From the IMG/VR virus record IMGVR_UViG_3300035190_000668: a stretch of 20,000 nucleotides of DNA; one strand, 5' to 3'. Positions 1 to 20,000 of this stretch are shown in pieces. The notes beneath the pieces were generated by a model that was not told the origin of the DNA, did no database searches, and was given only the letters and a program-made list of their open reading frames with translations. The stretch is from an uncultured virus (IMG/VR IMGVR_UViG_3300035190_000668) (Duplodnaviria > Heunggongvirae > Uroviricota > Caudoviricetes). Position 1 is the first letter of the stretch, and the number at the start of each line of letters is the position of its first letter. The position numbers and the translations under genes were made by a program.

Positions 1-164
1 CTAGTAATATCCATCTGATATGTCTCAACATTATCTGAAACAAGTTCATTAACTTTAGAAAGGTTCCTAGAAACAGCTATTACCTTATATCCATTCTCAG
101 ATAGAAGTTTTACTGTAGCATAGCCAACGCCCTTGCTAGCCCCCGTTACTATGGCTGTTTTCAA
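1..164 (-). CDS. Short-chain dehydrogenase/reductase (SDR), N-terminal part; runs off the window
   Basis: Not in the ORF track. A TTG at 164, 1 nt after the upstream stop, reads MKTAIVTGASKGVGYATVKLLSENGYKVIAVSRN..., with the classical TGxxxGxG Rossmann motif. Confidence 0.85.
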   Translation of the reverse strand, partial: MKTAIVTGASKGVGYATVKLLSENGYKVIAVSRNLSKVNELVSDNVETYQMDIT

Positions 165-165
165 A

Positions 166-807
166 TTAATGAATCCAGTGTTGTGGAACCATATACTTAA
201 AGCCACTCTTAACTAAGTGTGCTGTATGGTGATATGGAGGCGAAGGAGGGAAAACAATAACGCTTCCTGCCTCTGGCTTTACATAAAACGTAAAAGAATT
301 GTCTTGAGCTTTTGCAAGATCCATATCAGGGTGAGGTCCACCATTATACATTGGTCCGTCAGGTGATCCGATTGTAAATGAAATCTCTCCGCCTTCGTAA
401 TCATCATTTAAGTACATTACAAAAGAAACCTTTAGTCTTTCATCCCCTTCTTGTTGGTCAAAGTGTGCCCCCATGTATGTTCCTGCTTGATACTTCTTAA
501 TAGGGTACATATCAAAAAGTTTTGGTTCTTCTGTAATACCCTGAGCTTTTGCATAGTCTCTAGCTACAACATCAAAAGCATCTTTTAAGGTATTGTAGAT
601 ATAATCATTGTTAGCATCTTTAATTCCCTGAGATTCTGAAGAAGATATGCTTCTATCAGTTCCATACACATAATGCTCCCCGCTGCATGCAGCCCATTCG
701 CCCCAGTTTGTTGACTCATCGCCTTCAATTGCAGCCATTAACTTCTTTGGATCTTCAATTACGTTTGTGTAGTAGTAGACCTTTTCTTCTAGGATGTTTT
801 TATTCAT
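166..807 (-). CDS. 2OG-Fe(II) oxygenase, prolyl-4-hydroxylase-like
   Basis: HFD...YLNDDYEGGEI...FPP...HHTA..V.SG.K: HxD...H iron triad plus a basic 2OG-binding residue. Confidence 0.9.
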   Translation of the reverse strand: MNKNILEEKVYYYTNVIEDPKKLMAAIEGDESTNWGEWAACSGEHYVYGTDRSISSSESQGIKDANNDYIYNTLKDAFDVVARDYAKAQGITEEPKLFDMYPIKKYQAGTYMGAHFDQQEGDERLKVSFVMYLNDDYEGGEISFTIGSPDGPMYNGGPHPDMDLAKAQDNSFTFYVKPEAGSVIVFPPSPPYHHTAHLVKSGFKYMVPQHWIH

Positions 808-820
808 CTGTATTCTCCAT

Positions 821-1483
821 TCATGAGTACTTGTTGTCTTGATAAAAGTTTGAAACCTTTACAAATCCTACTATAACATATCTTATGGGTCCTTCTCCAA
901 CATGCTTAACGCCATGCTCATGCTCTTCATCCCCTGGGAAAAACAGCAAATCTCCTGGTTTTGGCCTCAAAGATATATCAAGATTTGGAAAGAAAATTTC
1001 TCCATCTATATACTCATCGTTTAAATAAATTATAGTGGCATATTTTATTGATGGGTCTGTATGTTGATCTGTGTGAGACTTTAACTCTACGCCTGGCTGC
1101 ATTCTTTGAATTGTTGCAAGTCCGCTCAAGTTTAACTCTGGATCACACTGTGTAACTATATCATTAAGCCTATCATAAAATATTTTTTGTTCTTTATGAT
1201 TTGTAATATTTAAATTTTTATCAACCCAGTTTTGAGTAATTTCAAATTTGCCTTCAGCAACAAGGTTATCAACATCATCTCTTCCAAATTTTTCTAAACA
1301 AAAAATTTTTAAGTTGCTCATATATTCTACTTCCCAATCTGCTTGGGATGCCCCATCTATTATATTTAGAACAAAATCAAGCTCATCTTTGTTTAAGAAG
1401 TTTTTTATACAAATTATATTATTTGTAATTTCTTCAAATATAAAGTTGTCTTCTTTAAGTTTTTCCTTAAAGGTTTCAAGCAT
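821..1483 (-). CDS. 2OG-Fe(II) oxygenase, prolyl-4-hydroxylase-like
   Basis: HTD...YLNDEYIDGEIFFP...HGV..V..G.IRY. Start placed at ATG 1483, which overlaps the upstream stop; 1495 is an alternative. Confidence 0.9.
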   Translation of the reverse strand: MLETFKEKLKEDNFIFEEITNNIICIKNFLNKDELDFVLNIIDGASQADWEVEYMSNLKIFCLEKFGRDDVDNLVAEGKFEITQNWVDKNLNITNHKEQKIFYDRLNDIVTQCDPELNLSGLATIQRMQPGVELKSHTDQHTDPSIKYATIIYLNDEYIDGEIFFPNLDISLRPKPGDLLFFPGDEEHEHGVKHVGEGPIRYVIVGFVKVSNFYQDNKYS

Positions 1484-2231
1484 TTGGAATCTCATCAGAC
1501 TTGTACTTATTTCCGTCCTTGTCTAATTTCCAGCCTTGCTTCAATAGCTCTTGCCACTCTGCTCTTTCAATTTCTTGCTTTGCCCTAGTTTCTTTCATTT
1601 CTGCTGCCCAAGCATCTCTAACTTCTTGAGGGTAAGCATCTTCTTCTCTATCATCCCAAAAAGATCCTATAGTATATCTTACACCACTAGTAATAAGAGA
1701 TACTTCGTGCATATTATTAAATCCTCCGTCAAAAACAGCAAGCATTCCAACCTTTGGTTGAATCTCTATATTTTGATCTGGGAATCTAAGAAGTCCGCCT
1801 TCAAATTCATCATTAAGGTATAAAAATCCAGCATATCTACTTCTTGTAAAAGCACCAGAGTTTCCGTGCTCATCAGTGTTGTCAGAATGTACTCTAGCGT
1901 ATGCTCCTGGCTCCCATTTTTGTGTATGGTATCCAATCTTTGAAATTATTTTTGGGTCAAGATCATGTACTGATGCAATTGCTTCTGGCATTATTTTTTC
2001 AATATCTGAAAAAATTGTTGGTACCAAACCAGCGTCAACAACTTCTTGATCATTGTCTTGTGGTAGCACAGATGAGTATGACTCATAAAAAGATATTGGC
2101 ATCCAAGAAAGCTTGCCATTTTCTGCCTGAGCATCTAAAGCATTAACCATTTTTTGACACTCTTCTTTACTTATAAAGTCTTCATAAACAACTATGTCTT
2201 TTGTTAACCTTACTTTATTATCTAGGTTCAT
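1476..2231 (-). CDS. 2OG-Fe(II) oxygenase, prolyl-4-hydroxylase-like
   Basis: HSD...YLNDEFEGGLLRFP...HEV..ITSGVRY; ATGA overlap with the upstream gene. Confidence 0.9.
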   Translation of the reverse strand: MNLDNKVRLTKDIVVYEDFISKEECQKMVNALDAQAENGKLSWMPISFYESYSSVLPQDNDQEVVDAGLVPTIFSDIEKIMPEAIASVHDLDPKIISKIGYHTQKWEPGAYARVHSDNTDEHGNSGAFTRSRYAGFLYLNDEFEGGLLRFPDQNIEIQPKVGMLAVFDGGFNNMHEVSLITSGVRYTIGSFWDDREEDAYPQEVRDAWAAEMKETRAKQEIERAEWQELLKQGWKLDKDGNKYKSDEIPNA

Positions 2232-3094
2232 TTGATCCTTCTTTCTTTTTCGGCACTGATTTTATTTGGATGATCATCTCTAAACTTTTGCATAATGTCT
2301 GGCTGCATTTCTGCCCAAAGAGCAGACCCAAACTCTTTTTCTTTTTCAAACCATTCGGCATCTCCAGGGGAGTACTTCATCCAGTACATTCTTGATAAAT
2401 ACTTATTTGATCCAGTGGCTGGCATTACTCCATGAAGATATACGGACCCATTCTTTTTTAATATATCTGGGTGACCTGATGGGAACACCAAAAAATCTCC
2501 CGCCTCTGGCTTATACATGTAGGCTTCTCCATCAACTATAAAGTCAATCTCTCCACCTTCATAGTCATCATTAAAATAGGCAAGTGCCGTTATTGCAAAC
2601 TTATATCCTGGACTAACGATAGGCTCTCTAATATAGTCAGAGTGGTATGTCATTGCAACTTCATCCTGAATGTCTGTTCTATACCTTGCAATTGAAGGGC
2701 CAGTCATTCTCCACTCTTTTATGGGCTCTCCGCTATTTGTTAAAACATCTCTTTCTGTGTCAAAATCAACATTGTTTTTAACGGCATAGTCTTGTGTTAC
2801 TAAATAAAAGTTTTTAAATAGTTCTAAAATTGCTAGCTTTTGTTTTTCTTGTTTTTCTGTTTTTGTTTCTATAGCCTCAATATACTCTATTGAAAGACCG
2901 TGTGGATGATTTGCAAAAGTTGGGTTTAGGTATGTACCAAATAGTGACCACTGTGTCCAAGGACTAAACAAGCCATCATCTTCTCCATTAGAGTTTTTTA
3001 GTTCTGAATATGTTGAATCTATATCTTTAAAAACATTCTTGTATACAAAAATTTGAGGATAGATTTCAATTGGATCTAAAACTTTTTCTGTCAT
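2228..3094 (-). CDS. 2OG-Fe(II) oxygenase, prolyl-4-hydroxylase-like
   Basis: HSD...YFNDDYEGGEI...FPS...HGV......KY. Start moved from 3130 to ATG 3094 (MTEKVL), which gives an ATGA overlap with the upstream stop. Confidence 0.88.
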   Translation of the reverse strand: MTEKVLDPIEIYPQIFVYKNVFKDIDSTYSELKNSNGEDDGLFSPWTQWSLFGTYLNPTFANHPHGLSIEYIEAIETKTEKQEKQKLAILELFKNFYLVTQDYAVKNNVDFDTERDVLTNSGEPIKEWRMTGPSIARYRTDIQDEVAMTYHSDYIREPIVSPGYKFAITALAYFNDDYEGGEIDFIVDGEAYMYKPEAGDFLVFPSGHPDILKKNGSVYLHGVMPATGSNKYLSRMYWMKYSPGDAEWFEKEKEFGSALWAEMQPDIMQKFRDDHPNKISAEKERRIK

Positions 3095-3765
3095 GGCTTT
3101 CTGTCTCCTGTATGCTCTGTTATTTCCCAAAAGAAAGGACAGGTATATCTAACTCCACTCTTAATTTCTGTTACTCCGTGAATATAATTCATATCACCTG
3201 GGAAAAAATAAGCAGCGCCTTTCTTGGGCTTAAACTGAACACCTTGTTTTGGGAAGTATAACTCTCCACCTTCATAATCTTCATTCAAATAAAACAGACT
3301 TGACAGATCATAGTTTGGAAAATCGTTTGGAAGTCCAGCATCTGGACCTTCGTGCAGTTCTTTGTCTGCGTGAGGGTTTTGAAACTGTCCTGGAAGCCAT
3401 CTAACAATTGTTGTTCCAGTTGGAATAACTCTTACTTTATAAAACTCTTCAACAATTGGCTTTAGTCTTTGAAACAAACCTGCAATAATTGGAGCAATAG
3501 CTGGATCATTTTTATCTAAAGATGGGCTTGTGCAAACTCTATCTTTCCAATAATCAGAGTCATAGACAACTGTTCCATTTTCATTAACATGACTTTCTGT
3601 TACATCCCATATAGTTAAAGATTTTGCAGCTTTTTCTAAAAACTCCATCTCTTCTACAGTCATAAAATTTTCCAGCTCAACGATCATGTCTTTCCCATCA
3701 CCAAACCAACCAGAAGGGGTTAAAGATGGCTTTCTAACCACAACAGATGCATTTATATTATCCAT
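3091..3765 (-). CDS. 2OG-Fe(II) oxygenase, prolyl-4-hydroxylase-like
   Basis: HAD...YLNEDYEGGELYFP...HGVTEIKSGVRY. Confidence 0.9.
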   Translation of the reverse strand: MDNINASVVVRKPSLTPSGWFGDGKDMIVELENFMTVEEMEFLEKAAKSLTIWDVTESHVNENGTVVYDSDYWKDRVCTSPSLDKNDPAIAPIIAGLFQRLKPIVEEFYKVRVIPTGTTIVRWLPGQFQNPHADKELHEGPDAGLPNDFPNYDLSSLFYLNEDYEGGELYFPKQGVQFKPKKGAAYFFPGDMNYIHGVTEIKSGVRYTCPFFWEITEHTGDRKP

Positions 3766-3767
3766 AA

Positions 3768-4499
3768 TTAGATTATACCATTTCCTTTGTTAGTACGACT
3801 ATCAATCACAGAAAGCCTTAAAGCCTTTACTTCGTGACTACCCAAAGATTCTCCTTTTTCATTTACTGCATCTCTATACCAGTCGGTCCATGATCCAGAA
3901 GAGTTTACAACTTGTGCTGCAGTTCCATAGGAAACATTTGCATCCATTCTTTTTCTATCTTCGTCTTTGTAGTCAAGTATCTCAATAGAAGAATTGTTTA
4001 GGGTTGATAAAGAAATGGGTATTATTGTTGCCAATGGAGTATGTGCTTTAATTGTTACTTTTTCCCCTGACTTTTTTGCTTTTATTGCAAGTGGCAAGGG
4101 ATTATCATAAAAAGATGTACTGATAAGGTTAGACATAGTTTCAAAATCATTGCTAAAAAAGTTTACTGGGTTTATGGTAAGCATGCTTATGTCTTCAGAT
4201 GTTCTAAAAACTAATCCCGTGTTTAGGCTTATGGTTGACTGACCTCTTCCACCGTAAGAACCTTCTGGTGCTTTAATTATCTCAATATGATCTTGAGTTT
4301 GATCGTTTATGCCATCCCAAACAAACTCTATGTCTTGGTCACAAGAAAGGCTCCAGCCAACCACATTTGATTGTGTTACTGGAAAGCACCTATATGCGTG
4401 ACCTTCTGATGTTTCATCCATCCAGTCTCTTTTTATTGACATTGGCAAAATACTAAATGATGAACCATTCATCTTTTCAGCAAATATATTTAACATCAC
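3768..4499 (-). CDS. DUF6065-like protein
   Basis: KRDWMDET...HAYRCFPVTQSN..GW motif resembles DUF6065; P.ATIIPI near the C-terminus; no HxD...H triad. Confidence 0.65.
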   Translation of the reverse strand: MMLNIFAEKMNGSSFSILPMSIKRDWMDETSEGHAYRCFPVTQSNVVGWSLSCDQDIEFVWDGINDQTQDHIEIIKAPEGSYGGRGQSTISLNTGLVFRTSEDISMLTINPVNFFSNDFETMSNLISTSFYDNPLPLAIKAKKSGEKVTIKAHTPLATIIPISLSTLNNSSIEILDYKDEDRKRMDANVSYGTAAQVVNSSGSWTDWYRDAVNEKGESLGSHEVKALRLSVIDSRTNKGNGII

Positions 4500-5155
4500 T
4501 CTGCCTCTGGAACGTACATCTCTGGAGTATGAAACTTTTTGTTATAGTCTAACATCGTAACAATTGAATATTTTGTTCCTGATGTTACTGGCATTGCTTT
4601 ATGTGGATACATAAAGTTTGAAGGGAATATATAGAGATCTCCAGCTTTTGGCTTAATCTTTAAGTCTTGTAACCTAAAGTACAATTCTCCACCTTCGTAA
4701 TCATCGTTTACATATGACACTAAAGAAACAGTACAGTTATAAGAAAACCCGTGGTCGTGGTGCTCCTGAAAATGTTGACCTGGGCCATACTTGATAAAGT
4801 TAAAAGCTTCCCAATACTTTAAATCCATAATGTTATAGTCTTTTCTATAGTCTTCAACTGCTGGGGATTGTGCATCATATACATCTTGCCACAGTGATTG
4901 AAGATTTAAAGATGTCTGACTCTTATCTTGCTCAATATCTGTTTTTTTAAATTTAAAGTCATTGCAGTCTCTATATTCTGGCATTAACTGTTGGTATCCT
5001 ACATAGGCAGGAAGCCAACTATATCCAGTTTTATCTCCTACTGGCTTTAAGTTAGACTCTAATCTTCCTATTACGTCAATATCACTTTTGATTACATCTC
5101 TATAGCAAACAATACCGTTGCCTAGATTTTCTTTTGAGCTCCAAGTGTTCATCAT
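4496..5155 (-). CDS. 2OG-Fe(II) oxygenase, prolyl-4-hydroxylase-like
   Basis: KYGPGQHFQEHHD...YVNDDYEGGELYF...FPSNFMYPHKAMPVTSGTKY. Confidence 0.92.
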   Translation of the reverse strand: MMNTWSSKENLGNGIVCYRDVIKSDIDVIGRLESNLKPVGDKTGYSWLPAYVGYQQLMPEYRDCNDFKFKKTDIEQDKSQTSLNLQSLWQDVYDAQSPAVEDYRKDYNIMDLKYWEAFNFIKYGPGQHFQEHHDHGFSYNCTVSLVSYVNDDYEGGELYFRLQDLKIKPKAGDLYIFPSNFMYPHKAMPVTSGTKYSIVTMLDYNKKFHTPEMYVPEAE

Positions 5156-5161
5156 TACCCC

Positions 5162-5941
5162 TTATTTATATTCTCTTCTAGTCCAGACATGGTTTTTATA
5201 AATACCGCCATCTGGTTGACGGTAGAATTTCATGTTATTCATCATTTTATCATAAATTTCTTTGTCTTTTAAAAATTCTAACTTATGATCCCAGTTTTCT
5301 CTTTTAAAAGGAAGGATCTGCAAGTATGGTGTTCCTGCTGGTATTGTTCCTTCCCAATCTTTTGCTATAAAAAACGGAAATGTTCCTAATAGATGAACCT
5401 TGTCGCTATCTACAATTCCTGTTGTATTCATAAAAGGTAGATCAAATCTATTCATTGGAGTCATAAACAAAGCGCTGTATCCTTCAGGTAGCTCTATGCC
5501 CCATCCTGAGTACCAGGCAAAGTGATCTTTATAAAATCCTTCTGGATGCTCAAACTGAGGCATTGCAAGTCTTCTTGTACAGAAATCTTTGTTTTTAGGA
5601 TCATCAATTTTTACATCTATTGATCCTTCTGGTGTTTTAAAGAATGTAATATCACATGGTGTTTTTAAAACATACCCTGTTGAAAAACCATCCATAATTG
5701 CTGGGCATGCCTTCCAAGTTGGTATCTTTCCGTAATCATCTGTAGTTCCTTCTTTTGGAAAGGGACACACCTCTTTAGGTGCTTTATAGTATTCACCATT
5801 AGGCATTTTTGCAAATCTATCTGCATCTTTATACCATTTTGGAATTTCATTTTGTGTTGGAGTCGGAACTGATGGGTTTTCAGAATTTACCCAAGATCTA
5901 TAAGATCTAAATATTGCAGTCTGCGATATTTGTTCAGTCAT
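5162..5941 (-). CDS. Conserved phage protein, DUF6065-related (IPxWYK...KxCP type)
   Basis: IPKWYK...TWKACPAIMD...GY...P.NRFDLPF...GIVDSD...GTPYLQILPFKRENW; TAATG coupling to the upstream gene. Confidence 0.55.
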   Translation of the reverse strand: MTEQISQTAIFRSYRSWVNSENPSVPTPTQNEIPKWYKDADRFAKMPNGEYYKAPKEVCPFPKEGTTDDYGKIPTWKACPAIMDGFSTGYVLKTPCDITFFKTPEGSIDVKIDDPKNKDFCTRRLAMPQFEHPEGFYKDHFAWYSGWGIELPEGYSALFMTPMNRFDLPFMNTTGIVDSDKVHLLGTFPFFIAKDWEGTIPAGTPYLQILPFKRENWDHKLEFLKDKEIYDKMMNNMKFYRQPDGGIYKNHVWTRREYK

Positions 5942-6654
5942 TACTTATGACCTATCTCATTTATATCTGTCATAATAACAACACAATATTTTGTACCAGA
6001 CTCCATTGGAAGTGAGGCATGCTCATAAATATAGTTTGATGGAAATACTGCTATGTCTCCAACTCTTGGTTTGTATACCAAGTTATCTAGTCTTGGAAAC
6101 TTTAAATCCCCGCCAACATAGTCATCATTTATATAGATCACAGCAGAAACTGTGCAATTATAAGCAGGCCCATGGTCTGCATGAATATTAAAATGTGTGC
6201 CAGCACCTTCATATTTTACAAAGTTAAAAGCTTCGTAATACACTACATTAATGCCCCAATACTGTGCATAATCATCTATACAATACTTTAGTTTTTGATA
6301 AATTTCTTCATGCAGATCTATTAATTCAGAGTTATACTCATCTCTTGGCCCTAAGTTTTCCTGTTTATATTTAAAGTCTACTGCGTCCCTTGCTTTTTTA
6401 ATTGGAACTGTAGAGTTTGTTACTTGTGCTTCTGACCACTTATACTTGGAACCAGTTGACAAATTGGACTCAAGGGTGTTGATATATCTTTTTGAATCCT
6501 CTAAAGAAAATGTGTTGTGGTACACATGTAGACCTAGCCCTAAATTTTCAACAATAAATCTATTGTCTAGCACTCTTTCGGGCACTCTGTTTGATGCTGT
6601 CTCTGACCTGTCTTTTGTAAACCATGGGTTTTCATTTTCATTGTAGATATCCAT
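5941..6654 (-). CDS. 2OG-Fe(II) oxygenase, prolyl-4-hydroxylase-like
   Basis: HAD...YINDDYVGGDLKFP...FPSNYIYEHASLPMESGTKY. ATG 6654 follows GGGGTGG; GTG 6663 is an alternative. Close paralog of 4496-5155 (shared EAFNF.KY and YNCTVS). Confidence 0.92.
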   Translation of the reverse strand: MDIYNENENPWFTKDRSETASNRVPERVLDNRFIVENLGLGLHVYHNTFSLEDSKRYINTLESNLSTGSKYKWSEAQVTNSTVPIKKARDAVDFKYKQENLGPRDEYNSELIDLHEEIYQKLKYCIDDYAQYWGINVVYYEAFNFVKYEGAGTHFNIHADHGPAYNCTVSAVIYINDDYVGGDLKFPRLDNLVYKPRVGDIAVFPSNYIYEHASLPMESGTKYCVVIMTDINEIGHK

Positions 6655-6674
6655 TGTTACCACCCCTTTATTTT

Positions 6675-6683
6675 ATTATAACA
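6675..6683 (-). promoter_or_regulatory. Extended -10 promoter for the oxygenase operon
   Basis: TGTTATAAT on the minus strand about 20 nt before ATG 6654. Confidence 0.6.
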
Positions 6684-6731
6684 TAGTACTTCATAATACA
6701 CAACTTTTTAGCGTGTGCTAGCTCTCAAGGC

Positions 6732-6974
6732 TTAAGATTCTTTTCCCCATTTTCCAATAGGGCACTCCGCAATTTTAAGTGTCGTCTTTGCTTTCATAAT
6801 ACATCCACACTGTGTGCATTGAGTTGTTATTTTCATAAAATGATCACAGGACTTACATATTTCAAACCTTTTGTCTATTATTTCTTTATCTGTTATCCTG
6901 GCATCTGAATCTAACAAGTGCCAAGGCCTAGATGAGCCAATATTTTTTTTCCAATTTTCCCACGCCTCAGACAT
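6732..6974 (-). CDS. Small Cys-rich protein, DUF6171-like
   Basis: R..ICxxC...CxxCGC.M.xK......CP..KW pattern. Confidence 0.65.
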   Translation of the reverse strand: MSEAWENWKKNIGSSRPWHLLDSDARITDKEIIDKRFEICKSCDHFMKITTQCTQCGCIMKAKTTLKIAECPIGKWGKES

Positions 6975-6976
6975 TT

Positions 6977-7420
6977 TTAACTATCTAAATGCTGTGTAAG
7001 AACAGTGCCGTCCCAATTAAAGGTTTGTCCAATTGGATTTATTATATCTAGTGTATATTTAACCAAAATTGTTTCCCCCGAAAAAGCTGCCTCAAACATT
7101 TCTGAATCAGGAGAATTTATTTTCATGGTTGCTGAAAAAACTACCTTATCGTCACACAAAAAAACATACCTATTAATAGTATCAAGATATTCATTATCTA
7201 GCGGTGTTCCTAGATTAATGTTTCCACCAGTAAATGAAGTACCGTCCCACGTTGCTCCTCTTACTGCAGATGTTTTATGTTCTGCTGCATTCATTCCAGT
7301 TATTGGAAGTCCTGTTTCAATTGCTGCATCTAAAACCGTTGTATCGTGTTCAGGACTAAGAATAACTTTTTTAATGCAATCCCAAGTGTTGTTACTATTT
7401 TTTGTTAGTATAGCGTACAT
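6977..7420 (-). CDS. Hypothetical protein with two WDGT motifs
   Basis: 147-aa ORF with an AGGAG RBS; GATWDGTSFT and GQTFNWDGTV suggest an internal duplication. Confidence 0.7.
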   Translation of the reverse strand: MYAILTKNSNNTWDCIKKVILSPEHDTTVLDAAIETGLPITGMNAAEHKTSAVRGATWDGTSFTGGNINLGTPLDNEYLDTINRYVFLCDDKVVFSATMKINSPDSEMFEAAFSGETILVKYTLDIINPIGQTFNWDGTVLTQHLDS

Positions 7421-7457
7421 AAGGTTTTTCTCCTTTTATTAAAGTATATCATATGCA

Positions 7458-8567
7458 TTAGTAGTAACATCCACCACATAATGACTGGCATGTAGAAGAA
7501 CAGTTCCATGGTGGTGCATAGCAGTTAGCTCCACAGTTAAAGCTTGTAAAGGATGGAGGGAAGAATGGGAAGAACGGTGGGAAGAATGGGAAGAACGGGA
7601 AGAATGGAGGCGGGAAGTATGGAGGGAAGAAAGGTGGGAAGAACGGTGGGAAGAATGGGAAGAACGGTGGGAAGAATGGGAAGAACGGTGGGAAGAATGG
7701 TGGGAAGAAAGGAGGGAAGAACGGGAAGAATGGAGGGAAGAACGGTGGGAAGAACGGTGGGAAGAATGGCGGGAAGAAAGGTGGGAAGAACGGGAAGAAC
7801 GGTGGGAAGAATGGGAAGAACGGTGGGAAGAATGGTGGGAAGAAAGGAGGGAAGAACGGGAAGAATGGAGGGAAGAATGGCGGGAAGAAAGGAGGAAAGA
7901 ATGGTGGGAAGAATGGAGGGAAGAACGGAAAGAATGGGAAGAACGGAGGAAAGAATGGACCAAAAGTAGAAACTACACCATTACTTGCTGCAGATGCAGG
8001 AGATGTTCCATTTGCATTTGTTGCGGTAACGGTATAAGTATAAGTTCCAGCAGTAACTTCTGTAATAGATATTGGTGTTGTTGTATTTGTTGCTGTTCTT
8101 CCAGAACTTGATGTAGCTGTAAAAACTGTTACTGTTTTATTACCTGTATTATTTGCTGTAAACGGAACAGACACTACACCAGAAGTTCCTCCAGATGCTG
8201 TTCCAATAGTTGGAGCCTGTGGTTTTGCAGTTGGTACAACCGCTCCTGATGCACTAGATGCTCCAGAAGTTCCCATTGCATTTGTTGCGGTAACAGTAAA
8301 AGTATATGATGATGCAGGAGCTGTATTTAGTCCTGAAACAACTATTGGCGATGAAGATCCTGATCCAGTAAGTCCTCCAGGAGAAGATGTAACTGTGTAG
8401 CTTGTTATTGGAAGTTTACCATCAAAGCTTGGGGCAGTAAAAGTTACAGATACCTGTCCAGCGTTATATGTAAGATTTGTTCCTACATCTGTACCAGTCC
8501 CAATTGTTGGTGGTAGCGGTGCTGACTTGCTTTGTGACTCAACAACACCAGGCTTTTTAGGACTCAT
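7458..8567 (-). CDS. Protein with two fibronectin type III-like domains, a 135-residue Pro/Phe tract and a Cys-rich tail
   Basis: Two P.PTIGT...V.V.FTA...YTFTVTATNA.GTS.AS.AS repeats; residues 204-338 are only P and F (one Y); the 31-aa tail has 6 Cys. Confidence 0.85.
   Translation of the reverse strand: MSPKKPGVVESQSKSAPLPPTIGTGTDVGTNLTYNAGQVSVTFTAPSFDGKLPITSYTVTSSPGGLTGSGSSSPIVVSGLNTAPASSYTFTVTATNAMGTSGASSASGAVVPTAKPQAPTIGTASGGTSGVVSVPFTANNTGNKTVTVFTATSSSGRTATNTTTPISITEVTAGTYTYTVTATNANGTSPASAASNGVVSTFGPFFPPFFPFFPFFPPFFPPFFPPFFPPFFPPFFPFFPPFFPPFFPPFFPFFPPFFPFFPPFFPPFFPPFFPPFFPPFFPFFPPFFPPFFPPFFPFFPPFFPFFPPFFPPFFPPYFPPPFFPFFPFFPPFFPFFPPSFTSFNCGANCYAPPWNCSSTCQSLCGGCYY
7554..7958 (-). repeat. 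Coding minisatellite of 9-nt (FFP) and 12-nt (FFPP) units
   Basis: 405 nt of ggg/aag/aa(t/c)-type units on the plus strand, including an exact 86-nt duplication (7657-7742 = 7792-7877). Confidence 0.95.
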
Positions 8568-8574
8568 GTCAGTA

Positions 8575-8583
8575 ATTGTACCA
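8575..8583 (-). promoter_or_regulatory. Extended -10 promoter, probably giving a leaderless mRNA
   Basis: TGGTACAAT followed by 7 nt and then ATG 8567; no SD sequence. Confidence 0.6.
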
Positions 8584-8608
8584 CATAAATAATACAGTTT
8601 TTCATATT

Positions 8609-9334
8609 TTACCTAACACTTACATATATAGAGTGAGCTACCATTGAGCATGGGTTATCCGTTAATATTTCTGGATATGCCCCAGAATCTTTCATTTTTT
8701 CGCTATCAATAAACAAGGTTTGTTCAAGGGATAGGTCATAGTCAAATTGATATTTTAGATTTCCCGCATACCCCACAACTGGATATGACCCTGGGCTAAA
8801 TGTCCTAAAAAGGACCTCTGTGTTATTGCTAAAGGTTGTTATTGTTATATCATAACGAACAGTTATAATTGATCCAACTTTGATATTTTTAAAATTAAGT
8901 TTTTGTGCTTTTGGGTTATATAGTGCAACATGGTTTTCTGGTAAGTAGTCTTCATTGTTTTTACCCTTGCAGTCTACACTAAATTTAACCCAACCATCAT
9001 TACCACAAGCAGCTCCAAGCTGAATACTGTTTTTATTTAAATTTGAATAATGTGCCCAACCATGTTTTTGTCCAGATAAAGATAGAACGCTTTCTCCAGG
9101 TATGCCATCTATGCCGTTCTTTCCGTCTTTTCCAGGCTTTCCAGGATCTCCTTTAGGTCCTTGCTTGCCTTCTGGCCCCTGCAGGCCCTGTAGACCGTTA
9201 TCTCCTTTTGGTCCACGTTCTCCTTGAGGTCCAGGTACAGCTATAAAAGAAACTGGCTGCTCAAGTTGATAGTTATTGTTTATTGTTTCAGAATATTTTT
9301 TTGGACTGCCTGGAAAATCCATGCTCTTTGCCAT
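8609..9334 (-). CDS. Collagen-like (Gly-X-Y) protein, probably a virion fibre or decoration protein
   Basis: 16 consecutive G-X-Y triplets (GPQGERGPK...GIPGES) followed by a beta-rich domain. Confidence 0.8.
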   Translation of the reverse strand: MAKSMDFPGSPKKYSETINNNYQLEQPVSFIAVPGPQGERGPKGDNGLQGLQGPEGKQGPKGDPGKPGKDGKNGIDGIPGESVLSLSGQKHGWAHYSNLNKNSIQLGAACGNDGWVKFSVDCKGKNNEDYLPENHVALYNPKAQKLNFKNIKVGSIITVRYDITITTFSNNTEVLFRTFSPGSYPVVGYAGNLKYQFDYDLSLEQTLFIDSEKMKDSGAYPEILTDNPCSMVAHSIYVSVR

Positions 9335-9340
9335 GGACTA

Positions 9341-9427
9341 CTATTTCTTTACCTTAAAAACCTTTTTTCCAATTTTAATAACTGGTGGTAGGTTTGGTTG
9401 AGATACTGTAACTTTGATCACAGGCAT
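9341..9427 (-). CDS. Small basic protein (28 aa)
   Basis: MPVIKVTVSQPNLPPVIKIGKKVFKVKK; TAATG overlap with the upstream stop, GGAGG upstream, and it fills the gap exactly. Confidence 0.65.
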   Translation of the reverse strand: MPVIKVTVSQPNLPPVIKIGKKVFKVKK

Positions 9428-9828
9428 TATAAACCTCCAGGAGTTATGTCACCTAAAACACAGATTGTTCCAAGTACTGGTGTCCAGACAGTTGGTTCTA
9501 TATCATCTTCTCCAGCAGGTATTGTGGCCTGTAGATCAAATGGAAGTTCAGAAACTATTGATGTATATTTTGTTCCCCAGTTTTTTGTAAGATCTGCTGA
9601 TGCAAAAATTGTTGCGGTATGACCAGAAATTGTAACTGTCAGCTCATCTAAAAAATCACCAGATATATCATAAGCGGTTGCTGCAAATTCCCAAGAATCA
9701 ATATCCCAACCAGTAACTTCATCATCTTCTAGAAATTGAACTGCTAGGCTTGATGAATCTCCACGAACAACGGTCCACTGGATGTGAGCTGGAGTTGCTC
9801 CTAATTTTTCTATTGCTGGTGTACACAT
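9427..9828 (-). CDS. Hypothetical protein, possibly a BppU N-terminal-like tail/baseplate domain
   Basis: VVRGDS....QF...D pattern in an acidic, beta-rich 133-aa ORF; leaderless promoter TGGTATAAT at 9836-9844. Confidence 0.5.
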   Translation of the reverse strand: MCTPAIEKLGATPAHIQWTVVRGDSSSLAVQFLEDDEVTGWDIDSWEFAATAYDISGDFLDELTVTISGHTATIFASADLTKNWGTKYTSIVSELPFDLQATIPAGEDDIEPTVWTPVLGTICVLGDITPGGL

Positions 9829-9845
9829 GTAACTGATTATACCAT

Positions 9846-9899
9846 TAAATAAAGCTAGTACTCAGACGCAGTGGGGTGGGTTAGAATCTGAGTACTAGC
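9846..9899 (-). terminator. 13-bp perfect hairpin with T-rich tail (terminator or small RNA)
   Basis: GCTAGTACTCAGA (9854-9866) / TCTGAGTACTAGC (9887-9899), 20-nt loop, followed by TTTATTTA on the minus strand. Confidence 0.6.
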
Positions 9900-10126
9900 A
9901 GACTTAAAGTATAACATTATTTATTTAAACATATACAAATTGGACATTTCAGACATTAAATTATAAAAAGCCAGGGTATATAAAAATTGTTATATGATTG
10001 TTACAATTACAAAAGAACCAAATGTCCGTTTTATTACAATTGCCAGAATAGCGATGGTGTATACTTAAAATATATAAAGAAAAGAATATACTGTAAATAG
10101 GTTTTTAAAAGACATATTATATATAG

Positions 10127-10783
10127 CTAAAAAAGCCAATTATTGTTTTTTGCTAAATCACAGTACTTGATCTCTTGATCGTCTATTTTAACAATAAAAT
10201 CTGAAGTATAAACATACTTGTTTCCTTCGTGTTCTCCATGCAAAGGTGACAATAAATTAAAGTCTATATCGTCGTAATGTTTTTTTATTATGTCACTTAT
10301 TATATTAAAATGAATATATATTTCGCTATCTTTATACTTTGACACATTTTGTATATTTACTATTAGTTCATCAAGTATTTCTTTTGTAATTTTTGAATCT
10401 TTAATAGATGACATTGAGCCAATTATACAGCTACCGTCAGGCTGTTTTGGCATAACCACAAAGTTTTGTTTTTTTATATAGTTGTCAAAAACATGATCAA
10501 GAGGTATTTGGCAAAGAGAGTCCATATCTGTATAGAAACCACCCTTTAAATACAGAATGCACAATCTCCAAACATCTGCCTGAGTTACTGGAATTAATTT
10601 TTTATAGTAAGGGTATAGGTCCTGACTGTATTCTTTTATGTGCATCTCTCTTTCTTCGGAGCTACAGTACCTATACTCCCAACCTGGGTTTAAATTTTTC
10701 CATGTTAGTGATGCCATCTTGTAGTTATAGGACAAATTTTCGTATTTATTTTCATATGTTTGCCAAATTATTTTAGGTATCAT
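10127..10783 (-). CDS. Glycosyltransferase, GT32/OCH1-like (DxD sugar-binding domain)
   Basis: IPKIIWQT...W..LNPGWEY...ADVWRLCILYLKGGFYTDMD. Confidence 0.85.
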   Translation of the reverse strand: MIPKIIWQTYENKYENLSYNYKMASLTWKNLNPGWEYRYCSSEEREMHIKEYSQDLYPYYKKLIPVTQADVWRLCILYLKGGFYTDMDSLCQIPLDHVFDNYIKKQNFVVMPKQPDGSCIIGSMSSIKDSKITKEILDELIVNIQNVSKYKDSEIYIHFNIISDIIKKHYDDIDFNLLSPLHGEHEGNKYVYTSDFIVKIDDQEIKYCDLAKNNNWLF

Positions 10784-10819
10784 GATTAATATTCTACCGA
10801 AGTATATTAAATATGACAG

Positions 10820-11107
10820 CTACTTAGAATTTTTAGATATATATTCTATAAGAATATCGTACATGTGATCTAGCTTATCGTTATATGCTAGTCTTGTTTT
10901 AGCAGATCTTTCTTGTTCAAGCTTGATATACTTAATTTCATCACGCATAGAAGATCCGCCATTGGTCTTAGTTTCTGAACGAATATCGTCTACTGCTTCT
11001 TGAATTGGTTTGACTTGAACCTTTATATACCAGCGAATACCACTAAGCACAATGCCGCTAATTGACAATAATGTAAGTATGAAACCTGCCCAGTCTTGTG
11101 CTGACAT
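10820..11107 (-). CDS. Small membrane protein
   Basis: N-terminal hydrophobic helix (WAGFILTLLSISGIVLSGIRWY), then an NGGSSMRD motif of a type recalled from actinophage membrane proteins. Confidence 0.65.
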   Translation of the reverse strand: MSAQDWAGFILTLLSISGIVLSGIRWYIKVQVKPIQEAVDDIRSETKTNGGSSMRDEIKYIKLEQERSAKTRLAYNDKLDHMYDILIEYISKNSK

Positions 11108-11135
11108 AATAAGATTATTATATCATTATTTAAGA

Positions 11136-11594
11136 TTAAACTGGCTGTGCTATGTATGTTCCAGATACATGAAAGTTATCTTCTACCGCTAAAGCAAATG
11201 GTGTATTGTGCGTAAATGCAGTATCTCTACCTTGGCTATCCGTAAAGTTTAATCGTAGCTGATTGCTTGCAGCAAAAACATGTCCACCGACTGAATATTT
11301 TCTAGAGGTAGAAAAATCATCAACATTTCCTTCTCTCATTTGATAATCATATCTTGCTGGGAATGGAAGATTGACATAATACTGACCATCTCCAAATGAA
11401 GTTATGTTATCAAAATCTACCTGTATTTGAAAATGTACTAGGTCGCCAATTCTAGAGTAAGAGCCTGTAAAGAGTGGAGCACCATTAAATGTAGGTTGAG
11501 TTCCAGATACAACTCCACCAGCAACTACAAAGTCATTTACAGTTCCAGGAATGTTTCCATATGCATCAGTTCCTGGGTGTGTAAACCGTGCCAT
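11136..11594 (-). CDS. Tail-fibre C-terminal-like beta domain protein
   Basis: GSYSRIGDLVHFQIQV...GQYYVNLPF...VSGTY pattern is typical of phage fibre tip domains; TAATG coupling. Confidence 0.55.
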   Translation of the reverse strand: MARFTHPGTDAYGNIPGTVNDFVVAGGVVSGTQPTFNGAPLFTGSYSRIGDLVHFQIQVDFDNITSFGDGQYYVNLPFPARYDYQMREGNVDDFSTSRKYSVGGHVFAASNQLRLNFTDSQGRDTAFTHNTPFALAVEDNFHVSGTYIAQPV

Positions 11595-11875
11595 TACGAT
11601 CCAATCTCAATACCAGTTTGTAGTACTGCAACCTTCATGCTGTTTATTGATGCAATAGCATATAAAGAATCTTTTCCTGGTAGCTCAAAAGAGATAGCAT
11701 GATTTGGCATAATTCTAAATCCATAATTTGTGGATGAAACCGAAGAAGATCCTATATAAATATATCCACTTGTATTTACGTTTTGAAGAGTAATATCAAT
11801 TCCTGAGTGAGTTCCAGCTGGAGTGATCTTTGTAGCAGTTGAGCTGCTTAGTGTGGTTAGCGCATGCTTTGTCAT
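11594..11875 (-). CDS. Hypothetical small beta-rich protein, possibly virion-associated
   Basis: 93-aa ORF with a QN....IYIG...V....G pattern; leaderless promoter TGATATAAT at 11882-11890. Confidence 0.65.
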   Translation of the reverse strand: MTKHALTTLSSSTATKITPAGTHSGIDITLQNVNTSGYIYIGSSSVSSTNYGFRIMPNHAISFELPGKDSLYAIASINSMKVAVLQTGIEIGS

Positions 11876-11983
11876 GTTAGCATTATATCATTATTAACTA
11901 AACTATCTTTTAAGTTCGGGCGGGGCACTTAAATCGTCGCCGAAAATAGAGGTTATACAAACCATCACACAGACACACATGGA

Positions 11984-12013
11984 TTGACACAATCCTAACA
12001 TGTCTGATACACT
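11984..12013 (+). promoter_or_regulatory. Sigma70/SigA-type promoter
   Basis: TTGACA-18 nt-TACACT with TG extension, 9 nt before ATG 12023. Confidence 0.65.
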
Positions 12014-12022
12014 GGGTTTACT

Positions 12023-12628
12023 ATGCATGATGAATTAAAAAATACTTTAATAGGTGGTTTGCTAGGAAAGCTGGCAATCCATCATTCGGTATATCGTTTA
12101 CCGTGTACAAGTGAATATCTAGAAGAACTTGTATCTGATGTGCTAAACGAAAACGGTATGCCAAATGACTGGAAGCCTGATAGAAGTCATAGCGTCAGTA
12201 TAGACATGACTTTAGAGTCAGGTGAGAGTATATCCGTCAAGTCAGGAAGATATGATCCAGATAAGGCTACATTGGTTATATCTGGGTCTAGGCTAGGCAA
12301 ACACGAGACATTGGAGAAGATGGTAGAGTCTGTTGCTTCTACACATGCTGATTACTATGTGTGTTTAGCCAAAGCAGACCAGGATTGGTCTCATATCCCG
12401 TCAAAAAATGAGATCAAGACATATCACCTATTTGTATTTGAAGCATCCAAATTAGATTATGGTTTTGAACATTGGTCAAGAAAAGAATCTAAGCATGGAA
12501 AAGGTTATAAATATGTAATGGATATACCAGGTATGTCAGCTACTATACGTCCTACTATGTCTCATCAGTTGTGGACTACTGTATCTTGTGATATCATTGG
12601 TATACCGACAAAATTGGAGATACTGTGA
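12023..12628 (+). CDS. Putative PD-(D/E)xK-fold nuclease-like protein
   Basis: E..EE helix, then SID......ISVKSG (D...SxK variant) and ADYY. The ORF is solid; the function is tentative. Confidence 0.45.
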   Translation: MHDELKNTLIGGLLGKLAIHHSVYRLPCTSEYLEELVSDVLNENGMPNDWKPDRSHSVSIDMTLESGESISVKSGRYDPDKATLVISGSRLGKHETLEKMVESVASTHADYYVCLAKADQDWSHIPSKNEIKTYHLFVFEASKLDYGFEHWSRKESKHGKGYKYVMDIPGMSATIRPTMSHQLWTTVSCDIIGIPTKLEIL

Positions 12629-12822
12629 GCGACGATGTTCGTCCTTGGGATCTAATTAATGGATCACCTAGGAGCCCTGAAGAGCTTTCAGAATACCGTT
12701 TAGAAATATGTAGAAGCTGTGAATTCTTTCGTAAAAGAACTCAAACTTGTAGACAGTGTGGGTGCTTTATGAAACTTAAAACGACACTAGAACACGCTAG
12801 CTGTCCAGAAAAGAAATGGTGA
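12625..12822 (+). CDS. Small Cys-rich protein, DUF6171-like (paralog of 6732-6974)
   Basis: RPWDL...RLEICRSCEFF...CRQCGCFMKLKTTL..ASCPEKKW; GTGA overlap with the upstream gene. Confidence 0.7.
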   Translation: MSDDVRPWDLINGSPRSPEELSEYRLEICRSCEFFRKRTQTCRQCGCFMKLKTTLEHASCPEKKW

Positions 12823-12826
12823 TAAA

Positions 12827-13024
12827 ATGAGTGAAGAACAAAAGAAGACAGAAACCGTTGCTATTATGCTTGATAGCTTAAACGAAGACAATAGAAATAT
12901 TTGTTTACAAAATGGAATGAACCCAGAAGATGTTGAGCGTAACATTGAGCAAAGCCAAGCATCTTTAAACTTTATGCTTTCAAATGTATACGATAAGCTA
13001 AAGGAGGCGAACATAATTGCCTAA
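12827..13024 (+). CDS. Hypothetical protein
   Basis: 65-aa ORF packed within the operon. Confidence 0.65.
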   Translation: MSEEQKKTETVAIMLDSLNEDNRNICLQNGMNPEDVERNIEQSQASLNFMLSNVYDKLKEANIIA

Positions 13025-13220
13025 ATACTACTATAAGCCAATTCTGAGTATAGTATCAGAAAGTTATTTGGAAAATGCTAAAAAAGAATACGCCCCTCCA
13101 GTAGACATTGAAACAAGTGTAAAGCTTGTTGTTGAGGCAGAGACTGAAGAAGCATCTTACGAAACACTTTACGGCTTTGTTGATATCCGAATGTGGGAGA
13201 TAGACAAAGTTGAAGATTAA
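13017..13220 (+). CDS. Hypothetical protein
   Basis: TTG start preceded by AGGAGG; overlaps both neighbours. Confidence 0.65.
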   Translation: MPKYYYKPILSIVSESYLENAKKEYAPPVDIETSVKLVVEAETEEASYETLYGFVDIRMWEIDKVED

Positions 13221-13800
13221 TAGAATTTCTCCAGACCTTTACGAGATTGAGGATTTTGTAACTGTTGAACAACAGGTAGAGGTTCTGGAGTTTTTCAAGT
13301 CTTTAGACGAACAAGCCTGGTGGACAACACCAGAAGGACATGAGCAGCACGGGTTTTTCTATGGAAAACAATATCATGATAAGCGCCCAGATGTTTTTAA
13401 TCAAATAACTTCAAATGTTAGAAACCTTTTTAGCACATCTTTGTACATAGGAGATATAGGTTTACAAAGATATAAAATTGATGAAGCTATGCAAGAGCAC
13501 AGAGACTACTGGTTATATGATGAAGATTATCATATTAGGTATGGAATTGCTATTTACTATAACGATGACTACGAAGGTGGCGAAATCAGCTACCCCGAAC
13601 TAAATATTGTTCACAAGCCAAAAGCAAGATCTTTATTGATGCATGGTGGAAATATACTTCATGGAACCTTGCCTGTTACAAGCGATGATACAAGGTTTTT
13701 CTCAACAGCTTTTGTTAGAGGATCAGTTGAAAGTCCAGTTACCTTAGATCCAGAGTTGTTTGCTGAAGTTGAACTACATGACGGATCTAGTTATACATAG
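13210..13800 (+). CDS. 2OG-Fe(II) oxygenase, prolyl-4-hydroxylase-like
   Basis: HRD...YYNDDYEGGEISYP...HGTLPVTS..TRF. Confidence 0.88.
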   Translation: MKINRISPDLYEIEDFVTVEQQVEVLEFFKSLDEQAWWTTPEGHEQHGFFYGKQYHDKRPDVFNQITSNVRNLFSTSLYIGDIGLQRYKIDEAMQEHRDYWLYDEDYHIRYGIAIYYNDDYEGGEISYPELNIVHKPKARSLLMHGGNILHGTLPVTSDDTRFFSTAFVRGSVESPVTLDPELFAEVELHDGSSYT

Positions 13801-13948
13801 ATGTGTCTCTGCCCATGTTGTCTCTTTCTACCATGGGTTTTGATTCACATTCTTTACATACCGTTTCTGAAAAAATTTTTGTAGCAAGGTTTTCTGGTTC
13901 CTTGTCTAAGAAGTCCAAATAGGATTCAAGGTTGTTTAGTATTGACAT
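13787..13948 (-). CDS. Hypothetical protein (53 aa)
   Basis: ATG 13948 (MSILNNLES) follows AGGGG and is preferred over the track start at 14020. Confidence 0.5.
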   Translation of the reverse strand: MSILNNLESYLDFLDKEPENLATKIFSETVCKECESKPMVERDNMGRDTSMYN

Positions 13949-13970
13949 AAAATTACCCCTTTTGTTTGTA

Positions 13971-14054
13971 TTAGTCTTGAGGCTTTGATTGATGAGGATC
14001 TTCGCATGTGCACTCTGCACAGCAGTTAGGTCCTTTAATTGTATCTTCGGTCAT
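13971..14054 (-). CDS. Cys-rich micro-protein (27 aa)
   Basis: MTEDTIKGPNCCAECTCEDPHQSKPQD; the ATG is 6 nt after TGATATAAT (14061-14069). Confidence 0.55.
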   Translation of the reverse strand: MTEDTIKGPNCCAECTCEDPHQSKPQD

Positions 14055-14159
14055 GATTTTATTATATCATAATCCGCCCTGATCTGAAAATATTTTCATT
14101 TTCCTAAAATCTGAATATTTTGTAGCTTTGTATGATACACGTATAAGGAGAAAAATAAC

Positions 14160-14193
14160 AAAAAAAATAGTGAGCACACTGTTGTATGCCCAC
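14160..14193 (-). terminator. Intrinsic terminator
   Basis: Minus strand GTGGGCATA-caacag-TGTGCTCAC (9 bp including two G-U pairs), then TATTTTTTTT, just after the stop at 14202. Confidence 0.6.
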
Positions 14194-14201
14194 CATCTTA
14201 A

Positions 14202-14306
14202 TTATTTACACTTACAGGGGTCTATGCGTGTTGTATTGCCATCAAATAGAATGATGCCTGTGTCTCCGCATGATTCGCATGTGTGTGCGTAGAGTGCTGA
14301 TGTCAT
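14202..14306 (-). CDS. Small zinc-ribbon-like protein (34 aa)
   Basis: MTSALYAHTCESCGDTGIILFDGNTTRIDPCKCK: CxxCxxxG...CxC; abuts the upstream stop. Confidence 0.6.
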   Translation of the reverse strand: MTSALYAHTCESCGDTGIILFDGNTTRIDPCKCK

Positions 14307-14474
14307 TTACTTACCTGCCTCAATCTTTTGAATGTTAGCGGTGAACTTCTTGACCTTGCCTAATTCGCTATCATTGAGTGATGCGATGAGGTGGTCAATA
14401 GCCTTGACCTCATGTGCGATGTTGTCAATGCTTAGTAGTTTAGAGCCTTGCCAAATTGAGTATGTGATTGTCAT
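14307..14474 (-). CDS. Hypothetical protein (55 aa)
   Basis: MTITYSIWQGSKLLSIDN...; downstream of the TTGACT-17-TAGTAT promoter at 14512-14540. Confidence 0.65.
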   Translation of the reverse strand: MTITYSIWQGSKLLSIDNIAHEVKAIDHLIASLNDSELGKVKKFTANIQKIEAGK

Positions 14475-14511
14475 TTACTGTTCTTCTTTCGTTAGTTTGT
14501 TTATAGTGATA

Positions 14512-14540
14512 ATACTAGTAGGGATAGGGGTAAAAGTCAA
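14512..14540 (-). promoter_or_regulatory. Sigma70/SigA-type promoter
   Basis: TTGACT-17 nt-TAGTAT; the same hexamers and spacing recur at 15735-15763 on the plus strand. Confidence 0.65.
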
Positions 14541-14566
14541 GCCTTTAGCATGTGGTGTTGGTCACA

Positions 14567-14740
14567 CTACCAGCCATAGACACGCTTGCGGTAAGCCTCT
14601 ACCTCAGCGATTTGCTCTGGTGTAGCGTTGCGATAGGCTTGCACGCTCTCTCTAATCCATGGTGACTTAGACATAGCCTTCTCATGCTCTATTGCATAGC
14701 GAGCCTGTTGCTCTGCTCTTAGTGTATCTAGTGTATTCAT
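14567..14740 (-). CDS. Hypothetical protein (57 aa)
   Basis: ATG 14740 follows a GAAAGG RBS. Confidence 0.65.
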   Translation of the reverse strand: MNTLDTLRAEQQARYAIEHEKAMSKSPWIRESVQAYRNATPEQIAEVEAYRKRVYGW

Positions 14741-14773
14741 TGTGAACACCTTTCTTTAGTTTGTTATAGTAGA

Positions 14774-14940
14774 ATACTATCACACTACCCTGACAAATGC
14801 AAGTCTAGCCACGGCGTGTCGCATGTGATGTCCGTCACACCCCTCGGGGCCCCTGTGGTGTAGGTCACATGTGTTCTACGTCACAATGTCCTAAATGTCC
14901 GTTTTGTACCCCCCAATTTGTCAGACCCCCCTGTTATACT
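14774..14940. promoter_or_regulatory. Divergent promoter region with three CRP-like boxes
   Basis: TGTCAG-N10-TAGTAT (minus, 14774-14795) and TGTCAG-N10-TATACT (plus, 14919-14940) flank TGTG(A/G/T)-N6-TCACA boxes at 14824, 14854 and 14870. Confidence 0.7.
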
Positions 14941-14990
14941 TACTAGTATAAAGAAAGTTAAAAAGGTTTTAACTAAGAAAGGAAAACAAA

Positions 14991-15215
14991 ATGTTTTCAC
15001 TAAAATACAAAGTAGAGTATAACTCTAATCCTAACTACCCTCTATCAAAAGAGTTTGGTAATGTTTCTATAACAGTACCTAGCGAGGTCTATGCTAATGA
15101 ATACTTAGACCTAGTATCTCAAAGAGGTACTATCCTAGAAGTTTCTCTAACAGAGTTAGAAAACTACACACCTAGCAACCGCAAGGTGTATGCTACTACT
15201 AGAAGTTGGGAGTAA
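14991..15215 (+). CDS. Hypothetical protein
   Basis: GAAAGGA RBS; 74 aa. Confidence 0.7.
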   Translation: MFSLKYKVEYNSNPNYPLSKEFGNVSITVPSEVYANEYLDLVSQRGTILEVSLTELENYTPSNRKVYATTRSWE

Positions 15216-15220
15216 TCGTA

Positions 15221-15367
15221 ATGGATACTTATAACAGAATTCTAAAAGAGCAACAAGAAAAAAGAATTGCTCAATCAATAAAAGATAAAGCGGTTATTGA
15301 GTCCATGTTCTCAAATAACAATCGCCCCCTTAATAATAATCATGAATTAAAGAAAGTAGAAAACTAA
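15221..15367 (+). CDS. Hypothetical protein (48 aa)
   Basis: MDTYNRILKEQQEKRIAQ...; GGGAG RBS; TAATG coupling to the next gene. Confidence 0.65.
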   Translation: MDTYNRILKEQQEKRIAQSIKDKAVIESMFSNNNRPLNNNHELKKVEN

Positions 15368-15531
15368 TGAGTACCTTTGTACCAATCAAATCTGTTTGTG
15401 GTTCAGTATCAACCACTATTGATGTCTATGACCTAGAGTTAAACCCTCATGGGGTTATCTGTTGTGACAATTGCAAATCAATTGTGTTATGCCGTAAGGC
15501 TTGGGATTTCTTGTATAAGGAGAATAAATGA
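15367..15531 (+). CDS. Small Cys-containing protein (54 aa)
   Basis: MSTFVPIKSVCG...ICCDNC...; coupled at both ends (TAATG and ATGA). Confidence 0.65.
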   Translation: MSTFVPIKSVCGSVSTTIDVYDLELNPHGVICCDNCKSIVLCRKAWDFLYKENK

Positions 15532-15617
15532 TTGACTTTTTTGTAAATGGTAATGCATTGTTTTGGTTTTCTTTCGTTTGTTTGTTTTATGGATTTTACT
15601 CTTTTGTAAAAGAATAA
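15528..15617 (+). CDS. Small hydrophobic membrane peptide (29 aa)
   Basis: MIDFFVNGNALFWFSFVCLFYGFYSFVKE; AAGGAG RBS. Confidence 0.6.
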   Translation: MIDFFVNGNALFWFSFVCLFYGFYSFVKE

Positions 15618-15625
15618 ATAAAAAG

Positions 15626-15654
15626 ATCGCAGAAATAAAAAGCTGCGATTTTTT
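15626..15654 (+). terminator. Intrinsic terminator
   Basis: ATCGCAG/CTGCGAT stem followed by a T run, just after the stop at 15617. Confidence 0.55.
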
Positions 15655-15734
15655 GCTCGGGGCTTCTCAGTTGACTCTCAGGAATAATGTGTGTAAGGTC
15701 ACACGATTATTTCTCCAATTTACGGCGTGTCGTC

Positions 15735-15763
15735 TTGACTTTTTGGCTTTTGTAGTGTAGTAT
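15735..15763 (+). promoter_or_regulatory. Sigma70/SigA-type promoter preceded by ACGGCGTGTCG
   Basis: TTGACT-17-TAGTAT. Confidence 0.6.
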
Positions 15764-15799
15764 TCTACTTATACAATTAAATAAAGATGAATCAGGCAG

Positions 15800-15852
15800 T
15801 GAGCCTAGCAAATAAGTGTGATACAAATCACAATGAGCCTAGCGAATAAATG
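15800..15852 (+). repeat. 19-nt direct repeat pair around a perfect TGTGA-N6-TCACA box
   Basis: TGAGCCTAGCAAATAAGTG (15800) vs TGAGCCTAGCGAATAAATG (15834), 17/19 identical. Confidence 0.8.
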
Positions 15853-15915
15853 CCAAGATTTGTCAGCCCCCCATGATAGGATAGTCTTATCAATTAAACG
15901 AAAGGAAGTCATTCA

Positions 15916-16101
15916 ATGGCTTACACTGTAACACTAGAAACCTTTTCAGGTTCAGTAAAGAAAATCAACCTACCTTCAAGAGGTGCTGTTGCTCAATTCG
16001 TATCACAATACCCTAACACTTTACCTGTTGGCGTATCTGTTAAAGTCGCTTGCGACACTCTAGGAATTACTGGAACACTAAGAGGAAAGGCTTCACTATA
16101 A
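15916..16101 (+). CDS. Hypothetical protein
   Basis: GAAAGGA RBS; TGTCAG promoter at 15861-15882. Confidence 0.7.
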   Translation: MAYTVTLETFSGSVKKINLPSRGAVAQFVSQYPNTLPVGVSVKVACDTLGITGTLRGKASL

Positions 16102-16304
16102 TGAAAATTGAACACAACCTAAAATTCGTAACTGAATTTCAAGAGGGCCACCCTGTAACTGCAACAATGAGTTCACTACCTGAAACACTACGCATTCAAA
16201 TGCTTGAGTCAATGCTAAAAGAGTTAATCGCTCCAAAGTTAGGACCTATCCTTGATGAAATTAACGCAGGCGGGTCCTATGCAATTCTTAAGGTGGCAGA
16301 CTAA
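16101..16304 (+). CDS. Hypothetical protein (67 aa)
   Basis: Start moved to ATG 16101 (TAATG overlap). Confidence 0.7.
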   Translation: MKIEHNLKFVTEFQEGHPVTATMSSLPETLRIQMLESMLKELIAPKLGPILDEINAGGSYAILKVAD

Positions 16305-16531
16305 TGCCAATGACACGAAAAGACTATGTGGAAACTGCAAGCATTCTAAATAAGTTTTCTAACAAAATTGACTCACTAGAATTTCAAGATTTAGTTTTTG
16401 AATTTAGTGAGTGGTTTGCTTCTGACAATCCAAGATTTGATGAAGATAAATTTTATTCTGCTTGCATGGTAGATGAACAAGATGTGTTTGCACACATGCA
16501 ACAATCAACAAGATACAATCCTAACTTGTAA
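16304..16531 (+). CDS. Conserved small phage protein
   Basis: MTRKDY...A.....F..DNPRFD..KF..AC pattern, recalled from small phage ORFs; TAATG overlap. Confidence 0.75.
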   Translation: MPMTRKDYVETASILNKFSNKIDSLEFQDLVFEFSEWFASDNPRFDEDKFYSACMVDEQDVFAHMQQSTRYNPNL

Positions 16532-16536
16532 AATAA

Positions 16537-16564
16537 AAATCCTAAGCATGATTTAAAACTGCTT
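16537..16564 (+). ncRNA. Small H-type pseudoknot motif, copy 1
   Basis: AAATC-ctAAGCAt-GATTT-aaaac-TGCTT. Confidence 0.55.
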
Positions 16565-16593
16565 GATCTTTTCAAATAAAAAAGCTCGGGGGG

Positions 16594-16614
16594 TTTTCCA
16601 CAGGCTGTGGATAA
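16594..16614. promoter_or_regulatory. Inverted pair of DnaA-box-like 9-mers
   Basis: TTTTCCACA-ggc-TGTGGATAA; the second 9-mer is a perfect reverse complement of TTATCCACA. Confidence 0.5.
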
Positions 16615-16756
16615 GTTTACGTGGTTGTGATTTTTCTCACATTTATTGAGCGTCTCACTATTTAAGACTACTCGCTAGTAATTAGATTTTTGTCAGTCTG
16701 CCATGATAGGATTACAGAGTAATAAAGTAATTAAACAAAAAGAAAGAGGTTGCCAC

Positions 16757-16966
16757 ATGGCTACTAAACTATACACAATAGAAAACCTACTTGTAGGAAA
16801 AACTTATCGCTCACGAAACCGCCACTTTGAGGGTGTAATCACACACGCAGAAAAGCGTGAAGGAATTTGGTATGGAGAAAATACTGAGGCGTATGTCGTA
16901 CAGATTGACACGCCTTCCTATTTGTCAGACCGCTATGCTACTGTTGCAGTAAAGATTGGAGAATAA
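16757..16966 (+). CDS. Hypothetical protein (69 aa), possibly an SH3-like barrel
   Basis: ATG 16757 follows GAGGT; TGTCAG promoter at 16691-16712. Confidence 0.7.
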   Translation: MATKLYTIENLLVGKTYRSRNRHFEGVITHAEKREGIWYGENTEAYVVQIDTPSYLSDRYATVAVKIGE

Positions 16967-16969
16967 ATA

Positions 16970-17146
16970 ATGAACGCTTGGGATTGCATGGATTGCTATG
17001 ATGAGGGTGTCCTATTTTGGGGTAGCACTAATGGCGAATACGATACAGATTTTTGTGAGTGTAACAAGGGTGTTATGCTTTACAACGAATACACCGCATG
17101 GTACGCTAGTAATGAATTAAACGAATACACATTGGAGAACGCATAA
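16970..17146 (+). CDS. Small zinc-ribbon-like protein (58 aa)
   Basis: MNAWDCMDCYDEG...FCECNKG; GGAG RBS; TAATG coupling. Confidence 0.65.
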   Translation: MNAWDCMDCYDEGVLFWGSTNGEYDTDFCECNKGVMLYNEYTAWYASNELNEYTLENA

Positions 17147-17361
17147 TGGAATACTTATACTCTGTCACCGCTACCTATGACTCTGCCTCTGCACCAGTTT
17201 GGATTGGTCGCTACTCAGATGCTTTAACTGCCGTTGAAACTTTTCAGCAATTTGTTGATAGTGGAGATGCTAAAGAATACGCAACAATTAACTTATCTGA
17301 ACCTTCAGGCAAGATGCACACAAAAACCCTCTACACTACAGGATTGGTGGTAACACGATAA
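17146..17361 (+). CDS. Hypothetical protein
   Basis: TAATG-coupled at both ends. Confidence 0.7.
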   Translation: MEYLYSVTATYDSASAPVWIGRYSDALTAVETFQQFVDSGDAKEYATINLSEPSGKMHTKTLYTTGLVVTR

Positions 17362-17681
17362 TGGGAAGTAACTTCGCAACAGACTTAGCAGAAAACATTG
17401 ACATAAGCCTTGAACAGGCTATTGGTTATCACTTACAGGGTAATCACTATCCACCAGTACCTCTAAGCATGGTGCCAGTATGCATACAGGCTATTGACTT
17501 TGCTCATGAGGATTTGTGGGACGAGACTATTGAAATGCCAGATGGTATTTCTTATAAGGGCTTAACCGCTGCACCAGTTTGGGCTATCATTGAGCAACAC
17601 CACCTTCACGCATGGCTACCAGAAAACGTTGAAGACTATGAAGAAGACCTAGGATTTGAATTAGGATTGGGGCTTGAATAA
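17361..17681 (+). CDS. Conserved hypothetical phage protein
   Basis: HLQGNHYPPVP...AIIEQHHLHAWL, His-rich; TAATG coupling. Confidence 0.75.
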   Translation: MGSNFATDLAENIDISLEQAIGYHLQGNHYPPVPLSMVPVCIQAIDFAHEDLWDETIEMPDGISYKGLTAAPVWAIIEQHHLHAWLPENVEDYEEDLGFELGLGLE

Positions 17682-17852
17682 ATGCCGTCTAAAGCACCAA
17701 CAGCACTTTCTGCAAAACATTCAGGCCAGTCAAGGTATCAAGGACAAAGTAAAATATCAGAACTTAAAATGCTATACTCAAAAGGTAATGGCTATGAGGG
17801 TCGCTATAACTTTCCAGTTACAATAACTAAGATTGAGGATAATAATAAATGA
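17682..17852 (+). CDS. Hypothetical protein (56 aa)
   Basis: MPSKAPTALSAKHSG...; starts right after the previous stop and has an ATGA overlap with the next gene. Confidence 0.6.
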   Translation: MPSKAPTALSAKHSGQSRYQGQSKISELKMLYSKGNGYEGRYNFPVTITKIEDNNK

Positions 17853-18082
17853 GTGCTACAATAAATGACATGGAACTTGTAAAAGCTGATTCGCTAACTG
17901 TTGATGCGTTAGAGATTGGTGATCTAATTGGTTATGATGATGACATCGTTGAAGTAACTTTCATTGAATGCGATGCAACAGGAGATAACTATGACATTGA
18001 AATCACAAATGATTTTGGTGAAACAGAAATGATTCAGTTTGCATTTGATGAAGAAGTTGATTGGTACGTCTACTTAGACTAA
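17849..18082 (+). CDS. Acidic hypothetical protein, possibly KOW/SH3-like
   Basis: LEIGDLI pattern; GAGG RBS. Confidence 0.7.
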   Translation: MSATINDMELVKADSLTVDALEIGDLIGYDDDIVEVTFIECDATGDNYDIEITNDFGETEMIQFAFDEEVDWYVYLD

Positions 18083-18159
18083 AAGGGGCCCGAGGCCCTG
18101 TGATCTACGCCACAATTACGTAAGTTGATATTTTCTCCCATTTCTGGTAAGATTATTAC

Positions 18160-18300
18160 ATGAAGAAAAATAGTGAGGAATTAAGACGATTAATGGAATT
18201 ACGTCGTTCTAATGCAGCCTCCGCTGTCCCAAATAAAAAGAAATACAATAGAAAAAAATGTCAGTCCCTTATGCTAAAATTAAAGAAAGAAAGCGAGTAG
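18160..18300 (+). CDS. Small basic protein (46 aa), leaderless
   Basis: MKKNSEELRRLMELRRSNAASAVPNKKKYNRKK...; ATG 6 nt after TTGATA-17-TAAGAT (18125-18153). Confidence 0.6.
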   Translation: MKKNSEELRRLMELRRSNAASAVPNKKKYNRKKCQSLMLKLKKESE

Positions 18301-18305
18301 CCACC

Positions 18306-19028
18306 ATGACAAAATTACTCAGAAGCAAAGATAGGAAAGTAGCAAATGCCGTCACCCCTAATGGAAAACAAGCAAGTATCGCCAACACGTTTGGTCTCCC
18401 CGCAGGAAAGTCTTATTCATGTCCTGGAGCGACTAGCGTATGCGAGAGTGTTTGTTATGCTGGCAAATTGGAAAAAGTATTCCCAACAGTAAAGAAAAAC
18501 CTATTGCACAATTGGGAATTAGTCAAAAACGCAGACCATGACACTATTGAAGCATTGCTTGAAGAGATGATTAAAGATTTCAAGGCTGATTGTGTAAAGC
18601 GTGAAGCGCCTATGCTATTTCGTATTCATTGGGACGGAGATTTCTTTAATGATACTTATACATTCGCATGGAAGCATGTCATTCTTAATCATCCTGATAT
18701 TCAATTCTGGGTATACACTAGAGTGAAGAGTGCAGCGGTAATGCTTAAAGACATTGCTAATCTTTCTTTATACTATTCTACGGATAGTGAGAATAAGTCT
18801 ATTGGCGTTACCCTGAAAAAAGATCATGGCATAAAGCTTGCTTACCTTGCTAAGAATTTCTTAGTAGGACAGGCAGACATGAAAGAGATGATTGGTAAGG
18901 TAGGGGCTAAGTGCCCTGAGAATAAAAAAGCCATTCCCCTAATCTCAACAAATGGAAGCGCTTGCGTTTCTTGCTCATTGTGTGTATACTCAAAGAGCGA
19001 CATAGTATTCTCATCAAGTAAGAAATGA
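18306..19028 (+). CDS. Gp88-like (Gene88 family) Cys-rich protein with a radical-SAM-like motif
   Basis: FGLPAG..YSCPGAT.VC..VCYA...FRIHWDGDFF...FW.YTR...CP...AC..C.LC. Start moved to ATG 18306; own TGTCAG promoter at 18259-18280. Confidence 0.75.
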   Translation: MTKLLRSKDRKVANAVTPNGKQASIANTFGLPAGKSYSCPGATSVCESVCYAGKLEKVFPTVKKNLLHNWELVKNADHDTIEALLEEMIKDFKADCVKREAPMLFRIHWDGDFFNDTYTFAWKHVILNHPDIQFWVYTRVKSAAVMLKDIANLSLYYSTDSENKSIGVTLKKDHGIKLAYLAKNFLVGQADMKEMIGKVGAKCPENKKAIPLISTNGSACVSCSLCVYSKSDIVFSSSKK

Positions 19029-19036
19029 GGAGATAA

Positions 19037-19096
19037 ATGGAAAGCCTAGTTATCCTATCTTTAATAGGGCTATTAGTCTTGCTAGTTAACCAATAA
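19037..19096 (+). CDS. Hydrophobic micro-peptide (19 aa)
   Basis: MESLVILSLIGLLVLLVNQ with a strong GAGGAG RBS. Confidence 0.5.
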   Translation: MESLVILSLIGLLVLLVNQ

Positions 19097-19217
19097 TGTG
19101 ACATAAATCACACCCACAAGCGTCTCAAATAGTGAGAAATACAAGAAATGGAGTTGAAAAATGTCAGTAGGAAATGTTATACTTAATACATACAACAAAC
19201 TAAAAAGGAGAAACAAA

Positions 19218-19385
19218 ATGACAGTAGCAACAAACACATACAAGGTAGGCGACCTCTACACATCACAGAAGTCAAAGGTAACAGGAACAATTCTTGAAAT
19301 CTCACCTACTGCAAAGGACACAGTTCGTGTGAAGTTAGATGTAAATGGCAACACACGCTGGACAACATGGAAGGCTAATGCGTAA
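19218..19385 (+). CDS. Small KOW/SH3-like protein (55 aa)
   Basis: ATG 19218 follows AAGGAG; YKVGDL...GTILEI...VRVKL. Confidence 0.7.
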   Translation: MTVATNTYKVGDLYTSQKSKVTGTILEISPTAKDTVRVKLDVNGNTRWTTWKANA

Positions 19386-19399
19386 TTAGTTAGTTCTAT

Positions 19400-19426
19400 G
19401 TCCTGAGCATGACTCTAAACTGCTCA
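19400..19426 (+). ncRNA. Small H-type pseudoknot motif, copy 2
   Basis: GTC-cTGAGCAt-GAC-tctaaac-TGCTCA. Confidence 0.55.
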
Positions 19427-19490
19427 CACTAAAAATGTCAGACCCACCCCCTATACTATAAATAAACCACCAAAAGAAAAGAGAAAACAC

Positions 19491-19916
19491 ATGGCAAGAA
19501 ACGGGAAATCAATCTCAGTAAAAATCGCAACACCAAAGGTAATCAAGGCACTAGAAACTCGTCTAGCAGAACTAGAAACTAACTACGCTAATCAAGAAGC
19601 AAACGAAGCAAAATACACAAAGGCTTTTGAGAAGTATAAGAAAGAACTTATTGCTTATGCCGTTGCTAACATCAAGAAGGCAGAGAACTTTCGCACAAAC
19701 TATCGCACATGGAACAACACACTTAACATTGACTTTGACTTAACAGTTACAGAGTCAGAGTTACCAAAAGAACCTCAGCGTGAGTTTGAGCAAATGGGTC
19801 GTCATACCTACCTAGAGCAGAAGCAAGAAATTGAGAACGCAATTCGTATTCTCAAGATGACAGATGAGGAAGTAGTTAATACAAGCACTTACAATGCTAT
19901 TGCTCGTTACCTGTAA
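19491..19916 (+). CDS. Hypothetical coiled-coil protein
   Basis: 141-aa helical ORF; TGTCAG promoter at 19436-19457. Confidence 0.75.
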   Translation: MARNGKSISVKIATPKVIKALETRLAELETNYANQEANEAKYTKAFEKYKKELIAYAVANIKKAENFRTNYRTWNNTLNIDFDLTVTESELPKEPQREFEQMGRHTYLEQKQEIENAIRILKMTDEEVVNTSTYNAIARYL

Positions 19917-19923
19917 TGAGATA

Positions 19924-19989
19924 ATCGTTCTCGCATAACGATAAATTGCGACCTCCTGAGCATGAGGCTAAACTGCTACCCGTAAGGGT
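19924..19989 (+). ncRNA. Tandem pseudoknot motif copies 3 and 4 plus a GNRA hairpin
   Basis: ATCGTT-cTCGCAt-AACGAT-aaat-TGCGA; CCTC-ctgAGCAt-GAGG-ctaaac-TGCT; ACCC-GTAA-GGGT. Confidence 0.55.
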
Positions 19990-20000
19990 GCTGGATCAAG

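What the first reader, a model, noticed from the sequence alone, without database searches (positions are those of the whole stretch)
1..8567. Candidate phage post-translational modification system: a Pro/Phe-repeat protein followed by seven prolyl-hydroxylase-like oxygenases, two DUF6065-like proteins and an SDR
Seen: the FN3/(FFP,FFPP)n gene is followed on the same strand by two small genes and then an unbroken run of 7 HxD...H 2OG-Fe(II) oxygenases, 2 DUF6065-like genes and an SDR, joined by overlaps or gaps of 13 nt or less. Established: this oxygenase clade includes prolyl 4-hydroxylases acting on Pro-rich peptides (collagen, extensin, chlorovirus P4H), and other 2OG enzymes beta-hydroxylate amino acid side chains. 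Inference: the 135-residue Pro/Phe tract is the dedicated substrate, with paralogs specialised for different positions (FP, PP or PF context, or Phe). The product would be a heavily modified virion fibre or, if the tract is proteolysed, RiPP-like peptides from a multi-core precursor. I know of no described system with this layout.
Basis: partly seen in the sequence, partly recalled or inferred. Interest (0 to 1): 0.9.

Follow-up and report, generated by a model that had tools for sequence, protein, structure and literature searches.

The report
Phage Pro-Phe fibre tract with hydroxylases
An uncultured phage ends a fibre-region protein in 135 residues of almost pure proline and phenylalanine and encodes seven proline-hydroxylase-like enzymes right behind it, which makes the tract a testable but unproven substrate for phage oxygenase arrays of unknown role.

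Summary
On the minus strand of a 50.5-kb viral record, a 369-aa protein (two FN3-like domains, a 135-residue Phe/Pro tract, a 7-Cys tip) is followed by two small genes. Then come seven 2OG-Fe(II) oxygenases, two DUF6065-type proteins and an SDR.

All seven oxygenases keep the HxD...H iron triad. The one I modelled (O7) is structurally closest to peptidyl-prolyl 4-hydroxylases. The DUF6065-type protein Da has a dUTPase fold with an invariant Cys. This matches the helper protein that Iyer et al. (2010) described in the Syn9 cyanophage dioxygenase array.

The tract travels with the cluster. In 72 of 72 related loci with enough upstream DNA, a tract gene sits directly before the cluster. Of 70 assessable loci found through the tract alone, 49 carry at least two oxygenase/DUF6065 genes within 6 kb downstream.

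The reverse does not hold. Distant DUF6065 branches (0 of 46 loci) and Syn9 have no such tract.

The best reading, at about 0.5, is that the enzymes hydroxylate the tract of a virion fibre. No chemistry is shown, and inherited synteny remains a live rival. I found no support for paralogue specialisation or for a RiPP reading.

This scan has already found the same system on at least 23 other genomes.

The parts
7458..8567 (-). Tract protein F: two FN3-like domains, a 135-residue (FFPP/FFP)n tract, and a 28-residue tip with 7 Cys
   Evidence: ORF. fn3 scores 27.8 bits.
7558..7958 (-). DNA tandem repeat that encodes the tract. Phe is TTC in 68 of 71 codons, against TTT in 118 of 133 in 12 other genes.
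6977..7420 (-). 147-aa protein 'u', with no family match. It occurs downstream of tract genes that end in Cys-rich tips.
6732..6974 (-). 80-aa Cys-rich protein 'z' (DUF6171, phrog_13558). It also goes with Cys-rich tips.
   Evidence: PF19668 scores 30.5 bits. phrog_13558 scores 2.9e-16.
5941..6663 (-). Oxygenase O7, with the HxD...H triad. The model is closest to peptidyl-prolyl 4-hydroxylases.
   Evidence: PF13640 scores 39.8 bits. Triad. Model pLDDT is 86.5. Foldseek gives PHD2, algal P4H and PBCV-1 vCPH at E 1e-9 to 8e-8.
5162..5941 (-). DUF6065-type protein Da: dUTPase fold with invariant Cys79. Its start overlaps the O7 stop by 1 nt.
   Evidence: phrog_7084 scores 1.6e-33. Model pLDDT is 92.7. 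The 11 best VIA matches are all dUTPases, Z 9.5-8.2. Invariant C79 in 60 sequences.
4496..5155 (-). Oxygenase O6
   Evidence: PF13640 scores 58.2 bits. The best PDB sequence matches are lysyl hydroxylase LH3 at 7e-5 and B. anthracis P4H at 2e-4.
3768..4499 (-). DUF6065 protein Db. Its start overlaps the O6 stop by 4 nt.
   Evidence: PF19541 scores 92.7 bits.
3091..3765 (-). Oxygenase O5
   Evidence: PF13640 scores 40.1 bits. Triad.
2228..3130 (-). Oxygenase O4. It is absent from 20 of 55 related clusters.
   Evidence: PF13640 scores 31.0 bits..
1476..2231 (-). Oxygenase O3
   Evidence: PF13640 scores 36.9 bits. Triad.
821..1495 (-). Oxygenase O2
   Evidence: PF13640 scores 43.9 bits. Triad.
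166..807 (-). Oxygenase O1
   Evidence: PF13640 scores 39.2 bits. Triad.
1..206 (-). First 68 residues of a short-chain dehydrogenase/reductase. The whole gene is 236 aa, at record positions 2010-2720.
8609..9334 (-). Collagen-like fibre protein directly upstream. It is the rival substrate.
   Evidence: PF01391 scores 39.9 bits. Tail-fibre PHROGs match. A collagen-like gene lies within 5 kb upstream of F in 10 of 44 related loci.

Best explanation
F is a fibre or whisker protein of the virion. Its FN3 domains anchor it, the (FFPP/FFP)n tract forms a stalk of variable length, and a rapidly exchanged tip ends it. Here the tip is a 7-Cys knot. It comes with the small genes u and z, which may be tip-specific helpers.

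The cluster behind F is made together with the fibre genes. Its prolyl-4-hydroxylase-like oxygenases hydroxylate prolines of the tract. The two dUTPase-fold Cys proteins and the SDR carry out or assist further steps that are still unknown. The likely effect is to turn an otherwise extremely hydrophobic polymer into a soluble, stiff, possibly glycosylated stalk.

Shown: the gene content, the intact iron triads, the folds and the co-occurrence. Inferred: that F is in the virion, that the tract is the substrate, that the reaction is prolyl hydroxylation, and any role for the D proteins and the SDR.
For: 1. All 9 PF13640 oxygenases of the record that were aligned (7 from the cluster, 2 from elsewhere) keep H, D and H as invariant columns. 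A Lys or Arg follows about 10 residues after the distal His.

2. The O7 model (pLDDT 86.5) has peptidyl-prolyl hydroxylases as its best Foldseek matches: PHD2, Chlamydomonas P4H with a (Ser-Pro)5 peptide, P. putida P4H, PBCV-1 vCPH and B. anthracis P4H. E-values run from 1e-9 to 2e-7. By sequence, O6 and O7 are closest to collagen lysyl and prolyl hydroxylases.

3. I fetched 80 loci through the Da protein alone, from 284 contigs with relatives at 74-100% identity. In 72 of the 72 with enough upstream DNA, a tract gene sits directly before the cluster. The other 8 were too short upstream.

Of the 79 loci fetched with flanks, 70 could be assessed and 49 carry at least 2 O/D genes within 6 kb downstream. 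I searched 10 of the 21 whole records behind the rest. Six hold PF13640 genes elsewhere, and the 4 without are fragments of 25-31% completeness.

5. The adjacency spans 9 clusters of the first D protein at under 55% identity, with different gene orders.

6. The collagen-like gene is not a constant neighbour, being present in 10 of 44 loci. The tract is.

7. The cluster lies between fibre-type genes on both sides.

8. The record also holds a PF11397 glycosyltransferase (6e-20) and a GT25 enzyme. That PF11397 is the family of the Skp1 hydroxyproline GlcNAc-transferase is recalled, not tested.
Against: No chemistry or expression data exist for this system.

Nearly all supporting loci belong to one large phage group, so inherited gene order may explain the adjacency.

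Distant branches of the DUF6065 family sit in viral contigs with 0-2 oxygenases and no Pro/aromatic tract within 8 kb, in 0 of 46 loci.

The described Syn9 array has a Da homologue: gp43, 23% identity, E 5e-8. The whole Syn9 genome nevertheless has 0 FFPPFFP or FFPFFP stretches.

Of the assessable tract loci, 21 of 70 lack 2 O/D genes within 6 kb.

Tracts that lie inside long proteins are mostly not next to the cluster: 16 of 17.

The record holds further oxygenases away from F.

Loss of O4 is unrelated to tract make-up.

Known P4H substrates are X-Pro-Gly or polyproline-type sequences (recalled). Phe-Phe-Pro has never been tested.
Confidence: 0.5

Rival explanations
1. The array acts on something other than F. 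Candidates are small molecules or peptides of secondary metabolism, as Iyer et al. proposed for Syn9, or host metabolites. On this reading the adjacency to the tract gene is inherited gene order at the end of the fibre module.
For: Syn9's array has no tract gene.

Loci of distant DUF6065 branches have no tract in 46 of 46 cases.

Halovirus HF1 has a lone Da-like gene beside ribonucleotide reductase.

Oxygenases are scattered over this record.

Iyer et al. propose secondary-metabolite synthesis (PMC2938197, passages read).
Against: Tract adjacency holds in 72 of 72 loci. It persists over 9 D lineages with rearranged orders.

The cluster holds no halogenase, NRPS or other biosynthetic core gene.

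The O7 fold is closest to protein prolyl hydroxylases, not small-molecule oxygenases. Only one such enzyme, PolD, appears among the first 25 rows.
Confidence: 0.25
2. The enzymes modify fibre proteins in general. Candidates are the collagen-like protein directly upstream, other fibre proteins, or the tips. The tract would not be their particular target.
For: The best sequence matches are collagen lysyl and prolyl hydroxylases.

A collagen-like gene with G-P-K and G-K-P triplets abuts F in this window.

Syn9's array also lies directly after tail-fibre genes gp32-gp40.

Distant D genes sit among fibre-type genes, for example 't C D t' in L239.

Iyer et al. proposed collagen-like and tail-collar proteins as substrates of other bacterial dioxygenase operons.
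Against: A collagen-like gene lies within 5 kb upstream of F in only 10 of 44 related loci. The cluster is unchanged in the other 34.
Confidence: 0.15
3. RiPP-like reading: the tract is a multi-core precursor that is modified and then cut into peptides.
For: The repeated core-like units and the many tailoring enzymes fit the idea. Some relatives carry an intein/Hint-like C-terminal part, but only below Pfam's cut-off: PF14890 at 2e-5 and 9e-5 in 2 of 12 proteins scanned.
Against: No protease, leader-recognition or export gene lies in the cluster. F starts with FN3 domains and lies in a fibre module. The tract is followed by variable tips or further domains.
Confidence: 0.05

Closest known systems
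Tandem dioxygenase array of Synechococcus phage Syn9 (gp41-gp54), from Iyer, Abhiman, de Souza and Aravind 2010 (PMC2938197; passages read)
   Same: Both have many tandem classical 2OG-Fe(II) dioxygenases of several families. Both have a protein with a dUTPase fold and a conserved Cys: Syn9 gp43 matches Da at 23% identity, E 5e-8. Both lie directly behind tail-fibre genes.
   Different: Syn9 has two tryptophan halogenases and a JmjC/MINA member, and this cluster has neither. Syn9 has no Pro/Phe tract anywhere in its genome. The oxygenases are only about 27-33% identical over partial alignments. The authors proposed secondary-metabolite synthesis, not fibre modification.
Chlorovirus PBCV-1 prolyl 4-hydroxylase (vCPH, PDB 5c5t) with the virus's own Pro-rich repeats (Eriksson et al. 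1999; recalled, not read)
   Same: Both are virus-encoded P4H-type enzymes alongside virus-encoded Pro-rich repeat proteins. 5c5t is among the structural matches of O7, at E 8e-8 and TM 0.54/0.70.
   Different: PBCV-1 has one enzyme and a eukaryotic virus host. Its substrates are Pro-Ala-Pro-Lys-type repeats (recalled), with no gene adjacency and no dUTPase-fold partner.
Collagen prolyl and lysyl hydroxylases (B. anthracis P4H 3itq/5hv0, human LH3, mimivirus L230 6ax6)
   Same: These are the best sequence matches of O6 and O7 among solved structures, at E 7e-5 to 4e-3. They are hydroxylases of repetitive structural proteins.
   Different: Their substrates are G-X-Y triplets, and the tract has no Gly. 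Identity is low and confined to the catalytic core.
Plant extensin-type Hyp-rich glycoproteins and their P4Hs (Chlamydomonas P4H 2jig/3gze)
   Same: The analogy is a Pro-rich polyproline-II substrate that is hydroxylated and then glycosylated. 2jig and 3gze are top structural matches. Glycosyltransferases are present in the record.
   Different: This is an analogy only. The Ser-Pro(n) motif differs from Phe-Phe-Pro(n), and glycosylation is untested here.

Membership tests
2OG-Fe(II) oxygenase superfamily, P4H-like branch (Pfam PF13640) | Profile score above Pfam's gathering cut-off | tested here: met
   7 of 7 cluster genes score 31.0-58.2 bits against a cut-off of 27.
2OG-Fe(II) oxygenase superfamily, P4H-like branch (Pfam PF13640) | HxD...H iron-binding triad, with a basic residue for the 2OG C5 carboxylate | tested here: met
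   H161, D163 and H215 (O7 numbering) are invariant in all 9 aligned oxygenases. A Lys or Arg lies about 10 residues after the distal His in all 9. The assignment of this basic residue to 2OG binding is by analogy.
Peptidyl-prolyl 4-hydroxylase | Double-stranded beta-helix fold closest to solved protein prolyl hydroxylases | tested here: met
   The O7 model's top matches are PHD2, algal P4H, P. putida P4H, vCPH and BaP4H, at E 1e-9 to 2e-7. Only O7 was modelled.
Peptidyl-prolyl 4-hydroxylase | Hydroxylates peptidyl proline | not testable with these tools
   This needs an enzyme assay with mass spectrometry.
DUF6065 (Pfam PF19541) | Profile match above the cut-off | tested here: met
   This row is for Db only, which scores 92.7 bits against a cut-off of 26.6.
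DUF6065 (Pfam PF19541) | Profile match above the cut-off, for Da | tested here: inconclusive
   Da has no Pfam hit at E 0.01 or better. It shares phrog_7084 with Db. It aligns with Db at 21% identity. Its nearest Atlas clusters carry PF19541 on 12-23% of their members.
dUTPase / dCTP deaminase | Fold | tested here: met
   For the Da model, the 11 best of 48,161 chains are all dUTPases, at Z 9.5-8.2 with 108-129 residues aligned and rmsd 2.5-3.7. The Foldseek top rows are also all dUTPase or dCTP deaminase, at E 3e-3 and weaker.
dUTPase / dCTP deaminase | Sequence-level kinship and the five nucleotide-binding motifs | tested here: not met
   A profile of 60 family members finds no dUTPase among PDB sequences even at E 10. 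Structural alignments show 8-16% identity. A 'GIVDSD' stretch resembles dUTPase motif III, but that comparison is from memory only.
Syn9-type tandem dioxygenase array (Iyer et al. 2010) | Several tandem classical 2OGFeDO genes plus a dUTPase-fold protein with a conserved Cys | tested here: met
   (invariant C79), and the passages read.
Syn9-type tandem dioxygenase array (Iyer et al. 2010) | Tryptophan halogenases and a JmjC/MINA member within the array | tested here: not met
   The cluster has no halogenase or JmjC hit. A sub-threshold JmjC/cupin gene lies elsewhere in the record.
RiPP biosynthetic cluster | Precursor with a leader, a recognition element, and a protease or exporter | tested here: not met
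   None was found by Pfam, PHROGs or NCBIfam. The precursor candidate has FN3 domains.
Short-chain dehydrogenase/reductase | adh_short profile | tested here: met
   146.2 bits over the whole 236-aa gene.

The most novel reading that the evidence does not exclude
The Phe/Pro tract is a new kind of heavily modified virion polymer. On this reading, a battery of seven prolyl-hydroxylase-type enzymes, two Cys-bearing dUTPase-fold enzymes of a new catalytic type and a reductase convert it into a hydroxylated stalk. The stalk may be further oxidised, cross-linked or glycosylated, and would be comparable to extensins or mussel adhesive proteins. It carries exchangeable Cys-knot tips with their own helper genes. 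If so, the long-unexplained phage oxygenase arrays would be fibre-tailoring systems that set host adsorption.
Probability: 0.3. Interest if true: 0.85.

Novelty: new variant of a known kind. Interest (0 to 1): 0.66.

Why it matters
Tandem 2OG oxygenase arrays are among the most conspicuous unexplained gene sets of aquatic phages. They have been described since 2010, usually under the label of auxiliary metabolic genes.

In this system the array has a constant, unusual and easily synthesised candidate substrate next to it. That turns the open question of what these enzymes do into a direct experiment: peptide plus enzyme plus Fe/2OG, read by mass spectrometry.

If the tract is the substrate, phage fibres would carry collagen- or extensin-style post-translational chemistry. 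The dUTPase-fold Cys proteins would gain a first functional context.

The phage group is abundant. O7 has 1133 relatives (clusters at 90% identity) with E of 1e-5 or better, on contigs up to 118 kb.

Tried and rejected
Complex prediction of O7 with Da (collected) gave 'no answer', with scores of 0.00 and 0.00. It is not evidence either way. The idea that each D protein is the partner subunit of the oxygenase before it therefore rests only on the 1-nt and 4-nt start/stop overlaps.

RNA runs: none was listed for window 3000-9400. This is no evidence on expression.

Cultured phages: megablast of window 1-8600 and tblastn of F found nothing. Db found nothing. Da found only 49 haloarchaeal virus records at under 30% identity.

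GTDB genomes: the tract pattern matched 21 stretches. Tract plus O/D genes occur only on MAG contigs of up to 25 kb with low GC (0.35-0.49): L212, L220, L223, L224, L228. L225 holds the O/D cluster but no tract frame in my listing. The remaining matches are other reading frames or lack O/D genes. No host can be read from this, and I did not test the 'actinobacteria' host named in earlier notes.

NCBIfam gave only far sub-threshold PiuC-type hits.

Paralogue specialisation: O4 presence against tract features gave nothing.

Promoter and terminator scan: no excess over shuffles.

Literature: 'DUF6065' gave 0 papers. 'phage + tail fiber + hydroxyproline + oxygenase' gave 0. 'prolyl hydroxylase + bacteriophage + 2-oxoglutarate + virion' gave 0. 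Two broader searches listed no title on such a system, and I read listings only. Subscription journals are not covered.

Hint/intein tips, reported in earlier notes, reached only sub-threshold Pfam scores in 2 of 12 tract proteins scanned.

Full report
WHAT IS THERE

The window is positions 2515-22514 of a 50,533-bp linear IMG/VR virus record that CheckV rates 47% complete. Everything from 11875 down to 1 is coded on the minus strand. In reading order the genes are:
- several small fibre-type genes;
- a glycosyltransferase (10127-10783);
- a collagen-like fibre protein (8609-9334);
- the tract protein F (7458-8567);
- a 147-aa gene, u;
- an 80-aa DUF6171 gene, z;
- then O7, Da, O6, Db, O5, O4, O3, O2, O1 and an SDR.

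All seven O genes pass Pfam's cut-off for PF13640, at 31.0-58.2 bits against 27. Db is DUF6065 at 92.7 bits. Da has no Pfam hit but shares phrog_7084 with Db. The SDR is whole in the record (236 aa).

After the SDR comes a plus-strand lysozyme-like gene, and then more fibre- and baseplate-type genes. The cluster therefore lies inside the fibre region.

THE TRACT IS REAL AND CODING

Residues 204-338 of F are 71 Phe, 63 Pro and 1 Tyr, arranged as 24 FFPP and 11 FFP units. All 134 Phe and Pro codons are fixed at positions 1 and 2, and they vary only at position 3. The frame continues from two FN3-like domains (fn3 at 27.8 bits). The ORFs that overlap the repeat in other frames are by-products of it.

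The tract's codon choice is unusual. Phe is TTC in 68 of 71 codons, against TTT in 118 of 133 in twelve other genes. CCG makes up 17 of 63 Pro codons, against 2 of 147 elsewhere. My inference is that this avoids T-runs and perfect DNA repeats.

THE ENZYMES

Nine PF13640 oxygenases of the record were aligned: seven from the cluster and two from elsewhere. All keep the H, D, H triad as invariant columns, and a Lys or Arg follows about ten residues after the distal His.

O6 and O7 match collagen lysyl and prolyl hydroxylases best among solved structures, though weakly (7e-5 to 4e-3).

The O7 model (pLDDT 86.5) is closest to protein prolyl hydroxylases: PHD2, algal P4H, P. putida P4H, PBCV-1 vCPH and B. 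anthracis P4H. E-values run from 1e-9 to 2e-7 and TM-scores from 0.5 to 0.7. Only O7 was modelled.

Da belongs to a large family, with 1564 representatives at 50% identity with E of 0.001 or better. Its model is confident (pLDDT 92.7) and has a dUTPase fold. The eleven best of 48,161 chains are all dUTPases, at Z 9.5-8.2. There is no sequence-level kinship to any solved protein. Cys79 is invariant in 60 aligned members.

[quoted passage not shown] (2010) reported in the Syn9 array (PMC2938197, passages read). Syn9 gp43 matches Da at 23% identity, E 5e-8.

DOES THE TRACT GO WITH THE CLUSTER?

From the cluster side: Da has relatives on 284 viral contigs, and the best 80 (74-100% identity) were fetched. 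Of these, 72 had enough upstream DNA, and all 72 have a tract gene on the same strand directly before O7-Da-O6-Db-O5-(O4)-O3-O2-O1. The other 8 were too short upstream.

Of the 79 loci fetched with flanks:
- 5 had no frame with five or more FFP units;
- 4 had under 3 kb of downstream DNA;
- 49 of the remaining 70 carry at least two O/D genes within 6 kb downstream;
- 21 do not.

I searched 10 of the 21 whole records behind those that do not. Six hold PF13640 genes elsewhere, often a full cluster just beyond the 6-kb window. The four without are fragments of 25-31% completeness. No record of 50% completeness or more that bears a tract lacked oxygenases, but none was 90% complete.

The adjacency spans nine clusters of the first D protein at under 55% identity, with different gene orders: ODODOOOO, OODD..., ooOD, ODOOOO and others.

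A collagen-like gene lies within 5 kb upstream of F in only 10 of 44 near relatives. It is therefore not the constant partner of the cluster, and the tract is.

RESULTS AGAINST THE READING

Two distant branches of the DUF6065 family were used as queries. They sit in viral contigs with 0-2 oxygenases, or in D-only arrays. None of the 46 loci has a Pro/aromatic tract within 8 kb.

Syn9's array follows its tail-fibre genes, but the complete Syn9 genome has no FFPPFFP or FFPFFP stretch.

Halovirus HF1 has a lone Da-like gene beside ribonucleotide reductase.

This record holds more oxygenase-type genes away from F:
- two that pass PF13640;
- one sub-threshold PF13640 gene at window 13210-13800;
- a JmjC/cupin-like gene;
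- an Asp/Arg hydroxylase.

The dependence is therefore one-sided. Tracts rarely come without such enzymes, but the enzymes often come without tracts. That fits enzymes with a wider range of fibre substrates. It also fits plain inherited synteny in one large phage group.

The presence of O4 (35 loci with, 20 without, at least 10 changes on the Da tree) shows no link to unit number, FFPP share, Tyr share or Pro share (p 0.47-0.69).

WHAT F LOOKS LIKE ACROSS PHAGES

Among near relatives the FN3 part is stable, at about 200 residues before the tract. The tract varies from about 20 to 142 residues. What follows the tract is highly variable:
- Cys-rich knots of many unrelated sequences;
- short Cys-free tails;
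- amphipathic tails;
- further domains;
- sometimes an intein/Hint-like part, but only below Pfam's cut-off (2 of 12 proteins scanned).

This is the pattern of a stalk that carries an exchangeable tip.

There is one new detail. Of 139 distinct tract proteins with at least 1.5 kb of downstream DNA, 40 of 45 with Cys-rich tips have u or z directly downstream. Only 3 of 70 with short Cys-free tips do. In the near clade the counts are 32 of 37 against 0 of 34. On the Da tree, 4 of 4 independent pairs agree, which is too few for significance (p 0.125). The genes u and z may therefore be tip-specific helpers, in the way tail-fibre chaperones follow their fibre. This is an inference.

MECHANISM

I think it most likely (about 0.5) that the cluster hydroxylates prolines of the tract. 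This would turn a very hydrophobic polyproline-II-type polymer into a soluble, stiff stalk. The D proteins and the SDR would act on or beside the product.

The gene content, intact catalytic residues, folds and co-occurrence are shown. The substrate, the reaction and the location in the virion are inferred. A complex prediction for O7 with Da gave no answer.

NOVELTY

Phage dioxygenase arrays with the dUTPase-fold protein are in print (2010). So is a viral P4H with viral Pro-rich repeats (PBCV-1, recalled).

The Pro/Phe tract as a constant neighbour and candidate substrate, and the u/z-tip link, were not found in five literature searches. The library searched lacks most subscription journals.

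This scan has met the same system before on at least 23 other genomes. I re-tested its main claims here.

Noticed in passing
window 7558-7958 (- strand): Codon choice is inverted inside the tract. Phe is TTC in 68 of 71 codons, against TTT in 118 of 133 in 12 other genes. CCG makes up 17 of 63 Pro codons, against 2 of 147 elsewhere. A 135-nt higher-order repeat (2.7 copies, 88% matches) suggests recent block duplication.
   Followed up: partly
window 6732-7420 (genes u and z): The two small genes after F go with Cys-rich tips of the tract protein: 40 of 45 against 3 of 70. On the Da tree, 4 of 4 independent pairs agree, p 0.125. They may be tip-specific helper genes.
   Followed up: partly
record G000:C1 46644-47965 (outside the window): An APS-kinase-like gene (PF01583, 2e-15) lies directly next to an Asp/Arg beta-hydroxylase (PF05118, 1e-15). 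This resembles the hydroxylase/PAPS neighbourhoods that Iyer et al. linked to collagen-like and tail-collar proteins.
   Followed up: no
record G000:C1 43550-44608 and 37550-39025 (outside the window): A PF11397 'GlcNAc' glycosyltransferase (6e-20) and a fused GT25+GT2 enzyme are present. From memory, both families include enzymes that glycosylate hydroxylated residues (Skp1 Hyp, collagen Hyl).
   Followed up: no
window 13210-13800 (+): A further oxygenase-like gene lies among small plus-strand genes. It scores just under Pfam's cut-off (PF13640, 24.1 bits against 27). Two more full PF13640 genes lie at record positions 31922-32575 and 33035-33751.
   Followed up: no
L234, L259, L272, L274, L276, L277 (distant viral contigs): Distant DUF6065 genes form D-only arrays (five in a row in L234) or sit directly after a DUF6171 gene (z-D pairs). 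No oxygenase cluster or tract is nearby.
   Followed up: partly
L230 (Syn9, record 21068-43144): The published Syn9 dioxygenase array gp41-gp54 starts right after the tail-fibre and fibre-assembly genes gp32-gp40. The array is in the same position relative to the fibre genes as in this window.
   Followed up: partly
L031, L047, L049, L077, L083 and others: Several phages carry two or three tract proteins. In the upstream ones the tract lies inside the protein and is followed by a further roughly 90-aa domain. Only the last one abuts the cluster.
   Followed up: partly
window 18258-19028 (+): There is a GP88-family gene (PF17338, 1.6e-49). The record also holds pstS, peroxiredoxin, DUF932 and a CHAP endolysin. 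No tRNA lies in the window.
   Followed up: no

Follow-up and report, generated by a model that had tools for sequence, protein, structure and literature searches.

Chlorovirus PBCV-1 encodes a prolyl 4-hydroxylase (P4H; PDB 5c5t) together with long proline-rich repeat proteins, and these repeats are the substrate of the enzyme. Repetitive sequences of proline and aromatic residues are likewise hydroxylated in plant extensins and mussel foot proteins, two materials whose properties depend on hydroxylation, and extended proline-rich segments occur in phage tail proteins as collagen-like tail fibres. In phage tail fibres, the lambda Stf-Tfa, T4 gp37-gp38 and Mu S-U pairs, as well as the Pfam family Caudo_TAP, share an arrangement in which the variable C-terminal tip changes along with the small gene directly downstream. 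In aquatic phages, in turn, few unexplained genes are as common as the arrays of 2OG-Fe(II)/P4H-like genes.

Here we analyze a 20,000-nucleotide stretch of DNA from an uncultured Caudoviricetes virus (IMG/VR record IMGVR_UViG_3300035190_000668), hereafter the window, in which a gene with a long tract of phenylalanine and proline is followed by an array of this kind. A literature search returned no paper on this family of Phe/Pro-tract proteins, and FFPPFF-type strings led to Amanita cyclic peptides and unrelated topics, with no phages among them. No literature was found for DUF6171 or DUF6065 by name or Pfam number. On the subject of prolyl 4-hydroxylases in freshwater actinobacterial phages, PMC10611076 names a 2OG oxygenase in general terms.

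Results

A phenylalanine/proline tract in a tail-fibre block

The original prediction described a 135-residue stretch using only Pro and Phe, with one Tyr. Translation and a regular-expression scan confirm this unbroken F/P/Y run at residues 204-338 of the encoded protein (Table 1), where 71 Phe, 63 Pro and 1 Tyr are arranged as a leading P, 24 FFPP, 11 FFP and 1 YFPPP units, with no Gly (0/135). Because Phe and Pro account for just 4.4% and 3.9% of codons in the rest of the record, a chance origin of the tract is excluded. Its DNA contains nested periods of 12, 21, 45 and 135 nt, as detected by Tandem Repeats Finder. The prediction had also listed all four Pro codons, of which CCA (31), CCG (17) and CCT (15) do occur in the tract, but CCC is absent (0).

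Table 1. Positions in the window of the tract gene, its segments and the neighboring genes.
Feature	Position	Strand	Basis and remarks
Whole gene, 369 aa plus stop	7458-8567	minus	ORF list and translation; N-terminal segment, two FN3 domains, Phe/Pro tract, Cys-rich tail
N-terminal 20 residues, possible attachment segment (putative role)	8508-8567	minus	AF2 confidence low to middling
FN3 domain 1, about aa 21-110	8238-8507	minus	Pfam fn3, E 3e-6, 27.8 bits (cut-off 25)
FN3/Ig-like domain 2, about aa 111-203	7959-8237	minus	AF2 strands; Pfam Ig_J, E 0.0075, weak, below cut-off
Phe/Pro tract, aa 204-338	7554-7958	minus	Regular-expression scan of translation; three 45-codon blocks
Cys-rich tail, aa 339-369, 6 Cys	7461-7553	minus	One of several interchangeable tail classes
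p147, 147-aa accessory gene	6977-7420	minus	Occurs only beside Cys-rich tails; no Pfam family
80-aa DUF6171 protein	6732-6974	minus	Pfam PF19668, E 4.8e-7, 30.5 bits (cut-off 27); tied to Cys-rich tails
Nine-gene array	166-6663	minus	Seven PF13640 prolyl-4-hydroxylase-like, one DUF6065, one phrog_7084; Pfam and PHROGs
DUF6065 protein in array	3768-4499	minus	Pfam/PHROGs
phrog_7084 protein in array	5162-5941	minus	Pfam/PHROGs
Collagen-repeat tail-fibre-like gene, 241 aa	8609-9334	minus	Upstream; Pfam Collagen, E 3.5e-10; PHROG tail fibre families

The AF2 model shows beta strands with pLDDT > 90 in both FN3 domains (aa 20-200), and Foldseek searches with this part retrieve FN3 proteins of uncultured phages (E down to 4e-19) and minor tail proteins of actinophages. 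The window protein hence carries FN3/Ig-like beta-sandwich domains, as do FN3-domain tail and fibre proteins of phages, and its N-terminal 20-30 residues are conserved within clades (alignment A1). In the tract itself, AF2 predicts neither helix nor strand at a pLDDT of 50-62, from which we infer an extended conformation, although these values are also compatible with plain disorder. No solved structure resembles the tract significantly, the best match being the RNA polymerase II tail (E 1.1), and a homotrimer prediction for aa 115-369 (score 0.00) carries no weight on self-association in either direction.

Upstream of the tract gene, in seven loci that represent seven clades, lie genes with matches to PHROGs of the tail fibre, minor tail, baseplate connector and major head classes; the tract gene closes the tail-fibre block, and glycosyltransferase genes lie near it. 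Judging by gene context, the protein is presumably present in the virion. The host is probably a freshwater actinobacterium, as indicated by WhiB. The many PP pairs had been expected to make translation strongly dependent on EF-P and tRNA-Phe. The tRNAs of the 50.5-kb record are for Asp, Met, Ile and Arg, and a check for tRNA-Phe, tRNA-Pro and EF-P found none.

Independent support for the tract comes from Logan contigs of four lake-water runs, in which exact contigs reach into the tract from both sides, covering 7000-7587 and 7815-9000 (three runs; from 7952 in X7). Both tract ends are present letter for letter in all four runs, and that there is a tract, in this frame and with these ends, thus does not depend on the original assembly. 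No contig in these runs spans 7588-7814, so the number of units in the window's tract rests on that assembly. All indels listed in the lake-run contigs (4/4) are of 3 nt. Among the matches listed, no RNA run carries the sequence.

Coding constraint and codon usage of the tract

A search of viral contigs identified 205 relatives, the best 80 of which were kept and represent 77 distinct loci. An in-frame F/P/Y tract of 14-145 aa is present in 76 of these 77, and loci that retain it have N-terminal domains down to 40% identity. Across an alignment of 47 sequences, the first ~20 residues of the tract vary hardly or not at all. Within the window, mismatches among the three 45-codon blocks fall on codon positions 1, 2 and 3 in 6, 7 and 31 of 90 cases, respectively, and the synonymous versus non-synonymous comparison called for by the prediction yields 41 synonymous and 9 non-synonymous tract differences across nine equal-length ortholog pairs, some of which share a member. 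The two other frames are likewise open through the window's repeat. Together with the codon switch described below, in-frame conservation, block mismatches and ortholog pairs all agree with the proposal that selection acts on the protein rather than the repeat being pure DNA slippage: the tract is a genuine coding element under selection, whose variation is synonymous or whole-codon.

Searches of INPHARED cultured phages, by megablast with 7 kb and by tblastn with the whole protein, its FN3 part and the DUF6065 neighbor, returned no match; with the low-complexity filter on and near records possibly withheld, relatives among them may have escaped detection. Representative prokaryote genomes contain at least 8 relatives, all detected through the FN3 part, and none of the 8 among the matches listed has a Phe/Pro tract.

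Codon usage switches in the tract. In the window, Phe is encoded by 68 TTC and 3 TTT codons in the tract, compared with 0 TTC and 8 TTT in the rest of the gene and 81% TTT in the rest of the record, and CCG makes up 17 of the 63 Pro codons in the tract versus 2% elsewhere. The same shift toward TTC, TAC and CCG, unlike the remainder of the same gene, occurs in 66 of 66 unique genes, whose pooled TTC/TTT counts are 2159/292 inside and 163/417 outside the tract and whose TAC/TAT counts are 63/9 and 113/291, respectively; TTC outnumbers TTT in all 66 tracts, but in only 6 of the 66 flanks. The longest homopolymer run in the window's tract is 3, while genome-preferred codons would give 35 runs of six T. 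This choice of TTC, TAC and CCG, with CCC and T-runs avoided, may hold the DNA and the frame of a slippery repeat stable, and we infer slippage protection as the cause of the bias; the switch would then be a clean natural case of codon choice guarding a slippery repeat. Programmed frameshifting inside the tract was considered and dropped: the other frames are open, yet the codon choice removes the slippery runs.

Exchangeable tails and a co-varying accessory cassette

The proposal that the tract spaces the FN3 domains apart from a C-terminal tip is supported by an architecture kept in 76/77 loci. The sequence that follows the tract is, in contrast, changeable. The window's tail has the Cys spacing C-x3-C-x7-C-x3-C-x3-C-x2-C, and the 64 unique proteins divide into 26 with Cys-rich, 31 with non-Cys and 7 with long tails, with at least 13 changes of class on the N-terminal-domain tree; in some relatives the protein ends in the tract or just 1-8 residues past it. 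Homologs that read the repeat in another frame or lose the Cys tail had been named as evidence against the prediction. No homolog uses another frame, whereas the Cys tail is missing from many; this identifies the tail as a swappable module and leaves the reading of the tract unharmed. Hint/intein matches follow the tract in five relatives (L021, L074, L076, L033 and L057), all under Pfam cut-offs, and the 31 residues after the window's tract fall short of a Hint-type C-terminal domain (~140-180 aa, starting with Cys).

A scan by DNA pattern alone detected 80 tract ORFs, 14 of them with at least 80 aa beyond the tract. Six of these 14 are larger proteins or have a further domain past the tract (237-1561 aa), and a Pfam scan covering all but L139 detects FN3 or Ig domains in 4 of the 6, with those of L134 and L120 lying past the tract, and none in L093. 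These large internal-tract proteins gave no PHROGs match at 1e-6. Because the combination of FN3 domains, tract and changing tail is accompanied by tracts that link Ig-like domains in other phage proteins, we read the tract as an extended stalk or linker.

The Cys-rich tail does not change alone. Immediately downstream and on the same strand, a p147-like or DUF6171-like gene accompanies 24 of the 26 unique Cys-rich-tail proteins (L053 and L059 lack any accessory gene), while 0/38 others (0/31 non-Cys and 0/7 long tails) have such a gene in this position. On the N-terminal-domain tree, 7 independent contrasts are available, with the accessory gene concordant in 6.8 and opposed in 0 (sign test, p 0.016), and the closest relatives of the window, 85% identical in the FN3 part, lack the DNA of both its tail and its accessory genes. 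The Cys-rich tail and its accessory gene or genes therefore co-vary as a cassette, which is reported here for the first time.

The DUF6171 protein has six invariant cysteines (C40, C43, C53, C56, C58 and C71). For p147, no Pfam family was found in 14 members, and its AF2 model (pLDDT 86.8, pTM 0.81) matched nothing in the PDB at E <=0.001 with Foldseek; a wide VIA-align search gave a best structural Z of 3.9, and the BFVD viral structure library returned two uncharacterised phage proteins only. In language-model features, the nearest named clusters are tail fibre assembly proteins (scores 0.75-0.80), which we treat as a lead only. By analogy, the cassette recalls the pairing of a fibre tip and its assembly factor, and it hints at how these phages may vary what their fibres bind, a question relevant to microdiversity among the freshwater bacteria of highest abundance.

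The downstream oxygenase array

The array is an almost constant neighbor of the tract gene. It lies downstream on the same strand in 69 of the 70 loci with at least 2 kb of downstream sequence, it is never upstream (0/60 loci), and its orthogroup order A-A-B-(C)-D is conserved across relatives. Four of the five records in which no array adjoins the tract gene carry one elsewhere, including L145, where none lies within 6.9 kb of the tract; one 26%-complete tract record has no array. A complete 107-kb relative, the sole control genome of this kind, has neither tract nor oxygenase. Both the synteny and the genome-level co-occurrence of tract and oxygenases are thus established here.

The HxD...H triad is invariant in all 10 oxygenase paralogs of the record, and the closest solved proteins to the array are prolyl 4-hydroxylases of bacterial (5iax, E 2e-14) and PBCV-1 (5c5t, E 2.6e-11) origin. 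In genetic terms, this is what a P4H substrate pair would look like: a proline-rich repeat encoded alongside P4H-type enzymes that keep the iron site. Further hydroxylase-type genes lie away from the tract gene (at 13210-13800, two in L081, an Asp/Asn beta-hydroxylase and a JmjC-like cupin). The collagen-like gene upstream was considered as the constant partner of the array and dropped: it is found only in the window's clade and in a short-form clade, and is missing from most loci.

Discussion

Taken together, these observations are accommodated by a reading that we hold to be probable, if only just: the tract is a selected stalk or linker that joins the FN3 domains to a swappable tip cassette, and its prolines are most likely hydroxylated by the downstream array. 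A long repeat of Pro and aromatic residues, incapable of helix or sheet, would provide the fibre-region proteins of lake phages, whose hosts are probably actinobacteria, with an extended stalk or linker. In the window gene it connects two FN3 domains to a small six-Cys tip, whose cassette also includes one or two small accessory genes (p147, DUF6171). The oxygenases encoded directly downstream would introduce hydroxyproline into the tract, making an otherwise water-insoluble Phe/Pro chain more polar and stiffening it as a polyproline-II-type rod, and the gain or loss of FFP and FFPP units could alter the length of the stalk. Several observations pull against this reading. Synteny among relatives may reflect shared ancestry only, set against one control genome lacking tract and array; L145 has no adjacent array and the 26%-complete record none at all; the AF2 confidence of the tract fits plain disorder too; and the exact tract length in the window is unbridged by independent contigs.

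A bolder form of this proposal, to which we give tentative credence, is that the tract represents an undescribed material, in which a ribosomally made Phe/Pro polymer is converted into a hydroxylated, possibly glycosylated or cross-linked rigid rod by a fixed series of five to nine dedicated oxygenases. Several fibre proteins of one virion would carry this rod as a stalk of tunable length, ending in exchangeable mini-tips that each have a maturation factor to themselves. If true, this would give the abundant prolyl-hydroxylase-like arrays of aquatic phages their first natural substrate. The tract is a conserved and expressible candidate substrate, and the function of the array is therefore directly testable. 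A selected segment of more than 100 residues made from two amino acids is also unusual protein chemistry, of possible interest to research on self-assembling materials of the polyproline and aromatic kinds.

The strongest competing explanation, which we consider unlikely yet worth serious attention, accepts the stalk or linker but regards the array as unrelated to it, a neighbor only through its place in the adjoining conserved block of genes, and as acting on some other target, be it the collagen-like fibre, a different protein of the phage, one of the host or a small molecule. The gene order is conserved inside one phage lineage, so that adjacency may be inherited; the collagen-like protein just upstream has its prolines in G-X-Y triplets, the classical P4H target; and hydroxylase-type genes also occur elsewhere in the record. 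Furthermore, 2OG oxygenase arrays are also present in aquatic phages in which no Phe/Pro tract is known, and the array enzymes therefore need not have the tract as their substrate. However, most loci with tract and array together have no collagen-like gene within 6 kb, tract-bearing records keep the array even when it is non-adjacent, the complete tract-less relative is also without it, and a chain of Phe and Pro alone would be hard to keep soluble unmodified.

Less plausible is a tract that acts unmodified, as a greasy adhesive or membrane-active element on the host envelope or on particles. Its extreme hydrophobicity and the relatives that stop in or shortly after the tract would suit such a role, and the Hint-like domain of others, although below Pfam cut-offs, could self-cleave to leave the tract as a free C-terminus. 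Yet large proteins carry the same tract internally, with Ig-like domains on its two sides, tips that are elaborate, swappable and furnished with dedicated accessory genes point to the tip rather than the tract as the part facing the target, and Pro at every third or fourth residue makes a transmembrane-type helix impossible.

We consider it quite improbable that the polarity is reversed, with tract and tail anchored in capsid or tail and the FN3 domains exposed as a Hoc-like decoration. Ig-like and FN3 domains typically serve as exposed decorations, a head-decoration PHROG matches one upstream neighbor in a relative, and the tract, being hydrophobic, could be buried against other proteins of the virion; an anchor would, however, be expected to be conserved, whereas the tail is the most variable part of the protein and the N-terminal residues are conserved within clades, and the range of tract lengths suits a spacer better than a docking surface.

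Two further ideas can be given hardly any weight. The PPFF motif of antamanide and cyclolinopeptide A had suggested a precursor of small ribosomal Phe/Pro peptides, but no recognition sequences separate the units, the protein that contains the tract invariably has folded FN3 domains as well and is encoded within a structural gene block, the tract also occurs as an internal linker, and Pfam searches of the 106 ORFs of the record revealed no peptidase, protease, prolyl oligopeptidase or macrocyclase. An assembly artefact or functionless slippage product, for which the short-read contigs breaking inside the tract and the open alternative frames might speak, is contradicted by in-frame tracts in independent assemblies, whole-codon indels, synonymous-only drift with a codon switch in every gene and exact tract ends in four runs.

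Comparison with known systems

The preferred reading, a hydroxylated stalk bearing a swappable tip, has partial parallels in several described systems. As in PBCV-1, P4H-type enzymes and a proline-rich repeat are encoded by the same virus, but here 7-10 paralogs in fixed order replace the single enzyme of PBCV-1, the window repeat consists of Phe and Pro with no charged or small residues, and the host is bacterial. The best solved matches of the array are bacterial collagen-type P4Hs (Bacillus anthracis P4H, PDB 5iax/3itq/5hv0; E about 2e-14), and a collagen-repeat gene lies next door; the tract, in contrast to collagen (PF01391), has no Gly at every third residue, gives no Collagen match and mixes 3- and 4-residue units, and without Gly it cannot form a collagen triple helix. 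From cyclic-peptide precursors of the antamanide/cyclolinopeptide type it differs in being uninterrupted and FN3-fused, with neither flanking recognition sequences nor a dedicated macrocyclase.

As a variable-length, low-complexity segment between folded domains, the tract is comparable to proline-rich linkers such as the Pro/Thr linkers of cellulases and the TonB spacer; those linkers are hydrophilic, whereas the tract is about half Phe, reaches 145 residues and has a position-specific conserved start. The tip cassette shares its logic with the lambda, T4 and Mu systems, but p147 has no detected sequence or fold homology to known fibre assembly proteins of the Caudo_TAP/gp38 type, a Cys-rich peptide of 25-50 residues takes the place of their folded receptor-binding domain, and the second accessory protein in the window is the six-Cys DUF6171 protein. 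Finally, the tract resembles extensins and mussel foot proteins in its repetitive sequence of proline and aromatic residues, a functional likeness rather than homology, and differs from them in having no Ser-Pro4 or Lys/Tyr-rich motifs.

The Phe/Pro tract and its conservation

Translation and residue counts of the 369-aa tract gene bore out the location and description given in the original prediction. By these counts the tract consists of 71 Phe, 63 Pro and one Tyr without interruption, arranged as a leading Pro, 24 FFPP units, 11 FFP units and one YFPPP unit. The one correction concerns CCC, listed in that prediction among the Pro codons of the tract and in fact never used (CCA 31, CCG 17, CCT 15). 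Outside the tract, Phe and Pro account for 4.4% and 3.9% of codons in the 50.5-kb record. Tandem Repeats Finder reports nested periods of 12, 21, 45 and 135 nt, and the tract is built of three 45-codon blocks. The tail of the protein, C-terminal of the tract, holds six Cys.

Positions of the tract gene, its neighbors and the overlapping ORFs in the window
Feature	Position (nt)	Strand	Remark
Tract gene, 369-aa ORF	7458-8567	-	ORF list and translation
Phe/Pro tract, residues 204-338	7554-7958	-	unbroken
174-aa ORF, Ser/His/Arg-rich	7439-7963	-	ORF list; other frame through repeat
138-aa ORF, Gly/Arg/Met-rich	7553-7969	+	ORF list; opposite strand through repeat
p147, 147-aa accessory gene	6977-7420	-	
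DUF6171 accessory gene, 80 aa	6732-6974	-	
Oxygenase array, nine genes	166-6663	-	downstream; seven PF13640 oxygenases, one DUF6065, one phrog_7084
Second DUF6171 paralog	12625-12822	+	opposite strand to tract gene, few kb away
Further PF13640 oxygenase	13210-13800	+	opposite strand, few kb from tract gene

From a scan of viral contigs we kept the best 80 of 205 relatives, corresponding to 77 distinct loci. Among these, an in-frame Phe/Pro/Tyr tract of 14-145 residues is present in 76 loci, the sole exception (L072) being an FN3 protein with a different architecture. The N-terminal domains fall to about 40% identity, yet about the first 20 residues of the tract vary little or not at all in an alignment of 47 sequences. 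Residues other than Phe and Pro are rare in the tracts (mostly Tyr, occasionally Ser, Gly, Ala, Thr or Val) and often lie near the C-terminal end. Mismatches between the three blocks of the window tract number 6, 7 and 31 of 90 at codon positions 1, 2 and 3, respectively. Furthermore, comparison of nine ortholog pairs with tracts of equal length (a few proteins enter more than one pair) gave 41 synonymous and 9 non-synonymous tract differences, seven of the latter from a single pair that is 71% identical. The third-position bias, the synonymous excess and the near-universal presence of the tract uphold the proposal that selection acts on the protein; the tract is real and selected.

A search of 5.8 billion protein sequences returned at least 2849 matches at E 1e-5 or better among the matches listed, many of which cover the FN3 part only and were not counted as tract proteins. 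Source names among the matches listed comprise 'Fibronectin type III [uncultured Caudovirales phage]' and automatic labels, and we found no description of a phage tract of this kind in the literature searched.

Several relatives depart from the common layout. In three (L065, L071, L077) a second two-letter tract, (Val-Gly)n of 14-16 residues, separates the Phe/Pro tract from the Cys-rich tip. In a 'short' clade (L040, L046, L047, L050, L051, L068, L078, L110, L119) the single two-FN3 gene is replaced by a tandem pair, each member having one FN3 domain and a short tract. In the L148/L116 pair the repeat of one relative is broken by Cys, with (FCPFFPP[RV])n units followed by a Hint-like end. In L084 (~11837, minus strand), a 114-kb contig assigned to a Saccharibacteria MAG carries an FN3 relative and, on the opposite strand, a short PPFPPFPPFPP run; this contig may come from a phage and have been binned with the MAG.

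Assembly and reading frame

Contigs from four lake-water runs (X1, X2, X3 and X7) bear on the alternative that the tract is an assembly artefact. None of them bridges 7588-7814, so the number of units rests on the original assembly. The contigs match the tract flanks letter for letter and reach into the tract from both ends (to 7587 in all four runs, from 7815 in three and from 7952 in X7), and all four indels listed among them are of 3 nt. An artefact is very unlikely. Word depth within the tract exceeds flank depth 10- to 100-fold, and similar sequence is therefore carried by many other genomes of those lakes and abundant in their metagenomes; in these runs, summed word depth at 7536-7937 reaches 100-2268, against 5-20 on the flanks.

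All relatives use the Phe/Pro frame, which runs on from the FN3 domains, and none reads the repeat in another frame. The 174-aa and 138-aa ORFs were rejected as genes, being shadows of the repeat that no homolog uses.

A codon switch confined to the tract

Phe codons in the window tract are TTC in 68 cases and TTT in three, whereas the rest of the same gene has eight TTT and no TTC, and TTT makes up 81% of Phe codons in the rest of the record. The share of CCG among Pro codons rises from 2% elsewhere to 27% in the window tract. Across 66 unique genes, TTC exceeds TTT in 66 tracts versus six flanks.

Codon counts in tracts and in the rest of the same genes (66 unique genes)
Codons	Tract	Rest of same genes
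TTC : TTT	2159 : 292	163 : 417
TAC : TAT	63 : 9	113 : 291
CCG / all Pro codons	519/1963	40/951
CCC	18	26

There has been enough time for mutation, because Pro third positions in the same units vary freely, and drift toward T would be expected because the genome is 36% G+C. From these codon counts, we infer that selection would act on the tract at the nucleotide or decoding level. The genome's preferred codons would give 35 runs of six T, and the longest homopolymer run in the window tract is three. CCC-N is known to favor +1 frameshifting by tRNA-Pro, and decoding of UUC and UAC uses Watson-Crick pairs throughout. The record carries tRNA genes for Asp, Met, Ile-tat and Arg-tct (in its L081/L082 part); neither tRNA-Phe, tRNA-Pro nor EF-P was found in its 50.5 kb.

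Predicted fold and reuse of the tract

One FN3 domain of the window protein scores above the Pfam cut-off, and AlphaFold2 with the family alignment predicts two beta-sandwich domains at about residues 20-200 with pLDDT above 90. This part matches FN3 proteins from uncultured phages as well as minor tail proteins from cultured Microbacterium, Arthrobacter and Streptomyces phages. The tract is modeled without helix or strand (pLDDT 50-62) and the tail at pLDDT below 50; we found no solved structure related to the tract. Pro at every third or fourth residue excludes regular helix or sheet, and the remaining option would be an extended polyproline-II-like or disordered chain.

A second scan, using only a degenerate DNA pattern of the tract and hence independent of FN3 homology, added 77 loci with 80 tract ORFs, of which 62 end within 80 residues of the tract, 14 continue for at least 80 and four leave the contig. 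Six of the 14 are larger proteins or have an extra domain past the tract (237-1561 aa). Five of these six (all but L139) were scanned with Pfam, and four have FN3 or Ig domains: L134 and L120 past the tract, L112 ahead of it and L100 at another place; L093 gave no match. Moreover, in each of two complete genomes (109 and 114 kb) the tract occurs at two separate loci. These internal-tract proteins and two-locus genomes speak for a module that serves as stalk or spacer, rather than for an anchor at the C-terminus or a precursor of peptides. The precursor idea, also raised in the original prediction, is very unlikely.

Genomic neighborhood and probable host

Genes matching tail fibre, minor tail, baseplate-connector and major head families lie upstream in seven loci, each of a different clade, and the window has a gene for a collagen-repeat fibre-like protein there. 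The record also encodes WhiB (E 2.4e-11, above cut-off), a mycobacteriophage Gp88-family protein, PstS, redox enzymes and several glycosyltransferases. WhiB and PstS lie in the rest of the record (L081, record bases 22400-42399, and L082), as do an AhpC-type peroxiredoxin, a thioredoxin, a glutathione-peroxidase-like protein, an Asp/Asn beta-hydroxylase, a JmjC-like cupin, three glycosyltransferases and a CHAP endolysin. WhiB is treated as an actinophage marker in freshwater metagenomics (PMC6802176). A substantial share of the window is present in 22 of 24 listed runs (21 lake-water metagenomes and one labelled 'metagenome'). The host is likely a freshwater actinobacterium.

The downstream oxygenase array

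The HxD...H iron site is intact in each of the record's ten PF13640 paralogs, and their best profile matches are bacterial and chlorovirus prolyl 4-hydroxylases. Same-strand downstream oxygenase genes occur in 69 of the 70 first-scan loci with at least 2 kb downstream (two or more in 67), and an upstream array in none of 60. The paralogs are not redundant copies, because their orthogroup order is constant, A-A-B-(C)-D-(E-H). In the pattern-only set the array lies downstream of 65 of 73 eligible ORFs, and six of the eight exceptions are internal-tract proteins; the array was elsewhere in the record in four of five records checked, the fifth being a 26%-complete fragment. In a complete 107-kb genome whose FN3 homolog lacks the tract, neither tract pattern nor oxygenase was found. 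The obvious alternative substrate, a collagen-like gene, is absent from most loci that keep the array. Because of this co-occurrence in both sets, the tract-less control and the mostly absent collagen-like gene, the tract is, by gene content, the array's most constant partner, a correlation among related phages with a single negative control. That the array hydroxylates the tract is a serious but tentative possibility.

A probable exchangeable tip

Four kinds of tail can be told apart: Cys-rich peptides with several patterns, short Gly/hydrophobic ends, basic ends, and long Hint-like domains, the last with Pfam matches below cut-off. At least 13 class changes map onto a 57-row tree of the N-terminal domains, the starred branches forcing at least seven. 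Relatives with an FN3 part 85% identical to that of the window protein lack any counterpart of its tail DNA and of the two small genes that follow; homology resumes at the first oxygenase gene.

A p147-like or DUF6171-like gene lies directly downstream on the same strand in 24 of 26 unique proteins with Cys-rich tails (at least four Cys), in none of 31 with non-Cys tails and in none of seven with long tails. Across seven phylogenetically independent contrasts, the accessory follows the tail in 6.8 and opposes it in 0 (sign test p 0.016). In six proteins without an adjacent accessory, the only DUF6171 paralog lies 2.6-3.8 kb upstream on the other strand; such an upstream paralog is found in the window (12625-12822) and in relatives whatever their tail class.

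The six Cys of DUF6171 are all invariant. The AlphaFold2 model of p147 is confident (pLDDT 86.8), and we found no solved structural match to it. In this model a hairpin, helix, strand order at residues 2-44 recurs at 82-121, which suggests an internal duplication of the unit. By language-model features the named clusters closest to p147 are tail fibre assembly proteins, at scores that serve as a lead only.

The reuse of the tract as a linker and the swappable tail agree with the original proposal of a spacer between the FN3 domains and a Cys-rich tip, and the tract is probably, by a modest preference, the stalk or linker of a fibre-region protein with an exchangeable tip. In well-studied phages, a variable fibre tip is paired with a co-varying downstream assembly-factor gene. 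The likeness to those fibre tips and assembly factors lies in a variable tip with a co-varying downstream gene, and supports by analogy the tail as putative business end and the tract as its shaft.

Follow-up and report, generated by a model that had tools for sequence, protein, structure and literature searches.

A compact RNA pseudoknot placed after stop codons in phages and bacteria, with a core reminiscent of coremin exoribonuclease-resistant RNAs

Among described RNAs, the closest to the element analyzed here appear to be coremin (xrRNA-C) and its Watson-Crick variant (xrRNA-WCC), which are reported from beny-, cucumo- and other eukaryotic RNA viruses (PMC6546385, PMC10520033, PMC10321173). 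Coremin is reported to block enzymes travelling 5' to 3', a 5'-to-3' exoribonuclease being halted one nucleotide short of hp1, a 4-bp hairpin of the form (C)GUC...GAC(G). The loop reads YGAD when 4 nt long and YGNNAD when 6 nt long, consensus forms in which the G position must be kept, and nt 18-20, in a spacer of 8-10 nt (UUAAACUAC), interact with it. Directly after the spacer comes a second hairpin, hp2, that is an absolute requirement for resistance to Xrn1. These reports also present the -1 frameshifting pseudoknots of luteoviruses (BWYV type) as a structural analogue of coremin.

Here, we describe a small knotted RNA that occurs at four sites in the window, the whole 20,000-nt stretch of DNA analyzed, from an uncultured virus of the Caudoviricetes (IMG/VR IMGVR_UViG_3300035190_000668). 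An initial annotation, made from the letters alone, had reported four copies; all were located at its positions, on the + strand, and we confirm that they share one H-type pseudoknot (Table 1). Its stem 1 (S1) pairings, different in each copy, and its covarying loop-tail pairings were correct as written; the loop-tail helix of copy 4 has 4 bp because the fifth position opposes G to A. TAA stops at 16529-31, 19383-85 and 19914-16 precede copies 1, 2 and 3, whose S1 starts 6, 15 and 8 nt past the last stop base, within the 6-15 nt first given, and copy 4 directly abuts copy 3 in a tandem pair.

Table 1. Copies of the pseudoknot and neighboring open reading frames (S1, stem 1; L3, linker; S2, loop-tail helix)
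Feature	Position	Strand	DNA segments, 5' to 3'	Parts in RNA or remark
Pseudoknot copy 1	16537-16564	+	AAATC / CTAAGCAT / GATTT / AAAAC / TGCTT	S1 AAATC/GATTT (as DNA); loop CUAAGCAU; L3 AAAAC; S2 AAGCA/UGCUU
Pseudoknot copy 2	19400-19426	+	GTC / CTGAGCAT / GAC / TCTAAAC / TGCTCA	Consensus form: S1 GUC/GAC; loop CUGAGCAU; L3 UCUAAAC; S2 UGAGCA/UGCUCA
Pseudoknot copy 3 (variant)	19924-19951	+	ATCGTT / CTCGCAT / AACGAT / AAAT / TGCGA	S1 6 bp, AUCGUU/AACGAU; loop 7 nt, CUCGCAU; L3 AAAU; S2 UCGCA/UGCGA
Pseudoknot copy 4	19952-19977	+	CCTC / CTGAGCAT / GAGG / CTAAAC / TGCT	S1 CCUC/GAGG; loop CUGAGCAU; L3 CUAAAC; S2 AGCA/UGCU
Two further copies beyond the window	contig 23010-23044 and 24222-24256	+		Found by covariance model
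75-aa ORF	16304..16531	+		TAA stop 5 nt before copy 1
74-aa ORF	19161..19385	+		TAA stop 14 nt before copy 2; alternative start 19219
141-aa ORF	19491..19916	+		Between copy 2 and copies 3-4; TAA stop 7 nt before copy 3

In the shared fold, the first strand of S1 (3-6 bp, any sequence) is followed by C, UGAGCA, U, the second strand of S1, N(0-3)AAAC and UGCUCA. S1 usually has 4 bp with a C-G closing pair and bears the 8-nt loop C-UGAGCA-U, the six middle bases of which pair with the UGCUCA placed after the A-rich linker to form S2. Copy 1 carries a G-C to A-U variant of one consensus S2 pair that recurs in other phages, and the CTCGCAT/TGCG form of copy 3 accounts for two matches of a general descriptor in a set of 73 loci, copy 3 being one. 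In seven further loci the position of copy 2 before a homologous downstream gene is kept while the S1 sequences differ.

As judged from sequence, the core of the motif resembles that of coremin, although two defining coremin features are missing from it. S1, which reads GUC...GAC in copy 2, corresponds to hp1; the spacer-loop interaction also has its counterpart, and the A-rich linker UAAACU is found in both. Set against the coremin consensus (GUCCGAAGACGUUAAACUAC), the motif consensus N-GUC-C-UGAGCA-U-GAC-N-UAAAC-U has the hairpin, loop-initial C, loop-final A-U and linker in common. Both loops begin with C and end with A-U or A-A, both have a single pyrimidine as loop 1, and the GAG/CUC loop-linker helix given for xrRNA-WCC (PMC10321173) falls inside the GAGCA/UGCUC of the motif. 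Tandem copies, intergenic sites and proximity to stop codons are likewise common to the motif and to coremins. The first missing feature concerns the loop, which has 8 nt (CUGAGCAU); its Y and A-D fit the coremin consensus, but U takes the place of G at the second base. The second is hp2: of 276 copies, 21 are followed by a hairpin of at least 4 bp starting 0-2 nt past S2, compared with 25 and 32 for the control windows. Furthermore, S2 comprises 5-6 Watson-Crick pairs, compared with 2-3, partly non-canonical, in coremin; the motif, unlike coremin, is anchored to an upstream stop codon; and it occurs in phages and bacteria, which lack Xrn1, whereas coremin belongs to eukaryotic RNA viruses.

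The identification of the element as a self-contained, structured RNA pseudoknot of 26-30 nt with real covariation, as initially annotated, is strongly supported. S1 pairs (at least 3 consecutive pairs) in 109 of the 133 listed matches to a viral pattern that left S1 unconstrained, against about 5% expected, and in 84 of the 123 genome matches listed; all 4 of its pairs covary. Pairing in S2 held among the homologs as well: 94.9% of S2 cells are paired in the covariance-model matches, and 3 of the 6 pairs have changed on both sides, in 10 cells. None of 500 shuffles reached the percentage paired, the both-side-changed pairs or cells, or the covariation score, and 9 reached the count of further pair types. 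The linker in these matches is N(U/A)AAAC followed by U, with AAAC invariant by search design; the bases after AAAC pair with the loop, and compensatory changes support this pairing. The general descriptor yielded 137 matches in 702 kb against 3-8 in shuffles, 91 of the 137 with the 8-nt loop C-U-G-A-G-C-A-U. In alignment A2, 140 of the 141 rows having letters on either side of the closing pair show C-G there; the second pair reads U-A in 78 rows and A-U in 49, and G-C (60) is commonest at the third. Conservation of the unpaired C, U and AAAC, and also of the S2 sequence, goes far beyond what pairing alone needs; by analogy with luteoviral and coremin-type pseudoknots, the unpaired bases probably make groove contacts that lock two stacked helices.

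A covariance model built only from foreign copies recovered copies 1 (33.4 bits, E 6.5e-8), 2 (43 bits, E 1.1e-10) and 4 (34.5 bits, E 3.1e-8) and two copies outside the window, all at E < 1e-7, and missed copy 3, with its 7-nt loop. The loose pattern GCATN{3,10}AAAYTGC, derived from the same four window copies on which it is counted, has 4 matches in the window against 0.20 expected (0/200 shuffles reach 4), and in the whole 50.5-kb contig it has 5 forward and no reverse matches. Altogether, six copies lie within 5.2 kb of small early-type genes, all on the + strand amid + strand genes. The 75-aa ORF has only a weak match to a PHROG without assigned function, the 74-aa ORF has a homolog upstream of the motif in another locus, and the 141-aa ORF matched nothing in a family search or among cultured phages.

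Beyond this phage, the motif is abundant in many unrelated phages and present in some bacteria. Two viral scans and one genome scan, in which counts are of matches listed and hence lower bounds, place it behind unrelated genes in phages and in genomes labelled as at least 10 bacterial phyla and one archaeal genus. Relatives are also present in contigs assembled from RNA-library runs. The initial annotation is silent on both this wide spread and the likeness to plant RNA virus coremin. Its view that no known family could be assigned agrees with our comparisons to Rfam (release 15): the window gave no match at the gathering score, positions 16300-20000 gave only unrelated chance matches at E 10 or less, and a 56-nt query (19385-19440) gave no match at E 10 or less, ribozymes and riboswitches included. 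Nothing overlapped the motif in 20 motif-bearing bacterial loci, where the only matches were two tRNAs downstream of the motif in one locus, and literature searches by sequence word and by topic found no description of it. The motif is a tiny knotted RNA fold without a catalogued family.

Its genomic setting is distinctive. The motif acts on the transcribed strand, with 132 of 137 copies on the locally dominant coding strand, and its position is tied to the end of the upstream gene. Between stop codon and S1 the gap shows a sharp lower limit of 4 nt, peaks at 5-6 nt and is 30 nt or less in 78 of 137 copies; in 81 cases the upstream stop is the nearer neighbor of the knot and in 20 the next start is, the median gaps being 15 and 76 nt. 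The motif also precedes RNA cutting sites: 10 of 195 copies have the start of a same-strand tRNA (Asp, Ser, Arg or Met) in the 100 nt downstream, 8 of these at 4-13 nt, compared with a single copy where a tRNA ends in the 100 nt upstream. G is scarce in the 12 nt that follow the knot (14% versus 21% further on). Where flanking genes differ in direction, there are 10 convergent ends versus 4 divergent starts by crude ORF calls; in 97 of 137 copies both flanking genes run in the same direction, a context that cannot separate a 3' from a 5' role. The mean folding energy of the 30 nt after the knot is not below controls, and no conserved sequence was found downstream of the motif.

Two functions on the initial list did not hold up. 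Against an intrinsic (Rho-independent) terminator, no G+C-rich hairpin with a U-tract lies on the + strand beside any window copy, no + strand U-tract terminator follows any copy in this phage, and terminator-like hairpins across the family show no downstream excess (10/276 after the knot versus 7/276 before). A type III antitoxin RNA (ToxI-like) or pseudo-antitoxin would consist of tandem 34-45 nt repeats beside a toxN-type gene or imitating the array of one, whereas the copies are dispersed singly, copies 3-4 being the only tandem, in many phyla and after unrelated genes.

The initial interpretation is thus partly supported. The part of it that best fits the context statistics is the 3' exonuclease block or processing signal, and our best reading, which we hold tentatively, is that the knot caps the 3' end of the upstream message and serves as a landmark for its processing. 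The knot would form the very beginning of the 3' untranslated region in transcripts of the upstream gene; transcripts would run past it or be cut downstream, in the G-poor stretch or by RNase P at an adjacent tRNA, and 3'-to-5' exonucleases would trim back and halt at this mechanical cap. The outcome would be a defined, stable 3' end that keeps the stop codon, and the minimum spacing of about 4-6 nt would let a terminating ribosome reach the stop without unfolding the knot. MALAT1 and MEN-beta have 3'-end triple-helix (ENE) elements followed by an RNase P cut at a tRNA-like structure, and bacterial, phage and chloroplast 3' stem-loops such as REP elements, T7 RNase III sites and plastid inverted repeats act as processing or stability signals. 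There, too, a structure at the message end becomes the 3' terminus after downstream cleavage and guards against 3' exonucleases, and the cleavage of the MALAT1 type plausibly has its counterpart in RNase P cutting 4-13 nt downstream of the motif. These elements differ in sequence from the motif, being hairpins or U-rich triple helices; the analogy would be purely functional. In our judgement, a pseudoknot of 4+6 bp is not obviously strong as a 3'-to-5' exonuclease block, and a purely mechanical role does not explain the strong conservation of the S2 sequence.

The main rival to the 3'-cap reading, in our estimate a rather unlikely one, is a coremin-like roadblock, by which the knot would halt RNase J or a similar 5' exonuclease coming from the upstream cistron and shield the following message or tRNA, much like xrRNAs in RNA viruses of eukaryotes. 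It draws on the hairpin, loop ends and linker shared with the coremin consensus, on the loop-linker helix like that of the WCC variant, and on a loop variant of the motif, CUGAGUAA, that resembles an Xrn1-resistant heptaloop, CGAGUAA; the missing hp2, required for Xrn1 resistance, and the U in the second loop position weigh against the roadblock. Tandems such as copies 3-4 are also usual among xrRNAs, and a flaviviral xrRNA is reported to stop bacterial RNase J1 in vitro (PMC5760640). The next ORF starts 40 nt or less downstream of the knot in 44 of 133 copies, but position follows the upstream stop rather than the downstream start. Promoter-like sequence, not a gene, follows copies 1, 3-4 and 6, so that three sites in this phage precede such a stretch. 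In several bacterial loci a terminator alone comes after the knot, and there is therefore nothing downstream to shield; a knot 4-13 nt before a tRNA would guard nothing that RNase P would spare. Copies also occur in three contigs of gammaproteobacterial metagenome-assembled genomes, with uncertain binning, and to our knowledge gammaproteobacteria generally lack RNase J.

A broader proposition, possible though doubtful, is that the motif is a prokaryotic counterpart of the coremin-class exoribonuclease-resistant RNAs, perhaps of shared origin. If so, bacteriophages, bacteria and an archaeal genus would have in common with eukaryotic RNA viruses one pseudoknot core of about 28 nt, which would mechanically stop enzymes or ribosomes moving along RNA without the help of a protein. 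Bacteria and their viruses would thereby gain their first described programmed nuclease-resistant RNA, which would also be a portable module setting message boundaries.

We consider it unlikely that the knot is instead directed at the ribosome, sitting at the mRNA entrance with the stop codon in the A site and blocking readthrough or post-termination sliding, which would uncouple neighboring cistrons, tRNAs and downstream structures from upstream translation. Frameshift-stimulating pseudoknots use a 4-6 nt spacer, equal to the commonest spacing here; the latter, however, is a lower bound rather than a fixed distance, with a tail reaching 30 nt or more. UGA, the leakiest stop codon, is avoided before the knot (7/83 versus 106/418 untagged genes with a gap of at least 40 nt; odds ratio 0.27, p 5e-4), as would be equally expected if the tagged genes are simply highly expressed. 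The stop codon inside the knot in loci with bacterial micro-ORFs also speaks for the ribosome, with the caveat of crude ORF calls, as does the reported ability of coremin to stall scanning ribosomes and to promote -1 frameshifting in vitro. By eye, neither the window copies nor the foreign copies inspected have a slippery sequence, and the window has no extended downstream frame.

The marks of a -1 frameshift pseudoknot, a slippery heptamer 5-8 nt upstream and an overlapping -1 frame running on beyond the fold, were not seen: the bases before the window copies (...CTTGTAAAATAA, ...GTTAGTTCTAT, ...GTAATGAGATA) hold no X XXY YYZ site by eye, the knots come after stop codons in short intergenic spacers, and no -1 frame continues in the window. 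BWYV-type pseudoknots are, like the motif, compact H-type folds of <30 nt. In both, loop 1 is 1-2 nt long and starts with C, one U sits at the junction, the A-rich loop 3 runs along stem 1, and a spacer of 5-8 nt separates the fold from the A-site codon. Unlike the BWYV type, the motif follows a stop codon rather than a slippery heptamer and has multiple copies per genome.

Very improbable, finally, is a recognition site for a conserved protein, a small-ligand aptamer, or a tiny self-cleaving or endonuclease-guiding element that splits polycistronic transcripts: conservation of the unpaired bases and S2 beyond pairing needs would suit it, and several copies per genome, between genes and beside tRNAs, are the pattern of small ribozymes in phages, but the spread over many phyla, behind genes unrelated to one another, speaks against a protein partner confined to phages or a gene-specific ligand, no ribozyme or riboswitch in Rfam matched the 56-nt query even at E 10, and we know of no natural self-cleaving RNA as small as about 28 nt. 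The preQ1-I riboswitch (RF00522) and the 5' domain of the pistol ribozyme (RF02679) share with the motif an H-type fold of 30-35 nt in which the loop pairs past an A-rich tail. Rfam matches the motif to neither even at E 10, and the motif is not in the 5' leaders of queuosine genes and lacks a P2/P3 domain or conserved downstream sequence. In a sub-family of five loci, the 3' strand of S2 overlaps an anti-Shine-Dalgarno hairpin, an arrangement that looks switch-like and would fit such a recognition role.

The four pseudoknots marked in the initial annotation are present at the positions reported there, each with the same four-part order of hairpin, loop, A-rich linker and loop-complementary stretch; copies 1–3 begin shortly past a TAA stop codon, as claimed, and copy 4 abuts copy 3 (see the table). 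By direct reading, the hairpin helix (stem 1, S1) is free in sequence (AAATC/GATTT, GTC/GAC, ATCGTT/AACGAT and CCTC/GAGG in copies 1–4), the loop is CT(N)NGCAT, the linker ends in AAAC or AAAT, and the loop pairs with the tail (stem 2, S2) as AAGCA/TGCTT, TGAGCA/TGCTCA, TCGCA/TGCGA and AGCA/TGCT. A loose pattern, drawn post hoc from these very copies, has 4 matches in the window versus 0.2 expected. The source contig (viral, 50.5 kb, 36.8% G+C, estimated completeness ~47%) holds two more copies just outside the window: R1, a covariance model built from foreign copies only, detects both of these as well as copies 1, 2 and 4, each at E <1e-7. All six copies lie on the + strand, inside 5.2 kb of small + strand genes, and the minus-strand block and the remaining 26 kb of the contig are free of copies.

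Pseudoknot copies, the ORFs preceding them and other loci (L253 is this contig as numbered in our scans)
Feature	Coordinates	Strand	Remarks
ORF before copy 1	window 16304-16531		TAA stop; stem 1 begins 6 nt after it
Pseudoknot copy 1	window, from 16537	+	
Module 3′ of copy 1	window 16565-16700		
ORF before copy 2	window 19161-19385		TAA stop; stem 1 begins 15 nt after it
Pseudoknot copy 2	window, from 19400	+	
ORF before copy 3	window 19491-19916		TAA stop; stem 1 begins 8 nt after it
Pseudoknot copy 3	window, from 19924	+	
Pseudoknot copy 4	window, from 19952	+	
Small hairpin TAGTAGGGGGCTACTA	contig 22990-23013 (L253:4991-5014)		Directly 5′ of copy 6
Pseudoknot copy 6	contig 23010-23044	+	R1 match; after a 139-aa gene and the small hairpin
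Module 3′ of copy 6	contig 23045-23110 (L253:5046-5111)		
DUF932 gene, copy 5, tRNA-Asp(GTC)	contig 23205-24331 (L253:5205-6332)		
Pseudoknot copy 5	contig 24222-24256	+	R1 match; after the DUF932 gene, ends 2-4 nt before tRNA-Asp(GTC)
Nine-gene paralogue array	window 166-6663	-	
gp88-like gene	window 18258-19028	+	Cys-rich protein of 240-256 aa

The small hairpin next to copy 6 holds the TAG stop of the upstream gene, is kept in relatives and occurs also at L008, L112 and L196 (L-numbers denote loci of our viral and prokaryotic-genome scans). The order DUF932 gene, knot, tRNA-Asp around copy 5 recurs, so that it is found in nine viral loci, some on related contigs (L253, L257, L258, L265, L266, L281, L291, L301 and L310), and at genome locus L245. 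Promoter-like sequence lies 3′ of copies 1, 3–4 and 6, for example TTGACA-17-TAGAAT just beyond the window end. The 3′ sides of copies 1 and 6 have a module in common, consisting of an A-run, CTCGGGG, a short palindrome (CCACAG-G-CTGTGG or GTGAT-ATTG-ATCAC) and a -35-like TTTACG; comparable modules follow the knot in L008, L010, L047, L097, L099 and L112, and the module probably serves this phage group as an operator-promoter cassette.

A scan of viral contigs with the pattern CTGAGCATN{3,10}AAACTGC, in which stem 1 was left unconstrained, returned at least 133 matches at no fewer than 126 loci. Among the 133 matches listed, stem 1 pairs over at least three consecutive positions in 109, versus about 5% expected by chance, and the gap has an identical length of 6 nt in 89. 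The corresponding scan of prokaryotes, with one genome per species, yielded at least 121 loci, with stem 1 paired in 84 of the 123 matches listed; a few of these, among them a conserved coding site in Pseudomonas, probably arose by chance. Judged by record title, true-looking matches come from many Saccharibacteria, Clostridia and Lachnospiraceae, Chloroflexota, Bacteroidota, Thermodesulfobacteriota and Actinobacteria as well as some Proteobacteria, Akkermansia and two Methanobrevibacter MAGs; with MAG contigs making up most of them, the host assignment is soft. The element is a real, very widespread and uncatalogued RNA pseudoknot.

The initial annotation could name no family, and the element is indeed absent from RNA catalogues: Rfam release 15 gave no match at the gathering score and nothing relevant at E 10 with queries down to 56 nt, and a search over the motif in 20 bacterial loci bearing it found only two tRNAs, both downstream of the motif in L204. 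Literature searches with the 9-10-letter words of the motif returned only unrelated primers among the matches listed, and searches by topic found no account of such an element in phages or bacteria; novelty with respect to the literature searched is high. Against cultured phages, neither megablast of window 16000-20000 nor tblastn of the 141-aa gene before copy 3 found a match.

In several phyla, the knot also occurs in a stand-alone unit (bacterial genome or MAG loci L140, L146, L156, L160, L198, L201, L204, L219, L235 and L243) with a promoter-like site, a strong Shine-Dalgarno sequence and an 18-26 codon Cys-containing micro-ORF (...PR.AHC.EGC...), whose final codons and TGA stop sit within the pseudoknot (UCC UGA); several of the loci continue with an intrinsic terminator. 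The arrangement resembles a conserved unit, for a small peptide or a leader, that uses the same knot.

The fold is that of a classical H-type pseudoknot, with S1 of about 4 bp and a C-G closing pair, a first loop (L1) of C, S2 as UGAGCA/UGCUCA, a junction of a single U (or C or A) and a third loop (L3) of N0-3 AAAC. Nested folding is blind to the knot, and RNAfold gives S2 alone for copies 1 and 2. The covariation proposed from four copies is borne out for both helices. When 86 viral copies are aligned without gaps, covariation shows at each of the four stem-1 pairs; because three of these pairs were pre-filtered in that alignment, the unbiased figure for stem 1 is the pairing frequency in the viral scan. 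Stem 2 was assessed in the 6-kb flanks around exact matches (702 kb), searched with R1, which is blind to stem 2. The 145 matches include natural variants of stem 2, namely CUAAGCAU with UGCUU (six copies, window copy 1 among them), CUUAGCA with UGCUA (two copies), CUGAACAU with UGUUC, CUGAGUAU with UACUC and CUGGACAU with UGUCC. In the alignment of these matches, 94.9% of stem-2 cells are paired; both sides have changed at three of the six pairs (10 cells), wobble changes account for 11 cells at the five inner pairs and another 13, all U-G, at the outer U-A pair, and of the unpaired cells, the outer U-A accounts for 34, the hairpin-adjacent A-U (pair 15-64) for 5 and pair 11-68 for 1. Over the structure as a whole, pairing falls to 26-41% when the partner is shifted by 1-3 columns, none of 500 shuffles reaches the percentage paired, the two-sided pairs or cells, or the covariation score, and 9 of 500 reach the number of additional pair types. 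A general descriptor (stem 1 of at least 3 bp, an 8-nt loop starting CY, AAAY and five complementary bases) finds 137 sites in the 702 kb versus 3-8 in block shuffles, and loops of other lengths are at background level, save the 7-nt CUCGCAU of copy 3, found twice.

Two minor forms depart from this scheme. In a viral sub-family (L032, L036, L086, L102 and L113), the 3′ strand of S2 (GCUCC) overlaps a hairpin, CUCCUUAA...UUAAGGAG, which would sequester the Shine-Dalgarno sequence of the next gene; hairpin and knot would exclude each other, as in a possible translational switch. A rare variant, with AAAAGGCUCA in place of AAACUGCUCA as its 3′ half (L258:7186-7220, L279:8196-8230, L310:6718-6752, L284:5071-5105 and L281:5471-5505), runs on in three of its five copies into ...CUCACCA, which recalls the 3′ end of a tRNA. 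For the main family, such a tRNA-like end is unsupported: A follows UGCUC in 74 of 108 copies and C is the next base in 47 of 108, with ACCA noted by eye in only a handful.

The knots follow transcription and are anchored to the ends of genes. The locally dominant coding strand is matched by 132 of the 137 copies. The distance from stop codon to S1 is at most 30 nt in 78 of 137 and has a sharp lower edge (one copy at -3, none at 0-3, then 4, 12 and 10 copies at 4, 5 and 6 nt, followed by a long tail), with the same peak in an independent count from the first scan. Distances to the next ORF start vary widely (median 112 nt, mild peaks at 20 and 23 nt), and with both neighbors close by, the stop is the nearer one in 81 cases and the start in 20. 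In a set of 195 copies, a same-strand tRNA (Asp, Ser, Arg or Met) begins within 100 nt downstream of 10, at 4-13 nt for 8 of these, and for one copy a tRNA ends no more than 100 nt upstream; in the 6-kb set, which shares some contigs with the former so that the counts are dependent, tRNAs lie downstream of nine copies, all tRNA-Asp, and upstream of none. The 12 nt 3′ of the knot are G-poor, and convergent ends outnumber divergent starts, 10 versus 4. Upstream genes are diverse: among 92, there are 21 DUF932, 5 Hsp20, two ribonucleotide reductases, a DNA polymerase, a methylase-helicase and others, with 57 lacking a Pfam match. UGA stops are rarer before the knot, 7 of 83 versus 106 of 418 untagged genes with a downstream gap of at least 40 nt (odds ratio 0.27, p 5e-4, with ORFs called crudely).

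Context narrows the function of the knot, through steps that we infer throughout. All signals that tell direction indicate the upstream gene, namely the stop anchoring, the place before promoters in this phage and before tRNA 5′ ends, the G-poor stretch and the excess of convergent ends, and it is on these that we rank first, as a tentative choice somewhat short of probable, a role as 3′-end cap and processing landmark for the upstream message. RNase P, acting at the tRNA 5′ end 4-13 nt on, would turn the knot into the new 3′ terminus, and the G-poor stretch directly 3′ of the knot would be prone to cleavage. Among the roles offered in the initial annotation, exonuclease block or processing signal holds this first rank through the context signals, and termination falls away, canonical terminators being not enriched 3′ of the knot and absent after the window copies.

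Second comes a 5′-to-3′ shield, an unlikely role modeled on coremin, the exoribonuclease-resistant RNA (xrRNA) of plant RNA viruses. Coremin has been described (PMC10520033, PMC10321173) as a 20-mer, GUCCGAAGACGUUAAACUAC, in which a hairpin of 4 bp carries a loop of the form YGAD or YGNNAD, the spacer is conserved and a second hairpin (hp2) is required; it stalls Xrn1 and scanning ribosomes and stimulates frameshifting, and in a Watson-Crick variant the loop GAG pairs with the spacer CUC (PMC10321173). Bacterial RNase J1 is likewise stopped in vitro by a flaviviral xrRNA (PMC5760640). The phage consensus, N-GUC-C-UGAGCA-U-GAC-N-UAAAC-UGCUCA, agrees with coremin in its hairpin sequence, in a loop that begins with C and ends in A-U, in the UAAACU linker and in the GAG/CUC pairing, and a rare loop, CUGAGUAA, resembles the Xrn1-resistant heptaloop CGAGUAA. 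In contrast to coremin, the second loop base is U and hp2 is lacking, a following hairpin being found in 21 of 276 cases versus 25 and 32 in controls; since these two features define coremin, we do not file the motif as a member. It may nevertheless work like coremin, because the 5-6 bp S2 could replace the contribution of hp2.

A ribosome insulator at the stop codon ranks third and is distinctly improbable in our estimate; it would explain the avoidance of UGA as well. A specific binding site or a ribozyme, in fourth place, is less likely still. The element is not a ToxI-like array, and the suggested antitoxin mimic does not fit. Recoding by frameshift or readthrough was rejected, with no slippery site seen by eye and, in the window, no frame running past the knot. 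A leader riboswitch is judged unlikely given the many copies per genome, the position at gene ends and the unrelated genes in front, as is a site acting at the DNA level because of the strand bias following transcription and the compensatory pairing.

Relatives 85-99% identical occur in four RNA-library contig sets (small-share), which, as assembled contigs, are silent on RNA ends, expression and habitat; the repeated motif, when mapped in relatives with a knot followed by a tRNA, produces apparent joints there between knot end and tRNA start, which are artefacts.

Should the motif be what it seems, phages and bacteria of many phyla would possess a tiny, protein-independent RNA device that defines the end or the survival of a message, and the few classes of mRNA stability element listed for bacteria would gain a new, very common one. 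Such a device could explain how phages without canonical terminators shape early transcripts, and the likeness to coremin would join bacterial and eukaryotic viral RNA biology. At less than 30 nt, the element would be a handy part for cistron insulation or stabilization in synthetic biology, testable by standard nuclease and reporter assays.

Two other loci in the window merit mention. The nine adjacent genes of the minus-strand array form an unusually large tandem paralogue array: seven match 2OG-Fe(II) oxygenase PHROGs (phrog_61/phrog_81) and/or the ‘DNA endonuclease’ families phrog_2297/phrog_274, with an oxygenase family matched by six of the seven and the gene at 821-1495 matching only the endonuclease families and phrog_3531, and the remaining two match phrog_7084. 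The gp88-like protein is ~50% identical to mycobacteriophage L5 gp88 (phrog_1392), with 391 cultured-phage records, mainly from actinophages (283 Mycobacterium, 101 Streptomyces, 4 Fromanvirus and 3 Synechococcus); all these matches are below 60% identity and so name no host.
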